Origin: a virus | Lineage: Duplodnaviria; Heunggongvirae; Uroviricota; Caudoviricetes | Length of the DNA stretch: 6,360 bases | Virus record (IMG/VR): IMGVR_UViG_2778261419_000001 | Span: 1-6,360 of that record | Strand: one strand, 5' to 3' | Shown: piece after piece, positions 1-6,360 of the stretch | Layout: each line of letters begins with the position of its first letter | Numbering within the stretch: position 1 is the first letter of the stretch | Made by a program: the position numbers and the translations under genes | The notes under the pieces: generated by a model | Database searches by the model: none | What the model was told of the DNA's origin: nothing | Seen by the model: the letters and a program-made list of their open reading frames with translations, nothing else

Positions 1-195
1 CGCTTACCGCTCATGGGCACCTCTCTTTAAGCCATCTTAAATGACTCTGAGGTGTCTGTTAAACCCGTGGCGATTCAGTTATTGGTATCTCATTACGCAC
101 CATTGCTAAGAAAAGAAAATGCTCTGATGGCACAATTAGGAAGGAGTTGCAAACTGCAGTAGGATTTATAAACGGTGTAATGTCAGTATTTAAAT

Positions 196-215
196 AAGCG
201 CCAATTAAGGCGCTT
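196..215 (-). terminator. Stem-loop overlapping the stop codon of the 187-aa gene; possible intrinsic terminator
   Basis: Perfect inverted repeat AAGCGCC (196-202) / GGCGCTT (209-215) with 6-nt loop. On the minus-strand transcript the stop codon lies in the loop and the stem is followed by AUUUAAAU, which is U-rich but interrupted. Confidence 0.35.
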
Positions 216-768
216 TAAATGGAACGGGAACCTGTAAAGCGTTAGCAGCTATCTCAACTATTTTCTCGTTTGGAATATTTGCTAATATAAAGCGTTCCCT
301 TTCTTGTAAAATTTTGTTTATAACGTAATACACGCTTAACATGCTGAACAACATTGATTCTTCCTTTGCTTTGCAAGAATAGTTATCCACTTTCCAGTTT
401 TCAGACACATAGTCATATTTTGATTTAATTTGCTTTGATAGTAATAGAACATTTTTTAATGCTATTCGAGTGTCTCGATTGTAGTAAGAGTAAATATTAT
501 CTATGTTCTTCTCTAGAATAATTGGTTCAAACGTTTTCCCTAAAGAAATATACTGAAAATCTTTGGGTTTAAATGTGTGTTCTTTTATGCTTTTGCTAGT
601 GGTTTTGATAGATTTCTCTAGTATTGATAATTCATCCTCTAACTCAGTGAATATGCTTTTTTTTAATGTTTTTATCTTTTCTTTTTCCTTTCTAGACTCA
701 ACGTATGGCGCTAGTATAATACCCAAAAGAAAAGTGGTAAAAGGAATTAAGCTTTTGATAATGTCCAT
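205..768 (-). CDS. Hypothetical membrane-anchored protein, 187 aa: one N-terminal transmembrane helix followed by a Lys/Glu-rich soluble domain; cargo (moron) gene
   Basis: Intact ORF with ATG at 768-766 preceded by AAGGA 4 nt upstream. Residues about 5-23 (IKSLIPFTTFLLGIILAPYV) are hydrophobic, then KEKEKIK and a charged domain. Hand-sampled GC is about 30%, against about 55% in the terminase genes. No family recognised. Confidence 0.6.
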   Translation of the reverse strand: MDIIKSLIPFTTFLLGIILAPYVESRKEKEKIKTLKKSIFTELEDELSILEKSIKTTSKSIKEHTFKPKDFQYISLGKTFEPIILEKNIDNIYSYYNRDTRIALKNVLLLSKQIKSKYDYVSENWKVDNYSCKAKEESMLFSMLSVYYVINKILQERERFILANIPNEKIVEIAANALQVPVPFKAP

Positions 769-807
769 GGTTTCCTTATTTTTTCATATGATTAACGCTA
801 GGAAAAT

Positions 808-836
808 ATGATAATAAAAAACTAACGCGTACGCAA
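808..836 (-). promoter_or_regulatory. Candidate sigma70 promoter for the 187-aa gene
   Basis: On the minus strand: -35 TTGCGT (+ coordinates 836-831), 17-nt spacer, -10 TATCAT (813-808), about 35 nt upstream of the RBS. Found by eye only. Confidence 0.3.
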
Positions 837-913
837 AAATTATTGTATCGTGTTAAGAGTGGTTACTTTGTCACGTGGCTTAAGCCCGCCGTCGAGCGGG
901 TTTCGTCGTTTGA

Positions 914-922
914 GGGGGGGGG
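914..922 (+). repeat. Homopolymeric G9 tract (C9 on the minus strand) immediately 5' of an ATG
   Basis: Directly visible: GAGGGGGGGGG followed by ATG at 923. The tract doubles as the Shine-Dalgarno region and spacer for the 66-aa ORF. Confidence 0.9.
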
Positions 923-1123
923 ATGAATCAGACTGGTCAACCCAGCTATGCGCTTTTCGCCGGGAATGATAGTAGCAATCTCAAAACGTTTGTTCTTGAG
1001 GTTGATTGCTACCGTACTGAAGACGCGCTATTAGCAATGGAGAAAGCCATAAGCGAATTAAAAATCTGTCAGCGTCAGTTCGGCTATGGAAATGATTCTG
1101 GTGTCAGAGCTATTATTCGATAA
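923..1123 (+). CDS. Small hypothetical protein, 66 aa; 3' end overlaps the convergent 182-aa gene by 11 nt
   Basis: ATG at 923 directly follows a GAGG plus G-run that could serve as SD. Amino-acid composition is not low-complexity. No family recognised. It could be spurious. Confidence 0.3.
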   Translation: MNQTGQPSYALFAGNDSSNLKTFVLEVDCYRTEDALLAMEKAISELKICQRQFGYGNDSGVRAIIR

Positions 1124-1661
1124 TTCTTTCACCAATAATAACTGGCAATGGAATGAGCACTTCCCAGAATGGTTGATACCCTTCGTAAATCTGTGTTGTT
1201 TCACCCTTCCAGTAAAGATCCAGCCTCTGAGATACTTCTACTGGGGAGCAGTTCAGATTTAACAAATTCATATCACCTCTATGATAGTTCGACGATGAGC
1301 TGACTTGAAATATTGGGGTGTCAAGTGGGGATTTTGAAAAGCCTCTGAACCAGGCGGTTTCTTTTACAGACTCACATGCAAAAATTGATTGGAAGCGCGA
1401 TGGTTTTTCAGGGAAGTGTGATTTCCTTCGTTCTTCCAGTAGTATTTCTATTATTGCTCCAAATCGTTCGTCTGAGCTGACGAGGTTTATGTGGTAGTTG
1501 AAAAAAAGATTATTTGCATGCCGGGATACACCGTCGGAAAACAATGAGCTCGTATGAGCCTGAAGTGGAACGATTGGGCAGTACGGTTCTGCTAATTCAA
1601 TTTTCATGCCTGACTTCAGTGTGCGCTGCCTGTCAAGTGTATAAAAAAGATTGTTCGCCAT
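1113..1661 (-). CDS. Hypothetical protein, 182 aa; cargo gene between the Q region and the late promoter/lysis genes
   Basis: Intact ORF with ATG at 1661-1659. GAAGGA lies about 10 nt upstream, which is rather long spacing. Hand-sampled GC about 40-47%. No transmembrane segment and no motif I can assign with confidence. Confidence 0.5.
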   Translation of the reverse strand: MANNLFYTLDRQRTLKSGMKIELAEPYCPIVPLQAHTSSLFSDGVSRHANNLFFNYHINLVSSDERFGAIIEILLEERRKSHFPEKPSRFQSIFACESVKETAWFRGFSKSPLDTPIFQVSSSSNYHRGDMNLLNLNCSPVEVSQRLDLYWKGETTQIYEGYQPFWEVLIPLPVIIGERIIE

Positions 1662-1861
1662 ATTAATGCGTTCCTTCTGATATTGGTTATTTCTGTTGAT
1701 TTAACGATATCAGAATAGATAAGTATAGTGAATACAATGCCGTAAAAGCGGCAGCACGGCTTCCGTATCTGATAGCTTGGCTGGATGAAATGGCGTCGCA
1801 GCGCTCATAGTGGCAACGATTAGCGGACCTCGGCATTTGCCTGTTTTTATATTTAAGGCCG

Positions 1862-1893
1862 CTGACATCTGGAATTGTCGGGGATTTTTTATT
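1862..1893 (+). terminator. tR'-like intrinsic terminator (end of a 6S-like late leader) just upstream of the pinholin gene
   Basis: Stem CTGACA (1862-1867) / TGTCGG (1876-1881) with one G-U pair, then GGA TTTTTT ATT (T-run 1885-1890). The GTCGGGGATTTTTTAT arrangement resembles the lambda tR' end as I recall it. The Q-dependent promoter and qut site should lie in 1662-1861 but I could not pin down hexamers. Confidence 0.4.
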
Positions 1894-1928
1894 CTCTCAA
1901 TTTGCACCCGCATCTGCGAGGTGGAGTT

Positions 1929-2144
1929 ATGAAATCCATGGATAAGTTAACAACGGGTGTCGCCTATGGCACCTCAGCAGGTAGTGCCGGTTACTGGTTT
2001 TTACAGCTGCTCGATAAAGTCACGCCCTCACAGTGGGCAGCAATAGGTGTGCTGGGTAGCCTGGTATTTGGCCTGCTGACGTACCTGACAAACCTTTATT
2101 TCAAGATTAAAGAAGATAAGCGCAAGGCTGCGAGAGGTGAATAA
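1929..2144 (+). CDS. essD: Pinholin, phage 21 S21-type, 71 aa, with dual start M1/M4 (antiholin/holin)
   Basis: Translation [71 protein letters not shown] matches the S21/EssD pinholin as I recall it. GAGG lies 7 nt upstream of ATG 1929; a second ATG sits at 1938. Stop overlaps the next start (TAATG). The ORF-track start at 1875 is probably not used. Confidence 0.9.
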
Positions 2145-2641
2145 TGCCTCCATCATTACGAAAAGCAGTTGCTGCTGCTATTGGTGGCGGAGCAATTGCT
2201 ATAGCATCAGTGTTAATCACTGGCCCAAGTGGTGACGATGGCCTGGAAGGTGTCAGCTACATACCATACAAAGATATCGTTGGCGTATGGACTGTATGTC
2301 ACGGACACACCGGAAAAGACATCATGCTCGGTAAAACGTATACCGAAGCAGAATGCAAAGCCCTCCTGAATAAAGACCTTGCCACGGTTGCCAGACAAAT
2401 TAACCCGTACATCAAAGTCGATATACCGGAAACAACGCGCGGCGCTCTTTACTCGTTCGTCTACAACGTGGGTGCTGGCAATTTCAGAACATCGACGCTT
2501 CTTCGCAAAATAAACCAGGGCGATATCAAAGGCGCATGTGACCAGCTACGTCGCTGGATATACGCTGGCGGTAAGCAATGGAAAGGCCTGATGACTCGTC
2601 GTGAGATTGAGCGTGAAGTCTGTTTGTGGGGGCAGCAATGA
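2144..2641 (+). CDS. rrrD: SAR endolysin (T4-lysozyme-fold muramidase, phage 21 R21 / RrrD-like), 165 aa
   Basis: N-terminal Gly/Ala-rich weakly hydrophobic SAR segment ([20 protein letters not shown]). Catalytic spacing E-x8-D-x5-T in [16 protein letters not shown]. Near-identical to RrrD as recalled. RBS GAGG upstream; translationally coupled to the pinholin. Confidence 0.9.
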
Positions 2642-3081
2642 GCAGAGTAACCGCGATTATCTCCGCTCTGATTATCTGCATCATCGTCTGCCTGTTATGG
2701 GCTGTTAATCATTACCGTGATAACGCCATCGCCTACAAAGAGCAGCGCGACAAAGCCGCATCCACTATCGCTGATATGCAGAAGCGTCAACGTGATGTAG
2801 CAGAACTCGACGCCAGATACACAAAGGAGCTTGCTGATGCTAACGCGATTATCGAAAGTCTTCGTGCTGATGTTTCTGCTGGGCGTAAGTGGCTGCGCGT
2901 CAAAGCTGTCTGTCCAGACATGCATAAAATCACCGCCGCCTCCGGCGTGGATGATGGCACCAGCCCCAGACTTACTGACACCGCTCAACGGGATTATTTC
3001 ACCCTTAGAAAGCGGATTGAAACCAGTGATAAAATGATCCGAGGCTTGCAGCAATACATTCGCACGCAGTGTGTAAGATGA
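2638..3081 (+). CDS. rz: Rz inner-membrane spanin (i-spanin), 147 aa
   Basis: ATG 2638 overlaps the endolysin stop (ATGA). N-terminal TM helix ([19 protein letters not shown]), then a charged coiled-coil-like periplasmic domain. Ends resemble lambda Rz. The ORF-track start at 2626 is GTG; ATG 2638 is preferred. Confidence 0.85.
2837..3037 (+). CDS. rz1: Rz1 outer-membrane lipoprotein spanin (o-spanin), embedded in the +1 frame of Rz, about 66 aa
   Basis: AAGGAG (2824-2829) lies 7 nt before ATG 2837. Signal peptide with lipobox LLGVSGC, then a Pro-rich region ([14 protein letters not shown]...TPLNGIISP) matching lambda Rz1. The ORF-track start at 2831 is TTG. Confidence 0.8.
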
Positions 3082-3461
3082 GCAATCTTTGCTAATTAGC
3101 CATGAAATAGATAAATATCAGGCCAACGATGATTAGTGCCAGGCATCCTAATTGGTCAGAATGGCTGGCATTTGATCGTCTTGCTCTTCTTGCAGTTGAT
3201 TGGACAGCCCTCTGTCCTCGACTTCCTCTTGGCATTCCTCTCATTTATTCTCTCTCAACATTGATATTGAACTGACAGATGATAATTATTTCATGAAAGT
3301 GGTATCTCGTTGATTTGATTACGCTACATAGTCGCCGGATTTTCGCATTTATCGGCATCGGGCGGTGCAAAATTGGCATAATCGAAACGTAGAGTTTTTG
3401 GCTGACAACAGCATTAGCGGTCACCCGGAGAGTGTTGTGAACATGTTAATTACATGACGCT

Positions 3462-3782
3462 TTAGATGCATCGACATTTGATGATGCTTGTCAGACCTGT
3501 CATTTTCTTTGCTTCATTTTCAACATTGAGGAAGTTGGTTGAGCATATTTTTTGATAATCTCCAGTTGTGAATCCTGTTTTATCGATCTTGCGTTTCAAG
3601 GGATTAATCGTTTTGCAAGATGCTCTATGGATTCTGGTAAAGCGTTCGTCAGATTTATTACCTTTACCTCTGGTTCGCTTCAATGCATTGACAACATATC
3701 CGTCTGGATTATCGCCAAGCCAATTACGATAGTCTGATTCACTCTCAGTCTGAAGGTCACTTCTGAATACCTTTATGGACAT
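3462..3782 (-). CDS. Hypothetical protein, about 106 aa, basic, with a C-x22-C-x24-C-x-C pattern; cargo gene at the bor-equivalent position upstream of cos
   Basis: Intact minus-strand ORF. The second in-frame ATG (3782-3780) has AGGAG 7 nt upstream, so it is preferred over the track start at 3800. About 40% GC. No family recognised. Confidence 0.5.
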   Translation of the reverse strand: MSIKVFRSDLQTESESDYRNWLGDNPDGYVVNALKRTRGKGNKSDERFTRIHRASCKTINPLKRKIDKTGFTTGDYQKICSTNFLNVENEAKKMTGLTSIIKCRCI

Positions 3783-3901
3783 GAAGATACTCCTGTGCAT
3801 TTATGGTACGAAGAAATAGCAAAAGTATTTTTACCGTAAATTGCGAATCTACAAAAGCAAAACAATGCGTAATATCAGAGTGAATATTCTGCCTTTAATG
3901 T

Positions 3902-4096
3902 GGGTCCTTCTGATGACCTGAGCTCTCACGGGGCGGAAGGCGCGCGGGTTTTCGCTATTTATGACAATTTTCCGGTTTAAGGCGTTTCCGTTCTTCTTCG
4001 CCGTAACCTAATGTTTTTATTTAAAACACCCCCTGAAAAGAAAGGAAACGACAGGTGCTGAAAACGGGCTTTTTGGCCTCTGTCGTTTCCTTTCTC
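3902..4096. other. cos DNA-packaging site: cosQ-like GGGTCCT (3902-3908), cosN (12-mer 3931-3942), cosB with R3 (3983-4000), I1 A/T-rich putative IHF region (about 4005-4031), R2 (4035-4054, inverted) and R1 (4080-4096)
   Basis: Collinear with the lambda left end as recalled: CGCGGGTTTTCGCTATTTATGA follows the 12-mer; R3 CGTTTCCGTTCTTCTTCG; R2/R1 form an inverted repeat GAAAGGAAACGACAG / CTGTCGTTTCCTTTC; sits immediately upstream of Nu1. Confidence 0.8.
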
Positions 4097-4119
4097 TGTT
4101 TTTGTCCGTGGAATGAACA

Positions 4120-4665
4120 ATGGAAGTCAACAAAAAGCAGCTGGCTGACATTTTCGGTGCGAGTATCCGTACCATTCAGAACTGGCAGGAACAGGGAATG
4201 CCCGTTCTGCGAGGCGGTGGCAAGGGTAATGAGGTGCTTTATGACTCTGCCGCCGTTATAAGATGGTATGCCGAAAGGGATGCTGAAATTGAGAACGAAA
4301 AGCTGCGCCGGGAAGTTGAAGAACTGCGGCAGGCCAGCGAGACAGATCTCCAGCCAGGGACTATTGAGTACGAACGCCATCGACTTACGCGTGCGCAGGC
4401 CGACGCACAGGAGCTGAAAAATGCCAGAGACTCCGCTGAAGTGGTGGAAACCGCATTCTGTACTTTCGTGCTGTCGCGGATCGCAGGTGAAATTGCCAGT
4501 ATTCTCGACGGGATCCCCCTGTCGGTGCAGCGGCGTTTTCCGGAACTGGAAAACCGACATGTTGATTTCCTGAAACGGGATATCATCAAAGCCATGAACA
4601 AAGCAGCCGCGCTGGATGAACTGATACCGGGGTTGCTGAGTGAATATATCGAACAGTCAGGTTAA
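4120..4665 (+). CDS. nu1: Terminase small subunit (lambda gpNu1 homolog), 181 aa
   Basis: Translation MEVNKKQLADIFGASIRTIQNWQEQGMPVLRGGGKGNEVLYDSAAV... is essentially lambda Nu1 (winged-HTH N-terminus that binds the cosB R elements). It overlaps the A start by 26 nt, as in lambda. Confidence 0.92.
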   Translation: MEVNKKQLADIFGASIRTIQNWQEQGMPVLRGGGKGNEVLYDSAAVIRWYAERDAEIENEKLRREVEELRQASETDLQPGTIEYERHRLTRAQADAQELKNARDSAEVVETAFCTFVLSRIAGEIASILDGIPLSVQRRFPELENRHVDFLKRDIIKAMNKAAALDELIPGLLSEYIEQSG

Positions 4666-6322
4666 CAGGCTGCGGCATTTTGTCCGCGCCGGGCTTCGCT
4701 CACTGTTCAGGCCGGAGCCACAGACCGCCGTTGAATGGGCGGATGCCAATTACTATCTCCCAAAAGAATCCGCATACCAGGAAGGGCGCTGGGAAACACT
4801 GCCCTTTCAGCGGGCCATCATGAATGCGATGGGCAGCGACTACATCCGTGAGGTGAATGTGGTGAAGTCTGCCCGTGTCGGTTATTCCAAAATGCTGCTG
4901 GGTGTTTATGCCTACTTTATAGAGCATAAGCAGCGCAACACCCTTATCTGGTTGCCGACGGATGGTGATGCCGAGAACTTTATGAAAACCCACGTTGAGC
5001 CGACCATCCGCGATATTCCGTCGCTGCTGGCGCTGGCTCCGTGGTATGGCAAAAAGCACCGGGATAACACGCTCACCATGAAGCGTTTTTCCAATGGTCG
5101 TGGCTTCTGGTGCCTGGGCGGTAAAGCGGCAAAAAACTACCGTGAAAAGTCGGTGGATGTGGCGGGTTATGATGAACTTGCTGCCTTTGATGAGGATATT
5201 GAACAGGAAGGCTCTCCGACGTTCCTTGGCGACAAACGTATTGAAGGCTCGGTCTGGCCAAAGTCCATCCGTGGCTCCACGCCAAAAGTGAGAGGCACCT
5301 GCCAGATTGAGCGTGCAGCCAGTGAATCCCCGCATTTTATGCGTTTTCATGTTGCCTGCCCGCACTGCGGGGAGGAGCAGTATCTTAAATTTGGCGACAA
5401 AGAGACGCCGTTTGGCCTCAAATGGACGCCGGATGACCCCTCCAGCGTGTTTTATCTCTGCGAGCATAATGCCTGCGTCATCCGCCAGCAGGAGCTGGAC
5501 TTTACTGATGCCCGTTATATCTGCGAAAAGACCGGGATCTGGACCCGTGATGGCATTCTCTGGTTTTCGTCATCCGGTGAAGAGATTGAGCCGCCGGACA
5601 GTGTGACCTTTCACATCTGGACGGCGTACAGCCCGTTCACCACCTGGGTGCAGATTGTCAAAGACTGGATGAAAACAAAAGGGGATACGGGAAAACGTAA
5701 AACCTTCGTGAACACCACGCTCGGTGAGACGTGGGAAGCGAAAATCGGCGAACGTCCGGATGCTGAAGTGATGGCAGAGCGGAAAGAGCATTATTCAGCG
5801 CCCGTTCCTGACCGTGTGGCTTACCTGACCGCCGGTATCGACTCCCAGCTGGACCGCTACGAAATGCGCGTATGGGGATGGGGGCCGGGTGAGGAAAGCT
5901 GGCTGATTGACCGGCAGATTATTATGGGCCGCCACGACGATGAACAGACGCTGCTGCGTGTGGATGAGGCCATCAATAAAACCTATACCCGCCGGAATGG
6001 TGCAGAAATGTCGATATCCCGTATCTGCTGGGATACTGGCGGGATTGACCCGACCATTGTGTATGAACGCTCGAAAAAACATGGGCTGTTCCGGGTGATC
6101 CCCATTAAAGGGGCATCCGTCTACGGAAAGCCGGTGGCCAGCATGCCACGTAAGCGAAACAAAAACGGGGTTTACCTTACCGAAATCGGTACGGATACCG
6201 CGAAAGAGCAGATTTATAACCGCTTCACACTGACGCCGGAAGGGGATGAACCGCTTCCCGGTGCCGTTCACTTCCCGAATAACCCGGATATCCAACAGCG
6301 TATGGAAATATCATTCACCTGA
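4640..6322 (+). CDS. A: Terminase large subunit (lambda gpA homolog), 560-aa ORF; lambda-like to about residue 551, then a divergent 9-codon tail and stop; probably a C-terminally truncated pseudogene
   Basis: GTG start at 4640. N-terminal 550 aa match lambda gpA (641 aa) as recalled. From about nt 6294 the sequence departs (PNNPDIQQRMEISFT-stop here, versus PNNPDIFDLTEAQQ... in lambda), with in-frame TGA at 6320-6322. Confidence 0.8.
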   Translation: MNISNSQVNRLRHFVRAGLRSLFRPEPQTAVEWADANYYLPKESAYQEGRWETLPFQRAIMNAMGSDYIREVNVVKSARVGYSKMLLGVYAYFIEHKQRNTLIWLPTDGDAENFMKTHVEPTIRDIPSLLALAPWYGKKHRDNTLTMKRFSNGRGFWCLGGKAAKNYREKSVDVAGYDELAAFDEDIEQEGSPTFLGDKRIEGSVWPKSIRGSTPKVRGTCQIERAASESPHFMRFHVACPHCGEEQYLKFGDKETPFGLKWTPDDPSSVFYLCEHNACVIRQQELDFTDARYICEKTGIWTRDGILWFSSSGEEIEPPDSVTFHIWTAYSPFTTWVQIVKDWMKTKGDTGKRKTFVNTTLGETWEAKIGERPDAEVMAERKEHYSAPVPDRVAYLTAGIDSQLDRYEMRVWGWGPGEESWLIDRQIIMGRHDDEQTLLRVDEAINKTYTRRNGAEMSISRICWDTGGIDPTIVYERSKKHGLFRVIPIKGASVYGKPVASMPRKRNKNGVYLTEIGTDTAKEQIYNRFTLTPEGDEPLPGAVHFPNNPDIQQRMEISFT

Positions 6323-6360
6323 AAGGGATGACAGCCGTTGGCGAAGGTGAGTTACTCATC

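Follow-up and report, generated by a model that had tools for sequence, protein, structure and literature searches.

Prophage cargo slots form one of the main pools in which anti-phage and counter-defence genes remain to be discovered. Lactococcal Sie2009 and HK97 gp15 are membrane-anchored prophage exclusion proteins. P22 SieA is described as another (PMC10883804). In phage phi80, a defence gene, taiEcA, is placed antisense within the late operon that depends on Q, whereas its counter-defence gene atiEcA is read in the late sense (PMC11364771). A third point of comparison is the DUF2441 domain, assigned by Pfam to the ADP-ribosyltransferase (ART) clan (PMC7955679). Its solved representative, BC2332 from Bacillus cereus (PDB 2AUA), carries PF10386 and belongs to the SCOP ‘BC2332-like’ family of the ADP-ribosylation superfamily; the geometry of its active site matched that of diphtheria toxin (PMC3024214).

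In this study, we analysed a stretch of 6,360 nt of phage DNA, hereafter named the window, which covers the gap between the Q antiterminator gene and the lysis genes of a lambdoid prophage. Our reading, to which we give just under an even chance when taken as a whole, is that two independently acquired moron cassettes flank the promoter pR', the Q-utilisation site and the terminator tR' (approximately positions 783 to 911), and that they work as proposed below. The position between Q and the late control region is named slot A, and the one behind the terminator slot B.

Cargo genes between Q and the lysis genes

The window opens on the 3' end of a Q gene (positions 1-197, plus strand, translated in frame +3, stop at 195-197). 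The complete gene, called on the longer contigs L001-L003, encodes 114 aa with PF06530, which is the Q21 family (bioRxiv 10.1101/651190). On the right, the phage-21-type lysis cassette and the packaging genes reported by the initial annotation are indeed present: the former, at 1929-3081 on the plus strand, comprises a holin of the P21 type (PF04971, E 2e-35) together with lysozyme (PF00959) and Rz (PF03245), and Nu1 and gpA come next. Between these flanks lie the three ORFs as first described, coding for proteins of 187 aa (205-768, minus strand), 66 aa (923-1123, plus strand) and 182 aa (1113-1661, minus strand). Their low GC content is borne out as well, with 30.9% for the 187-aa gene and 41.7% for the 182-aa gene, against 52.7% for Nu1 and 54.1% for gpA; the 66-aa ORF stands at 42.8%. 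All three ORFs match a PHROG family (E 3e-105, 2e-40 and 2e-58), and their dN/dS ratios, estimated against diverged homologues, range from 0.03 to 0.3, the 66-aa ORF alone spanning this range. These results counter a reading as chance ORFs, and purifying selection acts on all three. Insertion among backbone genes, a GC content well below the 53-54% of the packaging genes, and the candidate promoters and hairpins described below are the sequence traits of lambdoid morons, and the view that the three genes are non-backbone, horizontally acquired cargo of the Q-to-S gap is supported.

Profile searches for known defence systems gave no match: PADLOC-DB v2.0.0 had none at E ≤ 1 for the three proteins and a 112-aa ORF, and NCBIfam had none for the three proteins. 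Literature linking any of the three to defence was not found, and both their accessions and DUF2441 are absent from the DefensePredictor supplements. By megablast against 5,426 complete E. coli genomes, the whole island and each of its modules matched only at the holin edge and in Q; positions 1-2000 of the window matched GenBank phages at the holin edge only, and in the same phages neither the 187-aa nor the 66-aa protein had a tblastn match. Rfam and tRNA scans returned nothing relevant.

A conserved box and terminator inside the cargo region

The initial annotation had placed all three genes, as one island, between Q and the late promoter. Alignment across prophages with differing cargo brought out a conserved box of about 53 nt, CTAACGCGTACGCAAAAATTATTGTATCGTGTTAAGAGTGGTTACTTTGTCAC (822-874, plus strand), followed by an intrinsic terminator (882-911, plus strand) made of an 8-bp stem (882-889 paired with 896-903) and a T-rich tail (dG -14.5 kcal/mol). 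This hairpin is kept, with compensating differences, in all aligned loci, and box and terminator together (822-911) recur in 264 records of phages, 434, SfII and Stx phages among them. The order around the box is constant, i.e. Q, minus-strand cargo, box, first late genes. Phage 434 has nmpC, then the box, then an S21-type holin, and in Stx2a_1447 a methylase, tRNAs and stx2 are found downstream of the box.

No good sigma-70 hexamers were identified inside the box itself. Next to it, a promoter scan gave candidate pR' hexamers, TTCATA-18-TATGAT (783-812, plus strand, 9/12 matches), with a GATAAT (810-815, plus strand) overlapping the candidate -10, so that the pR' start is predicted at about 819-822, the 5' edge of the box. 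A phage-21-type late region comprises, behind a PF06530 Q gene, pR' with a Q-binding element, a sigma-dependent pause element and tR'. The Q gene is of the PF06530 family, and box and intrinsic terminator stand where such a region would have them. We read 822-911 as the pR'/tR' region, the box being probably the Q-utilisation or initial transcribed region that belongs to a late promoter of the phage-21 type, and the hairpin a putative tR'; on this sequence-based reading, the element would split the island into two slots. The 187-aa gene does lie between Q and the late promoter, as first stated; the conserved element being inside the island, the 66-aa/182-aa pair is placed downstream of the late region instead.

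Could the three genes nevertheless form a single island, with the late promoter just upstream of the holin, at about 1700-1730? A plus-strand sigma-70 match is present there (TTAACG-17-TATAGT, 1701-1729, 9/12), and downstream of it, between the cassette and the holin, comes a terminator-like hairpin (1862-1881; with its U-run, 1859-1890, plus strand, dG -10.0 kcal/mol). This hairpin is rated weak because its z is only -1.3, and other loci have a different late-sense hairpin and T-run in its place. The TTAACG/TATAGT match sits opposite a conserved candidate promoter element of the 182-aa gene, and its TATAGT is not conserved (TGTAGT in L039, with other loci differing). What stands at the Q-proximal edge of the late genes in the 264 phages is the element at 822-911, and the modules are separable. 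We consider a single island very unlikely.

Separability is directly visible, since each of the two modules, the 187-aa gene on one side and the 66-aa/182-aa pair on the other, is found where the other is missing, and the idea of one island has to be abandoned. The pair is found at 94-100% identity next to other slot A content (L037-L040), and conversely homologues of the 187-aa protein (43-72% identity) are found in six loci lacking DUF2441, the domain of the 182-aa protein (L012, L013, L032-L035). Comparison of the same gap in related genomes showed it to be variable: prophages with an approximately 89% identical Q hold other minus-strand cargo. Alternative slot A cargo includes, in SfII, the candidate system PDC-M53 of PADLOC and, in E. 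coli E8, a protein that RefSeq names ‘anti-phage protein’.

The cargo of slot A is a small membrane-anchored protein (phrog_31367). The anchor proposed for the 187-aa protein is confirmed at its N-terminus: the top 19-residue hydropathy window covers residues 3-21, and the AlphaFold2 model (pLDDT 85) has an unbroken helix over residues 2-66. By the positive-inside rule, the helical bundle of about 165 residues would face the cytoplasm at the inner membrane. A fold search with this model returned generic helical bundles only, and no relatives of known function were detectable. Among 40 distant members of the family, a Pfam scan gave stray single-member matches and no family-wide one, and a PADLOC scan gave single-member matches (E 5e-4 to 8e-3), each to another unrelated model; a PDB sequence search with the family profile gave zero matches. 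The gene (dN/dS 0.15) travels alone and always adjoins a Q21-family Q gene, between Q and the box.

The moron layout first suggested for this gene, with a promoter and a terminator-like hairpin of its own, also holds, in the form of candidate signals. The promoter, read by eye on the minus strand (808-836), consists of TTGCGT (836-831), a 17-nt spacer and TATCAT (813-808); it falls below the promoter-scan threshold, its -35 matching at 3/6 positions, and this -35 overlaps the conserved box. The GC-rich hairpin (196-215) is a candidate bidirectional terminator common to the convergent Q and 187-aa genes, with a folding energy of -12.7 kcal/mol on the minus strand and -11.6 on the plus strand (z -4.5 and -3.9; 0 of 200 shuffles as stable). 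The 187-aa protein would be made from the prophage, by its own promoter, and may act at the membrane against superinfecting phages, by exclusion or abortive infection.

DUF2441 and its convergent partner in slot B

The label of orphans given to these genes does not fit slot B, as the 182-aa protein is a DUF2441 protein with an ART fold, and the 66-aa protein is its conserved convergent partner. The gathering threshold of PF10386, set at 25 bits, is passed with a score of 26.7 (E 6.2e-06), the domain is present in all 21 homologues, and the profile of the family matches the founding structure 2AUA (E 2.4e-12). The protein has the split beta-sheet of the ART fold (Pfam ART clan / SCOP d.166.1). 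Outside the family, its best fold match is the anti-CRISPR ART AcrF11 (PDB 6KYF), with 7% identity, a likeness of fold alone. Invariant polar residues include R89, D130, Y150 and E167, the last of which aligns with a Glu of BC2332; the His that closes strand 1 of BC2332 (…FYAYH…) is apparently replaced by Asp10 in the phage proteins, judging from a fragment aligned by eye. The spacing R89-41-D130-37-E167 resembles an R-S-E triad, with the canonical STS or H-G motif absent. Since no canonical H-Y-E or R-S-E triad, as borne by strands 1, 2 and 5 in ARTs, can be assigned, NAD+-dependent ADP-ribosyl transfer by DUF2441 is putative.

Upstream of the gene, a candidate promoter is found on the minus strand (1704-1732), with a -35 TTCACT (1732-1727), the TG of an extended -10 (1712-1711) and TATCGT (1709-1704). 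This element, TCTGATATCGTTAAATC, is kept upstream of DUF2441 across loci whose proteins are only 43-66% identical, and it is probably the DUF2441 promoter. In the literature, DUF2441 and BC2332 appear only in ART-clan listings, as a structural-genomics example and in one RNA-seq table. A Salmonella DUF2441 gene, STM14_RS06850, is among the differentially expressed genes of an RNA-seq study (PMC9867438), and this listing, of a gene that may or may not belong to the present subfamily, is the sole hint of transcription in the repressed prophage.

DUF2441 might be lysogenic-conversion cargo directed at the surroundings of the bacterial host, for instance a toxin or virulence factor of the stx kind, or a small-molecule ART like Arr. 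This is highly improbable: neither a signal peptide nor any hydrophobic segment is present in the protein (hydropathy peaks at 1.06), phages of non-pathogens, Gordonia and Cedecea included, carry members of the family too, and a gene antisense to the late operon would not release its product through lysis-coupled expression in the manner of Stx. Moreover, it is conflict systems that more typically have a dedicated partner inside the cell.

The first ORF to follow tR' is that of this partner (phrog_10826), read in the direction of the late operon. A Shine-Dalgarno sequence and G-run, GAGGGGGGGGG (912-922, plus strand), abut its start codon; the run counts 9 or 10 G among otherwise near-identical loci. 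The 66-aa ORF is convergent with the DUF2441 gene, their 3' ends overlapping by 11 nt. It has no Pfam domain, and the sequence alignment shows an apparent strand-helix-strand pattern; as read from its sequence, it is near-neutral in charge and devoid of HTH motif. The linkage between the two genes is tight: an intact convergent small ORF abuts the 3' end of DUF2441 in 64 of 72 fetched loci, many of them redundant, and when the search was started from the partner, DUF2441 adjoined it in 20 of 22 loci. Partner groups A, B and C are related to one another (hhalign probabilities of 94.6% and 94.9%, E about 5e-8). At least two temperate-phage backbones of Enterobacterales, unrelated to each other, have the cassette directly ahead of their lysis genes.

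Departures from this arrangement were also found. In five Cedecea loci (L018-L020, L042, L043), DUF2441 is intact and all that is left of the partner is a C-terminal remnant; in L056 an intact DUF2441 has no partner, and the partner occurs without DUF2441 in L091 and L107. KP12-like phages have the cassette the other way round, with DUF2441 co-directional with the holin and the partner antisense, so that a late-sense partner was rejected as a universal rule. In the early region of Streptococcus phage Javan642, an antisense DUF2441 has an overlapping convergent small ORF; hhalign finds zero similarity between this ORF and the 66-aa protein, and it was rejected as a homologue.

The tight linkage of the two genes, together with the co-diversification of the pair and an ART fold common to the toxins DarT, ParT/RES and MbcT, would suit an addiction module of toxin and antitoxin by which the prophage is stabilised, with DUF2441 as an ART of constitutive toxicity and the small protein as its antitoxin. 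This explanation is improbable, as the genes are convergent rather than operonic, and in this phage the putative antitoxin would be scarce in lysogens because it lies behind a terminator and is presumably Q-dependent. DUF2441 can stay intact next to a remnant of the partner or with no partner at all, and the partner occurs alone too; the persistence of either gene alone fits defence and counter-defence better than an obligatory toxin-antitoxin pair. A type II system was rejected, the two genes forming no bicistronic operon (convergent, 11-nt 3' overlap, DUF2441 found without intact partner). DarTG and CmdTAC were rejected as well: there is no PADLOC match, the partner is of 66 aa without Pfam domain, and the third gene is absent.

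The match to AcrF11 fits equally well a counter-defence or host-takeover enzyme, also to be compared with T4 Alt, ModA and ModB, which would modify a component of host immunity or transcription, the small protein acting as its regulator. However, in Javan642 as in the lambdoid loci, a DUF2441 gene that is antisense and has a conserved candidate promoter to itself shows the layout of a moron expressed in the lysogen rather than in the lytic cycle, and a near-neutral partner without HTH is unlike Aca-type regulators. We regard this alternative too as unlikely.

A candidate conflict system compared with known systems

Most likely, then, slot B encodes a lysogen-expressed ART-fold effector and its cognate neutraliser. 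DUF2441 would be made in the lysogen, because its gene is antisense to the late operon and has a conserved candidate promoter of its own, with an extended -10. It may act as an NAD+-dependent effector in conflicts between phages or between phage and host, with the small partner as its cognate neutraliser. The 66-aa ORF is probably co-transcribed with the lysis genes, and its product would be made mainly once Q lets RNA polymerase pass tR'. Upon induction, Q-dependent late transcription would both supply the neutraliser and collide with transcription of DUF2441, and the prophage's own lytic cycle would be protected by the two effects.

The content of slot A elsewhere (PDC-M53, the RefSeq ‘anti-phage protein’) and, by analogy, the phi80 precedent would speak for a role in conflict; the inverted cassettes of KP12-like phages, which lack a late-sense partner, speak against the proposed mechanism. 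It is possible, if somewhat unlikely, that DUF2441 and its partner form an undescribed two-gene phage-conflict system, with an effector acting in the lysogen against superinfection and a late neutraliser conferring self-immunity, a lone partner (as in L091 and L107) then serving counter-defence. An ART-fold protein paired with a small partner makes the cassette a testable candidate for a new phage-conflict system, in which R89, D130 and E167 are residues to mutate. DUF2441, structurally solved and functionally blank, thereby gains three handles: its ART fold, a cognate partner that is conserved, and a constant place in the genome.

Among known systems, the 187-aa protein is closest to SieA, Sie2009 and HK97 gp15, as a small, single-gene, membrane-anchored prophage moron. 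It shares neither sequence nor specific fold similarity with them, and the likeness is one of architecture, not of membership. As to position, nmpC (DLP12/434) occupies the same place as slot A, between Q and the box, and stx, in Stx phages, the same place as slot B, downstream of the box. Both resemble the present cargo by their low GC content, their own transcription signals and their location on the opposite strand; they differ in gene content. The split into a pre-pR' and a post-tR' slot is here directly seen inside one prophage. The lambdoid Q-to-S gap would really be two slots with distinct regulatory logic, the first Q-independent, the second such that late transcription crosses any antisense gene, a distinction that matters for any prediction of when cargo genes are switched on.

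Within slot B, BC2332 has no known function or partner, whereas the phage subfamily of DUF2441 has a convergent small partner and a fixed site by the lysis genes. In DarTG, CmdTAC, ParST/RES-Xre and MbcTA, the genes form an operon read in a single direction, and the antitoxin is a macrodomain, an Xre or a SecB-dependent one, in contrast to the convergent 66-aa partner found here; the PADLOC search gave no sequence-level match of slot B to such systems. The geometry of the TaiEcA/AtiEcA ‘noncontiguous operon’ of phi80 (He et al. 2024) is also that of the lambdoid slot B, whose gene order fits it: box and tR', 66-aa ORF (plus), DUF2441 (minus), holin (plus). In phi80, too, a small late-sense counter-defence gene shields the phage's own lytic cycle (PMC11364771). 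The phi80 proteins are unrelated to those of slot B; Tai blocks tail assembly and sits upstream of the packaging genes, whereas the slot B effector has an ART fold, its gene and that of its partner are convergent with overlapping 3' ends, and their expression is deduced from the gene layout. If the self-immunity model is true, slot B would represent a second, unrelated ‘noncontiguous operon’ answer to prophage autoimmunity.

A probable late regulatory region and its two cargo slots

The window is the complete NCBI contig NOSD01000093.1 (6,360 bp) of assembly GCA_002521925.1. The three ORFs of the initial annotation lie exactly where it had placed them: a 187-aa gene at 205-768 (minus strand), a 66-aa ORF at 923-1123 (plus strand) and a 182-aa gene at 1113-1661 (minus strand). 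Their low GC content was also recovered (30.9%, 42.8% and 41.7%, respectively, versus 52.7-54.1% for the terminase genes). On the left, the region is bordered by the 3' end of the Q gene (stop codon 195-197), which on longer contigs encodes a 114-aa PF06530 protein, from the family holding Q of phage 21 (bioRxiv 10.1101/651190). On the right come, in order, a P21-type holin, lysozyme and Rz (Pfam matches), then Nu1 and gpA. Each ORF has a PHROG match, always to a family of unknown function, as well as diverged homologues, and dN/dS values lie at 0.03-0.3 (66-aa ORF), about 0.1 (182-aa gene) and 0.15 (187-aa gene). Judging from these sequence comparisons, the three ORFs are therefore real genes. 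The exact proteins are present on about 300 contigs, from Escherichia assemblies and metagenomes.

In DNA comparisons, window 816-911 proved homologous to the segment separating cargo and holin in prophages that have a Q of about 89% identity. Upon alignment of prophages with different cargo (alignment A3), a box of ~53 nt, CTAACGCGTACGCAAAAA…TGTTAAGAGTGGTTACTTTG.CAC (822-874), was strongly conserved whatever cargo adjoins, and an intrinsic terminator (882-911, 8-bp stem with T-rich tail, dG -14.5 kcal/mol) was kept across the same loci. This element was found in 264 phage records, and the gene order around it is constant in annotated ones: nmpC (minus strand), box and S21-type holin in phage 434, where the fetched stretch does not take in the Q gene; Q, two minus-strand genes, box and S in SfII; Q, two minus-strand genes, box, small ORF, methylase, tRNAs and stx2 in Stx2a_1447. 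PMC8065619 describes stx as co-transcribed with the late genes. Given this order and co-transcription, we infer from the conserved position that box and hairpin form the late promoter pR', the Q-utilisation site and the terminator tR'. A promoter match, TTCATA-18-TATGAT (9/12), ends at 812, and its predicted start falls on the edge of the box.

If 822-911 is indeed pR'/tR', the 187-aa gene alone would lie between Q and the late promoter (slot A), and the 66-aa and 182-aa genes would stand behind tR', within the late transcription unit (slot B). The island, first placed as a whole between Q and the late promoter, would thus be split. Nor do the genes form a single island: slot B is found at 94-100% identity in related loci L037-L040 with other genes in slot A, and homologues of the 187-aa protein (43-72% identity) occur in slot A of L012, L013 and L032-L035 without DUF2441, the family of the 182-aa protein. 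By gene content, the two slots are independent. Both modules were absent from the 5,426 complete RefSeq E. coli genomes searched.

Slot A and other candidate cargo of the prophage

The 187-aa protein had been described as membrane-anchored, in agreement with its sole hydrophobic segment (residues 3-21), a predicted anchor followed by a Lys/Arg-rich stretch. Its AlphaFold2 model (pLDDT 85) consists of a long helix (residues 2-66) and four further helices, a bundle that the positive-inside rule would place in the cytoplasm. An exhaustive profile search of 1.84 billion proteins yielded just 57 representatives of the family, and the 40 members scanned gave no meaningful Pfam or PADLOC match. In all contexts recovered, at most about 20 nt separate the gene from the Q stop codon, and the box is about 50 nt away. 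The candidate promoter and terminator-like hairpin that had been ascribed to it were both recovered, as a plausible promoter TTGCGT-17-TATCAT at 836-808 and a strong hairpin at 196-215 (z -4.5), common to this gene and Q. Comparing the slot across related prophages, as had been proposed, revealed variable cargo: nmpC; PDC-M53, a candidate system of PADLOC, in SfII; in E. coli E8, an MBL-fold protein accompanied by a RefSeq 'anti-phage protein'; or a nucleoid-associated protein paired with a hypothetical protein. Because of its architecture and this neighbourhood, the 187-aa protein would most likely serve in prophage-expressed membrane-level exclusion or abortive infection.

In the sister prophage L037, slot A (5893-6777, plus strand) encodes instead another membrane protein, of 294 aa: a TM segment at its N terminus is followed by a long coiled coil, and its C-terminal segment includes a potassium-channel-like TTTFGD motif. 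PADLOC gave no match for it.

Between Rz and Nu1, at 3462-3800 (minus strand), stands a further antisense ORF, the third of low GC (38.9%), with 112 aa (106 aa as called). Its conservation is 100% in L001, L002 and L037, and searches against Pfam, PHROG, NCBIfam and PADLOC gave no match for it. The same slot holds iss in L010 and bor in phage lambda. In phages, Tai-type systems usually sit there, 'upstream of the packaging module' (PMC11364771). Beyond the window, the prophage also has, flanked by replication gene P and a Bro-N gene, a gene for a NACHT/NB-ARC (STAND NTPase) protein of 631-643 aa (L001 9835-11730). This is likely an antiviral NLR-type gene, so that the prophage would carry several candidate conflict genes.

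DUF2441 and its convergent partner in slot B

The 182-aa protein, initially counted among the orphans, scores above the Pfam threshold for DUF2441 (PF10386), and a broad family profile matches PDB 2AUA, the Bacillus cereus protein BC2332 (E 2.4e-12). DUF2441 is listed in the Pfam ADP-ribosyltransferase (ART) clan (PMC7955679), SCOP places a 'BC2332-like' family within the ADP-ribosylation superfamily (PMC3000352), and ProFunc matched the active-site geometry of BC2332 to diphtheria toxin (PMC3024214). Sequence and fold alike place the protein in DUF2441 and in the ART superfamily. Sixteen very diverse members, among them Gordonia phage, Streptococcus phage and cyanobacterial proteins, share invariant E76, R79, P87, R89, F94, I117, D130, L134, Y150, W151 and E167. 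E167 aligns with a Glu in BC2332, and the R89/D130/E167 spacing is akin to an R-S-E triad, with no canonical motif assignable. The protein is likely to have enzymatic activity, and belongs to neither DarTG, CmdTAC nor any PADLOC system. The protein might instead be a conversion toxin, or an AcrF11-like ART acting in counter-defence; the reading preferred here is an effector with a cognate neutraliser. In some assemblies the start is called at Met19, giving 164 aa (L001 4884-5378, L002 4677-5171) and removing the N-terminal strand with near-invariant Asp10; the conserved start is that of the 182-aa form.

The 66-aa ORF is not the independent orphan first supposed. An intact small ORF convergent with DUF2441, abutting or overlapping its 3' end (-11 to +20 nt), was present in 64/72 fetched loci, many redundant; from the partner side, DUF2441 was adjacent in 20/22, counts again including redundant contigs. 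Partners form four sequence groups (A-D) which follow DUF2441 clades and have a common strand-helix-strand pattern in alignment. Profile-profile comparison with hhalign connects groups A, B and C (probabilities of 94.6% and 94.9%, E about 5e-8 per single pairwise comparison), and the link of group D is suggestive at most (E 6e-4, likewise per single comparison).

Across lambdoid prophages that differ in Q (three kinds) and in holin (several types), the arrangement is constant: Q, (box) and the partner in late sense are followed by DUF2441 in antisense, and the holin comes last. KP12-like phages of Klebsiella and Enterobacterales have a second backbone, in which the cassette likewise lies directly upstream of the holin but is inverted. 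Streptococcus phage Javan642 has DUF2441 within an early operon, as its only antisense gene; there it overlaps a convergent ORF of 59 aa, whose similarity to the 66-aa protein is undetectable. Since orientation and setting vary, the invariant feature is the convergent pair itself. In Klebsiella phage KP12 (L108, OM835952.1), a group B partner ORF beside DUF2441 (3572-3802, minus strand) was left unannotated in GenBank.

Such a pair could be a classical toxin-antitoxin module; in operon structure and co-occurrence, it falls outside type II systems. DUF2441 is intact in Cedecea-type loci, where the partner is reduced to a C-terminal remnant (…RFGYINDCGVEGFIF), and in L056, which has no partner; it is therefore not lethal by itself. 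Conversely, L091 and L107 kept the partner without DUF2441, so that it is worth keeping on its own. The occurrence of each gene alone is consistent with a neutraliser mechanism. In Erwinia tracheiphila (L029 5001-6771), DUF2441 is split by a ~1.2-kb insertion with a transposase-like ORF, and the downstream partner ORF is intact.

Directly upstream of DUF2441, element TCTGATATCGTTAAATC is conserved where the proteins share just 43-66% identity, and a candidate extended -10 promoter can be read from it (minus strand; TG 1712-1711, TATCGT 1709-1704, -35 TTCACT). A plus-strand match at 1701-1729 could pass for a late promoter; it overlaps this element on the opposite strand, and its -10 is unconserved. 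A 7-bp inverted repeat, CTGATAT…ATATCAG (1677-1713, minus strand), flanks the DUF2441 promoter and 5' leader and may be an operator or leader structure; partial versions (TGATAT…ATATCA) exist in L039, L057 and L058. Directly behind tR', at 912-922, the partner is preceded by a strong Shine-Dalgarno sequence and a G-run. The G-run before its start (914-922) counts 9 G in 11 of the loci fetched and 10 G in a further 7 that are near-identical otherwise, which could be slippage-prone variation of the RBS-start spacing or homopolymer sequencing error; in 10-G loci, an upstream in-frame start leads to ORF calls of 93-101 aa. A second late-sense hairpin with U-run (1859-1890), weak in the window, separates cassette and holin, and other loci have a different hairpin in this gap.

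A proposed effector and late neutraliser

We found in the literature no account, experimental or computational, of the 187-aa family or of the cassette formed by DUF2441 and its partner. We propose that the slot B cassette is cargo that the prophage uses in conflict and consists of an ART-fold effector and its cognate neutraliser, whose expression, activity, target and interaction we infer. In the lysogen, DUF2441 would be expressed from a promoter of its own, and the partner would be made mainly once Q permits read-through of tR'. At that stage late transcription would collide with that of DUF2441, and the late-made partner would neutralise DUF2441. The inverted cassette of KP12-like phages shows that late-partner timing cannot be universal. 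This logic of lysogen effector and late neutraliser was shown experimentally for TaiEcA/AtiEcA of phi80 (PMC11364771); the same logic is proposed here for DUF2441 and its partner.

Follow-up and report, generated by a model that had tools for sequence, protein, structure and literature searches.

ORF187, the reading frame located at positions 205 to 768, is an accessory ('moron') gene of a lambda-like prophage, inserted in reverse orientation in a defence hotspot. The hotspot is a slot between the gene for a Q antiterminator and a conserved non-coding block, and its recognisable occupants are mostly known or candidate anti-phage systems. Judging from this context, there is an even chance that ORF187 is a stand-alone anti-phage protein anchored in the inner membrane and expressed in the lysogen. 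The initial annotation had regarded the topology of ORF187 as typical of exclusion or abortive-infection effectors and of some lysis-control proteins. The former idea gains support from the other occupants of the slot, which are largely recognised or candidate anti-phage systems, i.e., from genomic context and not from topology. The window, by which we mean the whole stretch of 6,360 nucleotides that was analysed, corresponds to a junction in the late region of a lambda-like prophage and contains the following features.

1..77, strand not given: terminal part of an IS element (ISEhe3 orfA or transposase in the annotation of other records) inserted in the Q gene
78..197, + strand: 3' remnant of the Q gene (last 39 codons and stop) encoding a Q21-family antiterminator (PF06530); left border of the cargo slot
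196..215: hairpin at the junction of the converging Q and ORF187 genes
205..768, − strand: ORF187, 187 amino acids, member of phrog_31367
772..776, − strand: Shine-Dalgarno sequence AAGGA, located 3 nt ahead of the ATG (768-766); read off the sequence, the − strand is ...ATAAGGAAACATG
808..836, − strand: putative leftward sigma-70 promoter (-35 TTGCGT at 831-836, 17-nt spacer, -10 TATCAT at 808-813)
806..911, + strand: conserved non-coding block of ~100 bp; right border of the slot
923-1123, + strand: small gene
1113-1661, − strand: small gene, DUF2441
1929-2144: holin gene
2144-2641: endolysin gene, followed by Rz/Rz1
3462-3800: low-GC reverse ORF
4120-4665: Nu1 gene
4640-6322: terminase A gene, truncated

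The slot extends from the Q stop codon to the conserved block, and ORF187 is its only gene in the window. ORF187 starts with an ATG codon and encodes 187 residues on the − strand. Based on the base composition of the coding strand, the probability of observing 187 open codons was ~1e-7. Since comparison of ORF187 with its homologs gave dN/dS values of 0.15-0.24, ORF187 is a genuine gene under purifying selection. The GC content of ORF187 was 30.9%, close to the ~30% on which the initial annotation had based its description of an AT-rich gene, versus 46.6% for the whole window, and all homologs ranged from 30 to 34%. The GC content of E. coli being ~51%, ORF187 is AT-rich relative to its host. 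Base composition alone makes targeting and silencing of ORF187 by H-NS in E. coli plausible.

The Q gene is split by an IS element in this window, a feature that had been overlooked. Bases 1-77/83 match IS or transposase sequences carried by phages and by 1,764 E. coli genomes. The intact Q gene of a related locus (L001) reads straight through the position of the IS junction, and the translation of the window remnant corresponds to residues 76-114 of the 114-residue L001 protein. The latter protein was assigned to PF06530 by a precomputed family call, and direct scanning of the homologous Q protein of Stx2a_1447 gave an E-value of 9e-46. The match of L001 Q to the solved Q21 structure was weak (E=1e-3). 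With an IS element in Q and a deletion in the terminase, the prophage in this window is defective, and selection acting on ORF187 in the window itself is therefore uncertain. No match was obtained by an Rfam scan of the window.

To survey the slot, viral contigs were scanned for exact matches to the core of the conserved block. The slot is easily located by a 16-base motif. The scan identified 120 loci, and the 96 loci with this type of Q gene upstream were retained as the survey set. The slot interval ranged from 0.6 to 3.6 kb and contained 209 ORFs, which grouped into 60 protein clusters and 32 architectures; the reverse strand encoded 96% of the slot residues. Besides ORF187, the same Q adjoined 31 other unrelated cargos. 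Representatives of the slot proteins matched KwaB (2e-126; Kiwa), AriA/PtuA-type ATPases (PARIS/Septu-type), AbiLi, NsnB, and mad3, in addition to the PADLOC candidates PDC-M53, PDC-M25, HEC-01, and HEC-04. Pfam matches in the slot comprised GmrSD_N, RelA_SpoT, two HEPN families, a C5 methylase, and AbiEii-type AAA domains. Among individually sampled genomes, the slot of Shigella phage SfII was occupied by PDC-M53 and other slots by a Metallophos-NACHT protein matching PDC-S60, an NA37 pair, or unrecognised pairs. The commonest pair consisted of a protein of ~185 residues with four transmembrane segments and a protein of ~310-330 residues, the representative of which had no PADLOC hit; many of the slot occupants lack a recognised function. 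Relatives of ORF187 were present in 3 of the 96 slots, always as the sole occupant, as was also the case in L007. No relationship between ORF187 and the other slot occupants was detected, including at the level of remote homology. We did not find an earlier description of this slot in a non-exhaustive search of the literature.

In all enterobacterial loci, the ORF187 homolog was convergent with a short Q gene of the PF06530 family (113-116 residues), the two genes being separated by at most 25 bp. This pairing was observed in prophages with three holin types and two terminase types. The Q proteins of these loci shared 78-87% identity among themselves and with the Q proteins of SfII and Stx2a_1447, which have other cargo. 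The ORF187 homologs were 41-99% identical, thus diverging faster than Q. Functional coupling between ORF187 and Q was considered and rejected since Q is equally conserved beside unrelated cargo.

The 3' ends of the two convergent genes are located in the same hairpin. The arms AAGCGCC (196-202) and GGCGCTT (209-215) form a 7-bp stem closed by a 6-nt loop, AATTAA. The TAA stop codon of ORF187 (205-207) is in the loop, in agreement with the perfect 7-bp palindrome reported at 196-215 in the initial annotation, and the Q stop codon (195-197) overlaps the left arm. Relative to dinucleotide shuffles, the hairpin was significantly more stable, with z scores of -3.65 and -4.86 for the + and − strands, respectively. 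Equivalent hairpins with altered stems were found in L008, L010, and L020, SfII and Stx2a_1447 have unrelated hairpins at this junction, and a GC-rich hairpin generally separated the cargo from Q across the slot loci. The hairpin at 196..215 is probably a bidirectional intrinsic terminator common to Q and ORF187, a role that had previously been missed.

The block of ~100 bp at the other border of the slot was nearly invariant, whatever the cargo, in an alignment of seven phages with differing cargo, and was detected in 3,164 of 5,426 complete E. coli genomes (58%). It contains a direct repeat, AACGCG/TACGCA (824-835), TATTGT (841-846), GTTAAGAGTGG, and a hairpin (882-903) that precedes a T-rich tail. 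In the 21Q system, the Q-binding element is a direct repeat located inside the late promoter (PMC6606751). The AACGCG/TACGCA repeat resembles this element and is a putative binding site. By analogy, we infer that the block comprises the late promoter, the Q-loading site, and the terminator for this type of Q, the labels of the individual elements being provisional. A convincing -35 element for a rightward late promoter was not found in the block.

The block also seems to supply a leftward promoter for the cargo, a putative function that had been overlooked. In 23 of the first 24 loci, which represented 8 cargo types, the invariant TTGCGT and a TAnnnT hexamer were separated by exactly 17 bp. 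The sequence of the -10 hexamer varied with the cargo and TTGCGT did not. In the larger set, the 17-bp spacing was observed for 61 of the 96 loci and 45 of the 73 distinct sequences, compared to a background of 2.1%, and spacings of 16-18 bp for 72 of the 96 loci. The promoter was missing at the expected spacing in approximately one quarter of the loci, including L020, which encodes a homolog 43% identical to ORF187. The leftward promoter was not listed by a consensus promoter scanner because its -35 element matches at three of six positions only. As positioned in the sequence, the candidate cargo promoter would overlap the repeat taken as the putative Q-binding element.

The topology of ORF187 was analysed by hydropathy, conservation, and structure prediction. 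The Kyte-Doolittle maximum for 19 residues was 1.86 (residues 3-21), and a second hydrophobic segment was absent. In the family alignment, 30 of 40 members had a segment reaching at least 1.6 within the first 30 residues. The segment of ORF187 is moderately hydrophobic, as it contains two Pro, one Gly, and two Thr residues and has a summed value of +4 kcal/mol on the Hessa scale. For this reason, an N-terminal membrane helix spanning approximately residues 4-22 is considered as probable only. The family alignment also revealed 0-1 Lys or Arg residues ahead of the hydrophobic segment and ~5 in the 15 residues behind it, indicating an N-out/C-in orientation according to the positive-inside rule. 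Thus, the body of the protein is predicted to be cytoplasmic, with a very short external N-terminus of ~3-5 residues.

AlphaFold2 modelling based on 11 sequences (pLDDT 85, pTM 0.79) predicted helices at residues 2-66, 83-95, 98-124, 129-159, and 167-178. The long helix formed by residues 2-66 comprises the membrane segment and extends into a four-helix bundle, and the soluble part of ORF187 is confidently modelled as a folded cytoplasmic bundle of this type. Hydropathy and the AlphaFold2 model therefore bear out the topology originally proposed, with a single helix at the N-terminus preceding a soluble domain. The description of this domain as Lys/Glu-rich holds for its charge, since ORF187 contains 13.4% Lys and 9.1% Glu and residues 23-60 are 47% charged; according to the model, the domain is a folded bundle rather than a low-complexity charged tail. 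In the wide family, near-invariance was limited to G16, D45, and R101, and K5, P9, P21, E24, K27, and E42 were well conserved. G16, P9, and P21 belong to the N-terminal helix, D45 and R101 to the four-helix bundle. No catalytic motif was evident in ORF187. The conservation moment of the membrane helix at 100 degrees gave p values of 0.02-0.09, which varied with the segment chosen, and a conserved face of this helix was therefore not used as an argument.

ORF187 is a rare protein that belongs to no known family besides the unannotated phrog_31367. The initial annotation had suggested a remote homology search, and the sole family match returned by Pfam, NCBIfam, PADLOC, and PHROGs was phrog_31367 (PHROGs v4, function unknown). 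This match was full-length, residues 1-187 aligning with positions 2-188 of the 188-position profile (E=3.2e-105). phrog_31367 is ORF187's own family and carries no annotation, so that membership is silent on function. For ORF187 and 40 family members, no family match was obtained in Pfam, NCBIfam, or PADLOC; in PADLOC-DB 2.0, the 40 members gave scattered single hits only, with E-values of 5e-4 or weaker, and ORF187 gave none. There was no Pfam match to SieB (PF14163) or to another superinfection-exclusion family for ORF187 and the 40 members, and no Pfam or PHROG match of ORF187 to a holin family. A separate SieB gene was observed elsewhere in related prophages.

Comparison with PDB and viral structures did not identify a specific family, as only generic four-helix bundles were retrieved. 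The fold matches to 4HB_MCP, FAT, and similar four-helix-bundle sensor domains were likewise generic, with designed bundles as the top-scoring structures. A profile-to-PDB match to MotB (E=1.3e-3; per-domain E=0.024) was rejected as compositional, resulting from a hydrophobic helix followed by a K/E-rich coil. A MotB/ZorB-type stator was rejected, since ORF187 does not contain the conserved acidic residue in positions 6-22 and its C-terminal part is a helical bundle devoid of a peptidoglycan-binding domain.

At 90% identity, the 5.8 billion proteins searched contained 10 clusters of the family (E. coli and Enterobacter). At 50% identity, 57 clusters with lengths of 185-215 residues and the same layout were obtained from 1.8 billion representatives. 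With the patterns tried, no member was found in 185,579 species-representative genomes. Likewise, the family was absent from cultured-phage records and from the 5,426 complete E. coli genomes of the collection (0/5,426). Close and distant alignment to the species-representative genomes provided no usable enterobacterial loci and one Psychromonas locus. The contexts of the Permianibacter and Psychromonas members were uninformative.

Distant relatives of ORF187 were found in integron arrays and in chromosomal islets without Q. The relative from Aliivibrio sifiae (P0047), which is 21% identical to ORF187, is encoded by a single-gene integron cassette. Its gene (10001-10615) is flanked by attC-like repeats at 9868 and 10602, the repeat of ~130 nt being present in 11 copies. 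The neighbouring genes encode ParE, TacAT, a Shedu-domain protein, and a DUF2971 protein, and no phage was found nearby. The order of the cassettes is reshuffled in a second strain. The occurrence of the Aliivibrio cassette indicates that the family works without a fixed partner and travels as accessory cargo. Approximately 18% of the tested Vibrio integron cassettes of unknown function were reported to be anti-phage (10.1101/2024.07.02.601686).

If ORF187 is an anti-phage protein, its mode of action might be as follows. The gene would be transcribed leftward from the slot promoter during lysogeny. Following induction, convergent N-antiterminated transcription through Q would oppose expression of ORF187, and binding of Q may additionally cover the -35 element. 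Owing to this opposition, defence would operate in the lysogen and be shut off during lytic growth of the prophage itself. In the Tha system of staphylococcal prophages, an antisense arrangement couples the defence gene to the switch between lysogeny and lysis (PMC11087260). Upon infection, the cytoplasmic bundle might recognise a product of the incoming phage, and the N-terminal helix, with its G16, P9, and P21 residues, might self-associate or engage a membrane partner. The membrane or a membrane-bound step would then be compromised, leading to abortive infection or to a block early after DNA entry. Assignment of the sensor role to the bundle and of the effector role to the membrane helix is a conjecture. 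Searches of PADLOC, Pfam, and NCBIfam with ORF187 and 40 family members did not detect homology to a validated defence protein, and location in a defence hotspot is suggestive of a defence role without proving it.

Accessory genes of low GC content serve diverse roles in prophages, and ORF187 could use the same slot for lysogenic conversion without phage defence, contributing to envelope physiology, stress tolerance, or colonisation. In the related prophage DLP12, the equivalent position holds a porin gene, nmpC, beside a different Q (47% identical), and the many slot occupants devoid of a recognised function could likewise have roles of this kind. We nevertheless consider lysogenic conversion as unlikely, since the slot occupants that can be recognised are overwhelmingly of the defence type and the distant Aliivibrio relative is located among toxin-antitoxin and Shedu-type cassettes. 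As is typical for defence genes, the family is moreover rare and patchily distributed, and it diverges quickly compared with the sequences flanking it.

Superinfection-exclusion proteins (T4 Imm, HK97 gp15, lactococcal Sie2009) are classically small, prophage-expressed proteins that span the membrane once. ORF187 fits this format, as it is encoded by a single gene without a partner, and its conserved intramembrane Gly/Pro pattern could dock onto a membrane protein. It might thus block genome entry at the inner membrane by acting on a channel or host factor, without killing the cell. With only ~3-5 residues outside, ORF187 would however be poorly placed to meet the incoming tail tip, and it has no sequence match to SieB or other Sie families. 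An entry block is improbable in our view, since the predicted topology exposes almost none of the protein to the outside. Such a block would still be defence and departs from the preferred explanation in mechanism only.

A role in the phage's own late regulation, as a membrane-tethered Q antagonist acting in the manner of an anti-sigma factor or as a lysis-timing factor, could be invoked since the Q gene always adjoins ORF187 in enterobacterial loci, ORF187 is a predicted membrane-anchored helical bundle, the Stx2a_1447 Q weakly matches Sigma70_ECF, and Q21 resembles region 4 of ECF sigma factors and has been compared with RseA binding (PMC6606751); this role is very improbable because the cargos are interchangeable, the same Q (78-87% identical) being found beside the 31 unrelated cargos, and relatives occur without Q, to which it may be added that ORF187 diverges far faster than Q, lies antisense to and outside the late operon next to a holin type that varies, and has a domain order opposite to that of classical anti-sigma factors. 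The lysis-control function envisaged in the initial annotation was not retained, ORF187 being located on the strand opposite to the late and lysis operon, on the far side of the block read as the late promoter and terminator region; moreover, the family adjoins three holin types (Phage_holin_2_1, holin_3_7/holin_8, and holin_3_1) and has an integron relative without a phage.

Returning to ORF187 as a stand-alone anti-phage protein, the value of the gene lies in its location, as ORF187 alone would be one more uncharacterised prophage protein. The combined proposal that ORF187 founds a new single-gene anti-phage family and that the slot is an undescribed self-contained 'expression socket', perhaps silenced by Q upon the lytic switch, is tentative, and we hold it with slightly less than even confidence. 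If the proposal is correct, over half of the complete E. coli genomes would contain a socket that provides a promoter and, at the opposite end, a bidirectional terminator, and many unannotated slot occupants, such as the pair including the protein with four transmembrane segments, would be candidate new defence systems. The location of the cargo promoter inside the presumed Q-loading region and the convergence with Q suggest a simple lysogeny-on, lysis-off control of defence. If active, ORF187 would be an unusually small defence protein devoid of an enzymatic domain, and would offer a tractable model of how a membrane anchor and a simple helical sensor stop a phage.

T4 Imm, HK97 gp15, lactococcal Sie2009, and AbiP are small, prophage-borne proteins with one N-terminal membrane helix that apparently act alone. 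ORF187 has no sequence similarity or specific structural similarity to these proteins and differs from them in that its bulk is predicted to be cytoplasmic. The nmpC and lc porin morons of DLP12 and PA-2 are, like ORF187, reverse-oriented accessory genes located between Q and the lysis cassette. In contrast to ORF187, they are associated with a Q subtype that is 47% identical, do not share the conserved block, and encode outer-membrane porins. For Brigantia, an active anti-phage cassette of V. cholerae, a transmembrane domain is the only feature described (10.1101/2024.07.02.601686). Brigantia and the ORF187 family are both single-gene, membrane-associated, and devoid of a known domain; they are likened by description only, and no homology is claimed. 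The profile search did not reveal a V. cholerae member of the ORF187 family. Brigantia is a Vibrionaceae integron cassette, as is the distant relative of ORF187.

The slot itself is best compared with the hotspots of P2 and P4 (Rousset et al. 2022, PMC9122126), with which it shares a fixed position, conserved phage flanks, and a cargo consisting mostly of defence systems together with many unknowns. It is common, sharply bounded, and rich in validated defence genes and unrecognised genes, and could be mined for new anti-phage systems as the P2 and P4 hotspots were. Unlike these hotspots, the slot belongs to lambda-like phages, in which it is located between Q and the presumed late promoter, its cargo nearly always runs antisense to the operons of the phage, and the promoter of the cargo is apparently provided by the conserved flank.

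The conserved block of about 100 bp at window 806-911, which forms the right border of the slot occupied by ORF187 (the 187-residue predicted membrane-anchored protein), marks a cargo hotspot and occurs in 58% of the complete E. coli genomes. The cargo most commonly found at this hotspot (13 of the 96 phage-contig loci) was a gene pair encoding a protein of about 185 residues with four transmembrane segments and a protein of about 310-330 residues. Submission of a representative of the larger protein to PADLOC returned no match. Thus, the pair may be an undescribed system.

None of the 5,426 complete E. coli genomes in the BLAST collection contained ORF187, even when searched at blastn sensitivity. 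Several-megabase E. coli contigs (4.7-5.4 Mb) are nevertheless listed as carrying members of its 90% cluster, and the genome collection and the cluster records evidently cover different assemblies. In the prophage remnant L010 (positions 8567-8660), the 3' end of the antiterminator gene Q (…GFVDGVMTAFK*) and the junction hairpin have been kept beside an ORF187 homolog, although the annotation did not call a Q gene at this locus; HicAB lies on the opposite flank of the homolog. The distant relative of ORF187 from Aliivibrio sifiae is located in a chromosomal array (L021, positions 7000-16000) containing 11 attC-like repeats of about 130 nt, each of which begins with TAACAA[AT]nGCATCAACACGAT. 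The single-gene cassettes of this array include, in addition to the ORF187 relative, those encoding ParE, TacAT, a Shedu-domain protein, DUF2971, ASCH, and HAD proteins.

In the window itself, Q is interrupted:

1-77: end of an IS element, which interrupts the Q antiterminator gene
78-197: Q remnant, limited to the final 39 codons

In the near-identical prophages L001 to L006, Q is unbroken and encodes 114 residues. This Q belongs to family PF06530 and displays a weak match to the solved Q21 structure. This family has been given both for the Q21/Q933W and for the Q82 families in a preprint (10.1101/651190), the double listing being evidently a slip. At the other end of the window (6200-6360), the ORF for the terminase large subunit stops early, encoding 560 residues versus 641. 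The sequence matches terminase A up to approximately position 6291, and the remainder matches DNA that, in other prophages of E. coli, lies about 580 bp farther along, indicating an internal deletion. Together, the IS element in Q and the terminase deletion render the prophage of the window defective.

Additional genes were detected outside the ORF187 slot:

923-1123, late strand: 66-residue ORF, phrog_10826
within 923-1928, reverse-oriented: DUF2441 protein of 182 residues, phrog_5663
3462-3800, − strand: low-GC (39%) ORF of about 106-112 residues without family match

The last of these looks like another swapped accessory gene, its place being taken by bor and a DUF3950 gene in related prophages. 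The first two occupy a second variable region (923-1928), extending from the terminator-like hairpin to the holin gene, and overlap convergently by 11 bp. Both occur together with ORF187 in the loci from E. coli and are missing in L007, L008, and L010; in L008, the place of the 66-residue ORF is held by a 65-residue ORF of unchecked identity. A run of nine G residues (914-922) directly precedes the ATG codon of the 66-residue ORF. The length of this run was 9, 10, or at least 11 among otherwise near-identical loci (L001 to L006 and L016), which could reflect slipped-strand variation in the ribosome-binding region or a sequencing artefact. In Stx phages, the position matching this second variable region is occupied by tRNA genes and stx.

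Follow-up and report, generated by a model that had tools for sequence, protein, structure and literature searches.

The stretch of DNA analysed here (6,360 nucleotides, hereafter the window) contains a pure run of nine G residues (G9) on the plus strand that directly abuts the ATG (923–925) of an open reading frame (ORF) of 66 aa. This raises the question of whether the run is an accident of base composition or a repeat whose length changes and affects the adjacent gene. A first, sequence-only reading had suggested that the tract supplies the Shine-Dalgarno (SD) sequence and spacer of the 66-aa ORF and might work as a slipped-strand switch. The position of the tract was borne out when the sequence was read again: the bases immediately 5' of the run are t911, g912 and a913, and the window sequence across the tract is ...GCGGGTTTCGTCGTTTGA-GGGGGGGGG-ATGAATCAG..., with G9 occupying 914–922 and the ATG starting at 923. 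The run is the sole G/C homopolymer of at least 7 nt within the window, where only 0.016 G/C runs of at least 9 nt are expected under a first-order Markov model with the window's own dinucleotide composition. The same picture emerges from 1.33 Mb of related E. coli prophage DNA, in which all G/C runs of at least 9 nt (41 of 41) map to the tract locus and only two runs of 8 nt lie away from it. The G9 tract is real and not a chance feature. Read on the minus strand, it is a C9 run between the genes for a 182-aa protein (1661–1113) and a 187-aa protein (768–205), just as the first reading had placed it.

The window, which is contig NOSD01000093.1 of an E. coli draft assembly, covers part of a decayed lambdoid prophage; its features are compiled in Table 1. 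At its left end, a match to the Q family PF06530 extends over 63–197 (Pfam, E=3e-8), and identity to the intact 114-aa Q genes of relatives starts at about position 79–86; judging from this boundary and from the identity of 1–78 to an IS element, the Q gene of the window copy is cut by that element. The known order of a Q cassette is Q gene, PR' promoter, sigma-dependent pause element, terminator and late genes (bioRxiv 10.1101/651190). The window likewise has a Q-family gene upstream, an intrinsic terminator, and late genes downstream on the same strand, whereby Rz/Rz1 are followed on the plus strand by Nu1 and then by a terminase gene that is truncated and passes into tail-protein DNA. The region thus resembles a lambdoid Q cassette in its Q21-family Q, its conserved leader with an intrinsic terminator, and its holin, lysozyme and Rz genes of the same direction. 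It differs in three respects: the 187-aa gene is inserted after Q and ahead of the leader, and the 66-aa gene and a DUF2441 gene after tR' and ahead of the holin gene S; the first ORF starts only 12 nt past the terminator tail; and Q is no more than a distant relative of Q21 (E=1e-3 for the intact Q of the relative L010 against the Q21 structures 6p18/6jnx). The 187-aa gene is interchangeable, as a porin gene, a 294-aa gene or unrelated DNA is found in other copies.

Table 1. Features of the window around the G tract (positions in nucleotides of the window).
Feature	Position	Strand	Remarks
IS element end	1–78		matches a transposase-annotated element of 1764 E. coli genomes at 100% identity
Q antiterminator, C-terminal remnant	79–197	+	Q21 family PF06530, about 40 last codons
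187-aa gene	205–768	−	phrog_31367, function unknown; insert between Q and late leader
Late-leader core	822–913	+	non-coding, conserved; candidate Q-binding/promoter region, then tR'
tR' intrinsic terminator	882–911	+	hairpin and T-rich tail
SD equivalent UGAGGGGG	911–918	+	8-bp pairing with the 16S 3' end, including two G-U pairs
G9 homopolymer	914–922	+	hypervariable; 3' part of the SD and entire spacer
66-aa gene	923–1123	+	phrog_10826 (PHROG E=2e-40), function unknown
182-aa DUF2441 gene	1113–1661	−	ADP-ribosyltransferase clan; PF10386, 26.7 bits vs. cut-off of 25; phrog_5663
S21-type holin	1929–2144	+	Pfam PF04971
Lysozyme	2144–2641	+	Pfam PF00959
Rz, Rz1 embedded	2638–3081	+	Pfam PF03245

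Directly upstream of the tract lies the late-leader core, which comprises CTAACGCGTACGCAAAAA, followed by the −10-like hexamers TATTGT (841–846) and TACTTT (864–869), and which contains a direct ACGC repeat. Copies of this element with 85–91% identity are present in 108 complete E. coli genomes as well as in Shigella phage SfII, and a 21-mer from its core occurs in at least 119 IMG/VR contigs. Its upstream boundary is sharp: conservation sets in at CTAACGCG, and the DNA before it is unrelated. The element invariably separates Q, together with variable minus-strand inserts, from the holin gene and is never annotated. An Rfam scan of the window (E up to 1) yielded nothing relevant. We infer that the element corresponds to the PR'-to-tR' leader of the Q family, whereby the promoter, the Q-binding element (QBE) and the pause site were assigned by sequence reading, guided by the architecture cited above. 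The terminator at its 3' end has a stem of C885–C889 with G896–G900, extendable by A882–G884 with U901–U903, a loop at 890–895, and the T-rich tail TTTCGTCGTTT (901–911). The stem is preserved in over 100 prophage copies, in which the loop varies (CGTCGA, CGCTGA, CGCCAG, CATTGA and others), and in most relatives a run of T6–T7 follows the stem; a kept stem, a variable loop and a T run are together the signature of a functional intrinsic terminator. A simple terminator scan had missed tR' because the T run is interrupted in the window. The G tract starts 3 nt past the T-rich tail and 14 nt past the stem.

The ORF behind the tract is a real gene with purifying selection clearly acting on its protein, as pairwise dN/dS values are 0.08–0.16 in its frame vs. 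1.3–3.9 in the other two frames. At least 285 contigs, which come from E. coli, E. marmotae, E. albertii, and E. whittamii, encode the exact 66-aa protein, and homologues of 85–92% identity are present in Serratia fonticola and other hosts. An AF2 model (pLDDT 84) predicts a beta-beta-alpha-beta fold, for which a PDB fold search gave no significant match. A profile search among 1.84 billion representatives returned a tiny family of about 15 clusters and no functional lead. Screening of the 66-, 182-, 187-, and 112-aa proteins with PADLOC and NCBIfam gave no matches either. Since the ORF lies right after tR', and its homologues are also found just after a terminator, the 66-aa gene would have to be transcribed by terminator read-through. 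In the window copy, Q is interrupted by the IS element and thus only leakage, or a compatible Q from another prophage, could drive the gene; strong late transcription may never occur there.

In order to understand what the tract does, it is instructive to see what stands in its place elsewhere. Homologues of the 66-aa ORF from other hosts, including Serratia, carry GGAGG plus 4 nt or GAGG plus 5 nt at the position of the tract. The upstream sequences end in ...tttctGGAGGgggtATG in locus L030, ...tttatGGAGGcggtATG in L031, and ...GTGAGGcagctATG in L028, whereby GGAGG of L030 and L031 and GAGG of L028 align by position with the tract. The segments TTTCTGGAGGGGGTATG of L030 and TTTGAGGGGGGGGGATG of the window are of equal length. 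In these divergent homologues the gene is likewise located directly 3' of a terminator-like hairpin, but is preceded by a canonical SD. As canonical SD and spacer together have the same length as the run, G9 represents the ancestral GGAGG and its 4-nt spacer, now turned into a pure run, and the alignment indicates that the E. coli tract evolved from an SD plus spacer. The SD equivalent UGAGGGGG has a calculated duplex energy of −10 kcal/mol with the 16S rRNA and uses the same register as the ancestral GGAGG. The earlier proposal that the tract supplies SD and spacer is thus supported by homologues that have a conventional SD at exactly this position.

Tract lengths were sampled via contigs encoding the exact proteins and via pattern scans, and were taken from consensus assemblies. 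With identical flanks, G8, G9, G10, G11, G12, and G13 occur as DNA in public assemblies, and G7 was deduced from a called protein (P0022) alone; G9 is the commonest length. The pattern scan of IMG/VR yielded G9 twice and G10 twice, and ten loci with the exact 66-aa protein, mostly from complete genomes, comprised one G8, four G9, three G10, one G11, and one G12. The sole matching metagenome contig has G11, and loci reached via the neighbouring 182-aa and 187-aa proteins added further cases of G9, G10, and G11. An unbiased tally, with one count per record and without loci that had been picked via a length-specific protein, gave G8 once, G9 13 times, G10 nine times, G11 three times, and G12 once (27 records). 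Contigs picked for given lengths, all of them independent short-read contigs, provided confirmation at the DNA level for G8 (two runs), G11 (four samples), and G13 (one). Among the sources of these lengths are the runs SRR24146879 and DRR827182 for G8, SRR9914227 and ERR10789621/23/24 for G10, and ERR14928302, SRR8653177, and SRR8533892 for G11, as well as the ENA assembly ERZ27235612 for G13. The same G10 contig was assembled from seven samples, more than ten runs have G10, and three runs of one project agree on G10. One flank haplotype of 832 nt is associated with G8, G9, G10, and G13, and other haplotypes (832–840 identical nt) with 10/11/12, 9/11, and 9/10. Thus, the tract changes much faster than the 832 flanking sites together. 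Pure runs of G8–G10 are still present in lineages that are 3–4% diverged. In the annotated collections searched, complete E. coli genomes and GenBank phages matched the leader (807–924) but never the 66-aa ORF, and two contig scans of species-representative genomes gave no matches.

The simplest reading of this length spread is that the tract is truly hypermutable. Some extreme lengths (G8 in L011, G12 in L014) come from hybrid long-read assemblies, where homopolymer errors are possible, and assembly error may well add single extreme values of this kind; on the evidence of the independent contigs, it cannot explain the overall pattern. Length variation at the population level is therefore strongly supported by the comparison of assemblies, with slippage as the presumable mutational mechanism. 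Of the suggested slipped-strand switch, the variability has stood: the heterogeneity that the sequence-only reading had proposed to look for among G8, G9, and G10 in related assemblies was found over an even wider range. The switch itself is not supported, as the ORF keeps its ATG and an SD-like sequence at every length. With the tract located outside of the 66-aa ORF, no frame-based OFF state is expected.

What a change in length might do was estimated with a simplified thermodynamic RBS model of our own, which combines the 16S duplex energy with a published spacing penalty. In this model the fixed 5' edge of the tract hosts the strongest SD register, and the aligned spacing is then n−6 for a run of n residues. 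Hybridisation and spacing together amount to −3.7 kcal/mol for G7 and G8, −8.5 for G9, −10.0 for G10 and G11, −9.7 for G12, and −9.3 for G13. The model thus predicts that translation climbs gradually between G8 and G10 and then levels off, with differences of up to 6 kcal/mol in this term. Against this, when an mRNA unfolding term is added, the differences shrink to about 4 kcal/mol and the rank order changes, and folding predicts the SD to be about 75% paired at every length, which suggests buffering. It is plausible that tract length tunes translation of the 66-aa gene, whereby the tract would most likely act as a dimmer on translation and not as an on/off switch.

Taken as a whole, the explanation that we favour, and to which we would give an even chance, is that of a slippage-prone SD/spacer tract that sets a graded level of translation of a gene expressed by read-through. 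According to this model, a few point changes turned a canonical SD and spacer (GGAGGNGGT-ATG) into a slippage-prone G run in front of the 66-aa gene, the first ORF past tR' in a Q21-family late-gene cassette of lambdoid E. coli prophages. Terminator read-through would transcribe the gene, strongly with Q after induction and as a weak leak in lysogens. As the SD is held in place where the tract begins, each G gained or lost at replication would shift the SD-to-AUG spacing by 1 nt and leave the 66-aa frame untouched. G7–G8 would be poor, G9 would have the ancestral spacing, and G10–G12 would be optimal. The outcome would be a heritable, reversible and graded change in the amount of the 66-aa protein.

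It might also be that the tract is truly hypermutable while differences in its length are of no real consequence, so that the polymorphism is a by-product of an SD and spacer that had drifted into pure G. We regard this as a serious possibility, if short of a probable one. A ribosome could slide along poly-G to a workable register, GGGGG within the run pairs with CCUCC in any register, and such pairing with the anti-SD in several registers may buffer spacing changes. Moreover, ORF frame and ATG are unaffected at all lengths, the modelled energies with unfolding differ by the said 4 kcal/mol, and SD accessibility is flat across n. The length distribution is centred on the ancestral G9; natural lengths peak at G9–G10 and not at the modelled optimum, a distribution that would be equally expected from neutral slippage around the ancestral length. 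On the other hand, UGA at the 5' boundary of the tract holds the strongest register in place, and the model imposes a steep penalty on G8 or fewer. The persistence of pure tracts of at least 8 nt in the diverged lineages is weak evidence for maintenance.

The graded-translation model can be compared with known systems. E. coli is a textbook case of phase variation by inversion and methylation and not by homopolymer slippage, and the species is not known for phase variation based on homopolymers. A literature search on phase variation in E. coli retrieved the inversion-based type only (PMC4272514). Homopolymeric G/C tracts that undergo slipped-strand mispairing are among the simple sequence repeat (SSR) contingency loci treated elsewhere (e.g., PMC1891110, PMC5084427). 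Like the SSR loci of Neisseria, Haemophilus, Campylobacter, Helicobacter, and Bordetella, the tract is an uninterrupted G run of about 8 nt or more (G9 here, G7/G8–G13 in relatives) that varies in repeat number between otherwise near-identical genomes and is placed where its length could affect expression of the adjacent gene; slipped-strand mispairing is the presumed mechanism. Unlike them, it resides in E. coli and forms SD and spacer instead of being part of an ORF or a promoter spacer, and it is not expected to have an OFF state. By sequence it would thus be an SSR locus of known type, unusual in its E. coli host, in a repeat that constitutes SD and spacer past a Q-cassette terminator, and in the gene it serves. 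The closest mechanistic precedent appears to be the tlpB-hp0102 leader of H. pylori, where a variable G-repeat (6–16 G) exerts gradual and not ON/OFF post-transcriptional control; that repeat is located upstream of the ribosome-binding site and pairs with a C/U-rich loop of a trans-acting sRNA (PMC8295292). Both are variable G-repeats in a 5' untranslated leader, but the tract here would be the ribosome-binding site and spacer itself, whereas in tlpB/RepG the repeat is separate from it and its effect is sRNA-mediated. If true, the locus would be a rare enterobacterial case of repeat-driven expression heterogeneity, with a G7–G13 tract forming the ribosome-binding site.

A more far-reaching interpretation takes the gene on the opposite strand into account. 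The 182-aa DUF2441 gene is convergent to the 66-aa gene, with 3' ends overlapping by 11 nt, and this pairing was found in every locus examined, including those of Serratia and other hosts. DUF2441 is listed in the Pfam ADP-ribosyltransferase (ART) clan (PMC7955679), and literature searches for the tract locus or for a DUF2441 function yielded the clan assignment only. In addition to the PF10386 score above the gathering threshold, the AF2 model (pLDDT 92) has as its best PDB match 2AUA, the structure of the uncharacterised protein BC2332 (E=3e-7), and matches the ADP-ribosyl toxins of cholera, pertussis, Plt, and Rhs weakly (E of 0.2–2). Together these data place the protein in the ART fold. 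Invariant residues are R79, S88, H127, Y150, E142, and E167. As in the ART toxin systems DarT-DarG, RES-Xre, and Rhs Tre-Tri, a member of the ART clan, here one with a model that weakly resembles ADP-ribosyl toxins, is linked to one small protein; unlike in those systems, the two genes are convergent, overlapping and not co-transcribed.

The 66-aa/DUF2441 pair is a widespread two-gene insert and is retained in decayed prophages, which hints at a host-beneficial function for which dosage may matter. A toxin/partner or defence role would fit this retention and is an attractive guess. If so, the tract, by slipping between G7 and G13, could be a contingency locus that determines heritably, and for each cell individually, how much is made of a 66-aa protein counteracting or regulating an ART-like DUF2441 protein; we consider this unlikely. 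Were it true, the tract would be a translational SSR rheostat on the first gene past tR', and lysogens would fall into subpopulations with different toxin- or defence-type phenotypes or with different outcomes upon prophage induction. The layout of the pair is itself unlike that of classical toxin-antitoxin operons, as in every locus examined the genes are convergent with overlapping stops.

It is highly unlikely that the tract acts at the level of DNA or transcription, i.e., as a minus-strand C run in a promoter spacer of the 187-aa gene, as a modulator of tR' efficiency, or as a site of RNA-polymerase slippage or pausing. Given its distance of 3 nt from the tail, the tract does belong to the duplex that a terminating polymerase holds on its downstream side, and in the folded read-through RNA the tract and UCGUUUGA pair with the 5' arm of the terminator in a structure that is 4–7 kcal/mol more stable than the terminator fold. 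However, the tract is transcribed only after the termination point, so that it cannot act as an antiterminator; the changes in length fall at the tract end far from the terminator, and the related leader family (b), with its TTTCTGGGGCTGGGG, does not share the alternative hairpin. The antiterminator role was thus rejected. A promoter spacer was discarded as well, since no pair of −35 and −10 elements brackets the tract on either strand. Nor is a link to the 187-aa gene promoter supported, because the tract keeps with the 66-aa ORF whatever lies upstream, be it the 187-aa gene, the porin gene, the 294-aa gene or others.

Finally, that the locus has one true length and all differences are sequencing or assembly errors is hardly credible: homopolymers of at least 9 nt are error-prone, especially in long-read and hybrid assemblies such as those with G8 and G12, but independent short-read runs agree within each length (two runs for G8, four samples for G11, and more than ten runs for G10), which makes an artefact unlikely, only 13 of the 27 unbiased records have the modal length, a far wider spread than consensus error rates give, and no other locus in the 1.33 Mb has such runs.

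A frame switch was also considered, as an upstream frame is open into the ORF at G7/G10/G13 or at G8/G11. It was rejected, since the extended proteins would start inside the conserved leader core, cross the terminator hairpin and have no SD, and are thus not regarded as real products. In practice, the tract misleads gene callers, and homopolymer miscalls are likely to occur there when genomes are assembled. Gene callers give spurious N-terminal extensions of the protein (90–102 aa), one of which serves as a cluster representative. The called proteins carry signatures of the underlying length, with ...RLRGGM for G8 and ...RLRGGGM for G11, as well as ...FEGGM for G7 (P0022), ...FEGGGM for G10, and ...FEGGGGM for G13.

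The 66-aa gene and the gene for the DUF2441 protein, which belongs to the ART clan, look like a conserved two-gene insert. They are convergent with overlapping stop codons in every case, including the window (923-1661) and the divergent homologue loci L028, L030, and L031, and this arrangement is kept in E. coli, Serratia fonticola, and other hosts. In Serratia fonticola the pair sits downstream of hicAB. No PADLOC match was obtained for the pair. Hundreds of E. coli contigs at NCBI encode the exact proteins of the insert; zero copies were present in the phage collection and in the searched E. coli genome collection, whereby the latter leaves out complete genomes that carry the insert, such as CP057349 and CP055888.

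The window prophage is a decayed remnant in which the 66-aa/DUF2441 pair is still kept. At the left end, positions 1-78 represent the end of an IS/transposase element, which occurs with 100% identity across 1764 E. coli genomes, on chromosomes and plasmids alike, and the identity of intact Q genes to the window starts only at approximately 79-86 (region 79-197), which indicates that the Q antiterminator is truncated in this prophage copy. At the right end (4640-6360), the ORF of the terminase large subunit stops early, at 6322, and the final ~85 nt match DNA that is annotated as “phage tail protein” in other E. coli prophages. This match indicates a deletion that joins the terminase to tail genes. 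A comparable junction is seen in the relatives L008 and L014, where the holin is directly joined to tail genes.

In a manner that depends on the length of the G tract, automated gene calling lets the 66-aa ORF run on upstream across the terminator, yielding “proteins” of 90-102 aa (P0001-P0005 and P0021-P0024 from the public protein collection). One such extended call, the 93-aa P0004, is the 90% cluster representative; it is an artefact, as are the others. Furthermore, in several copies the gene for the DUF2441 protein or that for the 187-aa protein is called shorter or is truncated, with shortened calls of 164 aa in L009, L015, L016, and L040 and of 52 aa in L012; in L015, the 187-aa gene is also reduced to a remnant of 67 aa. 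No obvious relation of these calls to tract length was observed among the several copies.

The late leader upstream of the tract is common to well over 100 E. coli/Shigella prophages with a small Q21-family Q antiterminator (including the loci L001-L003 and L050-L127), and probably constitutes their module of late promoter (PR'), Q-binding element (QBE), pause element, and terminator (tR'). The leader copies split into three families 3' of the terminator, one of which carries the interrupted G-rich motif TTTCTGGGGCTGGGGATT where the G tract stands in the window. For the read-through RNA (880-925), a switch is predicted from the terminator hairpin to a longer one, in which CCCGCC-G-UCGAGCGG pairs with UCGUUUGA-GG-GGG and the SD is buried, with a predicted gain in stability of 4-7 kcal/mol. 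The longer hairpin is not kept in a related leader family and is thus probably incidental.

Coordinates of further features in the window
Feature	Position	Strand	Remark
Leader, ~92 nt (CTAACGCGTACGCAAAAAnTATTGTATCGTGTTAAGAGTGGTTAC...hairpin...T-run)	822-913		un-annotated, sharp boundaries
Terminator-like hairpin	1738-1753	-	just upstream of DUF2441 start
Terminator-like hairpin, then GGATTTTTTA	1862-1881	+	just upstream of holin gene S
112-aa ORF	3462-3800	-	between Rz and Nu1/cos region

Two more terminator-like hairpins are located in the spacer between the DUF2441 gene and the holin gene. The 112-aa ORF had no match in Pfam, PHROGs, PADLOC, or NCBIfam, and its position is occupied in relatives by bor, DUF6979, or other small genes.

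Follow-up and report, generated by a model that had tools for sequence, protein, structure and literature searches.

The stretch of viral DNA analysed here, a 6,360-nucleotide segment that we refer to as the window, spans the junction between the lysis and packaging genes of a lambdoid prophage and carries at this junction a small gene that is antisense to the lysis genes (Table 1). The lysis side consists of a holin gene, an endolysin gene and an Rz-type spanin gene with an embedded Rz1. The Rz gene is annotated by PGAP as 'lysis protein', and the equivalent genes of homologous loci contain PF03245. The packaging side begins with a lambda-like cos region, followed by a nu1-type small terminase gene annotated 'DNA-packaging protein nohD' or 'terminase subunit Nu1' and by the large terminase gene. 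The cos region was located from the sequence itself and from homology because the lambda cohesive-end pattern was not found at the cos position of the window within 3 mismatches; the cosN-like sequence GGGCGGAAGGCG is what we take to resemble the lambda cohesive end. Comparison of positions 2900-4200 with Rfam gave chance-level matches only. The initial annotation had described the antisense gene as encoding a basic protein of 106 aa located in the slot and on the strand that bor occupies in lambda. Reading frame, strand and slot are all as described, and RefSeq PGAP calls the same 106-aa form (WP_000025003.1 / WP_000025002.1, 'hypothetical protein').

Table 1. Features at the lysis/packaging junction of the window (positions are those of the 6,360-nucleotide stretch).
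Feature	Position	Strand	Basis or remark
Holin gene	1875-2144	plus	ORF list
Endolysin gene	2144-2641	plus	ORF list
Rz-type spanin gene, last late-strand lysis gene, convergent with the antisense gene	2626-3081	plus	ORF list
Rz1, embedded in Rz	2831-3037
846-bp cassette, from Rz stop to cosN, moving as one unit	3082-3927	none
Unannotated 50-aa ORF inside the cassette, status as gene unproven	3092-3244	minus	ORF list
Antisense gene, 106-aa basic protein, solo His-Cys3(+Cys) domain copy	3462-3782	minus	ORF list, PGAP
Shine-Dalgarno sequence AGGAG	3790-3794	minus	7 nt upstream of ATG 3782, read from sequence
Weak candidate promoter, E. coli clade	3827-3854	minus	TTGTAG 3854-3849, TAAAAAT 3833-3827, spacer 15-16 nt
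Conserved lambda-like cos region	3928-4119	plus	homology to lambda-like phages starts at 3928
cosN-like sequence GGGCGGAAGGCG	about 3932-3943		read from sequence
nu1-type small terminase gene, divergent from the antisense gene	4120-4665	plus	ORF list
Large terminase gene	4640-	plus	ORF list

The antisense gene encodes a basic protein with a characteristic arrangement of cysteines. According to the ORF list its start codon is the ATG at 3782-3780 and its stop codon lies at 3464-3462. An alternative 112-aa form starting from an ATG at 3800 is also open; the methionine of the 106-aa form is the start in all homologues of the alignment. The AGGAG with 7-nt spacing noted in the initial annotation is present, and GGAG is found at the same distance from the ATG in the homologues. 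The protein has a pI of 9.66, in agreement with its earlier description as basic, and contains 21 lysine and arginine residues versus 12 aspartate and glutamate residues. It possesses no hydrophobic segment (the best 19-residue Kyte-Doolittle window scores -0.03) and therefore no signal peptide or lipobox; the N-terminus reads MSIKVFRSDLQTESESDY and the first cysteine is residue 56. These properties confirm the previous assessment that the protein is not a Bor-like lipoprotein, and its lack of relation to Bor is equally evident from the absence of any Pfam, NCBIfam or PHROG match, the PHROG comparison yielding only a chance-level hit (E 0.37). The residues of interest are His52, Cys56, Cys80, Cys103 and Cys105. 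His52 had been named correctly before; the spacing of the cysteines is C-x23-C-x22-C-x-C and not C-x22-C-x24-C-x-C, a minor slip. No PADLOC 2.0 model matches the protein at E<=1, and a profile search of PDB sequences brought up nothing but a spurious 'W-L-x-x-N-P-D-G' match to designed beta-trefoils.

The antisense reading frame is a real gene under purifying selection. Searching 5.8 billion proteins, we identified 24 clusters of close homologues that are 58-69% identical to the window protein and nearly all 105-110 aa long. They originate from Enterobacteriaceae, namely Escherichia/Shigella, Klebsiella, Raoultella, Citrobacter, Leclercia, Cedecea and Pseudescherichia. In the alignment of these 24 clusters 35 positions are invariant, including H52 and all four cysteines. 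Among 35 distinct homologous coding sequences of identical length, third codon positions show a mean pairwise difference of 0.53 per site compared to 0.22-0.25 at first and second positions, and the median dN/dS over 139 unsaturated pairs is 0.17. An intact copy is also retained in the heavily decayed prophage of strain NT1F10. The notion of a spurious or decaying reading frame without function could draw on the annotation, which is 'hypothetical' only, and on the E. coli copy, for which no promoter was detected. It is effectively refuted by the low dN/dS, the conserved length and the invariant positions of the close family, together with a confident fold prediction and homologues across phyla described below, and we regard its probability as negligible. 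The designation of the gene as an orphan also has to be abandoned, given 24 close clusters, 66 IMG/VR loci and a family that crosses phyla.

Judged by its sequence context, the gene lies on a mobile prophage accessory cassette, that is, a moron. Cassette segments 3082-3461 and 3440-3830 are each found in 54 of 5,426 complete E. coli genomes, in two lists that were not cross-checked against each other; the cassette is seen as one unit in 17 sequences (16 fetched loci and the window), in all of which the full 846 bp align as a single ungapped block. Across the 16 fetched loci the cassette is 98-100% identical. The sequence from 3928 onward is common to more than 4,000 E. coli genomes and to lambda-like phages. 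GC content is 0.38-0.43 across positions 3000-3900 as opposed to 0.50-0.55 in the flanking lysis and terminase genes. The right boundary of the cassette falls within about 5 nt of the cosN-like sequence, so that the cassette takes up all of the interval between Rz and cos.

The same position and orientation recur beside unrelated packaging modules. To describe the slot we used a set of 74 loci comprising 66 IMG/VR loci, seven loci from homologue look-ups and the window. Homologues of the gene are nearly always located at the lysis/packaging junction and antisense to the lysis genes, and most of the 74 loci have the first packaging gene as their divergent left neighbour. Such neighbours fall into at least five unrelated types, plus several singletons: a 326-335-aa Terminase_2 TerS (25 loci, with a gap of 46-51 nt between start codons), lambda Nu1 of 181 aa (11 loci, 338-369 nt), a 287-aa HNH protein (8 loci, 93-96 nt), a 164-aa Nu1-like protein (6 loci, 335 nt) and a 216-aa protein (3 loci, 52 nt). 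No partner gene is conserved beside the gene across the 74 loci. Between the gene and Rz lies a hypervariable stretch that holds a Tad2-like gene (PF11195), PDC-S47 (E 3e-24), a protease and many unknowns; the protease is related to RT-protease systems. The lysis/packaging junction of enterobacterial lambdoid prophages can be described as a hypervariable accessory slot in which candidate defence and anti-defence genes are mixed. Of 50,697 deposited phage genomes, a single one, that of a Klebsiella prophage, contains a homologue, and scans of IMG/VR with P0027, P0029, P0030 and the A4 profile detected no more distant phage-borne relatives.

Morons are defined by small size, presence/absence polymorphism and deviant GC content (PMC3594210). 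The gene resembles lambda bor and other lambdoid morons (lom and HK97 gene 15) in being similarly small, presence/absence polymorphic and of deviant GC content, and it shares with bor both slot and strand, being located directly after Rz, antisense to the late operon and before cos. The suggestion that the gene is a moron, initially made from its slot, is thus supported by its polymorphism, its low GC content and its constant position and orientation beside unrelated packaging modules. In contrast to Bor, the protein appears as a cytoplasmic basic Cys/His domain without sequence relation to the lambda lipoprotein, and unlike bor, the E. coli copy of the gene has no evident promoter or terminator. 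Positionally and functionally the gene is a bor-type moron, but its product is not a member of the Bor family.

Sequences around the homologous genes make autonomous expression of the family plausible. In 43 of the 74 loci, all of them non-E. coli and together representing most non-E. coli copies, an extended -10 motif of the TGnTATAAT/TGnTATATA type, TGnTAnAn(T/A), mostly TGTTATAAT or TGTTATATA, is present 35-42 nt upstream of the ATG and falls inside the 46-51-nt gap to terS. Many non-E. coli loci also carry an element composed of an A-tract, a GC-hairpin and a T-tract 20-70 nt downstream of the gene. In the window, a consensus scan detected no minus-strand promoter for the gene at 9/12 matches, and a terminator scan found none downstream of its stop codon. 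The weak candidate promoter of the E. coli clade (Table 1) has a similar counterpart, TTGTAA ... TAAAAAT, in the 8 loci with the 287-aa HNH left neighbour, the proteins of which are all about 58-68% identical to the window protein.

The window protein belongs to a domain family that extends across bacterial phyla and appears to be undescribed. An exhaustive phmmer search against 1.8 billion representatives yielded 90 representatives at E<=1e-3, and a subfamily profile search added 169 more proteins. A genome scan using a 16-sequence subfamily as query located members in Chloroflexota, Gamma-, Beta- and Deltaproteobacteria, Bacillota, Bacteroidota, Planctomycetota, Gemmatimonadota and Armatimonadota. 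The family lacks a model in all four libraries consulted (Pfam, NCBIfam, PHROG and PADLOC), and literature searches did not bring the domain to light. Three family members gave weak matches to Pfam DUF6233 (best E 0.0016, below the gathering score) which span about 14 residues around an L-H-x3-C motif; the window protein itself gave no match. DUF6233 is uncharacterised and the link therefore adds no functional information. The initial annotation had named kinship with a known, mundane protein family as an outcome that would count against it; no such homology emerged.

The conservation pattern of the domain fits a His-Cys3 structural zinc site combined with a conserved polar/aromatic surface. 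Residues W21, G28, H52, C56, K78 and C105 are invariant across 72 diverse domains, while F6, Y18, V30, N32, T72, Y76, C80 and C103 are conserved in at least 90% of them, with C103 present in 68 of these 72 distant relatives. The last cysteine pair takes the form CxxC in 57 domains and CxC in 15. Three sequences without C80 keep H52, C56, C103 and C105. With H52, C56 and C105 invariant in 72 of 72 domains and all five residues invariant in the close family, a zinc site, raised as a possibility in the initial annotation, is the natural reading. We infer that the window protein binds zinc, and propose H52, C56, C103 and C105 as candidate ligands with C80 adjoining the site. The window domain is predicted to be compact and alpha/beta: AlphaFold models reach a pLDDT of 86.5 when built from the close alignment and of 93.7 when built from the distant one, with an identical order of secondary-structure elements. 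The predicted fold has no neighbour in the PDB or BFVD.

The domain recurs as the non-catalytic module of several multi-domain proteins. Most of the family consists of solo proteins 90-110 aa in length; the remainder are fusions. In P0047 and its relatives, the domain is N-terminal to an HNH domain matching EcoKMcrA residues 196-267 (6GHC, E 2.5e-24) and therefore sits in place of the McrA N-terminal domain, which the McrA literature (PMC6182155) gives as the 5mC reader. Fusions of this type match the PADLOC model mREase_IV for type IV methyl-directed restriction at E 1e-22 to 1e-25. The fusion protein P0060 contains a second HNH type that matches PDB 6YEX, and also shows a weak match to a phosphorothioate-dependent nuclease model. 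At locus L098, the domain forms the N-terminus of a Walker-A/AAA_5 McrB homologue whose gene is followed by McrC (PF10117, E 1.5e-84). The family further includes TIR, DUF6998 and DUF3427 fusions as well as tandem repeats of the domain within single proteins (P0032 and P0042). Among the 120 proteins listed for the subfamily profile, the commonest fusion partner is a Ser/Thr kinase with 10 fusions, and HNH fusions number 7. Each HNH fusion is encoded by a lone gene in a variable region. One family member is named McrA by one source.

Solo members encoded in cellular genomes lie among housekeeping genes. They have no recurring neighbour, no neighbour family being found more than 2-3 times among 93 neighbour ORFs from 29 genomes, and three Pfam-annotated contigs likewise revealed no conserved partner. 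In the absence of conserved neighbours of the cellular solo members, the family is not restricted to conflict loci. The function of the protein had originally been given as unknown. It can be narrowed by the recurrence of the domain in McrA-type HNH proteins, McrBC, TIR proteins and Ser/Thr kinases, and the domain is best regarded as a recognition module, most likely for DNA. This reading is tempered by the cellular solo members, which have no conserved neighbours, and by the HNH fusions, which occur as lone genes in variable regions. The kinase fusions fit a general sensor domain with a protein or small-molecule ligand as well as they fit a DNA reader.

Seen from its sequence and arrangement, the domain behaves architecturally like a type IV reader without detected homology to any known reader. 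Similar to the N-terminal domain of EcoKMcrA, it precedes an HNH domain closely homologous to that of McrA, and it also takes the N-terminal position in relation to the 6YEX-type HNH and to the McrB homologue with its adjacent McrC. Its size of about 95-105 aa is likewise similar to that of type IV readers. No sequence or fold similarity was found to the SRA, PUA/EVE/YTH, winged helix, McrA-NTD, DUF3578 or SBD readers, and we know of no type IV reader with a His-Cys3 site. In contrast to type IV enzymes, the window protein is a solo copy with no nuclease in cis or in an operon, its neighbours being Rz and nu1.

The window protein probably acts by binding nucleic acid. Lacking both an effector domain and a conserved partner, it must work by occupancy. 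Our main reading, to which we assign a probability of roughly 0.4, is that it represents an effector-less reader of nucleic acid, stabilised by zinc and encoded on a moron, that would occupy its ligand in phage-host or phage-phage conflict. The ligand would be a nucleic acid, most likely DNA and possibly a modified base, contacted via Y18, W21, N32, T72, Y76 and K78, and binding would compete with or mask this ligand during such a conflict. We infer that the protein is expressed in the lysogen and that it binds nucleic acid.

The leading specific version of this reader model would be the shielding of DNA from reader-nuclease (type IV) enzymes. Competition with these enzymes for their substrate would be the most direct mechanism, and we consider it unlikely when taken by itself. 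The same degree of doubt attaches to the broader proposal that the domain is a new zinc-dependent DNA-reading fold, plugged into McrA-type HNH, McrBC, TIR and kinase effectors, from which prophages captured the bare reader as an anti-restriction shield. The shield gene would be driven by a constitutive extended -10 promoter and would sit about 150-470 bp from the DNA end that in lambda-type cos phages enters the cell first, as dictated by injection polarity. Given this promoter and the position near the first-entering end, the protein would be made at once on infection as well as in lysogens, and would mask the marks sought by reader-nuclease enzymes. A location on the first-entering DNA end would be shared with gene 0.3 of T7.

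Small phage proteins without an effector that counteract restriction by binding include T7 Ocr, T4 Arn and T4 IPI*. The window protein is likewise small and effector-less and is proposed to act by binding. Ocr and Arn bind to the enzyme itself, as acidic mimics of DNA. The window protein is instead basic and homologous to the recognition module of restriction enzymes, and would therefore compete for the substrate and not bind the enzyme. No similarity between the window protein and the anti-restriction proteins Ocr, Arn and IPI* was found.

Other functions have to be weighed against nucleic-acid reading. The domain could be a general sensor or adaptor for a protein, peptide or small molecule, in which case the prophage copy might titrate or mimic this ligand, for example as a decoy directed at a host sensor kinase or TIR protein. 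The frequency of Ser/Thr kinases among the fusion partners (10 of the 120 proteins listed, and P0105 too), the TIR fusions and the tandem repeats would all be explained in this way, and the searches revealed no resemblance to a known nucleic-acid-binding fold. Such a sensor is, however, harder to reconcile with the placement of the domain at the DNA-reader position of McrA-type and 6YEX-type HNH enzymes and of the McrB homologue, or with the basic nature of the window protein and of most close homologues (pI 8.5-9.6). The invariant lysine, asparagine and aromatic residues would also be typical of base- or backbone-contacting sites. We regard this alternative as a serious one, although on the unlikely side. 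A different possibility is a superinfection-exclusion or defence factor that is expressed in the lysogen, recognises foreign DNA on entry, for instance hypermodified DNA, and stops it either by itself or with host nucleases recruited in trans. A position and orientation typical of classical morons, the retention in a decayed prophage and the use of the same domain by defence-type effectors are all compatible with this function, as are candidate defence genes in the adjoining variable slot (PDC-S47, the RT-protease-related protease and the 287-aa HNH protein). However, the slot holds an anti-defence-type gene as well, the Tad2-like gene, and the neighbourhood therefore gives no direction with respect to defence or anti-defence. 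Neither an effector in cis nor a conserved partner gene accompanies the protein, no PADLOC model matches it, and a binder of 12 kDa on its own would need to act stoichiometrically. For a binder of this size, exclusion of incoming DNA would be less direct than shielding, and we consider exclusion quite unlikely.

The location of the gene could also point to a regulator of packaging or late functions acting at cos/pac or at the terminase promoter region. The gene nearly always adjoins the start of the packaging genes, in the largest class with start codons only 46-51 nt apart, and the cassette of the window ends within 5 nt of cosN. Yet the packaging genes beside it belong to five or more unrelated types, from cos and pac systems alike, and about 99% of the E. 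coli genomes that share the cos/nu1 sequence lack the gene; with packaging genes so unrelated and a gene that can be dispensed with, a packaging role is improbable. The single homologue among 50,697 phage records, the antisense orientation relative to the late operon, and a domain family that is mainly cellular and unlinked to phage genes argue in the same direction.

Both the logic of morons and that of combining a reader with an effector are familiar, while the domain itself appears to be new. The analysis defines an undescribed cross-phyla domain family whose fold is predicted with confidence and has no neighbour in the PDB or BFVD, and the exchange of this domain into EcoKMcrA-type, 6YEX-type and McrBC enzymes provides a concrete, testable hypothesis. 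Should the domain indeed read DNA or a modified base, it would constitute a new specificity module for type IV restriction, of a kind with practical interest for epigenetic tools, and would identify single-gene nucleases that are now annotated only as 'HNH endonuclease'. The prophage copy may exemplify the reuse of a host immune sensor by phages as a stand-alone protein, and the shield, if real, would counter host defence by masking the substrate, unlike Ocr and Arn, whose DNA mimicry is directed at the enzyme. If the domain were an ordinary small regulator, the result would be a modest one, namely one more moron with a named domain. Nothing observed here overturns expectations, and the outcome is a well-defined new family.

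Two minor observations concern the surroundings of the gene. A link to phage DNA methyltransferases was considered and dropped, as only 15 of 75 loci have one of three types of these enzymes in their flanks, a number for which there is no baseline, and no clear tie to a modification carried by phages emerges. The 50-aa ORF inside the cassette, which carries no PGAP annotation, would encode an Arg-rich N-terminus and a hydrophobic C-terminal segment, and a GAGAG motif is located 5 nt before its ATG. Relatives of this ORF are a 53%-identical 49-aa ORF found elsewhere in locus L065 and an ORF with a related N-terminus in locus L037.

The junction between the lysis and packaging genes is a hypervariable accessory slot. 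Across the loci fetched with homologues of the gene for the 106-aa His-Cys protein (the target gene), its contents include a Tad2-like gene (PF11195), a candidate defence protein matching PDC-S47 (E 3e-24) and a protease akin to those of RT-protease systems. A 287-aa HNH protein is also found there, flanking the target gene on one side in some phages and on the other in others. Coordinates are collected in the table.

Coordinates of features in the window and in the fetched loci
Feature	Location	Strand	Remark
50-aa ORF, unannotated, within the cassette	window 3092-3244	-	predicted product MRGMPRGSRGQRAVQSTARRARRSNASHSDQLGCLALIIVGLIFIYFMAN
cosN-like sequence	window, about 3932-3943	+	reads GGGCGGAAGGCG
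187-aa and 182-aa ORFs	window 205-768 and 1113-1661	both -	low-GC stretch upstream of holin
Accessory genes in the slot	L002-L005 8769-9044; L057 6405-7205; L044 6419-7171	all -	
Further accessory genes in the slot	L024 5043-5906; L033 6652-7512	both -	
DNA methyltransferase gene (350 aa)	L112 1906-2958	+	ETEC H10407
Domain-carrying McrB homologue, two ORFs	L098 6004-8374	+	upstream of McrC

In the window, the slot is filled by the 846-bp low-GC cassette that carries the target gene. At 3927/3928, the cassette boundary lies almost on the cosN-like sequence, for which lambda has GGGCGGCGACCT and which is followed by a lambda-like cosB-like sequence. This near-coincidence would place the target gene within virion DNA at about 150-470 bp from its right end. 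An intact and 100% identical cassette is found in E. coli NT1F10 (NZ_CP075462.1 3629441-3641831) within a heavily eroded prophage, in which truncated copies of bet and rrrD are joined and fragments remain of the genes for terminase, portal and lom. This hints that the cassette is kept as the phage decays.

The 50-aa ORF inside the cassette is preceded by GAGAG 5 nt upstream of its ATG. Its predicted product is rich in Arg at the N-terminus, carries a hydrophobic segment at the C-terminus and may represent a small, tail-anchored membrane peptide. A 49-aa ORF with 53% identity is placed elsewhere in another locus (L065, 2747-2878, minus strand), and a related N-terminus occurs in L037 (5578-).

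Homologues in many non-E. coli loci are followed by a conserved, long imperfect hairpin (GCCATTACGATGGGyCTGCCCATGGTGATGGC; for example L025 about 5400-5470, L040, L056, L062 and L066) and then by a terminator-like element composed of AAAAAA, a GC-rich hairpin and T(n), with the better T-run on the late strand. The E. coli cassette lacks this arrangement.

The two minus-strand ORFs upstream of the holin look like a second moron-type insertion. GC in this stretch is 0.29-0.43, and E. coli genomes that share the remainder of the window are homologous to it from 1904 and divergent before that position. The 187-aa product matches phrog_31367 (E 3e-105) and the 182-aa product DUF2441/phrog_5663 (E 2e-58). 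In place of window 1-1900, the same prophage in H10407 carries the methyltransferase gene, located between antiterminator and holin. Of 75 loci, 15 have a methyltransferase of one of three types in their flanks, and no clear association with the target gene was evident.

In the cellular locus L098, where the target-type domain forms the N-terminus of an McrB homologue, the first ORF (6004-7188) contains the Walker A motif and the second (7244-8374) the rest of AAA_5. This split may reflect a frameshift or a MAG assembly error. The middle region of the homologue matches PDC-S02 (PADLOC).

Follow-up and report, generated by a model that had tools for sequence, protein, structure and literature searches.

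A probable natural variant of the cohesive end at lambda-type cos sites of Escherichia prophages and phage-plasmids

The stretch of caudoviral DNA analyzed here (6,360 nucleotides; hereafter the window) very probably contains an ordinary lambda-type cos site in which cosN carries a natural allele, with AAGGCG replacing CGACCT at positions 7-12 of the cohesive end. Among the lambda-specificity cos sites of Escherichia, only the canonical cohesive end is commoner than the resulting 12-mer, GGGCGGAAGGCG, which accounts for about 2% of them.

The 12-mer was read directly from the letters at positions 3931-3942 (plus strand), and its register was set by alignment with the joined ends of lambda NC_001416. 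Its left half, GGGCGG (3931-3936), is the left half of a lambda-like cos site and is identical to that of the lambda 12-mer, GGGCGGCGACCT, whereas the right half reads AAGGCG in the window and CGACCT in lambda, with mismatches at positions 7, 8, 9, 10, and 12. A preliminary description of this DNA had counted five differences from the lambda cohesive end in 12 positions and had remarked on their clustering in the right half-site, and the alignment bears out both points. CG dinucleotides are present at both nick positions (3929-3930 and 3943-3944). The top-strand nick is predicted to follow 3930 and the bottom-strand nick 3942, which would leave GGGCGGAAGGCG as a 12-nt 5' overhang with the same G+C content as lambda's (10 of 12 in each). 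The 16-bp core consisting of the 12-mer and the two CGs has rotational symmetry at 8 of 16 bp, as against 10 of 16 in lambda; two symmetric pairs have been lost, while those closest to the nicks, namely the flanking CGs and G2/C11, are kept. An isolated match to a 12-mer means little. This one is significant because it lies in register between cosQ and cosB and, judged by that register, it is the equivalent of cosN and not a chance match. No contig or record starting or ending at GGGCGGAAGGCG was found among the retrieved IMG/VR and metagenome contigs and the two phage records that carry the site, YDC107_1 and PhiR46_1, both of which are in prophage or permuted form.

The elements on either side of the 12-mer are readily recognized. 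The cosQ heptamer GGGTCCT (3902-3908, plus strand), the packaging-termination element, was read directly and aligns with lambda cosQ; it is kept in nearly all of the variant and canonical loci that were compared. It is followed by TCTGATGACCTGAGCTCTCACG, with CACG immediately before the 12-mer, and alignment with lambda delimits the spacer between cosQ and cosN as 3909-3930 (plus strand), ending in the conserved CG that precedes the top-strand nick. Downstream, the sequence continues as CGCGGGTTTTCGC (3943-3955, plus strand; from the letters and the alignment), whose first letters are the CG beside the bottom-strand nick, or, in a longer reading, as CGCGGGTTTTCGCTATTTATGA. Over the region corresponding to lambda bp 13-260 there are only eight differences from lambda, among which a 1-bp deletion is counted; the alignment is free of gaps from cosN through R3, I1, and R2. 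The cores of R3, R2, and R1 are those of lambda. R3 (3980-3995, plus strand), which corresponds to lambda bp 50-65 (R3 coordinates from PMC9026076) and at which binding of gpNu1 is critical, is identical to its lambda counterpart. Between R3 and R2, the I1 region with its IHF site (plus strand, of approximate extent 3996-4035, placed by alignment only) has five substitutions relative to lambda, which it has in common with a Stx1 phage whose cosN is canonical. R2 (4036-4055, minus strand) is inverted relative to R3 and has the core GGAAACG, and R1 (4080-4098, plus strand) has the core CGTTTCC, both being evident from the letters and the alignment.

The preliminary description had called these flanks closely lambda-like. 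That holds for cosQ, for the right flank, and for the series R3-I1-R2-R1, but it does not extend to the spacer, which is strongly diverged and places the top-strand nick 29 nt, rather than lambda's 30 nt, from the start of cosQ. The window's spacer haplotype recurs in 9 or 10 other loci. Two natural spacings exist, one of 30 nt (ending in TTACG or CTACG) and one of 29 nt (ending in CCACG or TCACG), and both classes are found, in many loci, with several cosN alleles. In the loop between R2 and R1 (4064-4067; lambda bp ~135-138) the window has one substitution and a 1-bp deletion relative to lambda; the Stx1 phage, YDC107_1, and PhiR46_1 have the loop in the same state, which marks it as a common cosB haplotype and not as damage.

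How widespread the allele is was determined by searching 5,426 complete E. coli genomes for exact matches to a 37-mer composed of ACG, GGGCGGAAGGCG, and CGCGGGTTTTCGCTATTTATGA. The variant 37-mer was present in 155 of the genomes, at 166 places, 16 of them on plasmids. The canonical 37-mer was present in 4,101 genomes of the same set, at 7,413 places, so that the variant makes up about 2% of the lambda-type cos places in complete E. coli genomes. The variant site was also found in 77 IMG/VR contigs, in 31 metagenome contigs (mostly from human gut), in Escherichia sp. E1V33, in two GenBank phage records, YDC107_1 (CP025712) and PhiR46_1 (PV340565), and in 23 records of PLSDB plasmids, which are roughly 34-91 kb long and come from E. 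coli, Shigella sonnei, E. albertii, and E. fergusonii. Many of these 23 plasmids are near 46 kb in length; at a guess, they may belong to the N15-like phage-plasmid group of PhiR46_1 and YDC107_1. The sequences surrounding the allele are diverse: 113 variant sites had among them 30 distinct 34-nt left flanks and 40 distinct 180-nt right flanks, and the left flank that is commonest among canonical sites is also found with the variant 12-mer. The preliminary description had allowed that the 12-mer might turn out to be a common natural variant; this is what we find, with hundreds of independent assemblies carrying the site together with its flanks. Among the papers covered by a full-text search, no phage paper contained the exact string GGGCGGAAGGCG. 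A catalogue of natural cosN variants is reportedly to be found in Vahanian et al. 2017, Virology 509:140.

AAGGCG is not the only alternative to CGACCT. Targeted IUPAC scans of IMG/VR, in which the right flank was held as in the window, recovered the right halves CAGGCG (four contigs), CAGACG (three), TGACCT, AGACCT, and GAGCGT (two each), CTGACG, and CAACCT; the right half CGACCG was found as well (once). On a CG background, no letter other than A was seen at position 9 in these IMG/VR scans. A cosQ-anchored scan of species-representative genomes gave many chance matches in genomes of high G+C content and at least about 15 usable enterobacterial sites; the left half and the flanks were fixed by the design of the enterobacterial scan, which therefore informs on the variability of bp 7-12 only. 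Further right halves among the matches listed were CAGCGT, CGGCAT, CGGACT, CGTCCG, GTGGCT, CGCACG, CGGGGT, and CGCGCT, from Citrobacter, Kluyvera, Phytobacter, Enterobacter, Trabulsiella, Superficieibacter, and Kosakonia. Most of the right-half alleles are rich in G+C (three to five of six), which may reflect a need for stable annealing. The CAGGCG allele of IMG/VR, GGGCGGCAGGCG, has the same right flank as the window and is one substitution away from the window's 12-mer and four away from lambda's; it may be an evolutionary neighbor of the AAGGCG allele. The idea that there are two alleles without intermediates, and hence that AAGGCG was imported as a block from a distant lineage, was dropped when the IUPAC scans found CAGGCG and the other alleles.

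Variation of this kind accords with what has been published on cosN. Mutations in bp 7-12 have minimal phenotypes (Xu and Feiss 1991 and Hang et al. 2001, cited in PMC4669245), and symmetric changes in the left half are severe, with G2C cutting yield about 10-fold and its right-half partner C11G having no effect (Xu and Feiss 1991 in PMC4669245). Anchoring at cosB makes nicking of the bottom strand insensitive to sequence, and the asymmetry of the half-sites depends on it (Hang et al. 2001 in PMC4669245). Natural differences in bp 7-12 are common in lambda-like phages, N15 and phiD326 differing from lambda at positions 9 and 12 and Gifsy-1 at positions 8, 9, and 11 (PMC4669245), and the cohesive end of mEp213 and LLS is GGGCGGCGCGCT (PMC12315714). 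What stays constant among lambda-like phages is cosQ, the left half, and the CGs on either side of the nicks (Feiss et al. 2015, PMC4669245), and conservation of the left half serves as a criterion for cos (PMC4669245; also Vahanian 2017, to the extent that it is quoted in PMC9303873). The published data on tolerance concern mostly single or double changes, and five changes at once exceed the variants named in PMC4669245 and PMC12315714.

By homology to lambda, we envisage the site working as follows. Binding of gpNu1 to R3, R2, and R1 of cosB, together with bending of I1 by IHF, would anchor gpA. Its distance from R3 would direct this gpA to nick the bottom strand between bp 12 and 13, and the top strand would be nicked between ACG and GGG by another gpA, which would read the conserved left half. 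The staggered nicks would thus generate GGGCGGAAGGCG as the overhang, and cosQ would serve in termination. Because cosB would set the position of the right half-site, without its bases being read one by one, the sequence of this half would be free to drift and to be shuffled among phages by recombination. Complementarity would be kept whatever the right half, because both ends of the chromosome are cut from like cos sites.

A different, and in our judgment unlikely, explanation is that the allele is maintained by selection as a cohesive-end compatibility type, with lambda-like elements falling into CGACCT and AAGGCG groups. Ends cut at variant and canonical sites are not likely to anneal or cyclize with one another, given mismatches at 5 of 12 positions; two mismatches in the cohesive ends already lower yield about 4-fold (PMC4669245). 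E. coli genomes contain up to eight canonical cos sites each, the G+C content of the overhang has been kept at 10 of 12, and the variant is the second commonest allele and occurs in many backgrounds, species, and types of replicon. If this explanation were true, the minority end would shield its carrier, whether phage or phage-plasmid, from being drawn into packaging or recombination, and so into hybrid chromosomes or end-joining, with the many canonical lambda-like prophages resident in the same cell. Against it, one-step neighbors and many alleles of low frequency are what would be expected under near-neutral drift combined with hitch-hiking, and nothing out of the ordinary is required to account for an allele at about 2%.

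The natural-allele reading also accords with the terminase genes. Nu1 (4120-4665, plus strand), which encodes the small subunit of 181 amino acids (Pfam Phage_Nu1, E = 2.4e-101), lies intact directly downstream of cos, and its product is identical to lambda gpNu1 at 178 of 181 residues. Gene A, for the large subunit, is represented by codons 1-550 only (4640-6291, plus strand), and these are identical to lambda gpA at 548 of 550 residues (99.6%); the gene is cut after codon 550 of 641, whereas homologous loci have full-length A. To judge from the encoded proteins, the terminase of the window is, as far as gene A reaches, lambda's own. The preliminary description of Nu1 and A as lambda-like therefore stands for the residues that are present, but A breaks off at 6291.

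If the altered cosN were a nicking site of changed specificity that had co-evolved with its own terminase, it would need a cognate variant of gpA. We consider this very improbable. It is true that the changes are concentrated in a single half-site and remove two symmetric pairs. However, identical Nu1 proteins accompany both variant and canonical cosN alleles; indeed, the nohA DNA of the K-12 Qin cryptic prophage, whose cosN is canonical, matches the window's Nu1 letter for letter along most of the gene. Nor does any residue of gpA co-vary with the allele. The gpA of the window matches lambda at 548 of residues 1-550 (551-641 being missing), and in an alignment of 57 gpA sequences, 7 from variant loci, with the full-length proteins of the related ones, and 50 from non-variant loci (49 CGACCT and 1 CGACCG), no column separated the two classes, whose members interleave when ranked by identity to the window. 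Finally, lambda TerL shows no preference between lambda and N15 cosN (PMC4669245). A terminase change tracking the allele was accordingly rejected, on the grounds that Nu1 alleles are common to both classes and that there is no discriminating gpA column. The preliminary suggestion of a diverged nicking site holds only weakly, as a description of a natural allele; there is no sign of an altered terminase specificity.

The copy of the prophage in the window is nonetheless defective, for a reason unconnected with cosN. Similarity to its homologues ends at 6291/6292, a point beyond which gene A continues in all of them. The last 91 codons of A are absent, the frame stops at 6320-6322 after 550 native codons, and of the 294 positions in the Pfam GpA_nuclease profile only 2-237 are matched. 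Joined to the truncated gene is sequence of the side-tail-fiber (stf) region (6292-6360, plus strand; assigned by sequence identity): the last 69 bases of the window show 100% identity both with what lies upstream of Qin's stf remnant in K-12 and with tail-fiber genes elsewhere. At the joint is a 7-bp microhomology, CGGATAT, common to both partners, and none of the 5,426 complete E. coli genomes, nor any locus that was fetched, contained the junction. It would represent a private deletion of the same kind as Qin's, with a different left end, or, less likely, an assembly chimera. The prophage in the window is thus a deleted remnant whose defect is independent of its cosN allele, and its cos site is probably idle because the adjacent A is truncated; cutting would require a terminase of lambda specificity supplied in trans. 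The earlier characterization of the prophage as defective was correct, but the cause is the truncation of A and not the state of cosN.

Positions 1904-6291 of the window share 99.3% identity with a prophage found in ETEC H10407, O177:H21, TW14425, and others; positions 1-1903 fall outside the match to the H10407-type prophage, which places a mosaic joint just upstream of the holin gene. This left third of the window contains two minus-strand open reading frames, 205-768, which has no Pfam match, and 1113-1661, which has a weak match to DUF2441 (E = 6e-6). Upstream of cos lies a lysis cassette (1929-3081, plus strand; Pfam Phage_holin_2_1, Phage_lysozyme, and Phage_lysis), in which coordinates mapped from the annotation of ETEC H10407 place a P21-type holin at 1929-2144, an endolysin at 2144-2641, and Rz at 2638-3081. 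A minus-strand open reading frame (3462-3800) separates Rz from cos, at the location that bor and lambdap78 occupy in lambda; it belongs to no Pfam family and is annotated in H10407 and TW14425 as a hypothetical protein of 106 amino acids, WP_000025002. In both H10407 and TW14425 the Dsr1 sirtuin defense gene adjoins the integrase gene of the prophage.

That five changes sit in a damaged prophage raises the question of whether they are themselves damage, that is, an inactivating lesion in a cosN that has decayed within a dead element. The truncation of A at 6291 is in keeping with such decay, and the closest chromosomal relatives are damaged too, H10407 having IS3 and IS66 insertions, in a KilA-N gene and in gpU, and TW14425 having an internal inversion that splits tail genes. 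Yet the allele is present in a complete phage genome, that of PhiR46_1, and at independent loci that number in the hundreds and differ in their flanks, and decay would not keep a 12-mer identical base for base while its flanks vary. Moreover, nothing known to matter has been lost, as cosQ, GGGCGG, the flanking CGs, and R3 at the lambda spacing are all preserved, and Nu1, and A up to its break, are 98-99.6% identical to lambda without other damage. The chance that the 12-mer is a lesion, as the preliminary description had contemplated, is therefore very small.

The PhiR46_1 genome (PV340565, 1-46290) is that of a complete N15-like linear phage-plasmid, with telL/telR, ParAB, and a large primase, and with uninterrupted lambda-type head, tail, and terminase genes. 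Its record uses the words "complete genome" and names a propagation host, from which we infer that the phage is viable; a literature search found no paper describing PhiR46_1 or the PhiR phages. Both PhiR46_1 and YDC107_1 are N15-like linear phage-plasmids that have cosB, Nu1, and A of lambda specificity and the lambda head-tail module, and not the single-R cosB of N15.

The suggestion that the record contains an assembly or sequencing error, for which nothing speaks beyond the clustering of the changes, is effectively excluded, as 155 complete genomes, the work of many laboratories and platforms, contain the exact 37-mer, and the site with identical flanks recurs in hundreds of independent assemblies that include plasmid, viral, and metagenome collections.

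The natural-allele reading has some practical consequences. This large sample bears out what genetics from the Feiss laboratory had predicted for lambda-type cosN, namely that the right half can vary freely against a fixed background of cosQ, the left half, and the flanking CGs. Tools for finding cos sites and annotating prophage ends should therefore not demand the canonical 12-mer, and those who apply lambda-based packaging or cosmid methods to wild prophages should expect to meet ends that are not complementary to lambda's. Beyond annotation, the allele matters little. It lies in a half-site already known to be unconstrained.

It remains to set the site beside known cos systems. The window has in common with lambda the cosQ sequence GGGTCCT, the left half GGGCGG, a CG at both nicks, CGCGGGTTTTCGC, and the distance of R3-I1-R2-R1 from cosN. 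It differs from lambda at cohesive-end positions 7, 8, 9, 10, and 12, in the distance from cosQ to the nick (29 nt rather than 30), in the 1-bp deletion between R2 and R1, and in the truncation of A. As in N15, phiD326, Gifsy-1, and mEp213/LLS, the variation is confined to bp 7-12, with the left half, the flanking CGs, and cosQ being conserved; the changes are, however, more numerous in the window, where there are five, than in any of these phages, and the AAGGCG allele accompanies cosB and Nu1 of lambda specificity and not cosB of the N15 or Gifsy type. PhiR46_1 and YDC107_1 have a 12-mer and right flank identical to those of the window along with lambda-type Nu1 and A, but their cosQ-cosN spacer is of the lambda-like 30-nt type, their Nu1 allele is a different one, and they are complete genomes, whereas the window derives from an integrated, deleted prophage. 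Finally, the Qin cryptic prophage of K-12 resembles the window in having a deletion of the same kind, by which its terminase region has come to adjoin the same sequence ahead of the stf remnant, but the cosN of Qin is canonical (GGGCGGCGACCT), and its deletion begins where Nu1 ends and not at codon 550 of A.

Follow-up and report, generated by a model that had tools for sequence, protein, structure and literature searches.

Gene content of the window

The window is the whole of the 6,360-bp draft contig NOSD01000093.1 (assembly GCA_002521925.1). It carries phage lysis genes, a cos region, an intact gene for the terminase small subunit and a truncated gene for the large subunit (A'), the last joined to a piece of a side tail-fibre gene (stf). 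The features are, in window coordinates:

Window left: three ORFs of PHROG families of unknown function, one of them also with a DUF2441 match
After the three left ORFs, upstream of cos: lysis cassette of P21-type holin (S), lysozyme (R) and Rz
Between the lysis cassette and the cos region, minus strand: ORF without assignment
Between the minus-strand ORF and Nu1: cos region
4120-4665, plus strand: intact Nu1/NohA-type terminase small subunit, 181 aa (Pfam Phage_Nu1, 1-164 of 164, E = 2e-101)
4640-6322, plus strand: A' ORF, GTG start, 560 aa, consisting of 551 gpA codons, nine foreign codons and a stop
4640-6291, plus strand: A-derived DNA of the A' ORF (lambda 711-2362), with megablast matches to intact A
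6285-6291, plus strand: junction microhomology CGGATAT (7 bp), present in both parents
6292-6360, plus strand: stf-only DNA from codon Pro731 of the 1,023-aa reference Stf, out of frame in A'
6293-6322, plus strand: out-of-frame tail QQRMEISFT (6293-6319) and TGA (6320-6322)
6328-6360, plus strand: start of the stf-frame ORF (ATG at 6328), 5 nt past the A' stop, with AAGGG before the ATG

Positions 3943-6291 were placed on lambda 13-2362 by blastn with 98.3% identity, and the DNA of the Nu1 gene is collinear with lambda 191-736. No promoter or terminator was found at the junction. The contig ends 76 nt past the first base that it has in common with native stf, a pattern that probably reflects a branch in the assembly graph caused by a second stf copy in the genome.

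The truncated terminase gene

BLASTP aligned A' with lambda A (641 aa) over residues 1-551 without gaps, 549 of the 551 residues being identical (99.6%). The alignment ends at ...HFPNNPDI with no match beyond residue 551, and the 90 codons for gpA residues 552-641 are missing. At the DNA level, all matches to intact A, in 98 phage and several thousand E. coli records, end at 6291. The sequence-only reading of this DNA had described collinearity with gpA through HFPNNPDI, a loss of about 90 codons and a QQRMEISFT tail closed by a TGA at 6320, all of which stand, and the alignment now sets the breakpoint at residue 551. It had also correctly noted a switch to other DNA, but its position for the break, at about nt 6294, was 2-3 nt off.

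The lambda-type terminase large subunit family is represented in Pfam by PF05876 and PF20454. In A' the GpA_ATPase domain is complete (profile positions 3-237 of 247, E = 1e-50); GpA_nuclease is incomplete, with a match over profile positions 2-237 of 294 that ends at residue 549, and positions 238-294 missing. With 551 of 641 residues, A' is not a full-length lambda-type large terminase. The portal-binding region of gpA is its extreme C-terminus, inside the part missing from A'. The truncated product is left without both the end of the nuclease domain and this C-terminal portal-binding end. Binding to the portal by this part of gpA is reported by Yeo and Feiss 1995, a study cited in PMC2366019.

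With stf codons counted from 6289 and A codons from 6287, the two frames are two bases apart, and it is because of this offset that A' ends in a short nonsense tail. Ile551 (ATC, 6290-6292) survives only because the change of its third base, from T in A to C in stf (ATT to ATC), is synonymous. For annotation this means that A' is a pseudogene and the next ORF a tail-fibre fragment.

The junction with stf

The segment 6285-6360 is 100% identical to the native lambdoid stf gene at about codon 730 of 1,023. The reference for the stf frame was the intact gene in L002 (1815-4886, 1,023 codons), in which the match starts at codon 730. Positions 6288-6360 recur at 100% identity within annotated tail-fibre genes of more than 1,000 E. 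coli records, and they also match the stfQ remnant of the K-12 prophage Qin. Two possibilities had been raised from the sequence for 6295-6360; tail-gene homology was confirmed, the gene being stf, and the search for an IS end was negative.

At the junction, intact A reads aacCCGGATATttttgat (lambda, L001), in longer form ...aataaccCGGATATttttgatctg, and native stf reads acaaCGGATATccaacag (L002 and L003), in longer form ...tataacaaCGGATATccaacagcg; the sequence of the window across the junction is ...aataaccCGGATATccaacagcg. The CGGATAT copy in A corresponds to lambda 2356-2362 (codons 549-551), and from these alignments the crossover lies somewhere within CGGATAT at 6285-6291. Shortly upstream of CGGATAT an ATAAC block is also common to both parents, with a 1-nt gap. 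According to our own estimate (about 8 x 4^-7), a 7-bp perfect overlap is expected at about 5 in 10,000 random junctions; since it is so rare by chance, we consider the join to be microhomology-mediated. Coupled translation from the ATG at 6328, after the A' stop, could conceivably yield a C-terminal fragment of the tail fibre.

Other origins of the break were rejected. IS-mediated truncation is ruled out, as what follows the breakpoint is coding DNA of stf, which continues as stf and tfa in two longer contigs (L005 and L006, see below). A frameshift with A continuing in another frame, which the sequence-only reading had named as a possible refutation, is not the case either, 6285-6360 being native stf; the expected continuation of A, ttttgatctgacc..., is absent from the window and from L005 and L006. 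Crossover by a Pin/Gin-type invertase is excluded by the absence of a pix-type site (TTCTCCCAAACC-NN-GGTTT...) at the breakpoint. With up to three mismatches allowed, no such site was found in the window, L002 or L003, in a search that recovered the pix sites of e14 in agreement with the published ones (PMC12529663).

Sister contigs with the same junction

A look-up of the exact 560-aa protein identified two more contigs, L005 and L006, with an identical junction. They derive from independent read sets (ERR11815625 and SRR32114334), which give the junction of the window within longer contigs. The three junction contigs are 15-24 substitutions apart, and within A' all differences are synonymous. 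Homology of the window with its sister contigs begins at window position 3928. The upstream context differs: L005 has gnsB and ydfO (Qin-type cargo) before cos, and the window has its holin-lysozyme-Rz cassette; no contig reaches the position of pinQ. Since each contig has its own SNPs and the upstream contexts differ, three separate genomes must carry the junction, which excludes an assembly error. The junction is old enough to sit on recombined backgrounds.

Past the junction, both sister contigs encode a 265-aa ORF, with the stf-frame ATG (window position 6328) as its start codon and tfa as the next gene. The gene calls are:

L005, 3888-4685: 265-aa stf C-terminal ORF
L006, 2293-3090: 265-aa stf C-terminal ORF

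This ORF contains the Pfam domains Collar and Phage_fiber and matches the C-terminal part of the tail-fibre family phrog_295 (positions 576-794 of 794, E = 3e-141). On the lambda map the sister contigs run from 1 to 2362 and then into the C-terminal region of stf (equivalent position about 21,044); the sequence of lambda 2363-21044, with its head and tail genes, is absent after the junction in both. In these contigs Nu1-A' is followed directly by stf'-tfa, which makes them defective lambdoid remnants, and the deletion boundary predicted from the sequence to continue past the window end is seen to run on into the C-terminal part of stf and tfa. The window itself shows only the first 69 nt of stf past the junction, and its downstream structure is read from contigs that differ from it upstream of cos, so that it should be taken as probable.

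The junction is rare. Among 5,426 complete E. coli genomes not one has it, and an exact 38-mer across it had no match among GTDB representative genomes; within a large collection, the window-type junction was found in only three contigs.

Comparison with known prophage remnants

The Qin prophage of K-12 (nohA - stfQ' - tfaQ - pinQ) resembles the window in the order of cos, Nu1, truncated stf and tfa, in its stf allele family and in having a short-microhomology junction, and L005 has its window-type junction behind gnsB-ydfO, a context shared with Qin. In Qin, however, Nu1 (lambda 719) is joined to stf 68 bp further upstream and there is no A, whereas the window keeps 551 A codons and has a P21-type S/R/Rz lysis cassette upstream of cos in place of the Qin cargo genes.

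DLP12 (nohD - aaaD' - 'tfaD) is similar to the window in carrying a truncated lambda-type A after an intact Nu1 homologue, with A fused to DNA of the tail-fibre region, and its essD/rrrD/rzpD-like lysis genes are 89% identical to those upstream in the window. Unlike A', aaaD retains only about 103 A codons, ending at lambda 1018, and its fusion partner is tfa (lambda 22119), with a different junction sequence. The likeness to the A pseudogenes of K-12 suggested by the sequence-only reading is therefore one of kind and not of detail. No DNA similarity to the window was detectable for aaaE of e14 (L008).

Nested, collinear deletions from the packaging genes to stf, like that of the window, are found in KL53, W137, S3, NCCP12480, AF44 and isolate 12, which have variants of the Qin locus or of prophages like it. 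For five of them the retained segments are:

KL53: lambda 1-427, 914-2622 and 17822-18143, then stf (left partner J)
W137: lambda 1-2268 and 6542-7676, then stf (left partner FII)
S3: lambda 1-955, then stf (left partner A, codon about 80)
NCCP12480: lambda 1-1647 and 8064-8767, then stf (left partner U)
AF44: lambda 1-697 and 17229-17833, then stf (left partner J)

All these left partners differ from that of the window, but KL53 and W137 share its exact breakpoint in stf. Several Qin-locus variants also differ from the window in having two or three junctions each. In isolate 12, A is likewise fused to stf, but in frame, giving 1,030 aa, and 0.7 kb further upstream in stf than in the window. 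The allele in the window is new, but its kind is familiar: a decaying Qin/DLP12-like cryptic prophage.

Recurrent deletion right ends in stf

The stf site of the window is the right end for three left partners: A 2362, J 18143 (KL53) and FII 7676 (W137), the last two with the right ends gcgggTAT|CCaacag and cgcgggTAT|CCaacag. A second stf site, 68 bp upstream (GGGTA|ACCGCG; ggtcgggTA|ACCGCGctgacag), serves 12 left partners and is the right end in K-12, S3, NCCP12480 and AF44. We have also scanned, without regard to the left partner, 74 metagenome contigs containing the 35-mer to the right of the window's junction, the scan covering junctions within 2.2 kb of stf left of this anchor. It added to the upstream site Nu1 lambda 697, Z lambda 8073, another position in J and the lom-stf spacer. 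HK97-type head partners at that site are portal, protease/capsid and tape-measure genes, and an internal stf partner comes from the complete genome NCTC9066 (L090). Altogether, the left partners of the recurrent right ends comprise Nu1, A, portal, capsid, Z, U, tape-measure, J, lom and stf.

Fifteen of the 18 distinct junctions fall into two windows of at most 10 nt, and the other three occupy other positions within the 2.2 kb of stf; by our estimate, the probability of such clustering under uniform placement is below 1e-20. Breaks at stf coordinates 29302 and 29425, which represent allele or repeat-number variation, were left out. The right-hand flanks belong to several stf haplotypes that differ within 30 nt of the junction, and the deletion events therefore look independent and not descended from one ancestor; a single ancestral right end for all variants is not supported. 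Allelic mosaic boundaries as an account of the right ends are mostly ruled out by the variety of partners.

Both stf sites fit CGGnTAnCC (CGGGTAACC and CGGATATCC) and are short TA-centred near-palindromes, the crossover falling on the TA or beside it. The two candidate breakpoint motifs in stf are GGGTAACC and GGATATCC. Among the left partners of the upstream site, at least 9 of 12 have TA at the break in the reference sequence. TAACCGCG occurs once in lambda 1-23.5 kb, at 8063 in Z, and there too a deletion has its right end, in NCCP12480 and L036. In a spread sample of complete genomes, almost no partial matches were seen at TAACCGCG in Z. Another observation is that the 9-mer ATCCGTGAG starts the retained segment of two unrelated junctions, KL53 914 and AF44 17229.

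Folding of the hot-spot sequences gave hairpins no better than shuffled sequence (z = -0.36), no IS end or Chi site was found at the stf breakpoints, and the 8-mers common to the hot-spot region and the tfa-pin spacer were chance-level matches only. To our knowledge, none of cosN, type III restriction sites, Chi, DnaA boxes and IS target sites fits the breakpoints. One strain carries an IS3 insertion between the two stf sites.

The recurrence of right ends is well supported in itself, and its pattern is suggestive of a sequence-directed hot spot. Unusual recombination is already regarded as a force that shapes tail-fibre genes, and invertase-driven exchange is among the work cited in PMC3945230. 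The literature that we searched contained no report of a deletion hot spot in stf, which is weak evidence of absence.

Origin of the junction

We interpret the feature as the mark left by a large deletion from a lambda-type prophage, with a probability of about 0.9. Illegitimate recombination, which needs no long homology, would have joined the CGGATAT copy in A to that in stf, fusing A at codon 551 to the C-terminal third of stf. About 19 kb in lambda coordinates would have been lost: A is without its final 90 codons and stf without its initial 2.2 kb, and all of W, B, C, Nu3, D, E, FI, FII, Z, U, V, G, T, H, M, L, K, I, J and lom are gone. The out-of-frame join stops A' after nine foreign codons, and the remnant keeps cos, Nu1, A', stf' and tfa but can no longer make heads or tails. 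The deletion probably took place in a single step, and the likely pathway is replication slippage, template switching or microhomology-mediated joining of a break. The prediction from the sequence of a packaging-defective prophage is true but too mild: portal, capsid, tail and most tail-fibre genes are gone, and the whole virion pathway is therefore lost. By itself, this finding identifies the contig as part of a dead prophage, with the endpoints of the deletion placed to the nucleotide.

Two readings deny that a deletion made the junction or that it inactivated the gene, and we regard both as very improbable. A chimeric join made in assembly, close to where a short draft contig ends, would fit the stop of the contig 76 nt into shared stf sequence, as is typical where a repeat breaks the assembly graph; however, a 7-bp overlap is far below the word length of any assembler, and the occurrence of the same junction in two independent assemblies (ERR11815625 and SRR32114334), each with its own SNPs, rules it out. 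Similarly, the 560-aa protein might be a conserved and functional short terminase variant, given an open reading frame, an intact ATPase domain and the purely synonymous differences in A' among the three contigs. Yet its nuclease domain is truncated and its C-terminal end is out-of-frame stf, no portal or capsid gene remains in L005 and L006, and the absence of the variant from the complete E. coli genomes (0 of 5,426) and from the GTDB representative genomes is not what a conserved form would show; the refutation that the sequence-only reading had foreseen in such a variant did not materialise.

Other alternatives concern how the deletion arose. The same stf nucleotide is the right end in KL53 and W137, and a one-off random microhomology may not be the whole story; the recurrence may reflect stepwise reuse of old junctions, a break or nick that prefers the site, or a replication stall with template switching. 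In a history of two or more steps, a J'/stf' junction of the KL53 type (gcgggTAT|CCaacag) would have formed before a deletion from the CGGATAT in A. KL53 indeed has the structure A ... A'/J' ... J'/stf' with its stf side at the position of the window, multi-segment remnants are common in the family (KL53, W137, NCCP12480 and AF44), and L005 has the window-type junction in a Qin-like context, as does KL53. We nevertheless consider this history unlikely: CGGATAT in A matches native stf at 7 of 7 positions plus the ATAAC block, but the KL53 junction, CGGGTAT, at only 6 of 7; KL53 is without lambda 428-913, which the window has, and is thus not its direct ancestor; and a second deletion exactly onto an old junction needs an explanation of its own. 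We give a somewhat less than even chance to a refinement of the deletion reading in which sequence directs breaks, nicks or replication stalls to the stf site GGATA·TCC, a hot spot from which loss proceeds leftwards until a microhomology allows rejoining. It draws on the three and 12 left partners at the two sites, on the range of the upstream-site partners (lambda-type and HK97-type head genes, tail genes and stf), on the different stf haplotypes to their right, on the clustering of the junctions, on the shared CGGnTAnCC and on the use of the only TAACCGCG in lambda 1-23.5 kb as a right end. Against it stand the lack of a pix site, significant hairpin, IS end or Chi site, and the fact that recurrence can partly be explained by stepwise deletions reusing an older junction; as an example of such reuse, FII carries CGCGGGTAT, a 9/9 match to the J'/stf' junction of KL53.

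Returning to the large deletion, we tentatively propose a more specific origin for it, which we consider less likely than not. GGGTA|ACCGCG and GGATA(T)|CC could act as sequence-directed breakpoints, through a nicking or cleaving activity or a replication stall, at which lambdoid prophages with different head types would be truncated leftwards, repeatedly and independently, while the receptor-binding end of stf and tfa (and pin where present) would always be kept; the junction of the window would be one product. If breaks do repeat at two stf positions during prophage decay in E. coli, more than random erosion is at work when lambdoid prophages are domesticated. The module that is always kept (the C-terminal part of stf, tfa and pin) is of a kind shown to block phage adsorption, as by PinQ acting on StfE2 in e14 (PMC12529663).

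Junctions of A', Nu1, J' or FII' to stf' similar to that of the window were also seen in many other E. coli prophages.

Recurrent deletion end points in the side tail-fibre gene

Deletions with 12 different left partners, that is, sequences joined by the deletion to the side tail-fibre gene stf, share the right end GGGTA/ACCGCG in stf. The partners are Nu1 (at two positions), A, Z, U, J (also at two positions), the lom spacer, portal, capsid and tape measure genes, and stf itself. Several haplotypes are represented among the right-hand flanks of these junctions, which fall at the upstream recurrent site:

L014 (native stf reference) 30010-30019: upstream recurrent stf site, 68 bp left of window 6285
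L003 (K-12 Qin type reference) ~3935, L010 ~4278, L011 ~3007 and L012 ~3003: example junctions
L023, L026, L038, L039, L047, L057, L074 and L090: comparison sequences with further examples

The stf site of the window itself is common to three left partners. An IS3-family element (L091 3655-4911, E. coli XJW9B263) lies within an otherwise intact stf, and its insertion point, at L014 coordinate ~30070-30073, is located between both recurrent deletion end points.

Shared motifs at other junctions

Within lambda 1-23.5 kb, TAACCGCG occurs once, in gene Z (L015 8063-8070), where it forms the right end of a deletion junction joining A (~1641) to Z (8065), found in NCCP12480 (L011 ~2300) and in L036. 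In contig L047, the gene Z TAACCGCG is paired with the stf TAACCGCG. The 9-mer ATCCGTGAG opens the retained right-hand segment at two unrelated deletion junctions, in A at one and in J at the other:

KL53 (L001) ~4945: lambda 427 joined to lambda 914
AF44 (L012) ~2400: lambda 697 joined to lambda 17229

Several left ends are likewise nearly coincident (lambda 697/699/719, 955/956, 2268/2276 and 17822/17833).

Terminase-tail fibre fusion and a probable conserved linker

In E. coli isolate 12 (NZ_CM194533.1; L013 602-3694), terminase A, up to lambda 2276, is fused in frame with stf, and the annotation treats the fusion as one 1,030-aa protein, a ‘terminase gpA endonuclease subunit’. The junction of metagenome contig L081 is identical. 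Isolate 12 also carries IS1 between tfaQ and pinQ.

After the A-stf junction of the window, a 265-aa ORF (L005 3888-4685, in the sister contig that shares the window's junction) starts at window 6328, the stf-frame ATG. Its residues 2-46, the first ~45 after this ATG (TAVGEGELLIGWSGTSGAHAP...), align within the interior of several tail-fibre PHROG families that otherwise differ from one another. This points to a conserved linker that follows directly on the recurrent breakpoints and may be a natural boundary between modules.

The cos region and the left part of the window

At the cohesive-end position of cos (window 3931-3942) the window has GGGCGGAAGGCG, whereas lambda and L005 have GGGCGGCGACCT; apart from this, the cos sequence on either side is conserved. 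A 112-aa ORF (window 3462-3800, minus strand; 106 aa by gene call) without a match in Pfam or PHROG occupies the interval from Rz to cos, the place of bor in lambda. Prophages whose A gene is full-length (e.g., in ETEC H10407) also contain window 1904-6291, with 99% identity. Window 1-1900 adjoins the remaining window sequence in no complete E. coli genome, the best matches beginning at 1904. This segment encodes three ORFs upstream of the holin gene:

205-768, minus strand
923-1123, plus strand
1113-1661, minus strand

All three have hits to PHROG families whose function is unknown, and one additionally matches DUF2441. The three may represent cargo genes located between the region of the late promoter and the lysis genes.
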